This document shows, piece by piece, positions 1 to 64,000 of a DNA stretch of 64,000 nt. The number at the start of each line of letters is the position of its first letter. The first letter of the stretch is position 1. Source of the stretch: Basidiobolus meristosporus CBS 931.73 (taxonomy: Eukaryota; Fungi; Basidiobolomycota); NCBI GenBank assembly GCA_002104905.1, contig MCFE01000310.1, positions 33,725-97,724 of the forward strand, written 5' to 3'. The notes below the pieces were generated by a model. The model did no database searches. It saw only the letters and a list, made by a program, of their open reading frames with translations, and had not been told where the DNA came from. A program made the position numbers and the translations under genes.

Positions 1-625
1 AAGAAAATATGGCCGGGTCTACACCTGACTTGAGATTGAAAAAATCTGGGTTTTAGACTTTGAGAATGGACAGTAAAAAGCTAGAAAGCTTCAAGGGATA
101 TAACCTCAACCCAACCGCCTACGCCGTCGGCAACCCCTTAAATCATCGACATAAACGAGCCGTTAGTTGGTTTCGCGTTCAGAAGTTTATCCTACCCAAA
201 ACGCCACGGCCATACCTAGAATTGTACGACTCCTCGTGGAAGCTTCAAAGAAGGCGTCTTCTCCTGCATCTACTTTGCCAGGCAATTCCGGGGTTTTAGT
301 AGGGCTCATGCCGAGTCTGGGCGCCAACGAGGCTTGAGAGTTCTTTATGGCTCTTGGGATTTTGGGCAGCCAGCTACTCCCCACGAAGTATCGGAAAGTT
401 GGCGTTTTCATGGAGGTTCGAAGCAACTTGATACCAATTCCCACACCTACTCAACTGAAGATTTACCAAAAGTTTGAGCGAACCCAGTGATGTCAATGGA
501 GATTGATTTGGATAAATCAACCAAAAAATCCACCCAATTGAGAGTGACTCGATAGTTGTCACTGGCGAGGCTGAGATATGCCCCATAGCTCAGTTATGTG
601 AGAGCTATCTGTATCAACTAAAGCT

Positions 626-1182
626 ATGACGTTGGTTCCGGTGCCCAAAGCTTCCAGGGGGACAAAGAGGTAGCCGAGAGCTCTTTGATAGTCAAGAGCA
701 TGCTACAGGATCTTGGTATTTCTGATATGCCTTTGCCTTTGCCAAACGTTACAGAGGCTGTTCTTGGTAAGGTTAGTCACACCTTTTGCACTGCTAGGGT
801 GTGTACAAGTTGCCTTGGAATGTAGCATACGTTCACAGGTTATTGAGTATTGCGAGCATTACCGGAACGGTACCGAGGCTTTTACCGGAGTTGAGCTGAG
901 GGAGATGGTCGTAAGCGAATGGGATCAAGCTTTCCTCAAGGCAGATTACGGGCTGTTAATGGGGGTTATTGAGGCAGCTTCGTATCTCAATATCGAGCCT
1001 TTGTGGTATGCCCAAGCGAACAACCCTCTTGAAATGAGAAAGCTTACTTGATATTTACTATCTCTAATAGTGGTGTTGGTTGTAGAACTCTTGCTGACAT
1101 AATCCATGGTCGAACACCCCAAGAGTTTCGGAAGATCCTCAGGATCGAACTTGAACCCTTGGAGGTGCCTGATGATGAATAA
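626..1182 (+). pseudogene. SKP1: SKP1-like protein, divergent paralogue with an apparent 1-bp frameshift near the start (3 exons)
   Basis: Spliced translation (introns 772-838, 1006-1070): QSFQGDKEVAESSLIVKSMLQDLGISDMPLPLPNVTEAVLGK|VIEYCEHY...SEWDQAFL...IEAASYLNIEPL|CGVGCRTLADIIHGRTPQEFRKILRI...DDE*. This follows Skp1 family motifs. ATG at 626 is out of frame with the body. Confidence 0.75.
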
Positions 1183-1437
1183 GCGGCAATTCTTGTGGAA
1201 TGGAATGCATGACTCCAAATATCCCTTCAGGAAGCTTTTACCTGACCAAAACTCACCATCAATCTCTCGCAAATATGCAGCATTACTATATATGCTCACG
1301 GTCACTGCCTTCATATTTAGTAGGAGTCAAGTCACATCACAATTCGTTGATCAAGTTTAAAAAATCTGGGTTGTTCGAATCCGATTCCACTTGCAAATAA
1401 ACTACCCTAATTCGCCCGAAGATACCCACACCACACA

Positions 1438-2391
1438 ATGTCTTTGTTAGGGTATCGCCCTTCAAAAGAACTCTGCACTTACACTAATTGTTATTGCGAG
1501 GAGAACATCTATCTTTTGTGTAAGCGTATACTAGAGGAAAGTGGAAGCTTAGAAGATGTATATGTAACCTTTATCTCAAATAAAGAGCAGAAGGTAAGTT
1601 GGCTCAACAAATTGCTTCCCATTTCGCCTCTTTACTGCACGTGCTGAAGTGGGCTGGACTTTCAGATTCCCTTGTGGTCCCAAGCGGCAGCAGAAGTTGG
1701 GTACCCGGTGGTATGGGTGAGTTCAATCGTGCGATACATTTCCGTTGGACAAGGGTGAATAATCATGCTGTCTCTTTGAAGGATTATCACGTTATACTGG
1801 TATGGAAGGGAGCAGCAAGGTACTGATTGGAGTGCGCCCAGTTTTTCGACCACAGGTTTTGATCGCTTTTCTTTAGCCTGGTGTACGATTTTGATTCCAT
1901 CCTGCCCTTCCCTTGCCCCTTCAAAGAATATTGTGAGAACACTATACCATCGGCGATTCCGTTACCCGACATCTTTCACCGGTTAGTTCACCTACTCTAC
2001 GCTTACTAAGAGCAACCAACTAATCCCTAGTCATAGGAACTACCGTGTCATTTCGGCCGCTGCTTATCTCGCCACGTTCGCCTCCGATCGTAGCCATATG
2101 GTATATCGAATAGTTTGCATTTACTTGGTTGGTAGAACAAAGTGTTTATCGATTGGAGTTTAGAGAACTGAATCTGGATGGATCAAGCAGCCTCCGACAT
2201 ACGAACCAATCTTCACACAAGGTAACGAGCTGGCAGAGCTCTCTGATTCCAAGATGTTGAACTCATAACTTCGCTATATATCAGAGAGTCGGATGAATCT
2301 TCCTGTCTTCATTGACATGATCAACAACCTGCAATCCAATGCGTATGGGAAGGTGCTGAAGGAGGAGGAGTTTCTGGAGTACTTCGGTTAA
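1438..2391 (+). CDS. NTAQ1: Protein N-terminal glutamine amidohydrolase (NTAQ1/WDYHV1), multi-exon
   Basis: Exons give YTNCYCEENIYLLC, IPLWSQ...PVVW|DYHVILV, VYDFDSILPFPC, YLATFASDRSHM, WIKQPPTYEPI, MNLPVFIDM...EYFG*. Cys/His/Asp triad motifs present. Confidence 0.93.
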
Positions 2392-2530
2392 ATTTGAGCA
2401 TCACAAGCGCGGTCTATAATTTATTCCCGACTCCAGAATAAACAACTCCTCAATGTCAAAATACATTATATATATATATATAATATGTCAAATAATTTGT
2501 ACAATTCTAAGCCAAGTTGAATGGTTCGCG

Positions 2531-4655
2531 CTACACACAAAGTTGAGCTAATGAATCAAATCTGCTCGTGGTGAATTCCAGGATGCAGCTGTTGAATCTA
2601 GATTTTCTGGTCTTAGTTTGGTCAGATAATTTCAGCAGATTGGTGTGAAAGCTTACTCAGTAATATTGTCGACCACACCGACATACAGGCAATCCGACTC
2701 CTCCTCCGGGAAGCTAATGCCTGCTATCTCACCAAAGAAATCGATTTCTTGAGAACGGTCCAGAGATTGAGCATCCAAGATGTGTATGAAGTCGGCTGGC
2801 TCTGGGTTGATATGGTGTTTGGTGTTAGCAAGGTGCACCAAGGTTTACTTGGCGAAGAATGAGCTTCAATACCTGCAGCCACCAGGAATCTCCCATCGGG
2901 AGAATATCGTAAGGATCTGACTGCTCCCATCTGAGTCTCGAAGACTGAGAACGATTTTGCGAAATATCTAGTGTCATACAGCCTATCCCCTACATGTTAA
3001 CATCTCGGTGAATGTGTATTGTGCCGTAAGAATCATGTACCTTAATGTCATATCTAATAATATAATAAAAGATGAGGGTCTGATACAGTCCTTGGTTGCA
3101 AATAGTCAATCTAACCTTGGTTTCCCGTGGCCAAAACTCGCCCGTCTGGGCTCCAACATGTAGCAAATGAATAGTCAACATGCCCCGATAATGTGTTGAT
3201 AACTTGAAGATTGATAAGTATATTATCTATTGGAAATTTGCTGACTCGATCACTTACCTTCTCCAGATTCGGCGTTTAAAATTGAGCAATTGGTATCGTC
3301 TCCCACCACAGAGAGTAATCTTCCATCAGGGCTTACTACTGCACACTTTCGGATTAATCAGCGGATAAGTTAGTTTGCCATTTAGGATGGGTGAGCGAAG
3401 TGGATGTTCTCACGTTAACGGGCCAGTCAAAATCGAACGTCTTGGTTATTTGCAGAGTTTCCAGATCCATTATGCGGATACAGCAGTCATTACTCGATAT
3501 AATAGCCTGAAGAGCTATACAAGATCGATTGTGAATACAAGTAGATATTTGCATCCCAACGATTTCTGTGCCAACCTCCACTTCGTGACCGAGACATTTC
3601 CATATGATTCGTGATCCCATTTAAACTTTTGGTAACCGTTCCGGAGCGGAGATCGTTTTCTTCTCGTAAATTTTGGCAAAGAACTTCCCCATTGAACCCT
3701 GGAATCAAGGTTAGAGAACATTCTTGGCGCAACCGAGTATATATCATGCTTACCCCCCACGAGTAACAGATCTTCTTTACAAAGCAAGCTGCTTGCTTTA
3801 AAGTTGAGCAAGCTTGGATGATCCTCGTAGTCGATTATAGTCTGAGAGGTTCTAGAGACAGGAGACCAATGCTCAACACCGTAACTCGCTAACATGTTTC
3901 GGAAAGACTCAAATTTAACTACAGGAATAGCCGAGATCAACGTATATGAGCTCCATACATGTATAATAAACATCATTCTTGCTACCAGCCCATAGTAAAT
4001 TCCTCAGTTGGAAATGGGCAATAAAACAGGTATCCCTGAGTGATGCGTAATTAAACTTGAAGAAATTCGCATCATTCCGCAAAGGCGATATCTCCTGTAG
4101 TATCTAGTGTGAGATGTTTTCAAAGGAACCTCAATTTGCAGATATAAAAACCTTCAAGATCGCTTCCCGGGAAGTAGAGAGACTACGATAATTGGAATAC
4201 TTCCTAAGTCTACAGAGTCTCAATGAATGATTGCTTAAGTTTGCTTCCTTAATACAAGTGCCTGACCTTTCCCGACGTAATTTTTCCCGGTTGCGCTGAC
4301 CATAATCCCAAGAAAACCCTTGCTGTGGCGAAATCGTCCTTTTAGAAAAACATTCCTCAAAGTATATTGAGGGTTTATACACATACGATATCAGTTCCCT
4401 CGCGAAGATCTTCCGGAGTGACCTCCATCTTGTAGAAACATCAATATCACCAGGAATGATCTTGGCAGAAGGACAAGCTGGATTCTCACCTTGTTGAACA
4501 CCTGAATGTTAGGGGTATACCTCTCTAGCAAAAGTTGTGTTAAGAATAGCAACACTTGAAGATGTTCAGAATCAGTATTGGTAAATACGTTTTGGTTGGT
4601 TATCATTAACGAGCTCGAACGCTCCAGAAGTTTGATAGACCAGCTGGTATTCCAT
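2531..4655 (-). CDS. WD40-repeat protein (DUF2415 / S. pombe C2A9.03-like family), multi-exon
   Basis: Exons: MEYQLVYQ..., QGFSWD...REKLRRER|LRKYSNY, ISSNDCCIRIMD...FDWPVN, GAVRSLRYSPDGRFLVAA|EPADFIHILD, QEIDFFGEIAGISF. Start and stop were placed by manual splicing. Confidence 0.75.
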
Positions 4656-5430
4656 GTGAATGCTTTTGTGAGGACACTGGCGATATTAGAATAAGGACTG
4701 CTAATGGTAAAGAAAGTATTTAAACAAGATATCGATGGTATATGTTGACTTTTCCAGTAACAGCTGTACGCTTTCAAATACCAAGTATCACAGCAAAAAT
4801 CACGTGGATTATGGTGAGGATATAGAACCAATTAACTACAGAACAAGACACAGCTGATGCATCCTTTGGATAAATATAGATGCATGTGAGCATACAATAT
4901 TATAGATGATCACTCGTGAATTGTCGGGTGTAGATTGAATCTCCAACAAGGCCCTCTCATTCTAGAACTCAGATAAATAAAGATTCAATATAAAACACAG
5001 CTTAGCCCTAGCGCCTGTAATTGTTCCTGTAAAGATGCTGCTAGGGGATGGGATCCTATTCTTCGTTCGATAAGCGGGCGTTGTCCGGACCCATGTTGTA
5101 CAGCCAAATGCGTGATAAATTGCTCTGCTGTCAGTTGACTGTTAGACGATCCTTACCAATTAACTATCAATTAGTCCATCACTGTCCCAGTTTCCAATAT
5201 CGACAAAGGTCAGGAGCAGCCTTCCGACGTACAATTTGGTAGTGTCGCAGTCCAAATACAAGCCACCTGTGAATCGAACATTGACTCGTTGGCCCCGATA
5301 AGCAGCTACTTAAAACAGGTCTATTGCAACTTTACATACAGGCTTGCTGCTTGCTTTACTTATACATTTTAGTCAAATAGGTAAACAGACTCAAGTACAG
5401 AGATGGCTGATGCTGGCAACTTTATTCCTT

Positions 5431-7245
5431 TTAACCAAGTATTACACAAGCAACTACGAAGCTTAAATTAATGGTAACCAGTATAAAACTATGCTTCCAA
5501 GACAGTGGCCTCTTCATTGTTCGGAACCCTGAAGTGATCACCTGGGGAGTGGTACGAGTAGCATAGTGAGGGTTTTCTTTTAATTTGTACCCAAGAGCTC
5601 TGAATACCTTTAAAATTCCTGGACCAAATGCACCAGCTACCAAGCCTACCCCTGGTCTATCCAACTGTACTCCCGTTTCGGCGCTTGGTCGCATTAGGAA
5701 CTCCAAAGAGCCCTTGTACTTTTCGCTATCGAAATGTGAAATGCTGCTGCCTTTTGTAAACGTAGTTGGGCTGTAGAGCGAGATCCCTGTCTCAGCAGTG
5801 ATGCTAGCAGCATTTACCAATTCTGTTTCGTTATATGACGATTCTTTCTCCTCCTCACTTGGAAATGAAAAAACAAGGCCATTTGGGACGGTTGCAAAGC
5901 TGAACAAGGCCTGGGCTGCGAGACCGCCAGGTGTCAAACTAAACGCCTTCAACCACTCCGCTTTAGGTGAAGGGGGTATTGCGTTGGCAGAGTCCATTAT
6001 CGACCTCTCGTAGCTATTCAATTGGATATTTTCTTTGCCAGCTACCAGATATTTGTCGAAAATGTTTAGCTTGCGAAAGCCCGTTAGCTTTCCTGAGCCC
6101 GGATCCTCCTCCTTCAGTGGGGGAGTAATCATGTTGAGACCGTCAACATATTTGTTCCAAGAAGAAGCGAATCCTAAGTATTCATTGATATTAGTCCAAT
6201 TATTGCTGTCTGTAATGGAGCGGCGATTGCATACCCAATCCATGGAGCAGCTCGTGGATCACTACATACAATAGCAATGAGGTCAGATCAACGAGCTTGG
6301 GCAACTGACAAGTGATAGAACATGCCTATGTACTCAAATTCGTATTGGTTAGACTTAATTGGACCGTCTTCCTGAGCGGGTTTCGATAATACTGAATTAG
6401 TATCTACGCCTATACACATGTCAGCAGCTTCTTACCTGGAACCAGACGGAGCTTCGCCGATCTGAGTTATGCTCTATATTTGTTGTGAGTAAGGCAGAGC
6501 ATAGGGACGGGGTGACAAGATGAACTCACCCACCTGCAATAATATCGAATTTAGTAAAAGCGAACTGGACTCCTAACTGCTTAACTAAAGCCTGGTTGCA
6601 CGAGTTAGCAAGGCCCAAAAAGATTCAACTGCGGTGCTTCATACTTGAGGATACATGTAATTGGAGTCGATGGAGTTTTCCTCGAACCCTTCCATAGCCC
6701 AATAAGAAGCAGCGCTTGCCTGACCCAAGGTGTTGGATTTACAAAGACGACTCATTTTCGATTCACAGAATCTCCTGATTTAGCACTATCAGAATCAACC
6801 CTATGTATGGTTGGTCGAATATAAGAAGCGTGTACCTTATATTCACTTGGATAGTTATTGGGGATTTGAGGTCCAGTACTGCCGTTATTCGTTGACCAGC
6901 ATTTTCATAGGCATTTCGAATCTTCGTGCAAACATCTTCTTTCGTAGTGGGGTTTGCACATTTGAACTCCTCAACAATAAACATATTTTGGGAGCTGCTG
7001 AGCACGCTTGCGGTACTCTTCCGATCGCCGGGAAGAGCCCAGGTGAGGTTAGACACTGGTTCATATTCAACGGCCTCTACATCAACAAGGTCTACCCTTT
7101 CCAACGGACGAATCATACTCCATTCATCACTTTTGAAGCCAAAAGTAACTGGAGAGCTTTGTAAAATAAAGAGCGAGCATGAGAGAGCAACGAACCAGAA
7201 CTTTGTAGAGCTTCCTATCCAAGACAAAGTCCTTGTGGTTTTCAT
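5431..7245 (-). CDS. Secreted or membrane-anchored putative zinc metalloprotease (HExxH), multi-exon
   Basis: Hydrophobic N-terminal segment. Spliced core YEFEYI|VIHELLHGLG|FASSW. Downstream GSSISHFD...EFLMRP motif. Hydrophobic C-terminus (FILVTINLSFVVACVILG*). Confidence 0.75.
6262..6325 (-). other. Non-canonical GC-AG intron (64 nt) just before the HELLH codons
   Basis: Minus strand reads TAC ATA G|GCATGT...TGTAG|TG ATC CAC GAG. The GC donor restores the frame YIVIHELLHG, whereas the nearby GT donor does not. Confidence 0.7.
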
Positions 7246-7709
7246 TCGGACCTAACAGAGTTCGAAGGGTCGCACGAAGCTAAATTCTTTGAAGGGCCAC
7301 TGTAGCATAGATTCGTAGATCCTCCCCTTACTACAAATCTGGATGAAGGTAGTGCGCTATTGTATCGGCTTACTGAGAGGACGCTCTTACAATAGTTCTC
7401 TCTTAGCACCCGTCTGTTCCGACCAAGAAAGTAGAAGCAACTTGACCAAGTGCTCATATATTAATGTATGTTTCATTATTGATGACAGAAATCGATCATG
7501 AAACCCTCGCCACGGATGTATAAATCCGGCTTGTGTTTCATTTCCTGTTTGAGAATGTTGCGAATATGACAGTCAACAATTTCAACTCCACGATGAGTTG
7601 TGCGATGGTAACAACTTCCAGTTTTATGCTTCTAATTGAACAGATTATGAGTTTATTAAAATGCAGCTGTGTATACAAATTCATGATAAAAAGAAACTAT
7701 GTAGACATC

Positions 7710-8573
7710 CTAGGCGTAGTGTGGATCGCTCTTGAAGAGCTCAGGAATCTTTTCAATACCCGCTTGACCAAAGTTCCAAGCGGCAGCGAGAGCTGCGCAA
7801 ATACCTCCGGAAATCCCTGCGGCACGGAAACCGGCTAGTAATGATAAAAAGATTAGATCCGAAATAGTGAAAATAGATGTTTCTTCACGCATACCTGTGG
7901 ATTTGAAGACTGCGCCAGAGAGAGCTGCTGCACCAATACTGTTGAACATATCGTGTTGGCCACGAGCGGCACCAATTGAGCTGTTGAAAGTATTGTACAT
8001 CATAGCTAAGGAGCAGAGTTTAATATACGACTAAACATGGTGCATTGTGTACCAATGCCTCTTACCAATAACACCGAGAGAGTTTCCGACGAAAGGACCA
8101 CGGCGTGTACAAGAGTTGAGTACAGAGTTCACGCGCAATTTGAAGCTGTTTCCATCAGGCTTTCTAAGACCTTCCATAAGACCCCATGCACCGCCAGCGG
8201 TAAGACCTATGGCAACCAAGCTGATCAGTACTCCGTACCTTTACAAGGGTAGTTTCATCCAGAGTCTCATAAACAAGGTTCACATACCGAATAAGTAACT
8301 TGTACCGGTACCATAGCACAAATCATCACTCCAACCTCTGCTAGGCAAGGCTCCAGCAACGGGCTTTTGACCAACGTTAACGTTGGAGCCCATTTGGTCA
8401 TCAAGGAATAAATATTCAACACCTCCGAATGCAGAAATGGGATGCAACTTATTGGAGCTGACATCCATGCTGCCCAAAAAGTCACTGACGTTCACAGTGT
8501 CTTGAGGGAATTCATTGCTGGCGTAGGTTTGTTGAGGGAAAGCCTCTCCGTTTTCTTCAGAAGTAAAAGACAT
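7710..8573 (-). CDS. TIM23: Mitochondrial inner membrane translocase Tim23
   Basis: LHP...VEYLFLDD, LPSRGWSDDLCYGTGTSYL, LRVNSVLNSCTRRGPFVGNSLG, RGQHDMFNSIGAAALSGAVFKSTG. Confidence 0.95.
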
Positions 8574-8674
8574 GATATGGGTATGAATACGTACAGGAAA
8601 TGATATATAAATGGGCGGGCAATATACGAACCAAGAAGGATGAGGAATATGTATTCAGGTGTCCAAGGTGATCT

Positions 8675-8685
8675 TGAAAAATTTT
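8675..8685. promoter_or_regulatory. RRPE-like motif TGAAAAATTTT in the TIM23/DPB4 divergent promoter
   Basis: Exact match to the yeast RRPE consensus. Function is inferred only. Confidence 0.3.
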
Positions 8686-8950
8686 CGTTCGAAAATTCCT
8701 GGGCTCTGATTGGACTCGAGACTACACAATGGATAATCTACTCCAGAGAAAAATTGATCTGTCTGACACAATTGGTTTGCTACTCAGTGGGAACTTGAGC
8801 TTGAGCCTATTCAATTCATTCGTCAATGGGATGTTAGATGAGGGTTCTTTTTTAGAACTGGTGATTAAGCAGTCCACTGATGGAAGTGTAAACAAATAAC
8901 GTGCTCTTGGGCTCATATTCACATTGGTTGGTTGAACGCAGAATACACCC

Positions 8951-9649
8951 ATGCTACCACTTGACAAACTTGAACTACCGAGATCCGTGTTGGTGGAGAT
9001 TTCAAAGGAAGGGGTTTGTATATTCTGAATGCAGCTTGAGCGTGATTGCGAGTTGACCATTGAACAGTTGCCTTCCGGGAGTATAATCAACAAAGAGGCC
9101 AAGTCGGCCATATCCAGGGCGGCGGTTGTGTTTATTAGCTATCTAACAGCAGTGTATCCTTTGAAACTTTTTCCAACACTTCCTTTGCTTCCCTGTTTAC
9201 TTCCTCAACTAAAAAACCCAGTGCTAACGAGCATGCCGGGACGAAGAAAACCATCTCAACCAATAATGTATTGCAAGCACTGAGCACTGTAGAGTTTTCC
9301 GAGTTTATACCAACCCTGGAACTTGAGCTTATGGGTATATTGAACGCTAACCCGTTTGTGCAAAGTAGCATCTGGATAATTGACCCCGATTCTTGACATT
9401 TTGATAGAATATCGACGTATGATGAAGGAGAAGAAGGAGAGTAAGGCCAAAAGCAATGGCTCTACCTCTGCTGTAGAAGAAGAGGCTGGCGATGACCTCG
9501 AGGAGACCTGCATTGATGATCCGACGAGCCCTGTAGCTAGCGTAAGAAAGCGAAAAGTATCCATTGGATCTGAAGAGGAGGAAGAGCCAAACAAAAATCG
9601 CAGAACGAATGGATCAACTCAATCGCTTGAATCTCCTTCATCCGCATGA
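8951..9649 (+). CDS. DPB4: Histone-fold protein Dpb4/POLE3/CHRAC17 (DNA polymerase epsilon subunit)
   Basis: Spliced: MLPLDKLELPRSVLVEISKEG|LPSGSIINKEAKSAISRAAVVFISYLTA..ANEHAGTKKTISTNNVLQALSTVEFSEFIPTL.. followed by an acidic tail. Confidence 0.85.
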
Positions 9650-9764
9650 GCCTCTGCACCGGCTGAATCTTCTTCATCCCTGTGAGCCTATGCATCGACC
9701 GAATCTCTTCCATCCCTATGAGCCCATACATCGACCGAATCTCTTTCATCCCTACGAACCTATC
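9621..9764 (+). repeat. 4 x 36-bp degenerate tandem repeat spanning the DPB4 stop codon; encodes 12-aa His/Pro repeats in an alternative frame (ORF 9609-9785)
   Basis: Units start at 9621, 9657, 9693 and 9729 and translate NRLNLLHPHEPL / HRLNLLHPCEPM / HRPNLFHPYEPI / HRPNLFHPYEPI. Confidence 0.9.
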
Positions 9765-10330
9765 CGTGTAATCGTTGCTCTCTAACGGGATTGGAACAAA
9801 CTTGTGATCATCTGAAAACTGGTTTGCTTAGTCCGTGGGCCATCATGAATAAAATTAGTCACAGTCCAAGGAAATATCAAGGAGCATGGTGTCTTGCATT
9901 AATTTACAAATCTAGGAACAACCAAGCTACGATTTTTACGTTCATCAAACATTCAGGTGAAGATTTTTGATTTGCATGAGGAAGTGAATTTAAGCAAAAT
10001 CTAGCCACCAGGTAGGAGCAGTACGTAATGAACATCACGCACAGAACCAGATTTTAGCAAATACCCCAACTAGGGAGAGGGAAGTGGTTGTGTGGATTCC
10101 AAGACACTCCATCACAACGGCGTTCCTTCTACAAGACGTGTAAAAACATCCCATAAATGGGAGAGATTTTTCCAGTGCATAAAGTGGTTTATGATTCGTG
10201 TATCAGTGAGGTTAAGCTGGAACGATGGAGGTTAAGGCTGTTGGCCTTATCGCATATGCGAATACTGTGAGACTGGTTTGGAAATCGCTGACATGACAAA
10301 AACTCTCCGGGCAAATAAGGTGATGCTACT

Positions 10331-10378
10331 ATACGATGGCTGCATATCTCACCAATACGATGGCTGCATATCTCACCA
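10331..10378. repeat. Perfect 2 x 24-bp tandem duplication
   Basis: ATACGATGGCTGCATATCTCACCA occurs twice in tandem. Confidence 0.9.
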
Positions 10379-11018
10379 GATTGGATATGAGAAACAGGGT
10401 ACTAGTGGCTGAATCTGCCAGGATGGAATCAATGGAGTCTGCCCTGTGGTAGGATGCCTTAGAGTAGCTTCCAGTATAGAGCCAATGATGCTCCAAATGT
10501 CATCAGGAACAGCTTGAGAATGCCACCCACAAAATATCTTAGTTGGTGAAGAAGGCAGAGCTCAAGGCAAATACGAGATCTACAAATTACAATTGATGCT
10601 CCAATATAGCGCCACCTCAAGGGAGATCTTGAGTAAATCTGTCAAGTGGTTGCTGGTCTTGGAGTACCACCAAACCGGCTTTTCTTGTGGGCAATGTCTC
10701 TAAATGCATCTTGATCCAAGAGTATCTGCCACCAATTGGTGCAGTATGTTTCTGAGGCAATATCATGCAGAGCCGTTAAAACTTTGGGATCCGAAGTAAC
10801 GGGCTTAAGGGATGCTAATTGGATTTCAACACTGTGTTATTGGACTGGTAACGTAGCTCTGGTAGCAATAATAGTGAGTATTAGATACAACTGAGCTGGC
10901 CGTAGTCTCACAAACCTGTTTACTGGGAGGTGAGGTGAAGCCTAGTGTGCTATTCGACCGAAACAGCCCCACCTTGCTGCATTTTTTCTAGGTTTGGGTT
11001 GTTTTTCTAGTGGTGGGT

Positions 11019-11105
11019 ATGTACACCATTTCACCTCCGCCCTTTCGAATCACCATGTACACCATTTCACCTCCGCCCTTTCGAATCATCATGTACACCA
11101 TTTCA
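11019..11105. repeat. ~2.4 x 36-bp tandem repeat, each unit starting with ATG
   Basis: ATGTACACCATTTCACCTCCGCCCTTTCGAATCA(C/T)C at 11019 and 11055, with a partial copy at 11091. Confidence 0.9.
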
Positions 11106-11503
11106 ATTTCCGTAAAGCGCTTCTCCTTGTCACTCGTTGCTAATGACGATCGCATGGATTGTACAGTTCATCAATCGATTGTTTGATTATCCACGCCCTG
11201 GCGAAAAAAGGAAAGATTGGAGTCAATCATCATGGAAGAAGGCTTACATACACTGACATTCATATTGATATGGGGGTTTTACATTAGCATGTAGTGGTAC
11301 AGATCCAACTCCAATTTGGCTGGCTTATCCGCCTTCAGGTCGCATGTGGCCAAGGGGAATAGGTTTGATACAGAGCATAGGGGCCATGGAGTTGGGGAAA
11401 ACCCATTTCCTGTTTCGCCGTCGCTATATAATGGGAAAGTCGGTCACTCTCTCGATTCAAGAAATACGTTCCTCTCCAGTTCATTCATTTTTCCAAATAT
11501 AGC

Positions 11504-12250
11504 ATGAGATATCCTAGCAACGACCAGAATTCAGCGGAATGTCCCATTCTGCCCAGTCCGCGTTCTCTCTTCCCAGAGATATTCAGCGAGAATCCTCAGA
11601 TCAGTAGTGCTTTTAAGCCGAAGATCGCAACCTCCAGCTCCCACACAAATCTTGACAAATCCTTAGGTTTTGGTTTTGTTCAAAAACACAACGCGCTAAA
11701 TCTCTTTGGATGTTGCGAGGTCGGCTGCAACTGCGATGCAAATATGTTGGGTGGTTCATCGCCTTCAGATACCTTCTCCAGCCCCTCATCATCGTCTCCA
11801 ACCCCATCCTCTCCCGGTGGTTTTGAAAGCTTGCTACAGACTCAAGAGCGCAAGAGAAGAGCGGAGGATTACGCCCCGGATTATTTCACGTATCCTAGAG
11901 CAAAGACTCACAGAATGGACTCTAATCCTGGGCCATTTGGATTCACCGCCACTGAGATCGCTGATAATCCCGTCAATCTTCAAAGGCCATACCCCCTTAC
12001 TGCAAGCCCAGCCAAATCTATGCCGACGACCATTCGTAAGCCATACCAATGCACATTCTGTGGCAAACGCTTTGCCCGTCCCAGCTCGTTGAAAACACAC
12101 ACATATTCACACACTGGTGAAAAGCCATTTGTGTGCCCAGAAGAGGGTTGCCATAGTCAATTCTCTGTCCTATCTAACCTTCGTCGCCATGCCAAGTTGC
12201 ATGCCAGCATGAAAGGAGAACATGCTGACGCTATGAAGAACTACTCATAA
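11504..12250 (+). CDS. C2H2 zinc-finger transcription factor, FlbC-like (two fingers), intronless
   Basis: KPYQCTFCGKRFARPSSLKTHTYSHTGEKPFVCPEEGCHSQFSVLSNLRRHAKLH closely resembles the Aspergillus FlbC finger pair. The start codon is uncertain. Confidence 0.88.
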   Translation: MRYPSNDQNSAECPILPSPRSLFPEIFSENPQISSAFKPKIATSSSHTNLDKSLGFGFVQKHNALNLFGCCEVGCNCDANMLGGSSPSDTFSSPSSSSPTPSSPGGFESLLQTQERKRRAEDYAPDYFTYPRAKTHRMDSNPGPFGFTATEIADNPVNLQRPYPLTASPAKSMPTTIRKPYQCTFCGKRFARPSSLKTHTYSHTGEKPFVCPEEGCHSQFSVLSNLRRHAKLHASMKGEHADAMKNYS

Positions 12251-13058
12251 TACGCCTAGTATCAATGGTATTCTTTCATTCATGTTTCGATGTATTATAT
12301 GTATTTTTATGACAAGTCTGCTTTCTAATTCTTCTCATCATCCCTGAATCCATTTCTAAGCGTCGTTTCTCCACATGTTTCCTCACAACTCGAATGTATT
12401 ATTATATGTAAAGTAACCAACTGCGTGGGTTATATGTTCTATTAGTCAATCACTAATTGAATTAAAGTTGTTCTCAACTCCATTTCATTCCATGCACGGC
12501 CCCAACGTCGTTTGGCGGACCGGGTATTTCCGACATACCTCCCCAATTTCCCGCTCAACTTTATTTCGCCACCTGCGTGCATTGAAATGTTGGAGTATTT
12601 AATTTCCAAGCAAACACTTTTGTCTCCTTAAACACTCGGCTCATCCCTGCAAGAACGTAAATGGGAGGGCAGCCTATATTTTGGATTCCATAGGATCTAG
12701 GGAGGGCAATTGACTCCTACTTCAACTGGATCGAATATTAGAATGCAACCCCAGATATGATACTTGGCAACAGTCTGACTTTTTTGGATGAAACTAGCTC
12801 AATATCTCCACTTTTGGCAATACATGGTTTAGATTGAAGTGCATCGCCATGCAAGGTTGGTAATGGATCTGTTGATCGCCCAAGCTCTTCGCTCTCCAAT
12901 TCATTTTGAATACATAGCTGACTAACTTAGAGCCAAATTTAATCAAATCAACTCTCCCCAATTTCCCAAGTAAAGGAATGTCTACTCTACACAAAATTCT
13001 TATTTGAAACAAAATCACTTGAACAAGTGTCGGTGAATACTGCACCAAATACAAAGAG

Positions 13059-15516
13059 ATGGATCCTTCACTCGCACCAGAAACAGTAGGTGATGCTTTT
13101 GATCAGGACTTGGAGGAGCAAAGTTTGGATTTTCAGAAGTTACTGAGAACCCCTGTGAGCGATTATTATGGCCTCTTGAGTATCCCCAAAACGGTACCTA
13201 TCCTTATTGTCCATTGGATGCTGTTTCTTTGAAAACTAAGGATGTTCTCTTGTTTGGCTTGGGTTGGTAGGCGAATCTGGAAGAAATTGAAGCTGCTTAC
13301 AAAAATGCCTGTGCCTCGCTTCATCCCAACAACTATTCCGAACAGGAACTAAAGGATTTAGCGCAAGTAAGATTCGAAGCTGTACAACGCGCGTATGATG
13401 GTACGTTTCATGTTCATGAGACCAGCACTGAGGAAAATTGCCGATATATGTGAGATTCAAACCATGCTTCTCAATGTCTAGTTCTTGTATCCGTAGAGAA
13501 GCGTCCTATTTATGACCAGTACGGCGAAAAAGGCCTTAATAGCACCGGGGAGGTGGGCCCGAGAATCAAAACCCCCAAAGAGGTACACTAGAATGCCCAA
13601 AATAGCTGTATACAAATACTAATATCACTCTATATTGGTATTTAAAAGATGGAAGAAGAATACGAGCGTATGATCCAGAGAATACATGAGAAGGAGTTGG
13701 AGAATATCGTAAATACAAAGGTTGGATTGCTTCCACTCTACGCTCTACCATCTTGCTATTAACACTCCTGTATTGATTAGAGCCAGATTAATCTCGGCCT
13801 TGACATGTCCTCCGTGTTTGACCCATACTTTACACGCTACAACGAACCTGGCCTAATGAGCAGACTCTCAAAGTGTGGTATTAGCCAGCTTGAACTTAAG
13901 CATTCGATCCAGGTATATCGTATAGAGACTTTCACCTTACCGCCAGATTATCAACAACAACATTTTAGACAAACCTCTCAGACAAGACTGTGGCCATTCT
14001 ACGCGGAAACATGAATACAAGAAAAGGAATGGGTGGTGGAAACATTCTCGGAACGGTCCGACACACCTTCAATCCACATCTGTGGGCTGAGGTAGAGCTG
14101 CATTCATTCAGATTTAATTGATGGCATTCATTGTTGACGTGCGTGTGTTCTCTAGTTTACCACCTCTTTATTCGACCCGAAATTTGTTGGGGCCAAAGTG
14201 TTCCATACACTTTCAGCCAATAGCTTCCTGGTTGGTGAGACTTACACCGGCACGTGGCGCGCCCCTCCTGTAGTTCGACTGACTGCCGGAAGACGTATCG
14301 GAGAGGAAACAACAGGATATGTCAAGTTCAAATCCGGGCAGTATAGTATAGGACCATGGGGGGAATACTATGGCAACGTATTTGATTTCGAACAAGAGTT
14401 TTCTACCGCAGCGGTCGGCATGTCTAGACAAAATCGCAATAGTAAATGCTCCGTCGAGTTTCAGGTAAAATATTGGCGTGATGAGTGCACCGAATGTCTC
14501 CCCGTTGACAATCCTTTATTCCAGGCAGGTGCTGGGATGTCACGCATCTCTTTTAGTTACATAAGAAAACTCAACGCTGCGACCAACGTTCGCGCTGCGC
14601 TCAATTGCACAACCAACGGAATTATCGCGGCCATCGGTGGGGACACGAAGGTTTCCGAGCATAATAGAGTAGGACTTGCGGTGGAGTCTGGAGACAGCAA
14701 CGGTGTTACTCTCAAACTCAGGTATTATTCATTTATTGTTCGCGTTCCATTTGCACTATACTCACTTCATGTCGACTTAGACTAAGTCGCCTCGGACAAC
14801 GCTTGTCCCTGCCTATTATGCTAACTCCAGAGTTTGATCTTTCTTTCACTCTGTGGGCCATCGCCGCTCCATCCGTTAGCTTTTATTTGTTGGATAGATT
14901 GTGGCTTTCACCCAGAAGAAAACGATTGGCAATCGAGTAAGTGGTCTTTAGGTCAGATTCTGGCGATTATTGGATGATTGACAGGTATTTTCTGCAGAAA
15001 AATCGAAACCCTTAGGAGCCATCACAACGAATATTTGGAAGAACGCAAAAAGGAGGCGGTTGATGCCATGAGACTCATGAAGGAAGCGGTCGGTCGCAAG
15101 CAGCAGCAGGAAGACTCCAAGAATGGTACTTTTAACAACTGGTCTTCGCTTTTTCATTTGTTAACGACTTCCATATCCAGGTCTGGTCATTACCCAAGCA
15201 CTCTATGGCAATTTTGAAGAATCCCGCACGATTGATGTTACCATTGCTGTTCAAGCATTGGTAAACAACTCCCAACTGATCATCGCTGGCGGCCATTCTA
15301 AGGTATTCCATGAACCACACTTGACTTGTACTCAACATGTATTCTTACCTTCCATTCCAGTCCAATATCATTGGATTCTACGATCCTTGCTTTGGCTCTC
15401 GCAAGCAGCTCAACATTTCGTACAAGTTCCAAGGTCAAGAGCATCAAGTGACCATTGGAGATACTAGCCCCTTAGCCTGCCCCATTCGTGAACATATGCG
15501 CGGTCCACATTACTAA
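13059..15516 (+). CDS. DNAJC11: DnaJ protein DNAJC11 family (J domain plus C-terminal DUF3395), multi-exon
   Basis: DYYGLLSIPKT|ANLEEIEAAYK...LHP...FEAVQRAYD|...IYDQYGEKGL...EVGPRIKTPKE. C-terminus has LVNNSQLII...GFYDPC...KQLNISYKFQGQEHQVTIGD...LACPIREH. The J-domain motif reads HPN rather than HPD. Confidence 0.85.
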
Positions 15517-15722
15517 ACAAACGTTTTGGGCATAGAAATAACATCAGGCAAATATTATGGCATTCATCTATGTCGGACAGAGATCACCATAATTTCACAT
15601 TTTGCATTCCAAATTCACACCACGAAAAATAAACATAGGATCTGTTTAGTGTATCTTGGCTCCGTCTGGTGCAAGATTGTAAGAAGGTAGGAGGTCAGCT
15701 CTAGGTGTTTATTGATGAGAGA

Positions 15723-18700
15723 TTAGTGGCTTCTAGTGTGTGTAAAACTGAGTTTGGGGGAGATATGGTATTTCAATGGTTCAGGTGTGATTTGAATTAC
15801 TAAGCATTTGGAATTGATGGCATGCTGTGTCTGAAGCCTTCTGCATTGGTTGAGAATGAGGTTGTCATATTTCGGAATGTCCGGCTCAACCAGTTTGATC
15901 AAATGGAACTCGATGTAACAGTTGGCTAGTTTAAGGATATCAGTAAGTCTCTCAAAATCGTCATGAACCGTAGCCACGTTACCAGTCCACGCATTCTGTT
16001 TGATGTCCAGTTTGGTGTTTAATTTGAAACAGTACGGCCGTATGGGGGTGAATTTGGATGATGACGGCCAGAAGGATTCCACCGATCGATCAGGATATGT
16101 AACCTATTTCAAAGGATTAGATCGCACAACCGCAGGCTCAAACAGGAAGCACTCACCTGAAGACCGATTGTTCCAACATCAACAACGTTATACAATTCAG
16201 CCTCAATTTGTACTCGTAACGGAATCATTGACAAATACTCCACGGGCTTTTCCGGGTTGGTGATGGGGGAGATTATTTCACCAGCAGTTTGTTTGATAGT
16301 GCTTCTGAGATCAGGCCTCAGCAGAGTAAACTCCTAGAGCTCTGATCATGAATAAAATGTATGATTGCTACGAATGGTCTTAAGGAATACCGTAATATGC
16401 GGCAACAGCAGAAAGAGATAGTTGGGCGCAGCAGAGCTCTGGATTTTGATGAGTTCGGATTTCAAATGATCGATCCCGGCAAGACATATGCCCTCCCGTT
16501 CTGATATCCTGTCAAGATGGGTTGGTAATGGACCTTGGAGATACATGGAATAGGGCTTACCTTTGAATGTATGTGATCCTGTTTACAAATAATTGTACAT
16601 TTTCCTGTAGACTAAATTGACTGCTCATTGTTAGTTGAACTATGTATGCACCAGGCTCAAAGCCCACTGTACCTGCTGCTACCGTTTAGTGATCCAATGA
16701 GCCATAGTGTATTTGCCAACAAGCGGATGTGGATTACGTCAAGTTTGGTGGTTCCAGTCAATCCCAGGAAGGTTTTCTCCAAGCGATACGAGATTTCTAG
16801 CAATTTGGACGCCAATTGAGGAGCCATGTTCATGAAGCCGAGCTGAAGGTGAGCTTTCTTGGCCTTGGAAAATCATTAGTGCGCCGAATATGTGCAGTCG
16901 TAGATCTCAGACTCACTTGAACTATCATCGTGTAACATTCTAATAACAATATACAAAACTGCGCTTTGCCAACAAATAGTGGCTTGAGTTGATTGATATA
17001 TCCAAGATCCCTGGTTAACCAGCGGTGTTAAAAGACAACAAGCGACACGATGGGGCATGTTGGTGGCCATACCTGGTGCAATTCTCAATGATCATATCCA
17101 CGTCCAGATGCTTATCCAAGAAGATTGTCTCGTAGATCTCTTGCACTCTGGTGAAGACCCTGTTTGTGAAATCCGTAACATGTGCTACGTTCATTAGGAA
17201 ACATTAGCATCGATGATATACCCATCAAGCACAGGCACACTTCAATATATACCATCCGAATTTGCAATATCCAGCTTTTGGCACCCATAGGTGTTGCTCT
17301 CAGCAGATACAACAATACCCGAAGACTGCATTGAAAATGTGTTGGTAGGCGGCAATGAAAACAGTGGAGAACTCTGTAGAATACCTCGACGTCAGGGAAG
17401 CAGCCGGGAAACTTGCTCTGTAGGTATGGGTAATGTTTGTAAACAAATTTCGGCAGTATGGGAAGGATTCTGGTATTTTTGACCGCGGCGTTCATAACCA
17501 AAATCAAGTGACCAACATCTACAGCGAACTTTAGCAATTGAGGACAATTTGCTGACATCGGTTAAAGAATCATTACATTGTGGGTCATCTGGATTGGCCT
17601 CGCGGGTCATGAAGACCTTGTCCAGTTTAAGTAGATCGGCCACCTGCGTTTCTAAAGCACGTATCAATGCGACAACGCCCATCACTCAATCTGCCAGTAC
17701 ATCAAGGTAGCATACCGATCATCTCGTTGTGGCGTTGCCCAATCTCTCTAAAACATTTGTATATGGACAGTTGGTCCCCTGGATACCGATTCATGTTGTT
17801 CATTAAAGCCTCTAGAAACATGGTGATACACCCTCCAGACTCCATGAGCACGACCCTAACCCATACTATCAGCAAACGAGCAATAGATTTGTTCTGAAGT
17901 CAACCTTACTTGAGCATTCCATGGACAGACTCTCTGACTATTCGGTTGGCGTCTTCCAAAACACCCAGTACGATTTGCAACTGCTCCGCGTCCAACTTGA
18001 TCAAGAATTTGCTTCCGATTTTCCGCAAACTATTAATGGCATTGAGGCGAACATGGTCGATATCATCGTTAAACATATCTATAGGGTTGAATAAGATGAT
18101 GGCGTCAAGAAGTGAGTGGCGGAAGCGTCGACAGTTGATTAGAAATATTCACTTACCCACCAGGAAATCAACAGCGCGAGCGGCAAACTCCTCGGAATAC
18201 ATGCATAATTCGCAGATAGAATCTATTCAAATACCCATCAACACTAATCCAAGTCCATAAAGCACAAGCGGTAACTAACCTACGGCAGCATTCCTCACCT
18301 CCTGGTACTCATCTTCCAGTCCGTGAATGAATGCACCACAGGCCCCCGAATCCAGTAATCTGAATTCATCAGATTCGACATCCAAGTCACCCTCTGGCGT
18401 GGGTATGCTTTTTCCTTTCTAAGGATATCGGGAAGAGACGAGTCAATTCTCAGGCTGAAGCCACAACTACTAGAAGATCGAATAGTTACTTGTTTTCCTT
18501 TGGGTGTTGGAGCGCCCCCAACTGTTCTGTGGGTAGGTCTTTTCAGATGCGACATGACTTTTTTGCTAAACGTTTGCGAGAGAAATTTGAAATCAACATA
18601 ACGGTAGCCACCCATGATGCTGCACGCCTAAGAGACATCAGCCACTGCACTACAACACAACAATCCACTGCCATATCTACCTTGGTTCGGACCTTTACGG

Positions 18701-19690
18701 ATATGTCGTTTACCATGTCACATATCTTTACAAAAGCGTCATCCACAAGACGAATCTGCTCGTTAACAGTTTCGTGTGGGACTCGAACCATATGCTCTGG
18801 ATACGTAGTACTCAACACCCTATCAATTAAGCTATGCGTAAGTAGAGACGAATTTCGAGACACGCATCCACATTGTATACCAAATCAGCTGCAACGCCTC
18901 GGTTCGGACTTCCTCGAAATCGTCCTTCAGAGCCGATAAACTCAGTCGGTATATAATCAGATCCAGTTTGTATCCGCGCAAATGTAATTGATACAGAGTA
19001 TGTAATGATGTCTAAAGTATCCCAAAGTAAAAAGGGCTGTGAGCACCCATGTTTGGATACGCATCATGTTGCTGTCAAAGACATACTTGACGAACTCGTG
19101 GATCTCCGTCAAGGGCGTAGTTCCCTATAATCATTTGCAACTCCCTTGAAGTAAGCACTCTAGGATCTACCACTTTTTCGAGAGCCTGTTCACTCCATGA
19201 AATCAAACTTATCCAAGCTATTAATTCTATGCAAGCTTTACGAATCAAGTATTGCTGGTCCGACAATTCTAAGATCAGGGTGGAGGTGTATGACTTCAAC
19301 TGATCCAATACAGGCTTTACAGTAGCGAAGATTCTTGACCTGTGTAAATGGGCTGGTTAGTGCATAACATGGCAAAATGGGTATATTCACTCCACATACT
19401 TTAAGTAGCCATATTAGCTTGCTATAAGTGGTATATCGGACAGTTGTCGATTTTGAAGAGGCCTATGAAGAGGAGCATTTGTAAGCAAGAGGATTTATTT
19501 TGTACATCCAGTCTGCTCGAAGTACAAGAATTGAGATCAATACCTCGTTTAAAAGTGTTTTGACTAACTCTTGAGAATCCACCTGCTCGTTCAGATCTGA
19601 ACTAATACTTTCTGGTAACTATCGATTGACTTAATTCAGCTATATTGCTAATGACCGCTATGTTCATTCACTTCTTCATACCTTAGTCAT
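15723..19690 (-). CDS. INTS4: Integrator complex subunit 4-like HEAT-repeat protein, many exons
   Basis: DGDPRVR, LKDDFEEVRTEALQLIW, RLVDDAFVKICDMVNDISVKVR, SGACGAFIHGLEDEYQEVR, AVDFLV...DMFNDDIDHVRLNAINSLRKI. These match INTS4 motifs. Exon boundaries are only partly resolved. Confidence 0.82.
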
Positions 19691-19935
19691 AGAATTGGTG
19701 GTCAATGTCTTTCAAACACCACCAGATTGATTGGTATCCTGTCACTGATATGGCTGTGACCGAACAATTTTCTAATTTGCAAATTGATGAATACTTCAAT
19801 CATGCTTTTATGCAAATGTTTAGGATGGCTATGATCTGTTCCTTTCGACAGATATGGCGACATCTACATCCCAGCAACCCACCTAAACATTTCCGCTAGC
19901 GTTTCTCGCAACTTTCATTCTTCACGTCACTCGAG

Positions 19936-20412
19936 ATGACAGATTATCTTGGTTACGGTTTTGGTGCTGCTGTAGCTGCTGGTGGAATTCTTGGCTATGC
20001 AAAAGCTGGTAAGTATTAGTGAACACATTTCCCGTTCCCATCCGTTATTAACTTAAGTGTAGGTAGTAAGCCCTCGCTAGCCGCTGGTCTCTCCTTTGGA
20101 GGGCTCATCGCCTATGGCGCTTCCAGAGTTAGCGAAAACCCTAAAGATGCTCATGTGGCTTTTGGTACACTATGCTCATTAACAAACATGCAACGAAGCG
20201 TAACTAACATGTATGATTTGTACAGGTGTGAGTGCCGTGCTTTTATGGATCATGGGTAAGAAATACTATCGTGGTAGAAAGTTGATGCCTGCTGGTATTA
20301 TTGCACTTCTCAGGTAAGGTTGACCAAAAATATTATCATATACCCTTGCTAAATGTTTTACGCTTCCAGTCTGGTCATGACCACTCGTTATGGGTATTTC
20401 TTGAAGAACTAA
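19936..20412 (+). CDS. TMEM14: TMEM14/UPF0136 small membrane protein, 4 exons
   Basis: MTDYLGYGFGAAVAAGGILGYAKAG|SKPSLAAGLSFGGL..., MGKKYYRGRKLMPAGII. Confidence 0.88.
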
Positions 20413-20519
20413 CTGCCTGTTTACTACACCACTCGTAGTGATAACACTCATGATTGGAAATGTTTATTGTCTGTCAATAAATAAAGATGTATTTACATGT
20501 CAACACTGGTCGAAGCTGA

Positions 20520-21264
20520 CTAATTTTTGCCAGTAGAACCAAAGCCACCAGCGCCACGCACAGTTTCTTCCAAATCCTCCACAACTTGTACTTCAGGTGT
20601 CACGATTTTCTCAAGAACCAATTGAGCAATACGATCACCAACGCTGATTTTGAAAGATTCTTCCTTGTTGAAGTTGAACAATACAACACCAAGGTTTCCC
20701 TAGAAATGTATTGAAAGCCAGCTTAGTCGCGACGAACATCAATCAGATTGATAGATCAAATAATAATAACCCTGTAATCTTCATCTACAACTCCTGCGCC
20801 TACGTCAATGAAGTTCTTGACAGCGAGTCCACTTCTGGGTGCGACCCTTCCGTATGTACCGGGAGGAACGTGAATACTTATGTCAGTCTTGACAACAGCA
20901 CGAGTTTGGGGCTCCATAACGACGTCCTCAGCACTTGGATAGGGCTATTAGTGAGTTCTCTCAAATACACCGAGTCAAAATATATATACCTGAACAAATC
21001 GTAACCGGCAGCACCAGAACTGCCTCTGGCAGGAGCTTTGGCTTTGTCACTGAGGAGCTTGACCTTTAGGGAAGGGATTCTCTCGGTTCCCAAGTCAGAA
21101 GAGCATCTGCGCTTGGGGATTTTGGTAGCACCCGAGTCACAGGAATCAGTGGGGCTTGGAATTGCGTTACTAGAACCCATTTGTTTGAAGTGATATGTCC
21201 CGAGGCGTGAAGTCAAAGGCTGTGAGAAAACTCTCAAACAAAGCTGTCGTCGTGTTGAAAACAT
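20520..21264 (-). CDS. DUT1: dUTP pyrophosphatase (trimeric), with N-terminal extension
   Basis: [36 protein letters not shown]|[26 protein letters not shown]. All five dUTPase motifs are present. In-frame ATGs at 21264 and 21180. Confidence 0.96.
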
Positions 21265-21624
21265 ATCAGTATTTATGAAAATAAAATAATGAAAACACGC
21301 CACGGAACGTGTAGGCAATCCCTGAATAGTGAAGAAAAACAAACTCTGTTGATTATGTGGGATTGCGGCATGATGTGCTCTGAAACTACGGTGGTTTCAA
21401 ATTACAGATACAATCATCGGAATTGTCGATATTTGGGGGTCACGTTGATGGTCATTGAAAAATACGAGCGCGTCATAAGGTTGTGATTAATTAAAACGCG
21501 TTATTTAAATGAGATACGTTTTTCGAGGCAGTAGTCGTGAATGGATTTTCACGAGAATTTTCATTTTAATTTATATACATCAAAACACCCAATAAGCTTT
21601 GTGAGTTTGTAGACTGCAGCTTTA

Positions 21625-22751
21625 ATGTCTTTACCTGCCTCTTCTTCCAGCCAGTTGCCCTATCAAAGTATGACCCCCGTTGCAAACACAGGTTTGGAAC
21701 ATGTGGCAACTGGGTATCCACAAGTCCAATCCCAAAACCAACCGCCAGCAGTACACGTAGCCGCCAGTCACGCCCAGGCTCAAGGCCAAGCTGCCAACCA
21801 ACAACTCTCGCAACAAGATCAATTCTTACAGAACTTCTGGGCAAGCCAGGTTTCTATTGCAGAGACATACGAGTCGGACTTTAAGCTGCACCCACTTCCT
21901 TTGGCTAGAATTAAAAAGGTTATGAAGACTGATGAGGACGTCAAGGTAATGTGATATTACTTTGTACCAGGCAATACACGATCTCATCGCTAACCAAAAG
22001 TTCCCCTGTTGCTTGTTTCACCTCAAATCCGCCTTAATTAGATGATAAGTGCTGAAGTAAGCATTCTACTCGTGGGCCTTGTGTCATACGTTTGAGCTAA
22101 CGCTTATTTAGGCGCCCATTCTTTTCTCCAAAGCCTGTGAGATATTTATTACGGAGATCACTATGCGTGCCTGGATGCATGCAGAAGAAAACAAACGCCG
22201 AACTCTACAGCGAAGTGATGTAGCGAGCGCTGTGAGCAAGTCGGACCAGTTTGACTTCCTTATTGATATCGTACCTCGCGAGGACCTGTCTAAGGCTAAA
22301 AGGCCTAAGGAGGAGGTAAGAACACACGCGTTTAGTTTTCAATTTGACCTCACTAAACATGTCGTATCTAGTCTGAGATTTACGATCCAAATGCCTATGC
22401 CGCTTATTACCAGGCTGCAGGCCTTTCACAATACCAAGGGGTAACTTTGATGGCTTAACAAGTAATATCTATTTCTCTTATTTATATTTTACTCTTCTCC
22501 GAAGGGACTTGCTGTAGATCAACGCGTAATTGATCCTGCCTATTACCAGCAGGTACGACTGTATGTCACTTATCTTGTACTTTACACATGCTCAACCAGC
22601 TATTTAGTTTACCCAAGAGCAGCTTCAGCAGTATCAGCTTCAGTTGCAGCAGCAGATGCAACAGTCCCAGCAATATCAAATGCGTGCACCTACCGGGACA
22701 GCTTACACGACGCCGGGTCAAGGGCAGCCACAGCAATCATCGCAAGAATAG
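21625..22751 (+). CDS. HAP5: CCAAT-binding factor subunit C (Hap5/NF-YC)
   Basis: [17 protein letters not shown]|MISAE|[29 protein letters not shown]...[12 protein letters not shown], with Gln-rich termini. Includes a 15-nt microexon at 22042-22056. Confidence 0.95.
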
Positions 22752-23559
22752 TAAACGGTCTACTCATTCATTTTGCTTGTGCACGACTTCAATTAGAATC
22801 ACCTCGAAATGGGACCAGCTACCTAGCAAACTCCCACTAGACTTGGTCGTCAACGCGCGGGTCTTCGCCCACAAAGTTAAACGAGTTTCACCATTTCGTA
22901 ATGTCCTTTTCCCCGACTTCGGGCAATTTTTATGCATATAGTTTTTACTTGGTTTTTGCCTTTTCTTTATTTCTGTTCGATTTCGATTTCGATAAATATT
23001 TGTGATAATCGTTTTAATCCCTTTGAAGATGTAGTAGATGGTAATATTAAATCTTCTTGAAACCCACAGTTTGTGATTCCTCGATTGTTGGTTGCAGCGC
23101 GGATTGTGTATATATGATAGCGCCAGGAGATGCACACCCAAAGGTTAATGTCTTTCAACAATGCCTGGCTCATGATTAGTGATTCTGACAAACAGAATGA
23201 AGTTGTTACATGGACCATAAACAACGTTGCATTAGGATACAGGCTGAGTCCGGTGAATTTTAGGGAATAAATAATGGTTTTCATTTCGGTTGGGCATGCA
23301 GAGGGCCGAAGTGAAAGGGCACAATAATTCAAACAATGATGGCAATAATTTATATTGTTGCTAGAGGGCAAGGTACTTGAATTCATTCATTCAAAGGTAT
23401 ATATGTTGGATACCGGGATCCTGTGCCTACGGAGGCTTTTCTCGATTAATATATATTGTCTGTCAGCCGAATACGAAGTGTATATCTTGAATACTCTTGA
23501 TTCTAAACCCTCAGCTGTTCATTGCTGACAGTTCTTCAAAAGTGCTTACTCACTGACCA

Positions 23560-24192
23560 TTGGTTATCAGCGTCATGGCAAACAACCTCCTTCCTTTTGA
23601 ACACGCCCAGCTGGCCACATTTTCGAAAGAGAAGGTGTACTCCTTGTCAAGACTGGCTTCGGAGCTGATGTTTACCATGCTCCACAAGAAAGAAGAAGGG
23701 TCGTGTCGAGTGACAGGAGCCTTTTTTACCCACTTCTGCCATAATATAGTTTCGAAAAGCTCGATATCGACCGCAACAGTGTATCTGGCCCTGAAATATG
23801 TCCAAAGGATCAAAGAACATGCCGCGGTGTTGGAAAAGGAACAGGATTTCGAATTCAATTTATTCCTTGCAGCGGTTGTCCTTGCCCACAAGAGTCTCGA
23901 GGACTGTACTTATGCTAATCGCACCTGGTGCCAATTGAGTGGACTATCGTTGAACATACTAAATCAATGGGAGAAAAGACTGCTCTCCATGATTAAGTAC
24001 AACACCCATGTGTCTGCCGAGGAATTTTTCCAGTGGTCACTCTACATTCGCCAGTTTGAGCGTCATAACACAAATTTAATTCAACCCCAAGCAGCACCTA
24101 CAACTGGGCGCCGTTGGTCTTTCCCCAACGTGCATCAGGGTGGCAACGTAATGGGAAACTCTTGGGAACCCATATCTGTGCGTCGGAGATGA
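23560..24192 (+). CDS. Cyclin-fold protein of the Pho85-cyclin (Pcl/Clg1-like) group, intronless
   Basis: FCHNIVSKSSISTATVYLALKYVQR...LFLAAVVLAHKSLEDCTYANRTWCQLSGLSLNILNQWEKRLL. Confidence 0.8.
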   Translation: MVISVMANNLLPFEHAQLATFSKEKVYSLSRLASELMFTMLHKKEEGSCRVTGAFFTHFCHNIVSKSSISTATVYLALKYVQRIKEHAAVLEKEQDFEFNLFLAAVVLAHKSLEDCTYANRTWCQLSGLSLNILNQWEKRLLSMIKYNTHVSAEEFFQWSLYIRQFERHNTNLIQPQAAPTTGRRWSFPNVHQGGNVMGNSWEPISVRRR

Positions 24193-24727
24193 TGTCCACG
24201 CCATTCACGGCTGTATGGAACAATATTTTATATCTTAATCGCATTCAAATATCCCCCCTCCCAAATATCTAATCGAAATCGGCGAAACTTTGGCAGAAGC
24301 TTAACTAACTTCGCATTTATCATGGATATATGTACATAATGAAACTAACATGCTTATCAATGAAGACATAAAGCGCTATCTATTAGAAATCCATATCGCT
24401 AGGTTGCAGCGGGGCCCTGGTGCAACATTCCTGTTAACGCTCCAAACAGGTGGGTAGCGTGGTCCCTTAAACACACGGTTGTTTAAATCTTTTGTAAGGG
24501 CTTCATGATCAATGGTCTCCTTTTCCATTTAAAGAGAAAGCGCTGTTGATATGGTTGTGTTACAAATTCCATCTTCGATGAGAATGTGAGTCATTTAATG
24601 GCTTAGCCATTAATAAATATCGCTGATGACGAGTTGAAAACGCGTGGACGTACCGCTTTAGGTATAAATACAGATACGGGTGGCGTAGGAAATACCGTTT
24701 TCCGTATCACTGTAGCTTTCTTTATCG

Positions 24728-26953
24728 TTGCTGTACAACTTGCTTTCGTTTGTCATGAGGTGGCCGCACTATTACTACCTTGTGCTTGCTGCGACAGCAT
24801 CTGCTCTTCGGCCATTCACTATTGAGGATTTAGTCAGTCTTGATAGACCCTCTGCCGCAATCCCCTCTCCAAATGGGCACTGGGCTGTTTTGAGTAAGGC
24901 ACAGTATTCCATTGAAGAAAGCAAATTCTATAAAAATCTTGTGCTCATAAGCCTAATTACCGGGAAGGTACTTCCACTTACTACACCAAATACCTATGGA
25001 GATAGAGAACCCATTTGGCTTGACTCTACTACTGTTGGCTTTATTTCAGACCGAAGCAACTCCTCCCAGCTATGGTCAATCTCCATCGACTTGCGCTCTG
25101 AACCCGTGCAGGTCACAGAGTTCCCGGTTGGCATAGCTAATATCAAATACAACACTGAAATGTCACTGTTGACCTTCACTTCTTCGGTGTATGAAGATGG
25201 GTCCTTGGAGGAGGCAGCCCGTCTAGATAACGAGAAATCGAATCGGTTTGACTCGGCCCTGGTATATGACGAGTTGTTTGTTCGTCACTGGGATCATTTT
25301 GTTCAGAGCAAGAAAACGCAGATATTTTCAGCACGTTTGGAGAGAAGGCGAAACGCGTTCAACCTATCTTCCCGACCTGTCAATATCATGCAAGAAACCC
25401 CTTTACAATCCCCAGTTGATCCCTTTGGCGGACCGCAAGACTACGACGTTTCCCCTGACGGTAAGGAAGTTGCCTTCCTAGCAAAGAAGCCAGGCAGAGA
25501 TCAAGCTTGGGAAACAGACACCAAAATTTATATTGCGCCTATCTCAGGCGACAAAAAGCCAATTACAATCACCGAATCAAACCGGGGAGCCTGTTCTTCG
25601 CCCGTTTATTCGCCTAGCGGGAGATACCTGGCTTGGTTACAGATGGAAACCCCAAAATACGAGTCTGATCGGCGCAGAGTCGTCTTGTACGACAGGTCTA
25701 GCGGAGAGCGTAGATATTTAGTTGAGGACTGGGACAGAAGCCCTTCAGCACTCAGTTGGTCCAAAGACTCGAAAGTCTTGTATGCTATTTCTGAAGATGA
25801 AGGCAAGGCAAAGTTGTTTTCTATCAACGTCCGACGCAATGGTCTTTCACAGCTGTCGCAGGATCATTACGCTTGGGGGTTGAAACCCTTCCGTGGGTAT
25901 TACGGGCATATGCTTGTGATGCAGAACTCCTTCACGTATCCATCTGAAGTGTACACTATCTCGCCCAGAAGCGGAAGACTGGAGCAGCACACGGACTTCC
26001 ACAAGAGCAAGCTCAAGGATGTATTCATGTCCAAGCCAGAGGAGTTTTGGTTCGAAGGCAGTTATGGAGACAAGGTGCACGGGTTCATTTTTAAGCCCAT
26101 CAATTTTGACCCATCTCAGAAGTACCCTCTGGCATTTTTGATCCATGGTGGGCCCCAGGGCGCGTGGACTGACGGCTTTAACTTCCTGTGGAATCCACAG
26201 ATTTATGCATCGGCAGGATATGTTGTTGTTGCTATTAATCCCCGAGGCTCTACAGGCTATGGACAGAAGTTCACCGATCAAATCAATAGAAACTGGGGTG
26301 GTGCGCCTTATCGCGATCTAATGATGGGGCTTGACTTTGTTCTTGATGAGTATGATTTCATTGATGGCTCCCGCATGTGTGCCCTGGGCGCTAGCTATGG
26401 CGGCTACATGATCAACTGGCTGAACGGACACACCAAACGATTCAATTGCCTGGTCAATCACGATGGTGTTTTTGATACCATTGACCTCTACTACTCGACC
26501 GAAGAGCTGTATTTCCCCGAATTCGATTTCGGCGGCACCCCATGGGATCCGGTGGCGAAGCAGGTGTATAAGCATTGGTCCCCTGCCAAGTTCGTCTCTC
26601 GATGGACCACCCCCACATTGGTGATACATGGCGGCAAGGATTACAGAATCGTAGACGGAGCTGGCCTGTCCACCTTCACAGCTCTGCAACGCCAGGGTGT
26701 CCCATCACGTCTGGTGTATTTCCCTGATGAGAATCACTGGACCCTCAAGCCTGGAAACTCCATCCGTTGGCACCACGAGGTGTTGGGTTGGCTAAACAAA
26801 TACACCTCAGTGAAGGACCAAGCGATATTCCAATCTCAAGAAGAAGCTTTCCAGAGCTGGAATGTGTTCCAGGAGGACCAAGTGACCACGGAAGCGCCAT
26901 ACAACTCCACTCTCGGGTGGGATGATGAGTCGATGTCGCCCTGGATGATGTAA
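24728..26953 (+). CDS. DPP5: Secreted S9-family serine peptidase (dipeptidyl-peptidase V-like), intronless
   Basis: Signal-like N-terminus, PD40-like propeller repeats, IHGGPQG, GASYGG nucleophile, KDYRI (Asp) and DENHW (His). Confidence 0.92.
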   Translation: MLYNLLSFVMRWPHYYYLVLAATASALRPFTIEDLVSLDRPSAAIPSPNGHWAVLSKAQYSIEESKFYKNLVLISLITGKVLPLTTPNTYGDREPIWLDSTTVGFISDRSNSSQLWSISIDLRSEPVQVTEFPVGIANIKYNTEMSLLTFTSSVYEDGSLEEAARLDNEKSNRFDSALVYDELFVRHWDHFVQSKKTQIFSARLERRRNAFNLSSRPVNIMQETPLQSPVDPFGGPQDYDVSPDGKEVAFLAKKPGRDQAWETDTKIYIAPISGDKKPITITESNRGACSSPVYSPSGRYLAWLQMETPKYESDRRRVVLYDRSSGERRYLVEDWDRSPSALSWSKDSKVLYAISEDEGKAKLFSINVRRNGLSQLSQDHYAWGLKPFRGYYGHMLVMQNSFTYPSEVYTISPRSGRLEQHTDFHKSKLKDVFMSKPEEFWFEGSYGDKVHGFIFKPINFDPSQKYPLAFLIHGGPQGAWTDGFNFLWNPQIYASAGYVVVAINPRGSTGYGQKFTDQINRNWGGAPYRDLMMGLDFVLDEYDFIDGSRMCALGASYGGYMINWLNGHTKRFNCLVNHDGVFDTIDLYYSTEELYFPEFDFGGTPWDPVAKQVYKHWSPAKFVSRWTTPTLVIHGGKDYRIVDGAGLSTFTALQRQGVPSRLVYFPDENHWTLKPGNSIRWHHEVLGWLNKYTSVKDQAIFQSQEEAFQSWNVFQEDQVTTEAPYNSTLGWDDESMSPWMM

Positions 26954-27387
26954 TGAGAATCACACACGTACAGGCGAATCACCTAGCAAGTCCGCCTAAC
27001 AAAGCACTCAAAATAAAGCATTATTCAATTCATTTGTCAGCAAACAAATCTCAGGATGATATGACTGCTAATCAGATTCGGATATATATCTTAGATTGAA
27101 ATTAAATCAAATCTATTGCTTGTACCAGTGATTCCCAATCAGCTTCGATTCATTGGTAAAGATAATATGATTCAATGTAAGAAGTGCAGTGTCCCGCTGT
27201 AGTTAAATTGCTTGATATTTCCTTTCCATCCCCATAATCCTTCCACAATCCTACCTTAATCCTGCGTGCTTCTATTTTAGTGAAATATATGTCATCGCAC
27301 TGAATCATTATTTCGCTTCTTTCCCTACCACCTGTTGTTTTACAGAATAGATTTTCCCTAGTTTTGTTTGTACTGAGCTAGCTCAAC

Positions 27388-30147
27388 ATGGTGCGCTCAG
27401 TGATCCATATGATTTTCACCAAACACGCCAAACTTATAGAAAACTGTTATCCCAGACAAACGTCCCAAAAAGGCCCCAAGCCAAGTGAAACTTCTTATCT
27501 CATATATTACGCAAGTTCCAGGCCCGTGAAGCTGCTGAAGGTCGCGCGTTACCTGGAAAGGCGAGTTGCCCAAGATGCAAGCAGAAAAAAGTTTACTGAT
27601 ATCGAGGTCTCCCTGGCCATATGGAATGAATTGCTTCAAGGTTGTGCCCGAGATGTCAATTTATTTGCCAAAGGCGTGTTGAGTTCCCTCGAAATTGTCC
27701 TTAAAATTGGGGCTTACGAGTCTACGCTTGCTGCTGTGCAGACTGTATGTTCTCCTTCAAAGTACGTTTCAAGTGGAGAGATTCTTATGTTCGTTGTCCC
27801 ATTTTTAGTTCTCCCTGTTTTGCTCGAACTACGATGGCACCTCTCTCGGCATTGATAGTGAACTAGCCTCGCTCTTGGATACTTTGTTGACCGAGTTTAG
27901 TAGCTGGTCCCAGTTATCAGACACTTCTTCGGAAATCAACCAAAGGTATCATCTTATTGGTGTGGATTTCTCCTTTCGCAGCGTGTCTGACCCCTCTCAT
28001 TTTTACCAAGAATGCGTACCCTCGGCATAAAGGCGCTCTCTAGTTTTGTTACCTCACTGTCTGGTAAATCGACATACGCAAAAAGATACCTCGGCTTTAT
28101 TTTACCTGCGCTTCTATGTAACATCGACATTGCTCAGCTTCACCCTACGTAAGGCACTTTCATATCCATCGCACTTCATCCAACTCTAAAATCTCAGCGA
28201 TTTTCTAGGGAAAATGCCAAAACGATCAACCTTAAATCGCTGAACACAATGGATGAAGACCTAAATGAGCTTGCATCGATTTGTTTGGCAAACTTATTAA
28301 ACAACACCAATGCTGCCAACATTAGTGTGATCAGCAAGCGCCTATTCAGGTGGGTTGTGGGTCGAAACCTCCTGTTGGGAAGTGTGCTCACCTTACTCCA
28401 ACAGATATCTAGACGAAACTCGTGCTTGGGATCGCCACGAGAGCGTAATCGATATCATCCGCTACATCTTGGATACAATGGAGGTAGTTCTAGTGCATTG
28501 ATCTTGGCTCAATCCGGAATACTAACTGAATTCGTCAACATGCCAGCCAAGATACCGGTTTATGATCATTAACGAGATCATCAAAAGAATCGACGCAGAA
28601 TCGCTAACCCCCAAGAAGCATACGCTCACAGGATTGCTCGTATCACTTCTGTTGAACCACACACTAACACCTGGAATCTCAATCCTGGAACTCCTCGGTG
28701 CCCTGGTAAACTACTTCAGTGAATGCTTGAAATCTGGTGATATGGCCGAGGAGCTTGTAACCATAGAGAACAACCTAATCAACGCGATCGGCGCTTTGGC
28801 AAAAAACATCTACTACGTAGATCAAATCACTGATATCCTCTCATATATCCTCGGGAAGATGAAAATCAGCGAGAAGCGTTCCGAGATTGACGGAGTCCCT
28901 GCCTCCTTGTTCAGAGTGAAGATGCTGCAATGTTTAACCGCTGTACTGGATAACAACAAGGTAGCATCCGCATCCAACTCGATTGTTCCTCGAGTCACTT
29001 TTCGGGTGATATCTCTTGCCCTCCCGCTATTGAAGAGCGAATCCTTGGGTAAGCTGTTGATGTTCCGGACCACAGACACGAGATGATGCTAATCCGCTTC
29101 TTAGAAATCAGAAAGGCCTGTGGTGGTTTCTTGTTGGCGTGTGTTGAGAGTGAAAATATCGGCACCAGCCACATTCCTAATCGTAAATTGACCATCAACA
29201 GCCGTCTTGTACGTCGTAACTCCAACCCCGATCTGAAATTCCGGAATTCCATCCACAAAATACTCGTTGACTGTGTGACAAAGAAATCGGCTGCTCCGGT
29301 GGACTTTGCCATAGCATACGCCATCTTCAGCAAGATGCTGCACCGCTACGTGTTTGATGAGCTGATCCTAACCGTCCCTGTGATGTTTAAGCTTCAAAAA
29401 TTCAACGAGGCCAATGTGGACGGGGATTTCGCATCCAGGGTATTGCTGGACCAGCTGGTGGGCCTCTATATTCGTCGTCTTGGAAGCCAGCTAGACATTG
29501 CCGAGGTCGTAGACCAGGCGGAGCAAGTCGTCGAGAAACGAAAACTAGCGGACCAATGGTTCTCTCTGTTCGGTGACGACGAGGACGAGAACCTTTCCAA
29601 CCTCAGTGATCTATCAATGAACGATCTAAACGCCAAAAGCCTCGGCCCTGCGGACTATCAGTCTATCCCACTATCCTTCCATGATATCCTGAGAGTCCTT
29701 AACCATCGAGTGGAATTGAAAAGACGCTTCACAGAGTTGGAGAAGCAGCTGACCACGGACAACTCCATCTTCATCACGGAGGATTCTAAAAAGCTCATCA
29801 GTCGGACCATCTCCTCAACCTCTAGAGTGATGCATGGCCTAATCCCCAAATTTACATTCCCGACCTTGCATAAGGCAGAGTACAAATCCAATGGAATCCG
29901 CAAACCAGTGAAGTTTGAGACGCTCAAGGAGGCCCTTAAGCTCTCCTGGGATTCCATCAACGAGCACGACGCGGATTCATCGGTTAGACGCACCCCCTCC
30001 CAAACCACCAATTCAAAGAGATCGCAGAGGAGCACCCGCTCCGACATGTCCACTCTGTTGAAAACCATCACAACCAGCTCTTCCTCGGCATCGTCTTCCC
30101 TGGTGAACACTCCACGATTATCCTCAACCTCATACACGCAGGTTTAG
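27388..30147 (+). CDS. EFR3: Efr3, PI4-kinase plasma-membrane adaptor, multi-exon
   Basis: KHAKLIENCYP...PKPSETSYLIYYASSRPVKLLKVARYLERR, then helical repeats and a Ser-rich tail. Confidence 0.88.
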
Positions 30148-30401
30148 TTCCCTTGGTTGATCCAGGGCTACAAAGCCGCCGCGTATACCTAACTGTAGAG
30201 AAAATTCCCCGTCCGCTGAGCCTTCTCGTTGTAATCTAACCCCCTCCTTAATAAAGCAATGCTTGTATTCATCTTCGACTCCCAAACAATTGGTATTTAT
30301 TTTCGAACGTTTGTAATTAAGGCAAAGATGAGGAGAGCTCTGAATGTATAAAAAGGTCTAACTTATAAAATGCGATTTCTCGTCTTGATTCCTCGCTGAA
30401 T

Positions 30402-31077
30402 TTACAATAAATCATAATCATCCAACTTGTCGTTGTATTTGAGAATCTTGCGTTTGATCTTGGATGTATCAACCCATGTGATGAAGTCCTCCAGATTGCG
30501 GGACACCAGGTATGCAGGGTCGGTGACGGTCTCGGGACCAACGCGAATATGGCCTTGCTCGACAAAGGTGACCGCCTCCTTGACAGTTTCTGCCATCTTC
30601 AATCGACACATCATGATTGGAAGTCTACGTCTAAAGGGATAGCGAAAGGGGACGTAAGCAAACGCCCCGTGAATGTCTGCGGCTGAAGTACGTACCTGCA
30701 GAAAGAAGATACAGTGATCTTGTCGCATTGTGAGAAGGTCTTTTGTGTGGTTATCAGCCCCATATTGTACAATTTTTCCAACAAGGCCTCCTCTTTTTGG
30801 CTACGGAAGGGGTCTCTTGGATCCAACAGAGAGATACGGTTGGCGAGTTTTTTGATTTGACCACACAACTTATTATATCTGAATAGAGCACTGGTTAGCT
30901 ATCGAGGGTATGGAACCTTGGTCAGGCGGCCGTAACCTACTTCACGTAATCCTCACGTTTCTGCAGATGATAGCGGCGCATGACGTGAATCTCGTTTCCG
31001 TTGTCCACCGACTTCCATTGCATGAAGTCGACTTTACGCAACAGCTTTTTCTCATGATGTTTCAAGTGACGGACCAT
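30402..31077 (-). CDS. IMP3: U3 snoRNP protein Imp3
   Basis: [22 protein letters not shown]...[13 protein letters not shown]|[48 protein letters not shown]. Confidence 0.96.
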
Positions 31078-31448
31078 GTTGAAGGGAGCTAGCTATACAA
31101 GAGAAACAAAGTAAAAAGTCCTTGGTCGCTTGGAAATAGGTTGACCCAACGATACGCCCATTTCTTTTTCAGTTATTTTACACACTGTCGAGCAGGGAAC
31201 TTTTTTTTTTTCTGCAAGACGGCTATTTGGCCCATCTGCTACGGAACGGATCAGGCCCCATCTCACTTGAGGGTAAATATCGACTTTCGATTTCTCGTTA
31301 ATTTACACCGGACATCAATCCACTCGTATGACCCAGGCGAGAGTGGTACCTAAAATTCTCTCATCAGCATTGTCAAGACACCGGTGAGGTCAAGCTTCGT
31401 TAGAGTCGGTTCAAGTGGCTACACGCTTTATTCGGAGGGAAAAACGAT

Positions 31449-32220
31449 ATGGATACGGTCAAGATTTTCTCCCTATTGGTCAGGACCATAGCCAAACCAG
31501 GTTAGTGTAGCTTTGGCTGGCTTCTTCCTGTCCCGACGGCAAATACTCAATTGTTTCTTCGTGCTGGGTAGTGGCCAACACTATAAAAAACAGGACCAAG
31601 TCCAACCCAAACTTTCGAGCCATGTGTATCTCTGTTGCTCAGGTATTACCCCTACCAAGGATAGTAGTTTGTCGAGTATACCGAGTTTGCTAAGCGCATT
31701 GGAATAGTGGACACACAAGGCCGAGATGAACCTGAAAATGAAGTTCCTTGGCTATAACAAGGAAAAAATCAGGCCACTTAACGATGCCAAGTAGGGCGCT
31801 TTACATGCAACGGGTACATCTGTGAAAAGACTCACCACCTCCAATAGGGCCATCGAAGCCGGAGCCAACTTTCTTGGTGAATCGATTATCTTCACCATTG
31901 CCGGGTCACTGATAGTTTTCGAGACCTTAAGGTAGTTCCTCAATCCATTGGCCATCTCTTATGACGAACGACTCATCCAGTCTGGCTTTTCCCTCAGAAC
32001 TCGACGAAACAAAGCGAACGAGCGAAATGAGATGAGCGACAACATCACCATGTTACTGTCGGACCGCACGAGAATGGAGAATCTGCTTGTGCAGCAGCAG
32101 GAGACGATGAACGAGCTACGCGAAGAGATGTCTGAATTAAAGAGCCATCACGAGGCGGTCACCAAAATGCTGGACGAGATATTAACAGTATCCATGAGAG
32201 ATTTTATGAAACGGCATTAG
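31449..32220 (+). CDS. OPA3: OPA3-like mitochondrial protein, 5 exons
   Basis: KIFSLLVRTIAKP|VANTIK..., IRPLNDAK|AIEAGANFLGESIIFTIAG, with a coiled-coil C-terminus. Confidence 0.92.
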
Positions 32221-32429
32221 TGGAGGTATCCACCCTCCCCTCCCTTTGACTTCGAGTATCTTTATTAGTACAGCATTTCCATCACCTCTCCAATGCCCCC
32301 CTCCCCCACACTGTTTACAAGCACACGCATATAAACCGCAAATGTAGATGCGAAACAAACGACATTCCATCCCAAACGGTGGCGTCCCTCATATATCCAA
32401 AACAATCATTACTATAAACTAATCTGCGC

Positions 32430-33113
32430 TCAATGGTTTGTCGAGCGATTCCAGTGACAATACTGAACCCCCAGCTGGAAGAACTCCGCTGGATCCAAAA
32501 GTCTGTACATGTACAGCCTGGGGACATCGCTCGGTGACTGGACGGATTCGAAAAGTCCCCTCAAGCAATCGTTGCACAACACCCTCGTATATTCTTGGGA
32601 TTTTGATCGTGCCCGGAACCGTAAATTCTCCACTTCAACAGAGGCGGTGATCAGTCTAGCTAAACACCTGGTTCCACTAGCATCCAGCTTGCATGCTGCT
32701 CTGGCTGCAGCCCCATTGCCCCAACTACCCAGCACGCTTTCGTCGTCTGAGTCGAGCTCGTTGGAGCATGCGTAGCCTATCATCTGGGAAGCAGATATGG
32801 TAGCCGGAAGGCACCTTGCAGAGCATACTGTGTCCACGGAGGCAAAGGCCAGGGGCAGCCGATAGCAGCCCCCAAGAGCCTTGTGTCTCAGCAGTGCTCG
32901 AGCGACTCCTTCTCGGCATTCTCTCGATGGGGAAAGAATGTCGCTCGCGAAATTCTCTTTGACCAAAAAATCGCCACCCATGCCAGCGTCCTGTGTACCG
33001 CTCAGACGATCAAAAGTGTTCTCGAGGTTCCCGATTGGAAGTGGCTCTGGTAAACATTTAACCAGGTGGATGTTGAGATAGAGCAAAAAGAGCACGAATA
33101 CAAATCCCCCCAT
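32430..33113 (-). CDS. Secreted cysteine-rich protein of unknown function (likely start 33113; ORF open to 33257)
   Basis: MGGFVFVLFLLYLNIHLVKC signal-like segment, then 10 spaced Cys (C..C..CSARC..C..C..C..CNDC..C). Intronless. Confidence 0.65.
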   Translation of the reverse strand: MGGFVFVLFLLYLNIHLVKCLPEPLPIGNLENTFDRLSGTQDAGMGGDFLVKENFASDILSPSRECREGVARALLRHKALGGCYRLPLAFASVDTVCSARCLPATISASQMIGYACSNELDSDDESVLGSWGNGAAARAACKLDASGTRCLARLITASVEVENLRFRARSKSQEYTRVLCNDCLRGLFESVQSPSDVPRLYMYRLLDPAEFFQLGVQYCHWNRSTNH

Positions 33114-34107
33114 GCCGATGAAAGGAATCGCGATACAACCACGACCAAGAAAGTTTTCGCGGTCGTGGCGAGCAACGGTGCGCTTATATATGCGCTCGTT
33201 CCAAGTGGTTTTCCAAAGGGGCGGGGACGATCGACGCTTCGTGCGTAGCGATATCACAATTCATAAAAGAGACCCTCCTTCGCGTATCAATCAAGGGAGG
33301 TGCTCGAGATACTTGATAATGCATTGAATTATGCGGCAATTCAAGGCGATCATTTTCAGACAATGCTAGGGAGCATCTGGCAAAACTATCATACGGAATT
33401 TCATGCAGCTCATCCGGACGCCTTCCAGCAGGAATAGGGGAAGCGAAGCAGGAGTATGTTCAGGAATATGACAGGTGACAGAGTGCAAAATATGGCCACT
33501 ATCCCACCACCGAACTGCTTACCACATCTCACTTCACCCGCTACCCACCACACACCACACACCATACCCCACGCCTTGCTTCTAGAATGTTTTTTGTTTT
33601 CATTGTATTCCTGATCTTTTTGGTATGATTCATGTGCAATCACGGTCGGATGCATGGACGGACACACAGACTCTAGAACCGGAATAGAAACAAAAGCCTG
33701 GAATAGTGGATTGACTTATCTAGGTGAATCCATAGCCACCTGGCCCCACAGCCAATCACCAAGACCCCGGTGAGATCTCAAATCTCGATCCATTGGAGTA
33801 GCAGAGTCTAATATATTTAGATTCTCTCGATATTCGCCACCGTTTTAGATGGGTATTTGCTATCAGATCTGGCCATCTTCTATAAAGATCCACGATTACT
33901 AGATGGAATCTCATGGCTACATAGGCCTTTATTAGGGAATACTGGTTTGCGTCCGATACATCTCGATGTTATTTAAGCCGGCGGCCGCCAAACTTTCGAG
34001 AGCTCTTAATCACTTCGCCCTTTCCTTCTCTCACCACCCAGCTGGAGCTCGAGTGTGTTTCTTGATCGTTTTGTTATATTACCAATAATACCTCCCATTT
34101 CAGCCAC

Positions 34108-35074
34108 ATGGTGAAATCCTCATTTATTTCCATTTCCAATTCCACCAACACTGAAATGATTTATTTATCTCGGAGTTTTGAGGATGTGTTGGGTTTCTCT
34201 AGGAGGAACTGGGTAGGAAGGGCTCCAATAGATTTGTTTCATCCAAAGGACCGTGAAGGTGTTTCCGTGGTCATCGAAACGTGCATCAAGCTTCAGAAAT
34301 TGGCCACCCTAATGTACACCCGAATCATCTCGGCCACTGGTATATCAGATACTGGAAGTTTGTGTGAATTATTGTTGTGATATTCTGGTCTGTACAAATC
34401 GGTTACTTCAAGAGAAAGACCTACCCGGCATATTTGGTATGTTGCAAAGCATTTCTTGTTTGTACTTGCGCTTTAGTCGTTTCTTTATTGAGCCATGTAT
34501 AAATTTGTATCAAACCAAGCAAGAACGTCCCTTGCTGATAACATCATAACCGTTACCGACAATCACAACATTAACGTGCTGGTAAGTGAGCATAACCCCT
34601 TTGTTCCCGGCCAACCACTAACCCGCCAGCCATGAATAGGGAAGTCCAGAAGTATTCCACACCCAAGTAAAGCTTGGCCAGGTTTTGTCGCAGACCGACG
34701 TCGGCCCAATTAGCTTGGAGCCGGAGGAGCGTATATGCTTGGTGCTTGACCACCAGAAATCCTTTCAAATCAAGTACTGCTCAAGTCTCGCTGTCCCCAT
34801 TTTTGGCTCCACTTCCAAAGAGCTGGAGAGGACGTCTTTATTGAATTATATTGACTATGACGATTTATACGACGTCCAGGAGGAGCTAAACGAGGTTGTC
34901 AAAGAGGAGGCGGTAAGCAACCGGATAGACTTCGCCTTCGTTTCCCTTTCCGGGCATAAAACGGAGCTTCAGGCCATCGTCAGCTACACAGATGATGGAC
35001 TCATCCTGATAGCAAAACGCAATCCAGAAGAGGTATTGCACACAACAGCGAAAAATGATATTATAATTTGTTGA
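34108..35074 (+). CDS. Tandem PAS-domain protein with no obvious output domain; apparent frameshift at ~34342
   Basis: PAS1: IYLSRSFEDVLGFSRRNWVGRAPIDLFHPKDR...NYCCDILVCT. PAS2: IKYCSSLAVPIFG...TSLLNYIDYDD...IVSYTDDGLILI. Confidence 0.75.
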
Positions 35075-36159
35075 AGTAAAAATACCATAAATATAGAAGC
35101 TTGTATTTATCCAAAACATTCATTGACCCAATTCACTGCTTAACCTTAAGGGAGGCTCTCCTCCAAGTTCGCTGGCCGGCCGTTATTTTCTGACGCCTTG
35201 CCAAAACCTTGTGGGTGGCTAGTTACAAGCGGCCGCATCGAAGAGGCAGAAATAGTCAGACATGTATTTTCCAGAAAATCTCTTTGTTGCTAGGGCACTC
35301 AGATGGTGACGTGAAAATCCTTCTGGAATTAATTGTTGGACTGGGTGGAAGCGGGACGTTCAATGCCAACATGCGGAAATGATCGGAATCTCGATAGAAA
35401 CCCTGATTATTTTCATATGTATATAATAATCATGCCCCAGTGGTATCTGATTTGAAATTAGCCAATCAAAGGATCCATCAGCCAGTAGGGACCTAGTTAT
35501 CAGTGCTGAAAGAGTTGGGTCATTGGGATTGGACCCTGATTTATACAGAATCAATGTGGTGTGAACGAATTCTGCGAATGCCCCATGAATGGCGTATTTT
35601 AGTGTTACTATATCACCTCGCTTTCACTGTGTGTGTGAATTAGGCTCAACGAATTTGAAACTGGATCCCTGGCTAATGTTAACTAGTCGACGGTGACGGT
35701 TATGGATGCAAGCCTCATGACTTAGGAGTTATGATTCATGCTACGGTTAATATATCCAGTGGGTTCTATGTATTATGCACATTATGCGGTTTAGCCATAA
35801 AATGGCTAATCAGTCTATATTGAACTAAAATAACCGATCAGCACAATGCTGTAAACCCACTATTGTGTGATCTGCTACAATGACGGTGCATCTTCAAATC
35901 GTGGTAGACCACACAAAGTGCCCTTGTTCACACCGTGCAATGGACTATATCAGGATGCAACGGTTGAAACTCCTGGCTCTTTGGAACTTTGAAAGGAATC
36001 GGATTGTTCTCTTTTGGTGGACTACCGAGGTCTTCTCAGAATATGATTTGAGGCAATCTGTATGCTAATCTATAATAAGCCATCGCCAAAGGTTAGGCTT
36101 GGCCGCAAACCAGTTGTTTGGTGATTTCCAAGTATATCTTTGCACAGCATCCAGGACCA

Positions 36160-36165
36160 TATAAA
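36160..36165 (+). promoter_or_regulatory. TATA box of the small secreted peptide gene
   Basis: TATAAA 42 nt upstream of ATG 36207. Confidence 0.5.
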
Positions 36166-36206
36166 GGCTGTCGCCCTCTCACAACAACAACAGGACCTCC
36201 TGAGTG

Positions 36207-36486
36207 ATGAAATCGGTACTCGTGTTGCTTCTATCTATCCTACATGGCATAACAGTGGCAGAAGCCCATTCTCGACCTAGACGAGGAATCAAGGATGTGT
36301 ACGGGAATACCCTGAGCTATGTTTTAATTACGTTGACACCAAGTAAGGAATTATTCAGTTTCCAGCATTTGAATTATTCTAATCTTGGTTTGGAATACAG
36401 CCCCCAGTAGTCATGTGAGTCCAAAGCCGACCAGTGTCCAAACCGCAATTTCCCAAATCCCCAATGCAACCTCGTCGCTCGAATAG
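36207..36486 (+). CDS. Small secreted peptide (~73 aa) with RPRR processing site, 1 intron (36343-36400)
   Basis: MKSVLVLLLSILHGITVAEAHSRPRRGIKDVYGNTLSYVLITLTP|TPSSHVSPKPTSVQTAISQIPNATSSLE*. GTAAGG donor and TACAG acceptor. Confidence 0.6.
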
Positions 36487-36595
36487 GGCTATCTAGTTAT
36501 TTACGACTTGACACATTGAAACGATGGTTCAAGAATCTAAAATCTCCTTAATAAACGTGGCGACAAATATGGCTAATCTCCTGTACTTGCTTCCC

Positions 36596-37668
36596 TTAAA
36601 GTGCTGGCCCAATATTGGCTTCAGTGGATTGACTAACAAGGCTCTCGGACAACAATGGATTCTGTTCAGGATTGAAGGATCTAGATATCTTGGATCCTAG
36701 AGTCAACCTATTTCTTCCGCTTAACAACGAAGATGGATCTGATCTAGTTTCGAATGGCCTCTCCGAGTGTGCCAGTTTAAGCGACGGGTAATACTGATGG
36801 TAGGAGAAATAGGCAGCAGCCAAGCCTGATGATTACAAATGGTATCAGCGAATGCGGCATGATTGGCTATCAAAATCAATCAAGAACCTATCAATCCACC
36901 GGCCACCACATCGGACCAATGATGTCTGTAGTCCTCGATTCTAGATATTCCGATTAAACTAGCACCAAGTAGAGGGGTGAGCACCAGAAAGCACTTATAA
37001 GTATGGCCGCGTTCATCGAACAAATGGAGTTTACCCGCAAGATAGAAGCTGAAGAAACCTAATCCTGAAAACGCCACTTAAAGTAGATTCATTTAGTATG
37101 GTGGTTCGTTTACCCTATATGGAAAAAGATGCTTACTGGTCGTATGACCACTGGGAAAGCTTTTCATCCCATCGTTGAGGATATATTGATCCGGTTGAGT
37201 GCAGATTTTTGTTGAGCTTAGTCTCAAGGGTGGGTCGTTTGGTGGAGCTCCGTTTTCGAACTGCGGTCTGCATCTGTCGAGGAAGTCTGGTCTGTGCCTT
37301 CCGACAGACGATTTGAGGATCCCAGTGACGAGAAACGACAGTGATACTGCCAGGATCAGGCCCAACAGCCCATTGTGCGAGTCGAGAATCCCTTGCTTTT
37401 TTAAGTACGAAATCCCTACGATGAGTAGGGCGGGAAGGAGAATGGATAGCACCATGTCCATGCCGATATTCAGCCTCTCGTGTGGTTGAAATGGGTAGCT
37501 GATGGTTTTGTCTGCCATGGAGAATTCCTTCTCGAAGGGGTCTATCTGGTCGATCCAGAAAAATATGCAGGTGAGAACGCCCACAATGATCCAATCCCAT
37601 ATGTAAATTGATAGCACCGTACGAAGTGAGATCGAATCTCTTCCAAATTGTACCGTTCTTGTGGTCAT
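36596..37668 (-). CDS. PAP2-family lipid phosphate phosphatase (Dpp1/Lpp1-like), 3 exons
   Basis: [15 protein letters not shown] (C1), KSFPSGH (C2) and [16 protein letters not shown] (C3). Confidence 0.93.
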
Positions 37669-37805
37669 TCAAATCAAGCTTGTATTGAGAATTGTATGAT
37701 TCCCAACAAGACGTTATCAGGATATATATATACAAATTTATTTGTGCCAAACTGGTCGATCATTATGGTTGGCTGATGGTGTTCGTTTTTGCCTCTGACT
37801 TGCCT

Positions 37806-37832
37806 TGTGTGTGTGTGTGTGTGAGTGTGTGT
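37806..37832. repeat. (TG)n microsatellite
   Basis: TGTGTGTGTGTGTGTGTGAGTGTGTGT. Confidence 0.85.
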
Positions 37833-38083
37833 ATATGCATGAAGGGGTTTTTGCAATTTCGATGATGGTTGAGACACTTGGTGATGTATACGCTTAATCA
37901 GATATGACGTGTAGTGATTAAGTGTCTGCTTAATTAAGTAGATATTTATGTCGAAATCGCCAGATCATTACGACACCAGATCAAACGTCACATCACTCTC
38001 AGTTACGTGAGAAAAATCAATCCAGCAAATAATTAGCACACATTATCCAGTATTTCGAACACCTTCCTTTTCTCATAAAACAA

Positions 38084-39925
38084 ATGGCTTCGCAGGATCC
38101 AAGTATAGACGTTGAGTGTCCCATTTTAGTTGAGTAAGAAGAGTTTGTTAGTTTTTGCCGAGGCTCGAATCTTGAAGAGTGCGCTCAACAAGCATTTTAT
38201 TTTAGCACTGAGGAAGTCCCTGACCTGATTGAGGTCCAAGAGCACGCTGTGAATAAGTAATTGACCCAGAATCCTGCTGAGACTTGCCAACAGAATTTTG
38301 ATGGATTTTCGCTTGAATTAGGCCTCTGGAAGAGAGTGACATCGAGAAAAAGATTCCCATCACCATTGTGACCGGTTTCCTTGGTTCTGGGAAGACCACT
38401 TTGTTGAATTACATACTTACCGAGCAACATAACAAACGTGTCGCAGTTATCTTGAACGAGTTCGGAGAAAGTAGCTTTCGTTCCCCTAGAATAAACCACT
38501 CTATCGCCTCCAGTTATTAATGCTTTATCCATTAGGCAGCGATATTGAGAAGTCTCTTTCTGTCAATCAAGACGGAGAGTTGTATGAAGAGTGGTTGGAG
38601 TTGCGCAATGGATGTTTGTGTTGTTCTGTAAAGTAAGTCCAAATAAGCACACTGTTCATAAACGGCGATAGTAATGTTTCCCAGGGATTCAGGAGTCAAG
38701 GCCATTGAGAATCTCATGACCAAAAAGGGAAAGTTCGACTACATTCTCTTGGAAACCACCGGTACATGATCATTTTATATCTCGTTTTAGAAGGGTTTTA
38801 TTGATGGTTCTCTGTTTATATATAGGTCTGGCCGATCCAGGTATGTGTGAATCGACCTGACATAGAACCAAAATATGGAAAATCATGACAAGCCATGACC
38901 TTTAGGTCCTATTGCTTCGATCTTTTGGCTGGACGATCAATTATGCAGTGAGATCTTTCTTGATGGAATTATCACTGTTGTAGATGCCAAACATATCGAA
39001 CAGGTAATTCCAAACCCTTCTCGCAGATAAGAATACCCACTTACGCAATCGACCCAGCAACTCAAAGAGAGAAAAGACAACGATGAAGTAAATGAGGCTA
39101 CCAGGTTAGTATCTAGGGCAATCCAGACAGTTCTCTACTCCGCTTCTTAAACGAAACCTACCTCCATTACAGACAAATCGCACTTGCTGATAGGATTGTA
39201 TTGAACAAGATTGATTTGGTGAAAGAAGATGAGGTGGAGAATCTCGAATCAGTTATCAGGTAAATGGTCTCTGTTAGGATACACGGAAATGTGAGATATA
39301 CACTTACACCCTCGCTTTTAGATCAATCAACTCTGAGACTAGGCTGTTGAAAACCGAAAAGGCCAAGTAAGACCATCTACATCAACCAACTGGGTCATTG
39401 AAGCTTGACCGACTCATCCAATCCTTAGAGTACCAATGGACTTCATCCTGGATATTGGAGCATACGATGTCAATACCACCAAGAGTGCACCTGAGTTTGT
39501 CAAGTCGTCGGCCAAGAGTCATCTGGATCAGGTAGCGTTTGATGTACAGCACACCAAGCGAATCGTTGCATTTGATTTACGTCGTTGATTTCCAGAACGT
39601 AACCACGGTTTGTATCCGATTCAAAAACGACTGTGAGGATGTGAAGAAGGTGGAGAGCTGGATTCAGGAGCTGTTGTGGGAAGGGAAGGTTCCCGGCCAG
39701 GAAGAGAGTGGTAAGGAGGTGACTGTCTTGAGATTGAAGGGTATCTTGACGCCCCAAGGTCGGCCTCAAGTCAGAGTAGTTATCCAAGGGGTTCAGCAGA
39801 TTTACGATATGCAAGAGATTCCAATCACTTCGGATACCACGAAGGAGAGCAAACTTGTACTGATTGGCAAGGGATTGAATCAAGCTCAGTTGGAACAATC
39901 GTTGTGGAGTTTCCTAGGTCACTGA
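38084..39925 (+). CDS. ZNG1: COG0523/CobW GTPase, Zn-regulated GTPase metalloprotein activator (ZNG1/CBWD), many exons
   Basis: [17 protein letters not shown]|TEEVPDLIE..., [33 protein letters not shown] (GCxCC), LETTG|LADPG, LRLKG...QGVQQIYD (CobW_C). Confidence 0.92.
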
Positions 39926-40066
39926 CTTGCATCAATTCTACCATCTGTCGAATTTCCCATTTATGCACACGTTAGAATTAAACTTCATATATTTCATGTC
40001 TGTGTTCGACTCGGTTCTGTTCCAACCAAGCACGAGCTATGTTACATTTGGCTATGTTATGGTGGT

Positions 40067-40501
40067 TTATTCTTTGGTCTCTTCATTCTCTTGTGATTGG
40101 TTTTTAGAACCAGGAACTACGATGTTAATGCTAATCTGCACTGGGATCTCCTCCTCACCGCATCGAACCTTTGCTTTTCCTGTGGTTGACCAGCCGTAGC
40201 TTCCGGTAGACATCTTGATTGGCTTCGCAACCAAAGACGCGACGGTGACTTCACTTCCCTCAGCATCTTCATAATCGTTGGAGAGGGTTACATTTAATGG
40301 GTGGGCCAACTCCAAGAAGGTTTCCAAAGGCGGCAAGGCCTGGGACATTGGGGGGTCAGTAAGACAAAGGTCGCTGGGTTGGATACAAATGCTTACCTCA
40401 GTTTTGGACTTCTTCGGCGACTGCTCTAGTTTAGGTTCTTCCGGCTCAGTCGGCTCCTTTCTTTTGGCTACTTCCGGAGTATCTACTTTCGTGTCTGGCA
40501 T
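40067..40501 (-). CDS. Uncharacterised small protein with a KMSTGSYGW...VQISINIVVPGSK domain
   Basis: Lys/Pro/Glu-rich N-terminus, probable in-frame 57-nt intron (40340-40396, GTAAGC..CAG), and a compact beta-rich-looking C-terminal domain. Confidence 0.65.
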   Translation of the reverse strand: MPDTKVDTPEVAKRKEPTEPEEPKLEQSPKKSKTEVSICIQPSDLCLTDPPMSQALPPLETFLELAHPLNVTLSNDYEDAEGSEVTVASLVAKPIKMSTGSYGWSTTGKAKVRCGEEEIPVQISINIVVPGSKNQSQENEETKE

Positions 40502-40780
40502 TGCTCTGATGGAAGGATTTCTGCAGATGGATGGGAAGTCGTCGTATGGCAATTTATACTTGCTGTGGAATAGGGGCAGCTGTGTTGTTGGCGAGGACGT
40601 ACCTATTAGGTCATATTATTGCAAATTCAAACCGGAATTCAATATGTGCGCGGATGGTACCACATCAGAGCAGGCACATCAGTCCAGGTTAGATCGAAAT
40701 GATGTAGTAAGCATCGACCAATTCCAGGAATGTTGGTGAATTTATTTGGTTTGAAGGTATTTAGCACAGAGGGCTGATCA

Positions 40781-42012
40781 TTAAGGTGTGTTGAAGATAT
40801 GGATATGCTCATCCCAAGCACAAGTAGCGACCTGTCCTTCATGGTAGAGGTTGAAATCGATTCCAAGTACAAATTCGGTGTGGAGATCATGCACATGGAC
40901 TAATTGTGATTTGGTGATGTCCCAGAATCTTGTAGTCATGTCGTAGGATGTAGTGGCGACTAAATCACCATGATGTGGGGAGCATTTCACGTTACGAATG
41001 GCAAACTCGTGGCCACGTAGCGTTGTCACCGGGCGATCTGGGAACCGAATATCCCATACCCTTGCGGTGTTATCCACCGATCCCGTAACAATCATCCCCT
41101 CGCGGTACTTGTTCCAATCTAAAGCAAGAACCTCGTTCGAGTGGGCCCGAATGGTTTGGATACTGTTGGGCATTTTGGTGTCCCAGAGCTTCACGGTGTG
41201 ATCACCAGATGCAGAGGCAAACATGTCAGGATTTGTCGGCGACCAGGATGCATTATATACACAGTGTGAATGCTCAGCAAAGGTCATAAGCGAAGTGGGG
41301 CTTTGCGGTGACCACTACATTGTAATAGCCTGATAAGTAAACGTCAACTGCATGCACGTGTGTCTCGTGATGCTTACCAATTTGATGGTGTGATCCCAAG
41401 AGCTAGTTAAGAAAGTGTCTTTTTTGATGAAGTTCCAATTGACTGAGAAAACCTCTCTTTGATGCTCCTGCCAGTTACTAATCGGAAATTGCTACCGAAG
41501 ACAGATAAATAGATAAGTTCAAAAGCCCAAATCCGCATCGGCCAAGAAGAAACCCACCGGTGCGTTCACGTCCCACAACTTTACTGAGCCGTCCCCGCTA
41601 GAGGTAGCCAAATGGTTTTCATTTTGCTCACTCCAAGAAACATCGTATAACCCGTCCTGTGTATCATACCTAGACAAAAGTATCGGATTAGTGTCGAGAT
41701 AAGGATATAGGCCTAACATTATGGCTCGTACATATTGGCGACAGCTACTCCAGCTGGCCCAACGCCAGTATCCAACACGTAAAGTCGGCCATTGCCGACT
41801 AAACCGAAGTTAGCCGAAGCAGCGCAAGCCAGCTTGTTTTCAAAAAAGGGGCTGAATTGGACCTATTGAACGGGTGCACTTAGTAAAAGCCAATGCTCAG
41901 GAGGTTGAGCGACCAATGTCCGCATGTACTCCATAGATGCAAATCGCTCTCCAGCCAAAATAACAATACTTACCGCATAACCGTTGTACCCTTCGGTGCG
42001 AAATTTGAGCAT
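40781..42012 (-). CDS. PEX7: Peroxisomal PTS2 receptor Pex7 (WD40), multi-exon
   Basis: MLKFRTEGYNGYAV|QFSPFFENKLACAASANFGLVGNGRL, YDTQDGLYDVSWSEQNENHL, SGDGSVKLWD, H.FAIRNVKCSPH, SYDMTTRFWD. Confidence 0.96.
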
Positions 42013-42387
42013 GTTCGATTTGTATTTTGAGGGTAGAGACTCCAAGAAAACGTGAGGCGCAAGGAACTACGTAATGAGACTACCGCCGATTCAATTAGTC
42101 CCGGATTACAACCAAGTCAGAAGTGGAAAGCTCGAACGGAAGTGAAATATATGAAACAACGCACGATGACTTGTAACTTGGATAAAATAGCCTACTTTCC
42201 CCATTCACACTACTGCCACCCAGGCTCTATTGCACGTGATTCCGAGTAGATTATCGTATCTGGCAAATTGATTTGTCATTGTATTCATGCCAACCTGAGA
42301 TGGAGTTCAATAGGGAATCAAATTTATACACAGATCTCTCGACGTTTTATTATCTTGGGTGGATGAGGAAATACAGGAGAATGGGGC

Positions 42388-44388
42388 TCAGCGACGATAG
42401 AAATGTCTTCTGAAGTGGAAATGAAGCTGAAGCACACCACGATCGAAGCTACTACGGAACCCTTTTTTGTGCGAGTATTCCCACTCTCTATTGACAATGC
42501 GGAAGGCTATGTCTTCGTAGGGCGGCCCTGCAACGAACCTGATGAACACCGTCTCCCCGTTCACCGCCTCGGGATCCGGCTCGATCTTGTACGTTGGTGC
42601 TTGTGACTTGTCAATCAGATCGGGATAGAATATGTTGAACTTGTAGCCCTGGACAACCTTGGGTGGTGGGTTATCCACGTCGTAATGTGTTTGGTTGTAC
42701 TTGTTCCATTCGTAGCCGGTGTGAACACGGTTGAAGAACCTTGGCTTACGGGGTCGGTACTTGTCCTCCCAAAGGTAAGTCGTCTTGGCAAGGGAAGCCT
42801 CGATGTTGAAGAAATCTTCATCCTCATCCAGATCCTGTGCCGCTTCCTTCTCGTACAGGATTCGCGAAATCTCCGAGTCAAGGTCAGTTTGTATGGCCTC
42901 CACAGGCTTCCTGATTATCTCCAGTTTACGAGGGAAGAAGTGGTTCTTCTGGACATTTTGACGTGCTTGGAGCAGCTTCTGAAGCTCCTCCTCAGGGTCC
43001 AACACTGGCAAATCCCGGTCTTCACGGGGAATCTCGCTACACAAAATGGGACTCATTGCTCTGTTGTACGGTATCCCTTGCTCTACCTCTGTTGTCATGG
43101 GCTCATCAGCTTCGTCACCCTTGGCAATCTCTTGCTGTAGCGTCTCTTGGAGCTCGTGCTGTACCTTCAGTGCATCCTCTCGCTGTTTATTCCGAAGCTG
43201 CTCAAGTCTCTTCTGGATGATCACCGTGTGCATGTTTCTAAGCTTAACCTTGGCTTTCCATACCACCAGAGCCTTAAGAAGCTGCTCCCAGTATTCGGTA
43301 TCTATAGGCTCATTACTCGCGAGTTTACGGTGGATTTGTTCTTCGAGAATAGTTAGCTGTTCGTACGTTTTGTTTGACAGCAGGTTGGTTATATCGTCAG
43401 CAACTGCATCAACAATCCCGCTTGGATTGCTTGCTTGTGCCCGTAGTGTGGAGAGCTTGTCTTCGCATACAACGCTCATCGACTCCCAGAATTCAATATT
43501 TTTTGGCTTTTTCTCGAGCGTCAGATACAATTGGAGGTCGTTTTTGAGTTCGACAACATCGTCGTACTCCAGGTTTTCGAAAATCGCATACGGCTCGTCC
43601 ATACTTATTTCCAACCCGAGATCCTCGGCTTTATCCCCTTCGTCAGCGAGTCGAATGTTGATGGCCAAAATATCGATAGGCTTCGCCCGGTTCTCCTTGA
43701 TGCGAATCTCCGCACGCAACTTGGCTTGCTCTAGATGGAACTCGTCCTCCTTTGATTGCCAATCCCCTAGTGCGGCCAAATCCGCCTCTCTCTGTAGTCT
43801 AGCCTTCTCCTCTTCTCTTAATTGCATTTCAATCTCTCTTTCGGTACGTCTCTTATTCAGCTTTTCGAGTTCGATCTTGGCCTCCTCCCGACGCTCTCTT
43901 TCGCGTCTAGCGATCTCGCTTTCCGATAAACCCAATTTCGAATCTTTCTCCTTCTTCTTACGCCACACGAACTTCTGACCCAGGTTGGAGTCGCCGAAAG
44001 GGTTATCGACCTCGGTGTAACCAAAATTCTCCGCTATGGCCAGGATTTCGCTTCTTTTCTCTCTTCTCCTTTGCTCTTTCCGCAGCTTTCTCTCCTCGGA
44101 AGTTTCCCGTCTCTTGGACTTCTTTTTCTCCTTGCTTCTTTTGGATTTTCTGGAGTGCTCATCGGAATCGGAGGGAGATCGGTGTTTTCTTGAGCTTTTA
44201 CGACTCGGGGAGCCACGATCTCTATCATTTGATGCAGATCGGCTTCTATGCCTTCTGCGTGGAGAACGTGACCTTGACCGTGACCGTGACGGGGACCGTC
44301 GACTCCTTCGATGGCCATCCCTGGAATCATCTCTATCACGTCGCCTGGAATGGCGGGATCGCTCCGGGCTAACGGAGCGGCGTGGCAT
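42388..44388 (-). CDS. CACTIN: Cactin splicing factor, intronless
   Basis: RS-rich N-terminus, YTEVDNPFGDSNL.QKFVW, WQSKEDEFHLEQAKLRAEIRIKENRAKPID, KYRPRKPRFFNRVHTGYEWNKYNQTHYD.DNPPPKVVQGYKFNIFYPDLID. Confidence 0.97.
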   Translation of the reverse strand: MPRRSVSPERSRHSRRRDRDDSRDGHRRSRRSPSRSRSRSRSPRRRHRSRSASNDRDRGSPSRKSSRKHRSPSDSDEHSRKSKRSKEKKKSKRRETSEERKLRKEQRRREKRSEILAIAENFGYTEVDNPFGDSNLGQKFVWRKKKEKDSKLGLSESEIARRERERREEAKIELEKLNKRRTEREIEMQLREEEKARLQREADLAALGDWQSKEDEFHLEQAKLRAEIRIKENRAKPIDILAINIRLADEGDKAEDLGLEISMDEPYAIFENLEYDDVVELKNDLQLYLTLEKKPKNIEFWESMSVVCEDKLSTLRAQASNPSGIVDAVADDITNLLSNKTYEQLTILEEQIHRKLASNEPIDTEYWEQLLKALVVWKAKVKLRNMHTVIIQKRLEQLRNKQREDALKVQHELQETLQQEIAKGDEADEPMTTEVEQGIPYNRAMSPILCSEIPREDRDLPVLDPEEELQKLLQARQNVQKNHFFPRKLEIIRKPVEAIQTDLDSEISRILYEKEAAQDLDEDEDFFNIEASLAKTTYLWEDKYRPRKPRFFNRVHTGYEWNKYNQTHYDVDNPPPKVVQGYKFNIFYPDLIDKSQAPTYKIEPDPEAVNGETVFIRFVAGPPYEDIAFRIVNREWEYSHKKGFRSSFDRGVLQLHFHFRRHFYRR

Positions 44389-45218
44389 TGTACAAACTAG
44401 TCTATCAACTCAACGCCAGGTTGAAAGAGCCAAGATTAAATTGTAGGGGTAGGATATTGTATGATAATTCGAATTTACTAGAATTAAATAGTGGGCAAAT
44501 TCCATTAACTGATTGCTTAATTTTCATGGCTAACTTATGCTTGGTAGCTCATTATTCCTCACACAATAAGACAGCCTAATCTATGTTCGTTCTATGATGG
44601 GATATATATCACATACTTGCTAACTTGGCATAGTGTGTCCTGGTGTTCAGTATGATGAGAATATCCCACTAAGGTTTGTCGATTGTCAACATGAAGAATT
44701 GTCACTCAAACTATACCTTTGTCTCTATGCCAGACGGATCGGAGTATGTAAAGTGGTGCTTATCATTTTCATTGGGTAATTGAGCTGTTGCTTTGTATTT
44801 GAAAATTTCAATAGGATATGCTTACTATCCAAATGATAGATGAAATCATATAGCAAGATTCCGACGGCTTCCGATCGATCAAAAATTATCATCCGATCAA
44901 TCATTTATTGATCAGCTTGATCATATTCATTTTCCGCTTATCGGAAAATAATACATTCGGTGGCTTAGATACTTCGAGGTTGTTTATCCAGTTAGGTGGG
45001 TGTAAATGCTTCATGTTCGCGTAATAAATAGCTTTCTATCAATTCTTCAACTCGTTGTAAATGCCCTTTTTAGCGTAATATCCCATATCAGCTATAAATA
45101 TTCAATTCAAACATTTATTTTCCGTCTAAGCCACTGTTTCCAACAGTGGATGGCTTGTACTGTGGGTGGTCGTCAGCATCTTTATGCAAAATATTCATAT
45201 TACGAGAGAGAGATCAGT

Positions 45219-45670
45219 TCAGCATGTGATAGTGGAGGGTAGTGGCTTGTAGACATCATCCACCTCACTGTCTCTGAGGAAATACTCTTGCCAAGTGGCG
45301 ACATGGTCCGGAATCTTCGGTAACATACTATCAATCCATCGAAGTAACCGAAGCCCGATGATAAACATACCTGGAGTCAATAAGAGTCATCTACATCAGA
45401 TCAATGACAAAAAAACCTGTGCGATGTTAGTGGGACCCAATTTCTTCTTCAGGAAATTGCTGAAGAGATTTCATTATCATGTGGGTGAGTTTATAGGTCG
45501 AATTGGATATATCTGGCAATAATGTAACACTTGGTGGGGTCGATATCCATGCCGATATCTATACCCCGTACCTATATTCCTCAAGGGTCAAGGGTTTATT
45601 GGCTTCATTCCACACCAACAGTAAAATCCTTTTATTTCCGAGGGATGCGCGTATCAGCCGGGTCAATCAT
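45219..45670 (-). pseudogene. Possible degraded spliced gene divergent from CPA1
   Basis: Intron-like intervals 45513-45571 (GTACGG..CAG) and 45315-45370 (GTATGT..AAG). Fragments PLTLEEY|RYIQFDL..YKLTHMIMKSLQQFPEEEI and FFVIDLM*MTLIDS need a frameshift and a stop to join. Confidence 0.25.
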
Positions 45671-45814
45671 GATTGGTCATGTATACTGAGAGCAACACAT
45701 TCTTTTGTATTTAAGCACACCAAGTGGTATACGAAATGCATTCCTCATCCCTCTGTCATATCTACCAACAGATCCTCTGACGAAGACAAAAGCAAGCTAA
45801 CCTTCAAGGTTTAT

Positions 45815-45954
45815 ATGTACATTCACACTCAAGAGAAAAACTCCGCTGACTACATCTCTGATCAAAGTATGAATAATTGGCATCTCTGGGTGTTGACGGC
45901 GGATACTAATCCCTTTTCTCTACAGTTTGGAAAGCCCTTGCCCAAAGCTGTTAA
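45815..45954 (+). CDS. Arginine attenuator peptide (AAP) uORF, 26 aa, split by a 59-nt intron (45867-45925)
   Basis: Spliced [17 protein letters not shown]|[10 protein letters not shown]12, Y13, S15, D16 and W19 are in the same register as Neurospora arg-2 AAP. Intron has GTATGA donor, TACTAAT branch and TACAG acceptor. Stop lies 77 nt before the CPA1 ATG. Confidence 0.92.
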
Positions 45955-46031
45955 TTCACTACCAAACCGGAAACGCTACATCAACCACTTTTATAAGAAA
46001 GCCATCGCTCAATATCTACATTACCAAGAAA

Positions 46032-47349
46032 ATGCCCATCCTAACAAAGTCAACCAACGCTCTCCTTGGCAGCTCCAAGCTTGCTAGAAACCTATACTCC
46101 GTTCGTAAGCTGGCCACAATCACCGACTCTCCTGTGCACTCCACTTCATTTGTCCCTCCAGTTGTTAATTCGACCTCATCTCTTGCTGCCTTGAAGCTGA
46201 AGTCTGGTCACATCTTCAAGGGCACCTCTTTCGGTGCTTCCCAATCCACCTTCGGCGAAACAGTATTCACTACTTCGCTAGTCGGTTACCCAGAATCCAT
46301 GACTGATCCATCTTATCGCGGACAAATCCTTGTATTCACTCAACCACTCATCGGAAACTACGGCGTTCCTGGTCAAACCAAGGATGAATACGGGCTGTTG
46401 AAATACTTCGAGTCCGAAGGCATCCACTGCCGAGGTATTGTCGTCAGCGATTACGCTACCAAGTACTCTCACTGGAATGCTGTTGAGTCCCTTGGTGAAT
46501 GGTGTGCCCGCAGCAACATCCCAGCTATCAGCGGTGTTGATACCAGAGCGATAGTGCATGTTCTTCGCGACCAAGGCTCAACACTGGGGCAACTTGCAGT
46601 TGGAGCGCATGATATCGAGGCACCTGTCACTGAGTTCGAAGATCCCAATCAGACCAACCTTGTTTCTCAAGTATCCACCAAAACTCCGATCGAATACAAC
46701 CCCAAGGGAGATGTGAAGATTGCCGTTGTCGACTGTGGTATCAAGCAAAATATCATTCGTTGCCTGGTATCTCGTGGCGCCCACGTGACTCTTTTGCCCT
46801 GGGATTATGATTACAACAAGGAGGCCTCGAAGTATGACGGGTTGTTCATTTCCAACGGCCCTGGATCCCCTACTGCCCTTGGCGCCACCGTAAACCATCT
46901 CCGTTACCGCTATTGACTCCTTTAACAAGCCCATATTTGGTATTTGTATGGGAAATCTGGTTCTTGGACTTGCTGCCGGATTGGATTCATACAAGCTACG
47001 ATTTGGAAATCGTGGACACAACCAACCTGCTGTGAACGTAGTCAATGGCCAATGTGTTATCACCTCTCAGAACCACGGTTACGCTCTTCAAGATAACAAT
47101 TTGCCCTCGGGTTGGGCCAAATACTTCATCAATGCGAATGACGGCTCCAATGAAGGGATTCGACATATGAGCAAACCCATCCGTTCTGTCCAATTCCACC
47201 CCGAAGCCAAGGGCGGGCCACAAGATACGGAGTACCTATTCAATGAATTCCTTGAAGAGGTCCGTGCTGACAAGGCCAAGAGATATGGAACCAGTGTCTT
47301 TGTTGAGGAGACGATCCCTGTTCAAAGAGAAAGCATTGCCGTAGCATAG
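46032..47349 (+). CDS. CPA1: Arginine-specific carbamoyl-phosphate synthase small subunit, with a 1-nt frameshift at ~46904
   Basis: Mitochondrial presequence, [49 protein letters not shown] (catalytic Cys), SQNHGYA, VQFHPEA. Confidence 0.95.
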
Positions 47350-48340
47350 TTCCGAATCCCATCCGTATAACTATAACTATCCATACCTGTATATTTATTA
47401 AACCCATCTCCATCTTACGAAGGTAACTATATAGAACCAATAAAAAGCTCGTTACTTGGCTGAAAAGGTCGCTTTGGATTTCATGTAAGTTGTTGCGTCA
47501 CAATAAAGGAATTAAGAAGTGCCATCTTTACTTGTGGATTTGCATTGTGTTTGAAAGAGAAAGCAAACCAATATTATTGTTACCAGAAGTGCTTATCCGC
47601 GACTCAAAAGAATAGCTAAAGTAAAATCATGGCTTGCGATTTACTAGGTACCACATTAGCTATATACACACACATCGATCCTACTTTCTAAAGCTTGGGA
47701 AAGGTAGCTGCTACCACGTGTTTTGTTGGATAGTAAAGATATCCTATGAAAATAGCATACTTGGATTTCATATGGTATTCTGATAGTGTTCCACTGGTAT
47801 TTTCAGCCAATTTTTCAAGCGTAAATATCTCAGGAGTCAGTAAGCTGGCTATTGCCATATTTGGTGTGAAGACTACTCAGGCACAACACTTACTAGGATC
47901 TATGTCTACTTGACCTCAAAAGGACTAGAAATTCTGATATTGAAAGCTGTGACTAAAAGGAAAAATGGATTCTGCTGGTCCTTTGCAAGTTTTTTTCATA
48001 GGGATATCTATGCACTTGCTCTGCCACTGTCCTGAACAAAGTGCTCCACACCCATGTTCTTGTGTGAAAAGCTGGATTCTTGGCCAACTAACGGTAATTT
48101 TAGTCATATCTGGTTCAGCCCCATACTGTAAGGCTGTATGCAATTTAATGGTGAAATTACTAACGACACTCCATTTGCATGTGTAGAGACAGGAATCTGC
48201 ATTTACATGAGGTTACATAAGCATGTTGAATTTGACACTCTCAAGGGTTTAATGTCTAATACGCTTGATTGTTGGTGATATATTCATTTATTAATTAATG
48301 TTTTTGAGTGGCTCAAGGTGAACCGTTTGGAAGCTTGTAA

Positions 48341-51233
48341 CTATAATTCATCATGGTCTGGCTGTTTTGTTTCAGCTGCAGGCACCGAGGTTGTCTCTGC
48401 CTCCTTGGGTTGTTCGGAGGCGGACGGCGCATCAGTGACAATTGAAGGTGTGGTATAAGAGTCGGACTCGCTTTCGGGGTTAGGTGTAGTGGACTCGGTA
48501 GCGGTGCTGGTAGTGGCAGTGGTGGTGGTTGACTTCTGAGCTTGTCTCTTGGCAATTTCTACCTTGTGAACGAGCCCAATCAAACTCAAGTGGAATTCCT
48601 GGTTTTTGGCCTCTAGATCCTTCACAAGTACAACAGGGTTTTCGTACAGAGGAATCTTGGACTGGGCTTCGATTTGGCCATTTAACCATTTCTCGGTCTC
48701 GTCACCTATCTCCAAGATGTTCTTCAACAATTTGTCAAGAGTTGGAGATTCGATATCCGTCATGTTGGCACGAGTGCCTTCCACGTAATCTCTGGCATAT
48801 TGCATAGAGTCTTGAATGGTTTTGATCAACTCCCCACGCTTGCTAAACTCCTTTTGTCTGTTCTGGATAGGTTTGTACAAACCATCAAGAGTGCCGTATT
48901 GCTCTTGGAAGTCCTTGGTAGTACCGCTCTCTTCATTCTCCCATAGCCACTCCGAGGCTTCACTGACTGCTTTCTGAAGCTGTTCACGCTGCTCCTCAGT
49001 ACTGACCTTCAAGACCAACTCCTTCTCGAGAAATCAGGGACAGAGTAAATGAATGATTCGAGCTTGTTTCTGGATTCCTCACGTGCTCTTCTAATAGCAT
49101 CCTCATCGTCCATGACCTTGATTCTTGCGATGGCTGCTTGTTTGGCATCGGTATCCATTGGCTTTACACCCAGGTTTTCGACTTTCATGCGGAGTTGAAT
49201 CTTTTCAACCTTGGGCCCCTCCTCAGCGGTTTGATTGAATTGGGTACCATTTTCCTTAGAGGCGATGTTATCAGGGTTCACGGTCTTATCGTTGCTAGCT
49301 TTCTCATCGGCCTCCTTGGTCTCCTCAGATGCTTCTCCCTTGATGAATGAAAGCATACGATCCTTCAGGGACGCTTTCTTTTGCTCCTCGGTCAGGTTGG
49401 TGCTGGTTTCAACGGTAGCGACAGCTTTGAGGATCGAAAGAGTACCAGATTTGTTGACTCTTAGCGATACTTGTACCTTTGGCTGGTTGACCGCAACCTC
49501 ATCGAATGCCTTAAGTCCTTCGGTGAGCCCTTCCACATGAACTCTGGCGATTTCTTTGGGACCAAAGCCGTGCTCATACTCCTCCTTCAACTTACCGTAT
49601 TGCACTTCGAATTGGAAATCGCTGGTGCGCTTGAAATTCATGATCTTCTTGACATTGAGCGGTGAGAACTCTTTGAATAATGTGGTTTGAATTTGTTTGG
49701 TATTTTGATTGCCATTCTTGGGCTCGGAGTAGTAGGTGACATCCACAGGGAAGGTGGTGATGTCGTTTAGACGGATCTCCCGGACTTTGAACTGGCGGCT
49801 GGTTCCAGCTCCACGGAAGGCAGCACCCAGAACTGCCGCTTCGTCACCGTTGACATTCTTAGCAATCTTGTTATCTCCAATATAATCCTTCAGAATCGAT
49901 TGGATTCTCGGGATGCGTACACTGCCGCCAACAAGCACTAGGGAACTAATGTCGGACTTTGATAGACCAGCTTGGTTTAGAACAGAGGCAATTGGGTTGG
50001 TGACACGAGCGAACAAGTCGTCGGAGATGGTTTCGAACTTGGCTCTGGCAACATGGGTACGGAAGTCGTGTTCCTCGAATAGATTTTCCACTGATGCGAT
50101 AGTCTCGGTGTTGGCACTAAGAATTTGCTTCACACGCGCCGCCTCCTTCAATAATCTAGCCATCGCTTTACCAGAGTCGCGAATGTTGCTTTTGACTTTG
50201 GATCCCATCTTGTTAATAAACTCATCGGCCAAATGCTCCTGTAGCTTGTAGTCAAATTGATGTCCACCAAGAGTGCGATCGTAACCTACGGCCTTGACTT
50301 CGACTTGAGTGATGGATTTGTTGTATTTCCCAACATCCTTAACGGAAATGGTTTTAAACTCCATAAGACTGGCAACAGTGCTACCAGCACCCATGTCGTA
50401 GAAGATGTGGTATTCGGGCTCCTCAGTAAAGGTTCTGGACATGGCGTAATTCAAGGCAACTAGACACGAATGAGTGAGGATGGACCTTCATGATTGATTG
50501 CGAAATGGGCATTACCTGCACTCTCGTCGTTAATGATCTCGAGAACGTTCAAGCCGGCAATACCCGCAGCGTCCAATAATGCCTGTCTCTCGAAAGTGTT
50601 GAAAAATGGAGGTACCTAAATGTGAAGCTCGGGTTAATCTCTGATTGCTTGTGTTCGCTCTATTGGTACTTTGGGACTTACGGTGAGGATCGTGTCTTTG
50701 ATCTTCTCCTGTGCGGTATCTTCGGCAAGTTCTTTGGCGTGTCTGAGCTGCATGGCGATTAACTCCTCTACTGAATAAAGGCTGCCGTCATCATGCTTGA
50801 AGCTGGCCGTTCCTCTAACAGGATCTTGACCATAGTGTTCATGAAAGTGTTACGGTAGTTTTGGCAGATATCGTCGTCATACAAACGACCGACCAGGTTT
50901 TTGAGTGCAGGATATGTGAGCTTGGGGAAGCGAGTTCCCTACATTCACTGGATTAGGCTGAAGATACAATAGTGGGGGAAACAATAGTTAAAGTACCAAG
51001 TTTAGGCCGTCGACACCGTAAATTCTTTCGTTGTTTCTAATGGCGACCACGGATTGGATCTTTCTCTTTGAATCTCTACCAAGAACGACGTCGATAGGAG
51101 TGCCGGTTTTCACCAAACCGACCTTAAACCATTCAGTTCCGTAATCTATGGAGATGATAGCAGCGGAAATCGGCTGCATAAATGCGGCAAGCGCCAACAA
51201 CGCCGTTGTTAAAGTGACCTGTTTGAAACCCAT
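48341..51233 (-). CDS. LHS1: ER Hsp70-family nucleotide exchange factor Lhs1/Grp170 (HYOU1), with a 1-nt frameshift at ~49030
   Basis: Signal peptide, ISIDYGTEWFKV, IFYDMGAGSTVA, LVGGSVRIPRIQ, NVNGDEAAVLGA, and C-terminal HDEL*. Confidence 0.94.
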
Positions 51234-52386
51234 GTCCAACGAAATCACTAGTTATCACCGGCTGCTAAACGAGGGGAGAGAAATAGGTCTTTCGAGCTCT
51301 TGCGTTGACTTGAGAAAACTCGACGGTTCGAAAATACGTTGTGAAGGGAAAAGAAATTTTCTGGTTAATAAAGGTAAATATCCTTACAACGATGACTGAG
51401 GAACAGAGTACACCATATTCATGCTATAAGAATTGACCAGTCATAGATCGACAAATCACAAGATTCTCTGGAAAACCGTATGCCTCTGCTACGTCCTGTA
51501 ATTGCCTTAATTAACCGCCAATCATTTCTGGTAAATTCCATCATACAACCTTAATTAACTAACCATATTCGGCATCAAATCATTTTGCTACACATCCTAT
51601 CATCAGTCATCGAACTGATTTCCTGGTTAAACTAGCGCTTAATTTTATGGAACTTTAATCAGAATACAAATACTAATCCGGAATTGGAGACTGTCTTTTC
51701 TTATTAGTCGGGATTTTGAGCAACACTGCACCATGCGGAAATCAACCCAGATTCCTCAACCGCGCTCATTAACATCCCAACCAAACTCCCCTACACACCT
51801 CGCAACAGTCCAACGGTTGTAATATTTGATTTTTGCTGGACCAAATCAATCAACCGGCCATACCAGATCTTCAGATGCTTAGCCGATAGGCTCAAACTCG
51901 ATGGAACGTAGCATCTCAGTAGATCCTCATCACCCCCACAGCAAGACTCGGCTGTAGTGTAATGATTTTGGAAGTCTGTGTCGCACAATCAATTACATTC
52001 ACTTGCACATATTATCTGCAGAGCCTCTTGTTTGACTGATTCGCATCTACGCCTATGCAATAGCAGTGAGAAGCTTGATGGGGATGCAGGGAAAATCATT
52101 GGTGTTCGAGGAATGAACCCAAATTCAGTACGACCCGGCTGTCATGATGGAGCGGGCAACGTGGGTTAGAAATGAGTTTATTCCTCGAATGTTAATTTAC
52201 AAGATCGAAATATAGACAGACTGGAGTTGTGACCTCGACAACCGTGATAGTAAAATAAACAGTGGGGATAACGTATAAATCACATAACGGGTATATCATG
52301 AATTTGGGTATGGAATCGGAATCGGAATCAAAAAAATACACAGAAGGCAAAAAAATCTAATCGAGAAATCTATACAGTGACGTTGT

Positions 52387-53766
52387 CTACTCGAGGTCGT
52401 CCGAGAAACATTGGAAGAATGAACTCTTTCCTGGCTCTAACTGGTCCGTGACGGGCAGACTGTAGGCGCTGGATTGGGAAAGGCAGTTCTCCGATGCTGA
52501 ATCGTTGTAGTAAAGATTCATCTCCGGCTCACTGTTAAACCCAGAATTGAGCAGATGGTAGTTTTGGAACTGGTTGTTTCCAAACATCATGTCTGCATTA
52601 CCCGGCTTCGATGGCGTCCAACTCATACCAGTATCGCAGAAAACTGGCTCAATCATGTTCGATGCGCATGGGGTGTTCAACCCGTAGTCACTTGGCATAC
52701 TATTTCCTAAGAGGTCAAGTATAGCATTGGGATCGCAACCCGAGTAGAATGTGTTGTCCGTCTCCGTAAAAGTATTGCTGGGCGTTAACAGCTGTTCGTT
52801 ATAGAGGGATTGGGGTGTGTCTACAAGCTCAGGAGTAAAGAGATTGGCTTGAGGGGTAACGTTGTTGGCACTTGAAGAGTTCATGGCAAAGTAATCCCTA
52901 TTCTGGTTGGGCGTCCTGGATTGCTCCGTAGCCTGGATAGGGGTACGAGGGAGTTGGACTATCCGGGTATAAGGCATAACTTTGGCGCGCGTTGCGCTGC
53001 CACAGCCGATACTTCTCTTTTTGTTGGAGATGCGGTATGTGGATTTTTGGCCTCTAAACGTGTCCACCGCCTTTTCGGCCTTTTTGGAACTCTTCGCGGA
53101 TTCTTCGGATACCTTCTTCTGTATATCGTCTGATCTGCCTGGCGTACTTTCATTCTTGATGTTGCCTTCCTTGGATTCTGAGGAGTCCTCCTTGTCTTGT
53201 TTTTTATCAAGATCGTAACCCTTTGGGATATCCAGCTGCCCGTGCTTGAAAAACTGCTTGTAGTCCTCTTTGACTATCCAATAGCTTCCTTTCCCCGGAG
53301 TCCCCTTTTCTTTGGGTAATTGGTCAAATGCACGATGAAGAGAGAGGTTATGACGGATAGAGTTCTATGAGGATTCGAGTCAATCATCGTGTAGGCCATC
53401 TGATAAACAGAAAGAATACCTTACCTGCCATTGCTTACTGCAGTATTGATAGTATGTATAGTGTTTTTTGATATATGCGTATATGTCTTGAAGCAACAAG
53501 CGCTGGTCTGGCGAGTTCAAGATTGCTTGGGCGATAAGGGAGGCGTAGGTGAAATCAGGCTCGAGAACCAACCCTTTCGGGGTAAAAGCGTAGTTTCCCT
53601 GAGGATTGTGTGCGTGGAATGGAACTTGGTAGGGAAGAATCTCGGTTGCTGGGGTACAGGGAAGACTAGAGAACGAGCAATCGGAGGAAACCGACGACTC
53701 TCTTGAATAGCTAGGTAGCGACATGACCTCATGCGCGAAACCCATGTATTCTGGAAACTGTTGCAT
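52387..53766 (-). CDS. Forkhead (winged-helix) transcription factor, 2 exons
   Basis: EPDFTYASLIAQAILNSPDQRLLLQDIYAYI...WQ|NSIRHNLSLHRAF...PGKGSYW. Confidence 0.92.
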
Positions 53767-55801
53767 CTTTCAAGTGCGGTGAAGAGCTTTTGAAGAAGGA
53801 TATGCGAAAGGGCAATATTTGGGATGGGAATGGACACAGGAGACACAAGCCAGCTAAGTCTTTACTATTTTGTAAACACAAGAATCACCAGGACTAACAG
53901 AAGCAATGGACGCTTTTGTTGTGGTAATAATATTTATATATCACCTGAGTTTTGACCGCCTCACCACAGGGGGCTCCCCCGGTAGAATCAGAATCGAGAA
54001 TTATTGAATTTACTAATGTAGGTGGCAAGACAGGAATCTGTCTGGAAGTCGCCCAGAAATTGTGGATTCAGGAGAATTTACTCAATCATTTGACCACGAA
54101 TGTTCAGCATCAGCCAGCCAATCACTGAGCCCTATAGGTCTTGGGTCTTTAGTTCGAGACATCAATCCATATAATGATTTATATATATCTTGCGACTTTA
54201 AAAATATGTACATCCCTTCCCTTTCAACCAACTCTTCACTCAGGGATTATTGGGGAGTTCGCATCGATTAAGTGAATCGGAGGCTGTGGGATGGGATGTT
54301 CCCAAAACTTGAAAAACAGTAAACAAGCCGCTGGCCAATCGTCGAAATGTCAACAATGCTGGGCCAGTCATCATCGATGCTGACTGGATGCTCGTGATAA
54401 TTGGAGCATGACTCCCATTGATTTGCCAATCATTTATATTGATCTTGGGTTAGGTGATTGAGCGCAGTTTTGCCGGCCAGGAAGCCCACATATACTACCT
54501 GGGGATTCAAACCTCCGGTAATCATTACGTTAGTCATCAGCATAAAAGCCATTGTTGTCCGGTTTCGGAAATTTTTCTGGTTGCTCGATAATTCTCCGCT
54601 TTATTGGCTGAGACGACGGTTGTTTATACGAGGAGGCTTTTCCATACGATAAAGTGAAACGGCCATCGATATTGATCCGACTAGTTGCGTTCAATCAACG
54701 TTGCTTGATTCTTCATTTTTGAGGGGCAGTCCGGCACCCATAGTTGCCAGGTCTCGAACAAGATCGGAGCATGGTGGGTGGTCGGATCGGCACCATTGCC
54801 CATTCAGATAGCCTTTTGGTACTTGGGACCAAGTCTTCCCAGTCGGAGGTAGAGATTGTGGATGGGCAATGCACGACTATCGGATTTTCTATTTGACCAA
54901 CTCCAGTGGATCATGTAACCAAATATCCCTCCTGAGTTCTCTTACGGAGGGTACATTTTCCCTATCACACTGAGGTTACGCAAGATCAGAGTTCTGATTT
55001 GTACAATAGATTCTCTTGGGATTTCTATAAGCGTTACGTCACGAAGGAGTATCGGTGGGCAGGTGGGTCTAAGTCACCGAAATTAATCCAACACCGACTT
55101 AATACAATGGTCCCTGGCGAGCTTAAAAATAGTTTTCCTGACAACCAAACCAAAGAGGGACGTGTATTGCAATAAACTTAATTCAATCTTGTGACCCCTG
55201 GATCCAGAGTCACCTACACACATAGATATATGTTACTAAGCTTATCCCTCAACCATGTTCTATTCATTGTGTGCTAGAGCATCGCTGCGGTCTCTTTCGT
55301 ACATACCACTTGCTTATTACCTTATTTTGTGGGTATTTCAAAAGAGTATGTATTGAGCGGCCCAGGGCATTGTTTTGGTATTCACGGACTCAACGTTTAG
55401 ATAATTGCACGAAAATTGCGAGTTGTGCTAATGATGCAGCCCACGCATTTATTAATCTATGGCGTGAAGGTAGTCTTTGTTATATTCATTATTGCTAAAT
55501 TAGCACCATGGTTAAGCGATTTAAGACTACATATATAATATTCTTATTCACTAAAGCATACATGCAAGAGTTGGCATCTTTTAGACAAGCTTGCAAATCA
55601 CATCCAAACAATATCTGCTATCTAGCTGAAATTATTATATAGCCCTGATATTAGGTTTGGGCTGGAAATAGTTTGGCATGTGATGCTGCAAGTTTTGGAA
55701 CTGCACCTAAATGTGCCTCTGCTGAAGAGTTGGATGTACCAAACCATCATGACTGAAAGGTGAATATAAATATGAAAATGATGCTGAAGGAAGTAAGCTA
55801 A

Positions 55802-56148
55802 TGTTGTAAGAGTCTTGGACATATTGGAAGTGATTTGGGAACAAGAGGATTATATGGTTTCCACTTAATGATTAATGAATGTAAAAGTAGTATTTATACA
55901 TTTACATGCTCTAGGCATAACAAGCACCCAGAATATGTGTAGAAAGGTCTCAAGAATATGTGTGCAAGGTTTGGGGCTGTTTGAGCAACTTATCTAATTT
56001 TCATGTTCTGGGTACCTGATGTTTTGGTGAGAATATTCCAAGTAAATACCAACAAGGAATTTAGTCAGTATTCTCTAAGATTTGTAGGTAAAGATCTGAG
56101 TGGCAAAGTTGGGTGAATATTTAGGTATAATTATGAGCTTCTATAACA
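55802..56148 (-). mobile_element. Copia-family LTR copy A (3' LTR, ~347 bp)
   Basis: TG...CA ends (minus strand TGTTATAG...CTTACAACA), homologous to copies B-D, with a PPT (GCTGAGTGGGAG) at 56149-56160. Confidence 0.8.
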
Positions 56149-56189
56149 CTCCCACTCAGCTAACCCTAAAGCTCAACCATCTTGAAAGA

Positions 56190-56881
56190 GCTTGGTGCCA
56201 TATGAGGGCTTAGAAGTCAGCAGTCTCATGTATATCATGCTTGTAACATGTCCAGATATCTCATATTCAATATGTATTGTCAGCCAACAAAATTAGAACT
56301 ATGGATCTGATCATATTGCAGCAGTTAAGCAGATTTTTATACACTTAGAGGAGCTACTGATATTCACTTAAGGTACACCTATAGTATCTGGAACAGGATC
56401 TTGTTGGATACCCTAATGCAGATTGGGGACAAAACTTAGATATCAGAAGAGTCACAATAGGTTACATTGTTTTTAGTGCAATGGAGCAATTCAATGGAAT
56501 TTAAGGAAGCAACCTACAGTGACACTTTCTATCACAGAGGAAGAGTGTATGGCAGCAAGTGAAGCTGCAAAAGAAGCTATGTTGCAAGAAAGCTTTTTAA
56601 AGACTTGGAATATGTCAAAAAGCATCAACTACATTATTTCAAGATAATCAAGAATGCATATAATTTGGTAGAAATCCTACTTTTCAGGCAAGAACTAAGC
56701 ACATAGATATTAGACATCACTTGGTATGTGAAGCTAGCTTGTTTAACTTAGTTAGCTTAGCTTACTGTTCCACAAATAAAATGATTGCATACATATTTAC
56801 CAGACCATTAGCTAGTGACAGATCTGAATATCTTTGATCATAATTAGAATTAGTTTATGTGTATATTTAGTTGAGCAGGAG
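56190..56881 (+). mobile_element. Degenerate Ty1/Copia RT C-terminus and RNase H, ending in a PPT
   Basis: SLMYIMLVTCPDISY, ADWG..D.RR, W..RKQPTVTLSITEEECMAASEAAKEA, DNQ, RTKHIDIRHH, with stops and frameshifts. PPT GAGCAGGAG. Confidence 0.88.
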
Positions 56882-57349
56882 GGTTGTAAGAATCTGTTAC
56901 TCCACCTAAATACTCACCTAGCATAGTCACTTATATCATCACCTACAAATCCTGGCAAATACCAATCCAATTCCCGGTTAGGATTTATTTGGTGTATTTT
57001 CACCAATATATCAGCCATCCAAAACAAGAAGCATGTCAAAGTTGTCCAAACAGCCCAAAGCTTTGCATATATGATTTTGGGGTCCTCCTAAACATATTCT
57101 ACATACTTCTACTCTCAAAACCATGCCAATGTATAAATACTATTCTTACATTCATCAAAGCATTAAGTAAAACCACACACTCTACTTGTTCTCCCAATCA
57201 CTCCCAATATCTCCAAGACTCCTACAATGGTCAAGAGCCATGATATGTTGGCATCACTACAAAGCTGACACTATGTGTAATATCTACTACAGTTATGTCT
57301 AAACTTTTCCCTCGGCTGATATGCTGGAAGGATCCAACTACCACATCTG
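56882..57349 (+). mobile_element. Copia LTR copy B (56882-57228) followed by degenerate PBS and start of gag
   Basis: LTR homologous to copy D. PBS-like GGTCAAGAGCCATG at 57229. Gag-like PSADMLEGSNYHIW (cf. PSAKKLDGCNYQVW in D) is cut by LTR C. Confidence 0.75.
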
Positions 57350-57911
57350 TGTTGTAAGAGTCTTGGAAATCTTGGAAGTAATTGGGAGAACATGTATATT
57401 ATATGGTTTTTGCTTAATGACTTATTGAATGTAAAATCATTATATATATTTTACAAGGTCTTTGTATTACAAGCATGTAGAATAGGCTTAGAAATATCCC
57501 AAGAACATGTGTGCAAAGTTTGGGCTGTTTGGACAACTTTGAGAATTTTCAGGTTCCTTGTGCCTGATGTTTTGGTGATAGTATTCTAAATTAATCCCTT
57601 CAAGGAATTTGGTCAGTATTCTCTAAGATTTGTAGGTAAAGATCTAAGTGGCTAAGTTGGGTGAGTATTTTGGTGGAACTACAAACTTTCACCACACTCC
57701 TACTCAACTAAATGCTGATACTGACTAGTCCAAATTGTGGCCTAAGATATTCAAATTTGTCTCTAGCTAATGGTTTGATAAATATGTCTGCAACCATTTT
57801 ATCTGTGGGACAGTAAACTAAGCTAACTAAGTTATTCTCTATAGCTTCACATATGAAACAGTGTCTATCATATATGTGTACTTAATACTAGCATGAGAAG
57901 TGAGATTTCAC
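57350..57911 (-). mobile_element. Inverted Copia copy C: RNase H 3' remnant, PPT and 3' LTR (57350-57696)
   Basis: Minus strand ..YCPTDKMVADIFIKPL.. then GAGTAGGAG then TGTGGTG...CTTACAACA. Confidence 0.82.
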
Positions 57912-58259
57912 TGTTGTAAAGTTTGTAATTCCACCTGAATATTCACCTAACTTAGTCACTTAGATCTTTACCTTCAAATCCTAGAGAATACTGACCAAAT
58001 TCCTTGCCAGGATATACTTACAATATTATCACCAAAATACCAGGTACCCAGAACATGAAAATTCTCAAAGTTGTCCAAACAGCCCCAAACTTTGCACACA
58101 TGCTCTTGAGACCTTTCTTAACCTATTCTACATGTTGGTAATGCCAAGACCATGTAAAAGTATAAATACTACTTTTACATTCAATAAATCAATAAATGAA
58201 AACCACATAACTACTTGTTCTCCCAAATCCCTTCCATTATCTCCAAGACTCTTATAACA

Positions 58260-58273
58260 GGTTATGAGTCCTG
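58260..58273 (+). promoter_or_regulatory. Primer-binding site complementary to the anticodon-stem half of initiator tRNA-Met
   Basis: GGTTATGAGTCCTG directly after the LTR CA. 13/14 match to the Ty5/copia-type GGTTATGAGCCCTG. Confidence 0.8.
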
Positions 58274-59391
58274 AGCTGTCACTCTCTGCAATGTCTACTA
58301 CTGCTATTATTGGAATTATTCCCTCTGCCAAGAAGTTGGATGGATGTAACTACCAAGTGTGGAAGGTGAAGATGAAGATGCTGCTACAAGAAAGAGGCCT
58401 TTGGGATATTGTCATGGGAGAAGAATGCCCTCCTAAAAATGTGGGAGAGGAAGCCTTAAAGTATCAAAAGAAAGAGCAATGTGCCTTTAACTGCATTTGC
58501 CTTAATATTAAGGACAAATTGATAATTCAATGCTCAAGAGCAAAAACAGCAAAGAATGCTTGAAAGGCTTAAGAAGACACCTACCAGTCATGTTCAGCTG
58601 CTAAGAAAATGTATCTGAGACAAAAATTCTTTACTACAAAGATGCTGCCAGGAGAAAAAATGAAAAATCTAATTAACAGAATCACCCTGCTGGTAGATGA
58701 AATGGAATCTGTGGGTGTACCAACTACTGATGAGGATGTGATTGTTACCATCCTGAATAGCCTGACAGACAGGTTTTAGGGCGTTGTATCTTCCCTAGAG
58801 CCCAGAACTGAAGATTTGACCTTAAATTACGTATATGGAAGGCTCCTGGATGAAGAATTAAGAAAATCAAGTGCCAATAAGAAGGAAGAAGAAAATGCTT
58901 TAATAAGCAATGATAACCAACAAAAGAGGTACCCAAGACCCTACAAAAGCAACAGCAACCTGTTTTGCAACTACTGCAAAAGGAAAGGACGCACATCAGA
59001 CCGGTGTCTTAAAAAGAGAGATAATCTGCATAAGAAGCCTGAATATGGAGATGTTGCAAAAACTGAAGATAGACTATTCATATCTGCACTGAATATGACC
59101 ACAAACAAGGATTCTCAGGCATAGTATATTGACTCTGGAGCATCTCAATACTTTACAAACCAAAAAGAACTTTTTACCCAATATCAAGAAGTTCCAATTA
59201 AGAAGGTTTTCATGGGTGACAATAGAACACTTGATGCAGTGGCAGAAGGAACTATCCAAGTAAACCTTAGAAGCAGTGAAGGAAGCAGTACACTGACCTT
59301 TAAAGAAGTACTCTATGTACCAGAAATAGCCAAGAACCTACTATCTGTAAGCAAGGCTACAGCAGAAGGACTTGTTTTCAACTTTGACAAA

Positions 59392-60067
59392 TGTTGTGCA
59401 TCAACATTTAAAACTTGGCCAGTTTCACTCTGTTAGAAAATCTGGTACCCTGACTGATTTTCCCTAACCCAAACATAACTAATCCCTGTTAAGGTTTATT
59501 TTATCACTTCTCAGAATCTATTTTTAGCTGTCACACCTGATCAATTTTCATGTGGTCATTACATCCTCAACTGATCTGCTAAGCCTTTCCAAGTGATTAG
59601 TCATCTGAGATTTATCCAACCACTTAGCAGTTGCCAAGACATCACTGATTAATGGTGCAATTTCTCATTTATCTTATGCACCTATCAACACCCCAGCAGA
59701 TTTCAATTAGTTCAGTCTCTTGGTGCTTACTAATGCAACTCAATTAGAAAAGTATAAATAAAGTTTACTGAACCTTTTGGTTTAGTGTGTGTCTCAACAA
59801 AATTAAGAATTCAACAAATCCATTCTAATCTCTACCCAAGCTTAGCATATTTAGCACTCTCAAGAATACCAAGCCTAGCCTGCATAGCAAACCTACTCTG
59901 TTGCCTTTATAGCCCAACTCAGCTATATATACAACCAATATTAGACTAGAACCTCTCTGCTAATATTTCTGAAACTCTTGACAATTCTAAGATTATGCAC
60001 TTAGTTGTCACTTAGGTTCAGTTAACTCATTCAAGAGTTTTATTACACTTTTCTCTTGGATACAACA
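59392..60067. mobile_element. Solo LTR of an unrelated family (676 bp) inserted in Copia D
   Basis: TGTTGTG...TACAACA termini, with flanking 5-bp ACAAA/ACAAT near-TSD. Excision restores FD(N/K)SGCRITDQNG between protease and integrase. Confidence 0.8.
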
Positions 60068-61144
60068 ACAATTCTGGATGCAGGATCACTGATCAAAATG
60101 GTGCACATATTGCTTTGGGTATCAGAGATCAGAATCTATACAGGTTGACTTATATTACATCATATTTGGAAGCCAATACAAGTAACTTGAATGAAGATAC
60201 ACCAGTGCTTTGGCACAGAAGACTTGGCCACATCAATTTTGATTATTTGTGCAATAATGATCAAAGATCAGCTAATTTCTGGAGTAAAAATTGCTCCCCC
60301 AGCTAATTTGGAGCACTGTGAAGCCTGCATATATGGGAAACAAGCCAGACAACCATTCAAGAGCTCTGGGTTAATCAAAACTAAGAAAAAATTAGATCTA
60401 AGTCTGAGTTTAAAGCCATGGTGGAGAGAGAAACTGGTGAAGAAATAAAGAAAATACACTCTGACAATGGTGGATAATATACCTCAAGACTTTTCATCGA
60501 CTTCTGCAAAGTTCTAGGGTAGTGCAAGAGACTACTGTACCATACTCTTCACAGAAAAATGGAGTAGCAGAATGTGCAAACAGATCAATAATTGATATGG
60601 CAAGATCTATGATCCCTGATCCAAACTTATCCTAAGATTTTTGGGTGGAATCAGTTGCTACAGCTGTATACCTTAAAAATAGGAGTTATAAAAGAATACC
60701 TTGTGATTCTACTCCATTTGAAGCATGGTATGGATGCAGACTAAGTGCAGAACATCTAAGAACATTTGAGTGTACAGCATATGCCAACAAAATGCCTGGA
60801 AATTAGTCAAAATTTGAGCCAAAAAGTGTAAAATTCAAATTCTTGGACTACTGCAATGTGAGTAAGGCATACAGACTCTAAAATACCAAAGCAAAGAAGC
60901 TAATCAAGGCCAGGGATTTGTTGTTTGATAAAAATTCAAAATTTTCACAAAAAATGACATCAGATGATGACAAAAATCTGATCTCCAGTCCATCAATTGT
61001 CAGGATTGAATCAGAGCAAAACAATGAAGATTTTTTCATTCCAGAGGACTCTACAACCATGTTTCAGCCTGAATTGGTGCCCAGAAATATCCCAGAAGTT
61101 AGCATTCCAGTATTAAATGCCTGGAGATCCAATCAGACAATAAA

Positions 61145-61667
61145 TGTTATGAATAGACACAAGGCAGGAGGAAAAGCTAGGCACGGCAGGAAAGGACTTA
61201 GGTGTGGACCATCAAGGCAAGGCAGGATTCAAGGCAAGGCTGTTTATTCAAGACCTGTGTTTATCAGACTGAGGAATACTTAAGGGGGGATAGGACTATA
61301 TATACTTTTTGGCTATATTGATGCCAAGAGATGTTAGCTAATACTAATGGGGTTGTGGGGTGAGGCACAGCAATGGTGCTGGGGATAATGACATAGATGA
61401 CACGGTACTGAGACAGGATGGGGGAAATGGATTGGGTCACCTGATCATGTGACTAAGTCATGTGACCTGGTATTTCCATATATGGTACTGGACTATAAAA
61501 AATACGATGGAAAGCTTCCATGGAATGTTCCATTGTGTAACAATGGTTTGGAATGGTCAGGAACTTTTCTGGAAGGTGGTAGAAGGTTCCGGAAGGAATC
61601 TCTTAGAAATTGAGCTGGGAAGCTGAAACCTGGCATGGGTGTTCATGGTTGTCATGTGATCATGACA
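61145..61667 (-). mobile_element. 3' LTR of the Gypsy chromovirus (523 bp)
   Basis: Minus strand TGTCATGA...TCATAACA, directly after PPT GAAGAGGAGAATAG that includes the pol stop codon. Confidence 0.82.
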
Positions 61668-64000
61668 CTATTCTCCTCTTCCGGGCGGAGCTCTGTTTCC
61701 CTTTGGGGCAGGCTTTGCAGGATATTGTTGGTGGAACTGGGTAACTAGTTCTTGACAATTAGTGAGATGTGTAGCTGGTTCCCATGTTTGGTCACTTGGG
61801 CCATAACCAATCCAGTCTACTAAGTAGTACAGCTTTGACCGGATATACTTGGAGTCTAGAATCTGTTTAACTTCAAATTCTTGATGTTGGTCAACCTGGA
61901 TAGCTTGGGGCTTTGCTTCTTGCCGGTTTGGCAATGTGTTCCTACAATACGGCTCCAGGAGGGACACATGGAAAGTATCATGGATTTTCATACTTGCTGG
62001 TAACTGTAGCTGATATACTATAGGGCTAAGCTTCTTCTTGATCTTGAAGGGACCAAGTTTCTTGAAATCCAACTTGTCACAAGGGCGGTTGGTGCTGATG
62101 TTTCTTCTGAGCAACCATACAGAATCTCCTTCATTAAGATCAGGGCTGGGATGCCGTTTTAGATTGGCAAATTTCTTGTAGCTTTCCTGAGCTAAGGATA
62201 GCTCTTCCTTGAGGGTGTTCTGGATGTCCTGGATTGCTTGGGCATGTTCAGCCGCATGTGGGCTCATTGGGTTTGTTGGAATCTGGATATCAAACTGAGG
62301 GTGGAATCCATAGTTTGCATAGAATGGTGTAAAACCGGTTGCACTATGACTTGAGTTGTTGTAGGCAAACTCAGCAACAGGGAGTAGATCAACCCAATTG
62401 TCTTGCTGGTAATTGATATAGCACCGGAGGTATTGCTCCAGAATCTGGTTGATTCTTTCAGTCTGGCCATCAGACTGTGGATGGAAGGCAGTAGAGAGCT
62501 TGACTTGAACACCAAGGTATTGCATGAAGTGTTTCCAAAACTTGGACACAAACTGTGGGCCTCTATCTGACACAATATCACTGGGGATACCATGAAGGCG
62601 GAAAATATTCTTCAGGACTAAAGCAGCAGTTTCTTTTGCATCAGTGTTCTTACAGCAAGGGATGAAGTGAGCCATCTTGGTCAGCCGGTCAGCCACTACA
62701 AGTATAGCATTGAAGCCACATGACTCAGGGAGGTCAGTAATGAAGTCCATAGATATAGATCTCCATTGGTGTTCTGGGATAGGCAGGGGTTGAAGAAGTC
62801 CATAGGGCTGGTGTCTGGCTGGTTTTGCACGGTTGCAAATATCACAAGTCAGAATGTACTCTTTGATAAGAGTTATCATTCTAGGCCACCAGAAATCTCT
62901 TTTGATAGCATTCAGGGTTTTGGCAGTACCAAAGTGGCCTGCAGCCATTGAATCATGCCGAGACTTAATGATGTCTAGCTGGGTGGCAAGGTCTGGGACA
63001 TAAAGCTGCTGCTTGTGGTAGATGAGGTTGTTTACCAAATGCAGGTTCTGGATGTTTGGGAACTTGGGAGGGGGCCCAACTGGGGATTCCAGATATTTCT
63101 TGATGGTGCTGGAAGTCATATCAGAGGCTTGGGATTCTGATATCCTTACTAGGAATGAAGGGATGACAAGACTTGAGGACTGGGTGGCAAGAATCTCAAA
63201 ATGTTTCTTGCTCAGCAATGGGTGTTCCATTTGCCGACAGGCATCATCTCCCTCTTCCAGGGCATATTCCTTTTTTCTGGACAGGGCATCAGGCTTTCCT
63301 TGCTTTGCACCAGGTCTATAGGTGATAGTAAAGTCAAAGCTAGACAGGAAGAGTGACCATCTGGCTTGTCTCCGGTTTAGTACTTTGGAAGTTGTAAAGT
63401 ACTCAAGGTTCTTATGGTCACAGAAGACTTTGATTTTGTGTTTTGCACCGTCCAGGTAGTGTCTCCATTGCTCAAAGGCTACAATGATGGCAAGCAACTC
63501 CTTATCATAGATATCATAGTTGATCTCTGCAGGGGAAAACTTCCGAGAGTAGAATGCAATGGGGTGCAACACATTGTCCTCATCATACTGGGAGAGTATG
63601 GCACCAAGGGCAAAATCAGAAGCATCAGTCTCCACTATGAATTGCTTCTCAAGGTCAGGGTGGGCAAGCAGGGGGGCCTTCAGGAAAGATTTCTTGAGTT
63701 GGTTGAATGAGCTGGATTGCTCCTCATTCCAGGCAAAAGGTGTGTTCTTCTGGGTAAGCTTTGTCAGAGGGGTGACTATCTTGGAGTAGTTGGCTATGAA
63801 CCTGCGATAGAAGTTGGCAAATCCCAGGAAGGATTGTACTTCCTTGACTGAGCTTGGAGTTTTCCAGGATTGGACTGAGTCAACTTTCTTTGGGTCCATT
63901 CTTGTTCCCTCAGGGCTGATGAGATAACCAAGAAATTCCACTTCTCTCTGGTCAAATTCACACTTCTCTAGCTTGGCATAGAGACCGGCAGAGTCTAGTT
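61668..64000 (-). mobile_element. Ty3/Gypsy chromovirus pol (RT end, RNase H, integrase, chromodomain); open and running off the window end
   Basis: KCEF..EVEFLGY, VETDASDFALGAIL, NYDIYDKELLAI, H-H-C-C zinc finger, SMDFITDLP, SDRGPQF, HPQSDGQTER, FEVKQILDS..YYLVDWIGYGPSDQTWEP. No stop codons in >750 codons. Confidence 0.97.

What the first reader, a model, noticed from the sequence alone, without database searches (positions are those of the whole stretch)
45815..45954. Hidden intron-split arginine attenuator peptide uORF upstream of CPA1
Seen: removing a 59-nt intron with textbook signals gives [26 protein letters not shown], ending 77 nt before the CPA1 ATG. The ORF track misses it. Known: Neurospora arg-2 AAP (MNGRPSVFTSQDYLSDHLWRALNA) and S. 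cerevisiae CPA1 uORF stall ribosomes in high arginine, and D12 and W19 are critical. Both sit at the same positions here, with His17 replaced by Gln. Inference: nascent-peptide arginine sensing is retained in this early-diverging lineage, and splicing of the uORF intron could gate it, since intron retention removes the WKAL half. AAPs are already known outside Dikarya (Rhizopus, as I recall), so the novelty is lineage and variant, not mechanism.
Basis: partly seen in the sequence, partly recalled or inferred. Interest (0 to 1): 0.75.

Follow-up and report, generated by a model that had tools for sequence, protein, structure and literature searches.

The report
Intron-split arginine attenuator uORF, CPA1
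A 26-codon upstream reading frame, cut in two by a 59-base intron, sits in front of the arginine-pathway gene CPA1 of the fungus Basidiobolus meristosporus; it is a real but ordinary member of the known fungal arginine attenuator peptide family, and its intron and its Gln-17 are the usual state in early-diverging fungi.

Summary
The uORF runs ATG 45815, exon 1 to 45866, a 59-nt GT..AG intron at 45867-45925, exon 2 at 45926-45954 (TAA), then 77 nt to the CPA1 ATG at 46032. The window is Basidiobolus meristosporus CBS 931.73.

The same split uORF, with the intron at the same phase-1 site in codon 18, precedes the CPA1 paralog in this genome. This scan already reported that paralog on other DNA as "real but ordinary". 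It also precedes the syntenic B. ranarum gene and CPA1 in seven other early-diverging fungi. Coemansia has the uORF without the intron.

Among the three Basidiobolus loci the uORF exons are 69-85% identical. The intron and spacer are unalignable, and synonymous sites in the CDS are saturated. So the spliced peptide is under selection.

Short transcript-like contigs of a Mucorales fungus carry the joined form. No Basidiobolus RNA run was listed, so splicing and the transcription start here are inferred.

Gln-17 is common in these lineages, not a local variant. The "splicing gate" idea has no support, because the outcome of intron retention is not conserved.

Side finding: one extra T at 46904/46905 shifts the CPA1 frame. 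The public model hides it with a false 40-nt intron. It is probably an assembly error.

The parts
45374..45389 (.). Two GAGTCA hexamers 10 nt apart (complement of the TGACTC core bound by Gcn4/CPC-1-type factors). Candidate general amino acid control sites.
   Evidence: a pair with the same 10-nt spacing lies upstream of the B. ranarum ortholog (L002:2154 and 2164), and two copies lie upstream of the paralog. Their function is inferred, not tested.
45672..45680 (+). ATTGGTCAT, a conserved promoter-like element (contains the reverse of CCAAT), 143 nt upstream of the uORF ATG.
   Evidence: Invariant in all three Basidiobolus loci at -143, -164 and -161, within flanks that are otherwise 34-47% identical.
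45708..45714 (+). TATA-like element 107 nt upstream of the uORF ATG. It implies a transcription start upstream of 45815.
   Evidence: TATA-like strings at -107, -128 and -127 in the three loci. Inference only; there are no RNA data.
45815..45866 (+). uORF exon 1: 17 codons ([17 protein letters not shown]) plus the first base of codon 18. The start codon is in weak context (T at -3, T at +4).
   Evidence: Identity to the Basidiobolus paralog and ortholog is 75-85%.
45867..45925 (+). 59-nt phase-1 intron inside codon 18 (GTATGA .. TACTAAT .. CTACAG).
   Evidence: Introns at the same site are 54-133 nt long in nine other genomic loci. The intron is only 32-50% identical among the Basidiobolus loci.
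45926..45954 (+). uORF exon 2: last two bases of Ile18, then WKALAQSC and the stop TAA.
   Evidence: Identity is 69-83%; exon 2 is 29 nt with the stop at the same place in all three Basidiobolus loci.
45955..46031 (+). 77-nt spacer between the uORF stop and the CPA1 start, free of ATG.
   Evidence: no ATG in the spacer in any of 9 loci. Spacer sequence is not conserved (22-50%).
46032..47349 (+). CPA1/arg-2-type gene for the small subunit of arginine-specific carbamoyl-phosphate synthetase. It is intronless, with one extra T at 46904/46905 that shifts the frame. The start codon is in strong context (A at -3).
   Evidence: With the extra T removed, dN/dS against the ortholog and paralog is 0.04-0.05.
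46890..46929 (+). The 40-nt 'intron' of the public 425-aa model (P0001). Probably not an intron but a patch over the frameshift.
   Evidence: the model lacks 13 residues that are present in P0002, P0003, P0004 and P0020; this DNA aligns codon for codon with the ortholog apart from the one extra T.

Best explanation
This is the arginine attenuator peptide (AAP) uORF of one of the two CPA1/arg-2 genes of Basidiobolus meristosporus. The primary transcript probably starts about 50-80 nt upstream of 45815. The 59-nt intron is removed, which joins the two halves of a 26-codon uORF. Some scanning ribosomes start at the weak-context uORF AUG. The rest leak past it to the strong-context CPA1 AUG 77 nt downstream of the uORF stop. 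By homology with the Neurospora and yeast systems, when arginine is high the nascent peptide (core D12-Y-I-S-D-Q-I-W19-K) holds the ribosome at the end of the uORF. That blocks scanning to CPA1 and probably exposes the mRNA to nonsense-mediated decay. Shown here: the sequence anatomy, selection on the spliced peptide, the age and spread of the intron, and the identity of the downstream gene. Inferred: splicing and the transcription start in Basidiobolus itself, and arginine-dependent stalling.
For: Anatomy is. The downstream gene is a CPS small subunit, 100% identical to the B. meristosporus CBS 931.73 protein, and its nearest named relatives are arginine-specific CPS small chains. The same uORF, with exon 1 of 52 nt, the intron in codon 18 and exon 2 of 29 nt, is in the paralog L001 and the syntenic B. 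ranarum locus L002. uORF exons are 69-85% identical, against 32-50% for the intron and 22-50% for the spacer, and 16 of 25 variable sites fall on codon position 3 of the spliced frame. CDS dS between these loci is 1.6-3.7, so neutral DNA is randomised. The split uORF is also in Calcarisporiella, Phycomyces, Rhizopus, Gilbertella, Linnemannia, Syncephalis and Geosiphon, and is contiguous in Coemansia. Short Logan contigs L011 and L012, whose protein is 90% identical to Gilbertella's, carry the joined uORF exactly as predicted from the genomic exons. In 10 of 10 intron-bearing loci the uORF AUG has a pyrimidine at -3 and the main AUG has A at -3. In 9 of 9 loci checked the spacer holds no AUG. 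The motif is unique in the window. Literature: the N. crassa AAP is 24 aa, D12N abolishes the arginine response and Asp-12 contacts uL4 (PMC7038982). Cryptococcus CPA1 has the uORF, shows high ribosome occupancy on it and rises 5-fold in upf1-delta (PMC7049704).
Against: There is no RNA evidence from Basidiobolus: no RNA run was listed, so the splice and the transcription start are inferred. Position 17 is Gln, not the His of the studied peptides. The tail after Trp19 is seven residues, against five in Neurospora as I recall it. Neither difference has been tested for stalling. As assembled, the CPA1 body carries a frameshift. If that is real, the uORF guards a crippled gene.
Confidence: 0.82

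Rival explanations
1. The uORF is a genuine AAP, and in addition the intron acts as a regulated gate. Under some conditions the intron is retained, the Trp19 half is lost, and CPA1 escapes or changes its arginine control.
For: The intron sits between the two halves of the conserved core. It has kept exactly this site in ten genomic loci of several phyla, and in eight of those ten it is the only intron, since their CPA1 CDS is intronless. In both B. meristosporus copies a retained intron would extend the uORF across the CPA1 ATG.
Against: The outcome of retention is not conserved. The frame stops inside the intron in B. ranarum, Calcarisporiella, Phycomyces, Syncephalis, Geosiphon and Gilbertella, and runs on in frame in Rhizopus. 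Intron sequence and length are free to vary. Coemansia, and from my own knowledge Neurospora and yeast, do without the intron. Introns near the 5' end are generally the last to be lost, so passive retention is enough to explain it. No RNA data exist.
Confidence: 0.08
2. The frameshift at 46904/46905 is real. This CPA1 copy is then a very young pseudogene, or makes a crippled enzyme through the 40-nt splice, and its AAP uORF is an intact relic. The paralog on MCFE01000213 does the work.
For: The assembly carries an extra T relative to both the ortholog and the paralog. A second CPA1 copy exists.
Against: Apart from that one base the CDS is intact, with dN/dS 0.04-0.05. The uORF, the start contexts and the promoter-like elements are all intact. 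The Hsp70-family gene 2.1 kb downstream also has a one-base indel, in a CC run, relative to B. ranarum. Two broken conserved neighbours point to assembly error. Other notes of this scan report one-base frameshifts elsewhere in this assembly (leads only).
Confidence: 0.1
3. A chance short ORF with fortuitous splice-like signals and no function.
For: None beyond the small size of the feature.
Against: The motif is expected 0.005 times per window and occurs once, 184 nt upstream of the CPA1 ATG. It is conserved across saturated divergence and across phyla.
Confidence: 0.005

Closest known systems
Neurospora crassa arg-2 uORF (arginine attenuator peptide, 24 aa)
   Same: It is a uORF in the leader of the gene for the small subunit of arginine-specific CPS. 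It has the same core with Asp12 and Trp19 at the same positions. Asp12 is the residue whose D12N change abolishes the arginine response and which contacts uL4 (PMC7038982). The CPS N-terminus here also looks like a mitochondrial presequence, as I recall for ARG-2.
   Different: The peptide here is 26 codons, has Gln instead of His at 17, and has a longer tail after Trp19. The uORF is split by an intron. From my own knowledge, not checked here, the Neurospora uORF is contiguous and has a leader intron downstream of it.
Saccharomyces cerevisiae CPA1 uORF (25 aa)
   Same: Same gene family downstream and the same DYISD-x-IWK core (peptide as I recall it). The uORF-dependent decay of CPA1 mRNA by NMD is cited in PMC7049704.
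   Different: The yeast leader has no intron, the peptide has His at the position equivalent to 17, and yeast CPA1 is cytosolic (own knowledge).
CPA1 paralog of the same genome (MCFE01000213, locus L001; earlier scan note s1-222124)
   Same: A 26-codon uORF with exon 1 of 52 nt, the intron at the same site and exon 2 of 29 nt. 22 of 26 residues are identical. It has the same weak and strong start contexts and the same ATTGGTCAT and TATA-like elements.
   Different: The intron is 76 nt and the spacer 108 nt. The neighbours differ (a kinase downstream). Its CDS has no frameshift.
   Same: Split uORF with the intron at the identical site, Gln17 and the MYIH start.
   Different: 25 codons, DYICDQ instead of DYISDQ, a 54-nt intron and a 28-nt spacer.
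Toxoplasma gondii ApiAT1 uORF
   Same: An arginine-responsive uORF whose peptide resembles the AAP and depends on a conserved Asp (PMC8370653).
   Different: It controls an arginine transporter, not CPS, in an apicomplexan. Homology to the fungal AAP is uncertain.

Membership tests
Fungal arginine attenuator peptide (AAP) uORF | Lies in the 5' leader of the gene for the small subunit of arginine-specific carbamoyl-phosphate synthetase (CPA1/arg-2) | tested here: met
   The downstream ORF has CPSase_sm_chain and GATase domains. Its best hits are fungal arginine-specific CPS small chains. The uORF stop lies 77 nt before the ATG.
Fungal arginine attenuator peptide (AAP) uORF | Peptide of about 24-26 residues with the conserved core D-Y-(I/L)-S-D-(H)-(I/L)-W-(K/R) | tested here: met
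26 codons with core DYISDQIWK. The only departure is Gln for His at 17. That departure is shared by 10 of the 12 related leaders read here, counting the Logan contig pair as one.
Fungal arginine attenuator peptide (AAP) uORF | Asp at position 12 (D12N abolishes regulation) and Trp at 19 | tested here: met
Asp12 and Trp19 are present. The importance of D12 is from PMC7038982.
Fungal arginine attenuator peptide (AAP) uORF | Start-codon design for leaky scanning: weak uORF AUG, strong main AUG, no AUG between them | tested here: met
   T at -3 and T at +4 for the uORF AUG, and A at -3 for the main AUG, in this window and in all 10 intron-bearing loci. The spacer holds no ATG in 9 of 9 loci checked. 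That this is the design of the known AAP uORFs rests on my own knowledge.
Fungal arginine attenuator peptide (AAP) uORF | Selection on the peptide sequence rather than on the RNA | tested here: met
   16 of 25 variable sites are at codon position 3 of the spliced frame. Exons are 69-85% identical, against 22-50% for the flanks, at saturated dS.
Fungal arginine attenuator peptide (AAP) uORF | The uORF is present and contiguous in the mature mRNA | tested here: inconclusive
   No RNA run was listed for this DNA. Indirect support: transcript-like Logan contigs of a Mucorales relative carry the joined uORF, and a conserved TATA-like element lies 107 nt upstream.
Fungal arginine attenuator peptide (AAP) uORF | Arginine-dependent ribosome stalling at the end of the uORF and repression of the main ORF | not testable with these tools
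   Needs toeprinting, a reporter assay or ribosome profiling.
Carbamoyl-phosphate synthetase small subunit (class I glutamine amidotransferase) | CPSase small-chain domain plus a GATase domain with the catalytic Cys (GIC motif) and the His-Pro-Glu motif, in one open frame | tested here: inconclusive
   The domains and the motifs GICMG and FHPEA are present. The frame as assembled is broken by one extra T at 46904/46905. This is probably an assembly error.

The most novel reading that the evidence does not exclude
The intron that splits the AAP between residues 17 and 18 is kept by selection, not by inertia. It has held one exact site from Basidiobolus to Mucorales, Mortierellomycotina, Glomeromycotina and Zoopagomycotina. 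In eight of the ten intron-bearing loci the 1.3-kb CDS is intronless, which makes it the gene's only intron. It may couple CPA1 output to splicing, for example through exon-junction marks that affect translation or decay of the leader, or through retained-intron transcripts that escape arginine control.
Probability: 0.1. Interest if true: 0.55.

Novelty: new member of a known kind. Interest (0 to 1): 0.25.

Why it matters
It extends the arginine attenuator peptide to Basidiobolomycota, where both CPA1 copies carry it. Together with the relatives read here, it shows that the peptide, its leaky-scanning layout and an intron inside codon 18 go back to the common ancestor of the zygomycete-grade fungal lineages sampled here (Basidiobolus, Mucorales, Mortierellomycotina, Glomeromycotina, Zoopagomycotina). 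That is useful for annotation, because gene callers and ORF scans miss the uORF. It also offers natural variants, Gln17 and longer tails, for people who study nascent-peptide stalling. It does not change the known mechanism. A practical by-product is that the public CPA1 model of this locus (425 aa) is probably wrong.

Tried and rejected
RNA evidence: the look-up of sequencing runs (kind rna) listed no run and its cap is one, so read laying could not be used.

Literature: the key papers are not held. These are Hood et al. 2007 Fungal Genet Biol 44:93, Spevak et al. 2010 JBC, Dever et al. 2020 Annu Rev Genet, and Zhang and Sachs 2015 Genetics. I therefore could not check whether the uORF intron is described in print. 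No held paper pairs the AAP with Basidiobolus, and the top-ranked hits of a search pairing it with zygomycete terms lack the AAP term. No held paper prints the AAP sequences.

Rfam: nothing in 44000-48000.

The 40-nt intron of the public CPA1 model is rejected. It removes 13 conserved residues, and its DNA aligns with the ortholog apart from one base.

A second leader intron ending just before the uORF ATG was considered. A CTAAC..YAG-like string sits 6-7 nt upstream in the three Basidiobolus loci. I set it aside because a conserved TATA-like element 107-128 nt upstream makes it unnecessary, and because the distance from that string to the ATG differs between loci, so no upstream coding frame is shared.

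A conserved effect of intron retention was looked for and not found.

The joined peptide was never sent to a search tool. Scripts joined the two exons by coordinates from the stored files only to translate across the split codon.

Full report
**Observation**

The window sequence holds an ATG at 45815. Seventeen codons follow, translating to [17 protein letters not shown], and then one further base, A, at 45866.

From 45867 runs a 59-nt stretch. It begins GTATGA, holds TACTAAT 17 nt from its end, and finishes with a pyrimidine run and CAG at 45925.

The next two bases (TT) complete an ATT codon (Ile18). WKALAQSC and TAA follow, ending at 45954.

The ATG of the downstream gene is at 46032, 77 nt further on. 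There is no ATG in between.

The mechanical ORF list shows only the unspliced frame 45503-46087.

The motif DY[ILV][SAC]D[QH] occurs once in all six frames of the window, at this site. Shuffled windows give 0.005 on average. Every coordinate and residue position in the finding is correct.

**Organism and downstream gene**

The downstream ORF has CPSase_sm_chain (E 2e-46) and class-I GATase domains. It is 100% identical to the protein named "small subunit of carbamoyl-phosphate synthase" of Basidiobolus meristosporus CBS 931.73 (P0001). That species is in phylum Basidiobolomycota.

The same genome has a paralog, P0003, at 82% identity over the query. B. ranarum has P0002 at 85%.

The B. ranarum locus (L002) has an Hsp70-family gene downstream on the opposite strand, as this window does. 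It is therefore the syntenic ortholog. The paralog locus (L001) has a kinase downstream instead.

**Comparative test of the spliced uORF**

Both L001 and L002 carry the same arrangement upstream of their CPA1 ATG.

| Feature | Window | Paralog L001 | B. ranarum L002 |
|---|---|---|---|
| uORF exon 1 (nt) | 52 | 52 | 52 |
| Intron in codon 18 (nt) | 59 | 76 | 86 |
| uORF exon 2 incl. stop (nt) | 29 | 29 | 29 |
| Peptide | [26 protein letters not shown] | MYFHTQEKNSSDYISDQIWKALNQTN | MYCHAQEKNSSDYISDQIWKALAQTC |

In a three-way alignment the segments differ sharply in pairwise identity:

- uORF exon 1: 75-85%.
- uORF exon 2: 69-83%.
- Intron: 32-50%.
- Spacer: 22-50%.

Sixteen of the 25 variable uORF sites fall on codon position 3 of the spliced frame.

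Synonymous divergence between the three CDSs is saturated, with dS of 1.6-3.7. Unconstrained DNA has therefore been randomised. What has been preserved is the peptide read across the splice. This is strong indirect evidence that the intron is removed and the joined frame is translated.

**How far the arrangement reaches**

I read CPA1 leaders from other early-diverging fungi. The following all have the uORF split at the same point, after base 52 of the uORF, by GT..AG introns of 54-133 nt:

- Calcarisporiella thermophila
- Phycomyces blakesleeanus
- Rhizopus delemar
- Gilbertella persicaria
- Linnemannia hyalina
- Syncephalis fuscata
- Geosiphon pyriformis (after base 49, because its N-terminus is one codon shorter)

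Coemansia reversa has the uORF contiguous (MYTHSFERNSSDYIADQVWKALDI).

In the chytrid Synchytrium microbalum, DYIADQ is followed by an intron that seems to start two bases earlier, and the next exon reads VYK rather than (I/V)WK. I did not resolve its 5' part.

In eight of the ten intron-bearing loci the 1.3-kb CPA1 CDS has no intron. The uORF intron is then the gene's only one.

In all ten the uORF AUG has a pyrimidine at -3 and the main AUG has A at -3. In all nine checked, the spacer has no AUG. That is the layout expected for leaky scanning past a regulatory uORF.

**Transcript-level evidence from a relative**

Four short Logan contigs of 1.4-1.6 kb, from four runs, end near the gene's borders. 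They encode a CPA1 that is 90% identical to that of Gilbertella and Choanephora.

The two with enough leader, L011 and L012, carry the uORF contiguous, reading ..GATCAAATCTGGAAA.. and translating to MYIHAHEKCSADYICDQIWKSSVNL. The junction is exactly where the Gilbertella genomic locus has a 66-nt intron.

I take these contigs for transcripts from their size and ends. Their library type and species were not shown to me, so this is supportive but not proof. It also concerns Mucorales, not Basidiobolus.

**What could not be shown**

No RNA run was listed for this DNA. Splicing and the transcription start in B. meristosporus are therefore inferred.

For the start, there is a conserved ATTGGTCAT (reverse CCAAT) at -143, -164 and -161 in the three Basidiobolus loci. 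A TATA-like string lies at -107, -128 and -127 from the uORF ATG. This places the likely start upstream of 45815.

Two GAGTCA hexamers 10 nt apart at 45374-45389 recur with the same spacing in B. ranarum. They suggest general amino acid control. I did not test this further.

Arginine-dependent stalling cannot be tested with these tools.

**Mechanism**

The mechanism is by homology with the studied systems. The N. crassa arg-2 uORF peptide is 24 aa and stalls ribosomes in response to arginine. D12N abolishes this, and Asp-12 contacts uL4 at the tunnel constriction (PMC7038982).

The Cryptococcus CPA1 homolog has the uORF with strong ribosome occupancy, a repressed main ORF and a 5-fold rise in upf1-delta (PMC7049704).

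Here Asp12 and Trp19 are in place. I therefore expect arginine-dependent stalling near the uORF end, blocked scanning to CPA1 and probably NMD.

Two untested differences remain: Gln17, and a tail of seven residues after Trp19.

Gln17 is not a Basidiobolus variant. It is present in 10 of the 12 leaders I read (11 genomic loci and the Logan contig pair). Only Syncephalis has Asp-His at positions 16-17, and Geosiphon reads His-Gln.

The intron is likewise the common state. A spliced AAP uORF is therefore very probably already in the literature. I recall that Hood et al. 2007 covered this, but that paper is not held, so I could not check.

The splicing-gate idea finds no comparative support. A retained intron would extend the uORF over the CPA1 ATG in both B. 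meristosporus copies. In B. ranarum and five of the seven other intron-bearing loci it would stop inside the intron; in Rhizopus it runs on in frame to the normal stop.

**Earlier work of this scan**

A note on another piece of this genome (s1-222124) describes a 26-codon AAP uORF with a 76-base intron before CPA1 and calls it real but ordinary. That is the paralog I read as L001, and my reading agrees. The present locus is the second copy.

**Side finding: the CPA1 frame**

The public model P0001 has 425 aa, against 440 and 442 for the paralog and ortholog. It lacks 13 residues between the GPGSP loop and the PIFGIC catalytic motif.

The model reaches this by splicing out 46890-46929, which is 40 nt. 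That DNA aligns with the ortholog and paralog codon for codon, except for one extra T at 46904/46905.

With that base set aside, the CDS is open over 438 codons. Its dN/dS is 0.04-0.05.

The Hsp70-family gene 2.1 kb downstream also shows a one-base difference from B. ranarum. A C is missing from a CC run near 49031, in a stretch that is otherwise 91% identical, and this shifts its frame.

Two conserved neighbours each broken by a single base, together with other scan notes of one-base frameshifts in this assembly (leads only), make assembly error the likelier cause. I put it at about 0.8. A real, very recent frameshift is not excluded.

The two exon peptides, of 17 and 8 residues, are below those tools' size limits. 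Scripts joined the exons by coordinates from the stored files only to translate across the split codon.

**Verdict**

The feature is a genuine, conserved, intron-split AAP uORF: a new member of a known family, in a lineage where it had not been pointed out in the papers I could search. The intron and Gln17 are ancestral-looking traits of early-diverging fungi rather than novelties of this locus. Interest is low to moderate.

Noticed in passing
window 46890-46929 (extra T at 46904/46905): CPA1 carries a one-base insertion relative to its B. ranarum ortholog and its own paralog. The public 425-aa model bridges it with a 40-nt 'intron' that deletes 13 conserved residues. It is probably an assembly error, and the true protein would have 438 residues.
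   Followed up: yes
window 49025-49040, minus strand (ORFs 48341-49018 and 49009-50454): The Hsp70/HYOU1-family gene downstream of CPA1 changes frame at a single missing C (GATTT-CTC against GATTTCCTC in B. ranarum). This is a second one-base indel within 2.2 kb and supports indel errors in this assembly.
   Followed up: partly
window 45672-45680 and 45708-45714: ATTGGTCAT (reverse CCAAT) and a TATA-like string are conserved at nearly the same distances from the uORF ATG in the window, the paralog and B. ranarum, inside otherwise unalignable DNA. This is a likely core promoter.
   Followed up: partly
window 45374-45389; L002:2154-2169: A pair of GAGTCA hexamers (Gcn4/CPC-1-type core) exactly 10 nt apart lies upstream of CPA1 in both B. 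meristosporus and B. ranarum. These are possible general amino acid control sites.
   Followed up: no
window 45791-45814; L001:2712-2735; L002:2682-2705: The 24 nt before the uORF ATG are 62-71% identical among the three loci and read like a branch site plus 3' splice site (CTAAC..YAG). This could be a further leader intron or a conserved start-context element. It is unresolved without RNA data.
   Followed up: partly
window 45736-45780: A 14-codon ORF (ATG at 45736) lies between the TATA-like element and the AAP uORF. It is not conserved in the paralog (no ATG there). B. ranarum has only ATG-TAG at the matching place.
   Followed up: partly
L009:1318-1450 (Synchytrium microbalum): The chytrid leader has DYIADQ followed by an intron that seems to start two bases earlier than in the other fungi, and the next exon reads VYK (Tyr where the others have Trp19). 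The uORF's 5' part seems to lie in a further upstream exon. This is a possible divergent or decayed AAP.
   Followed up: no
L007:546-744 (Linnemannia hyalina): The AAP uORF lies 756 nt upstream of the annotated CPA1 ATG, ten times the usual spacer. Either the leader is very long or holds another intron, or the annotated start is wrong.
   Followed up: no
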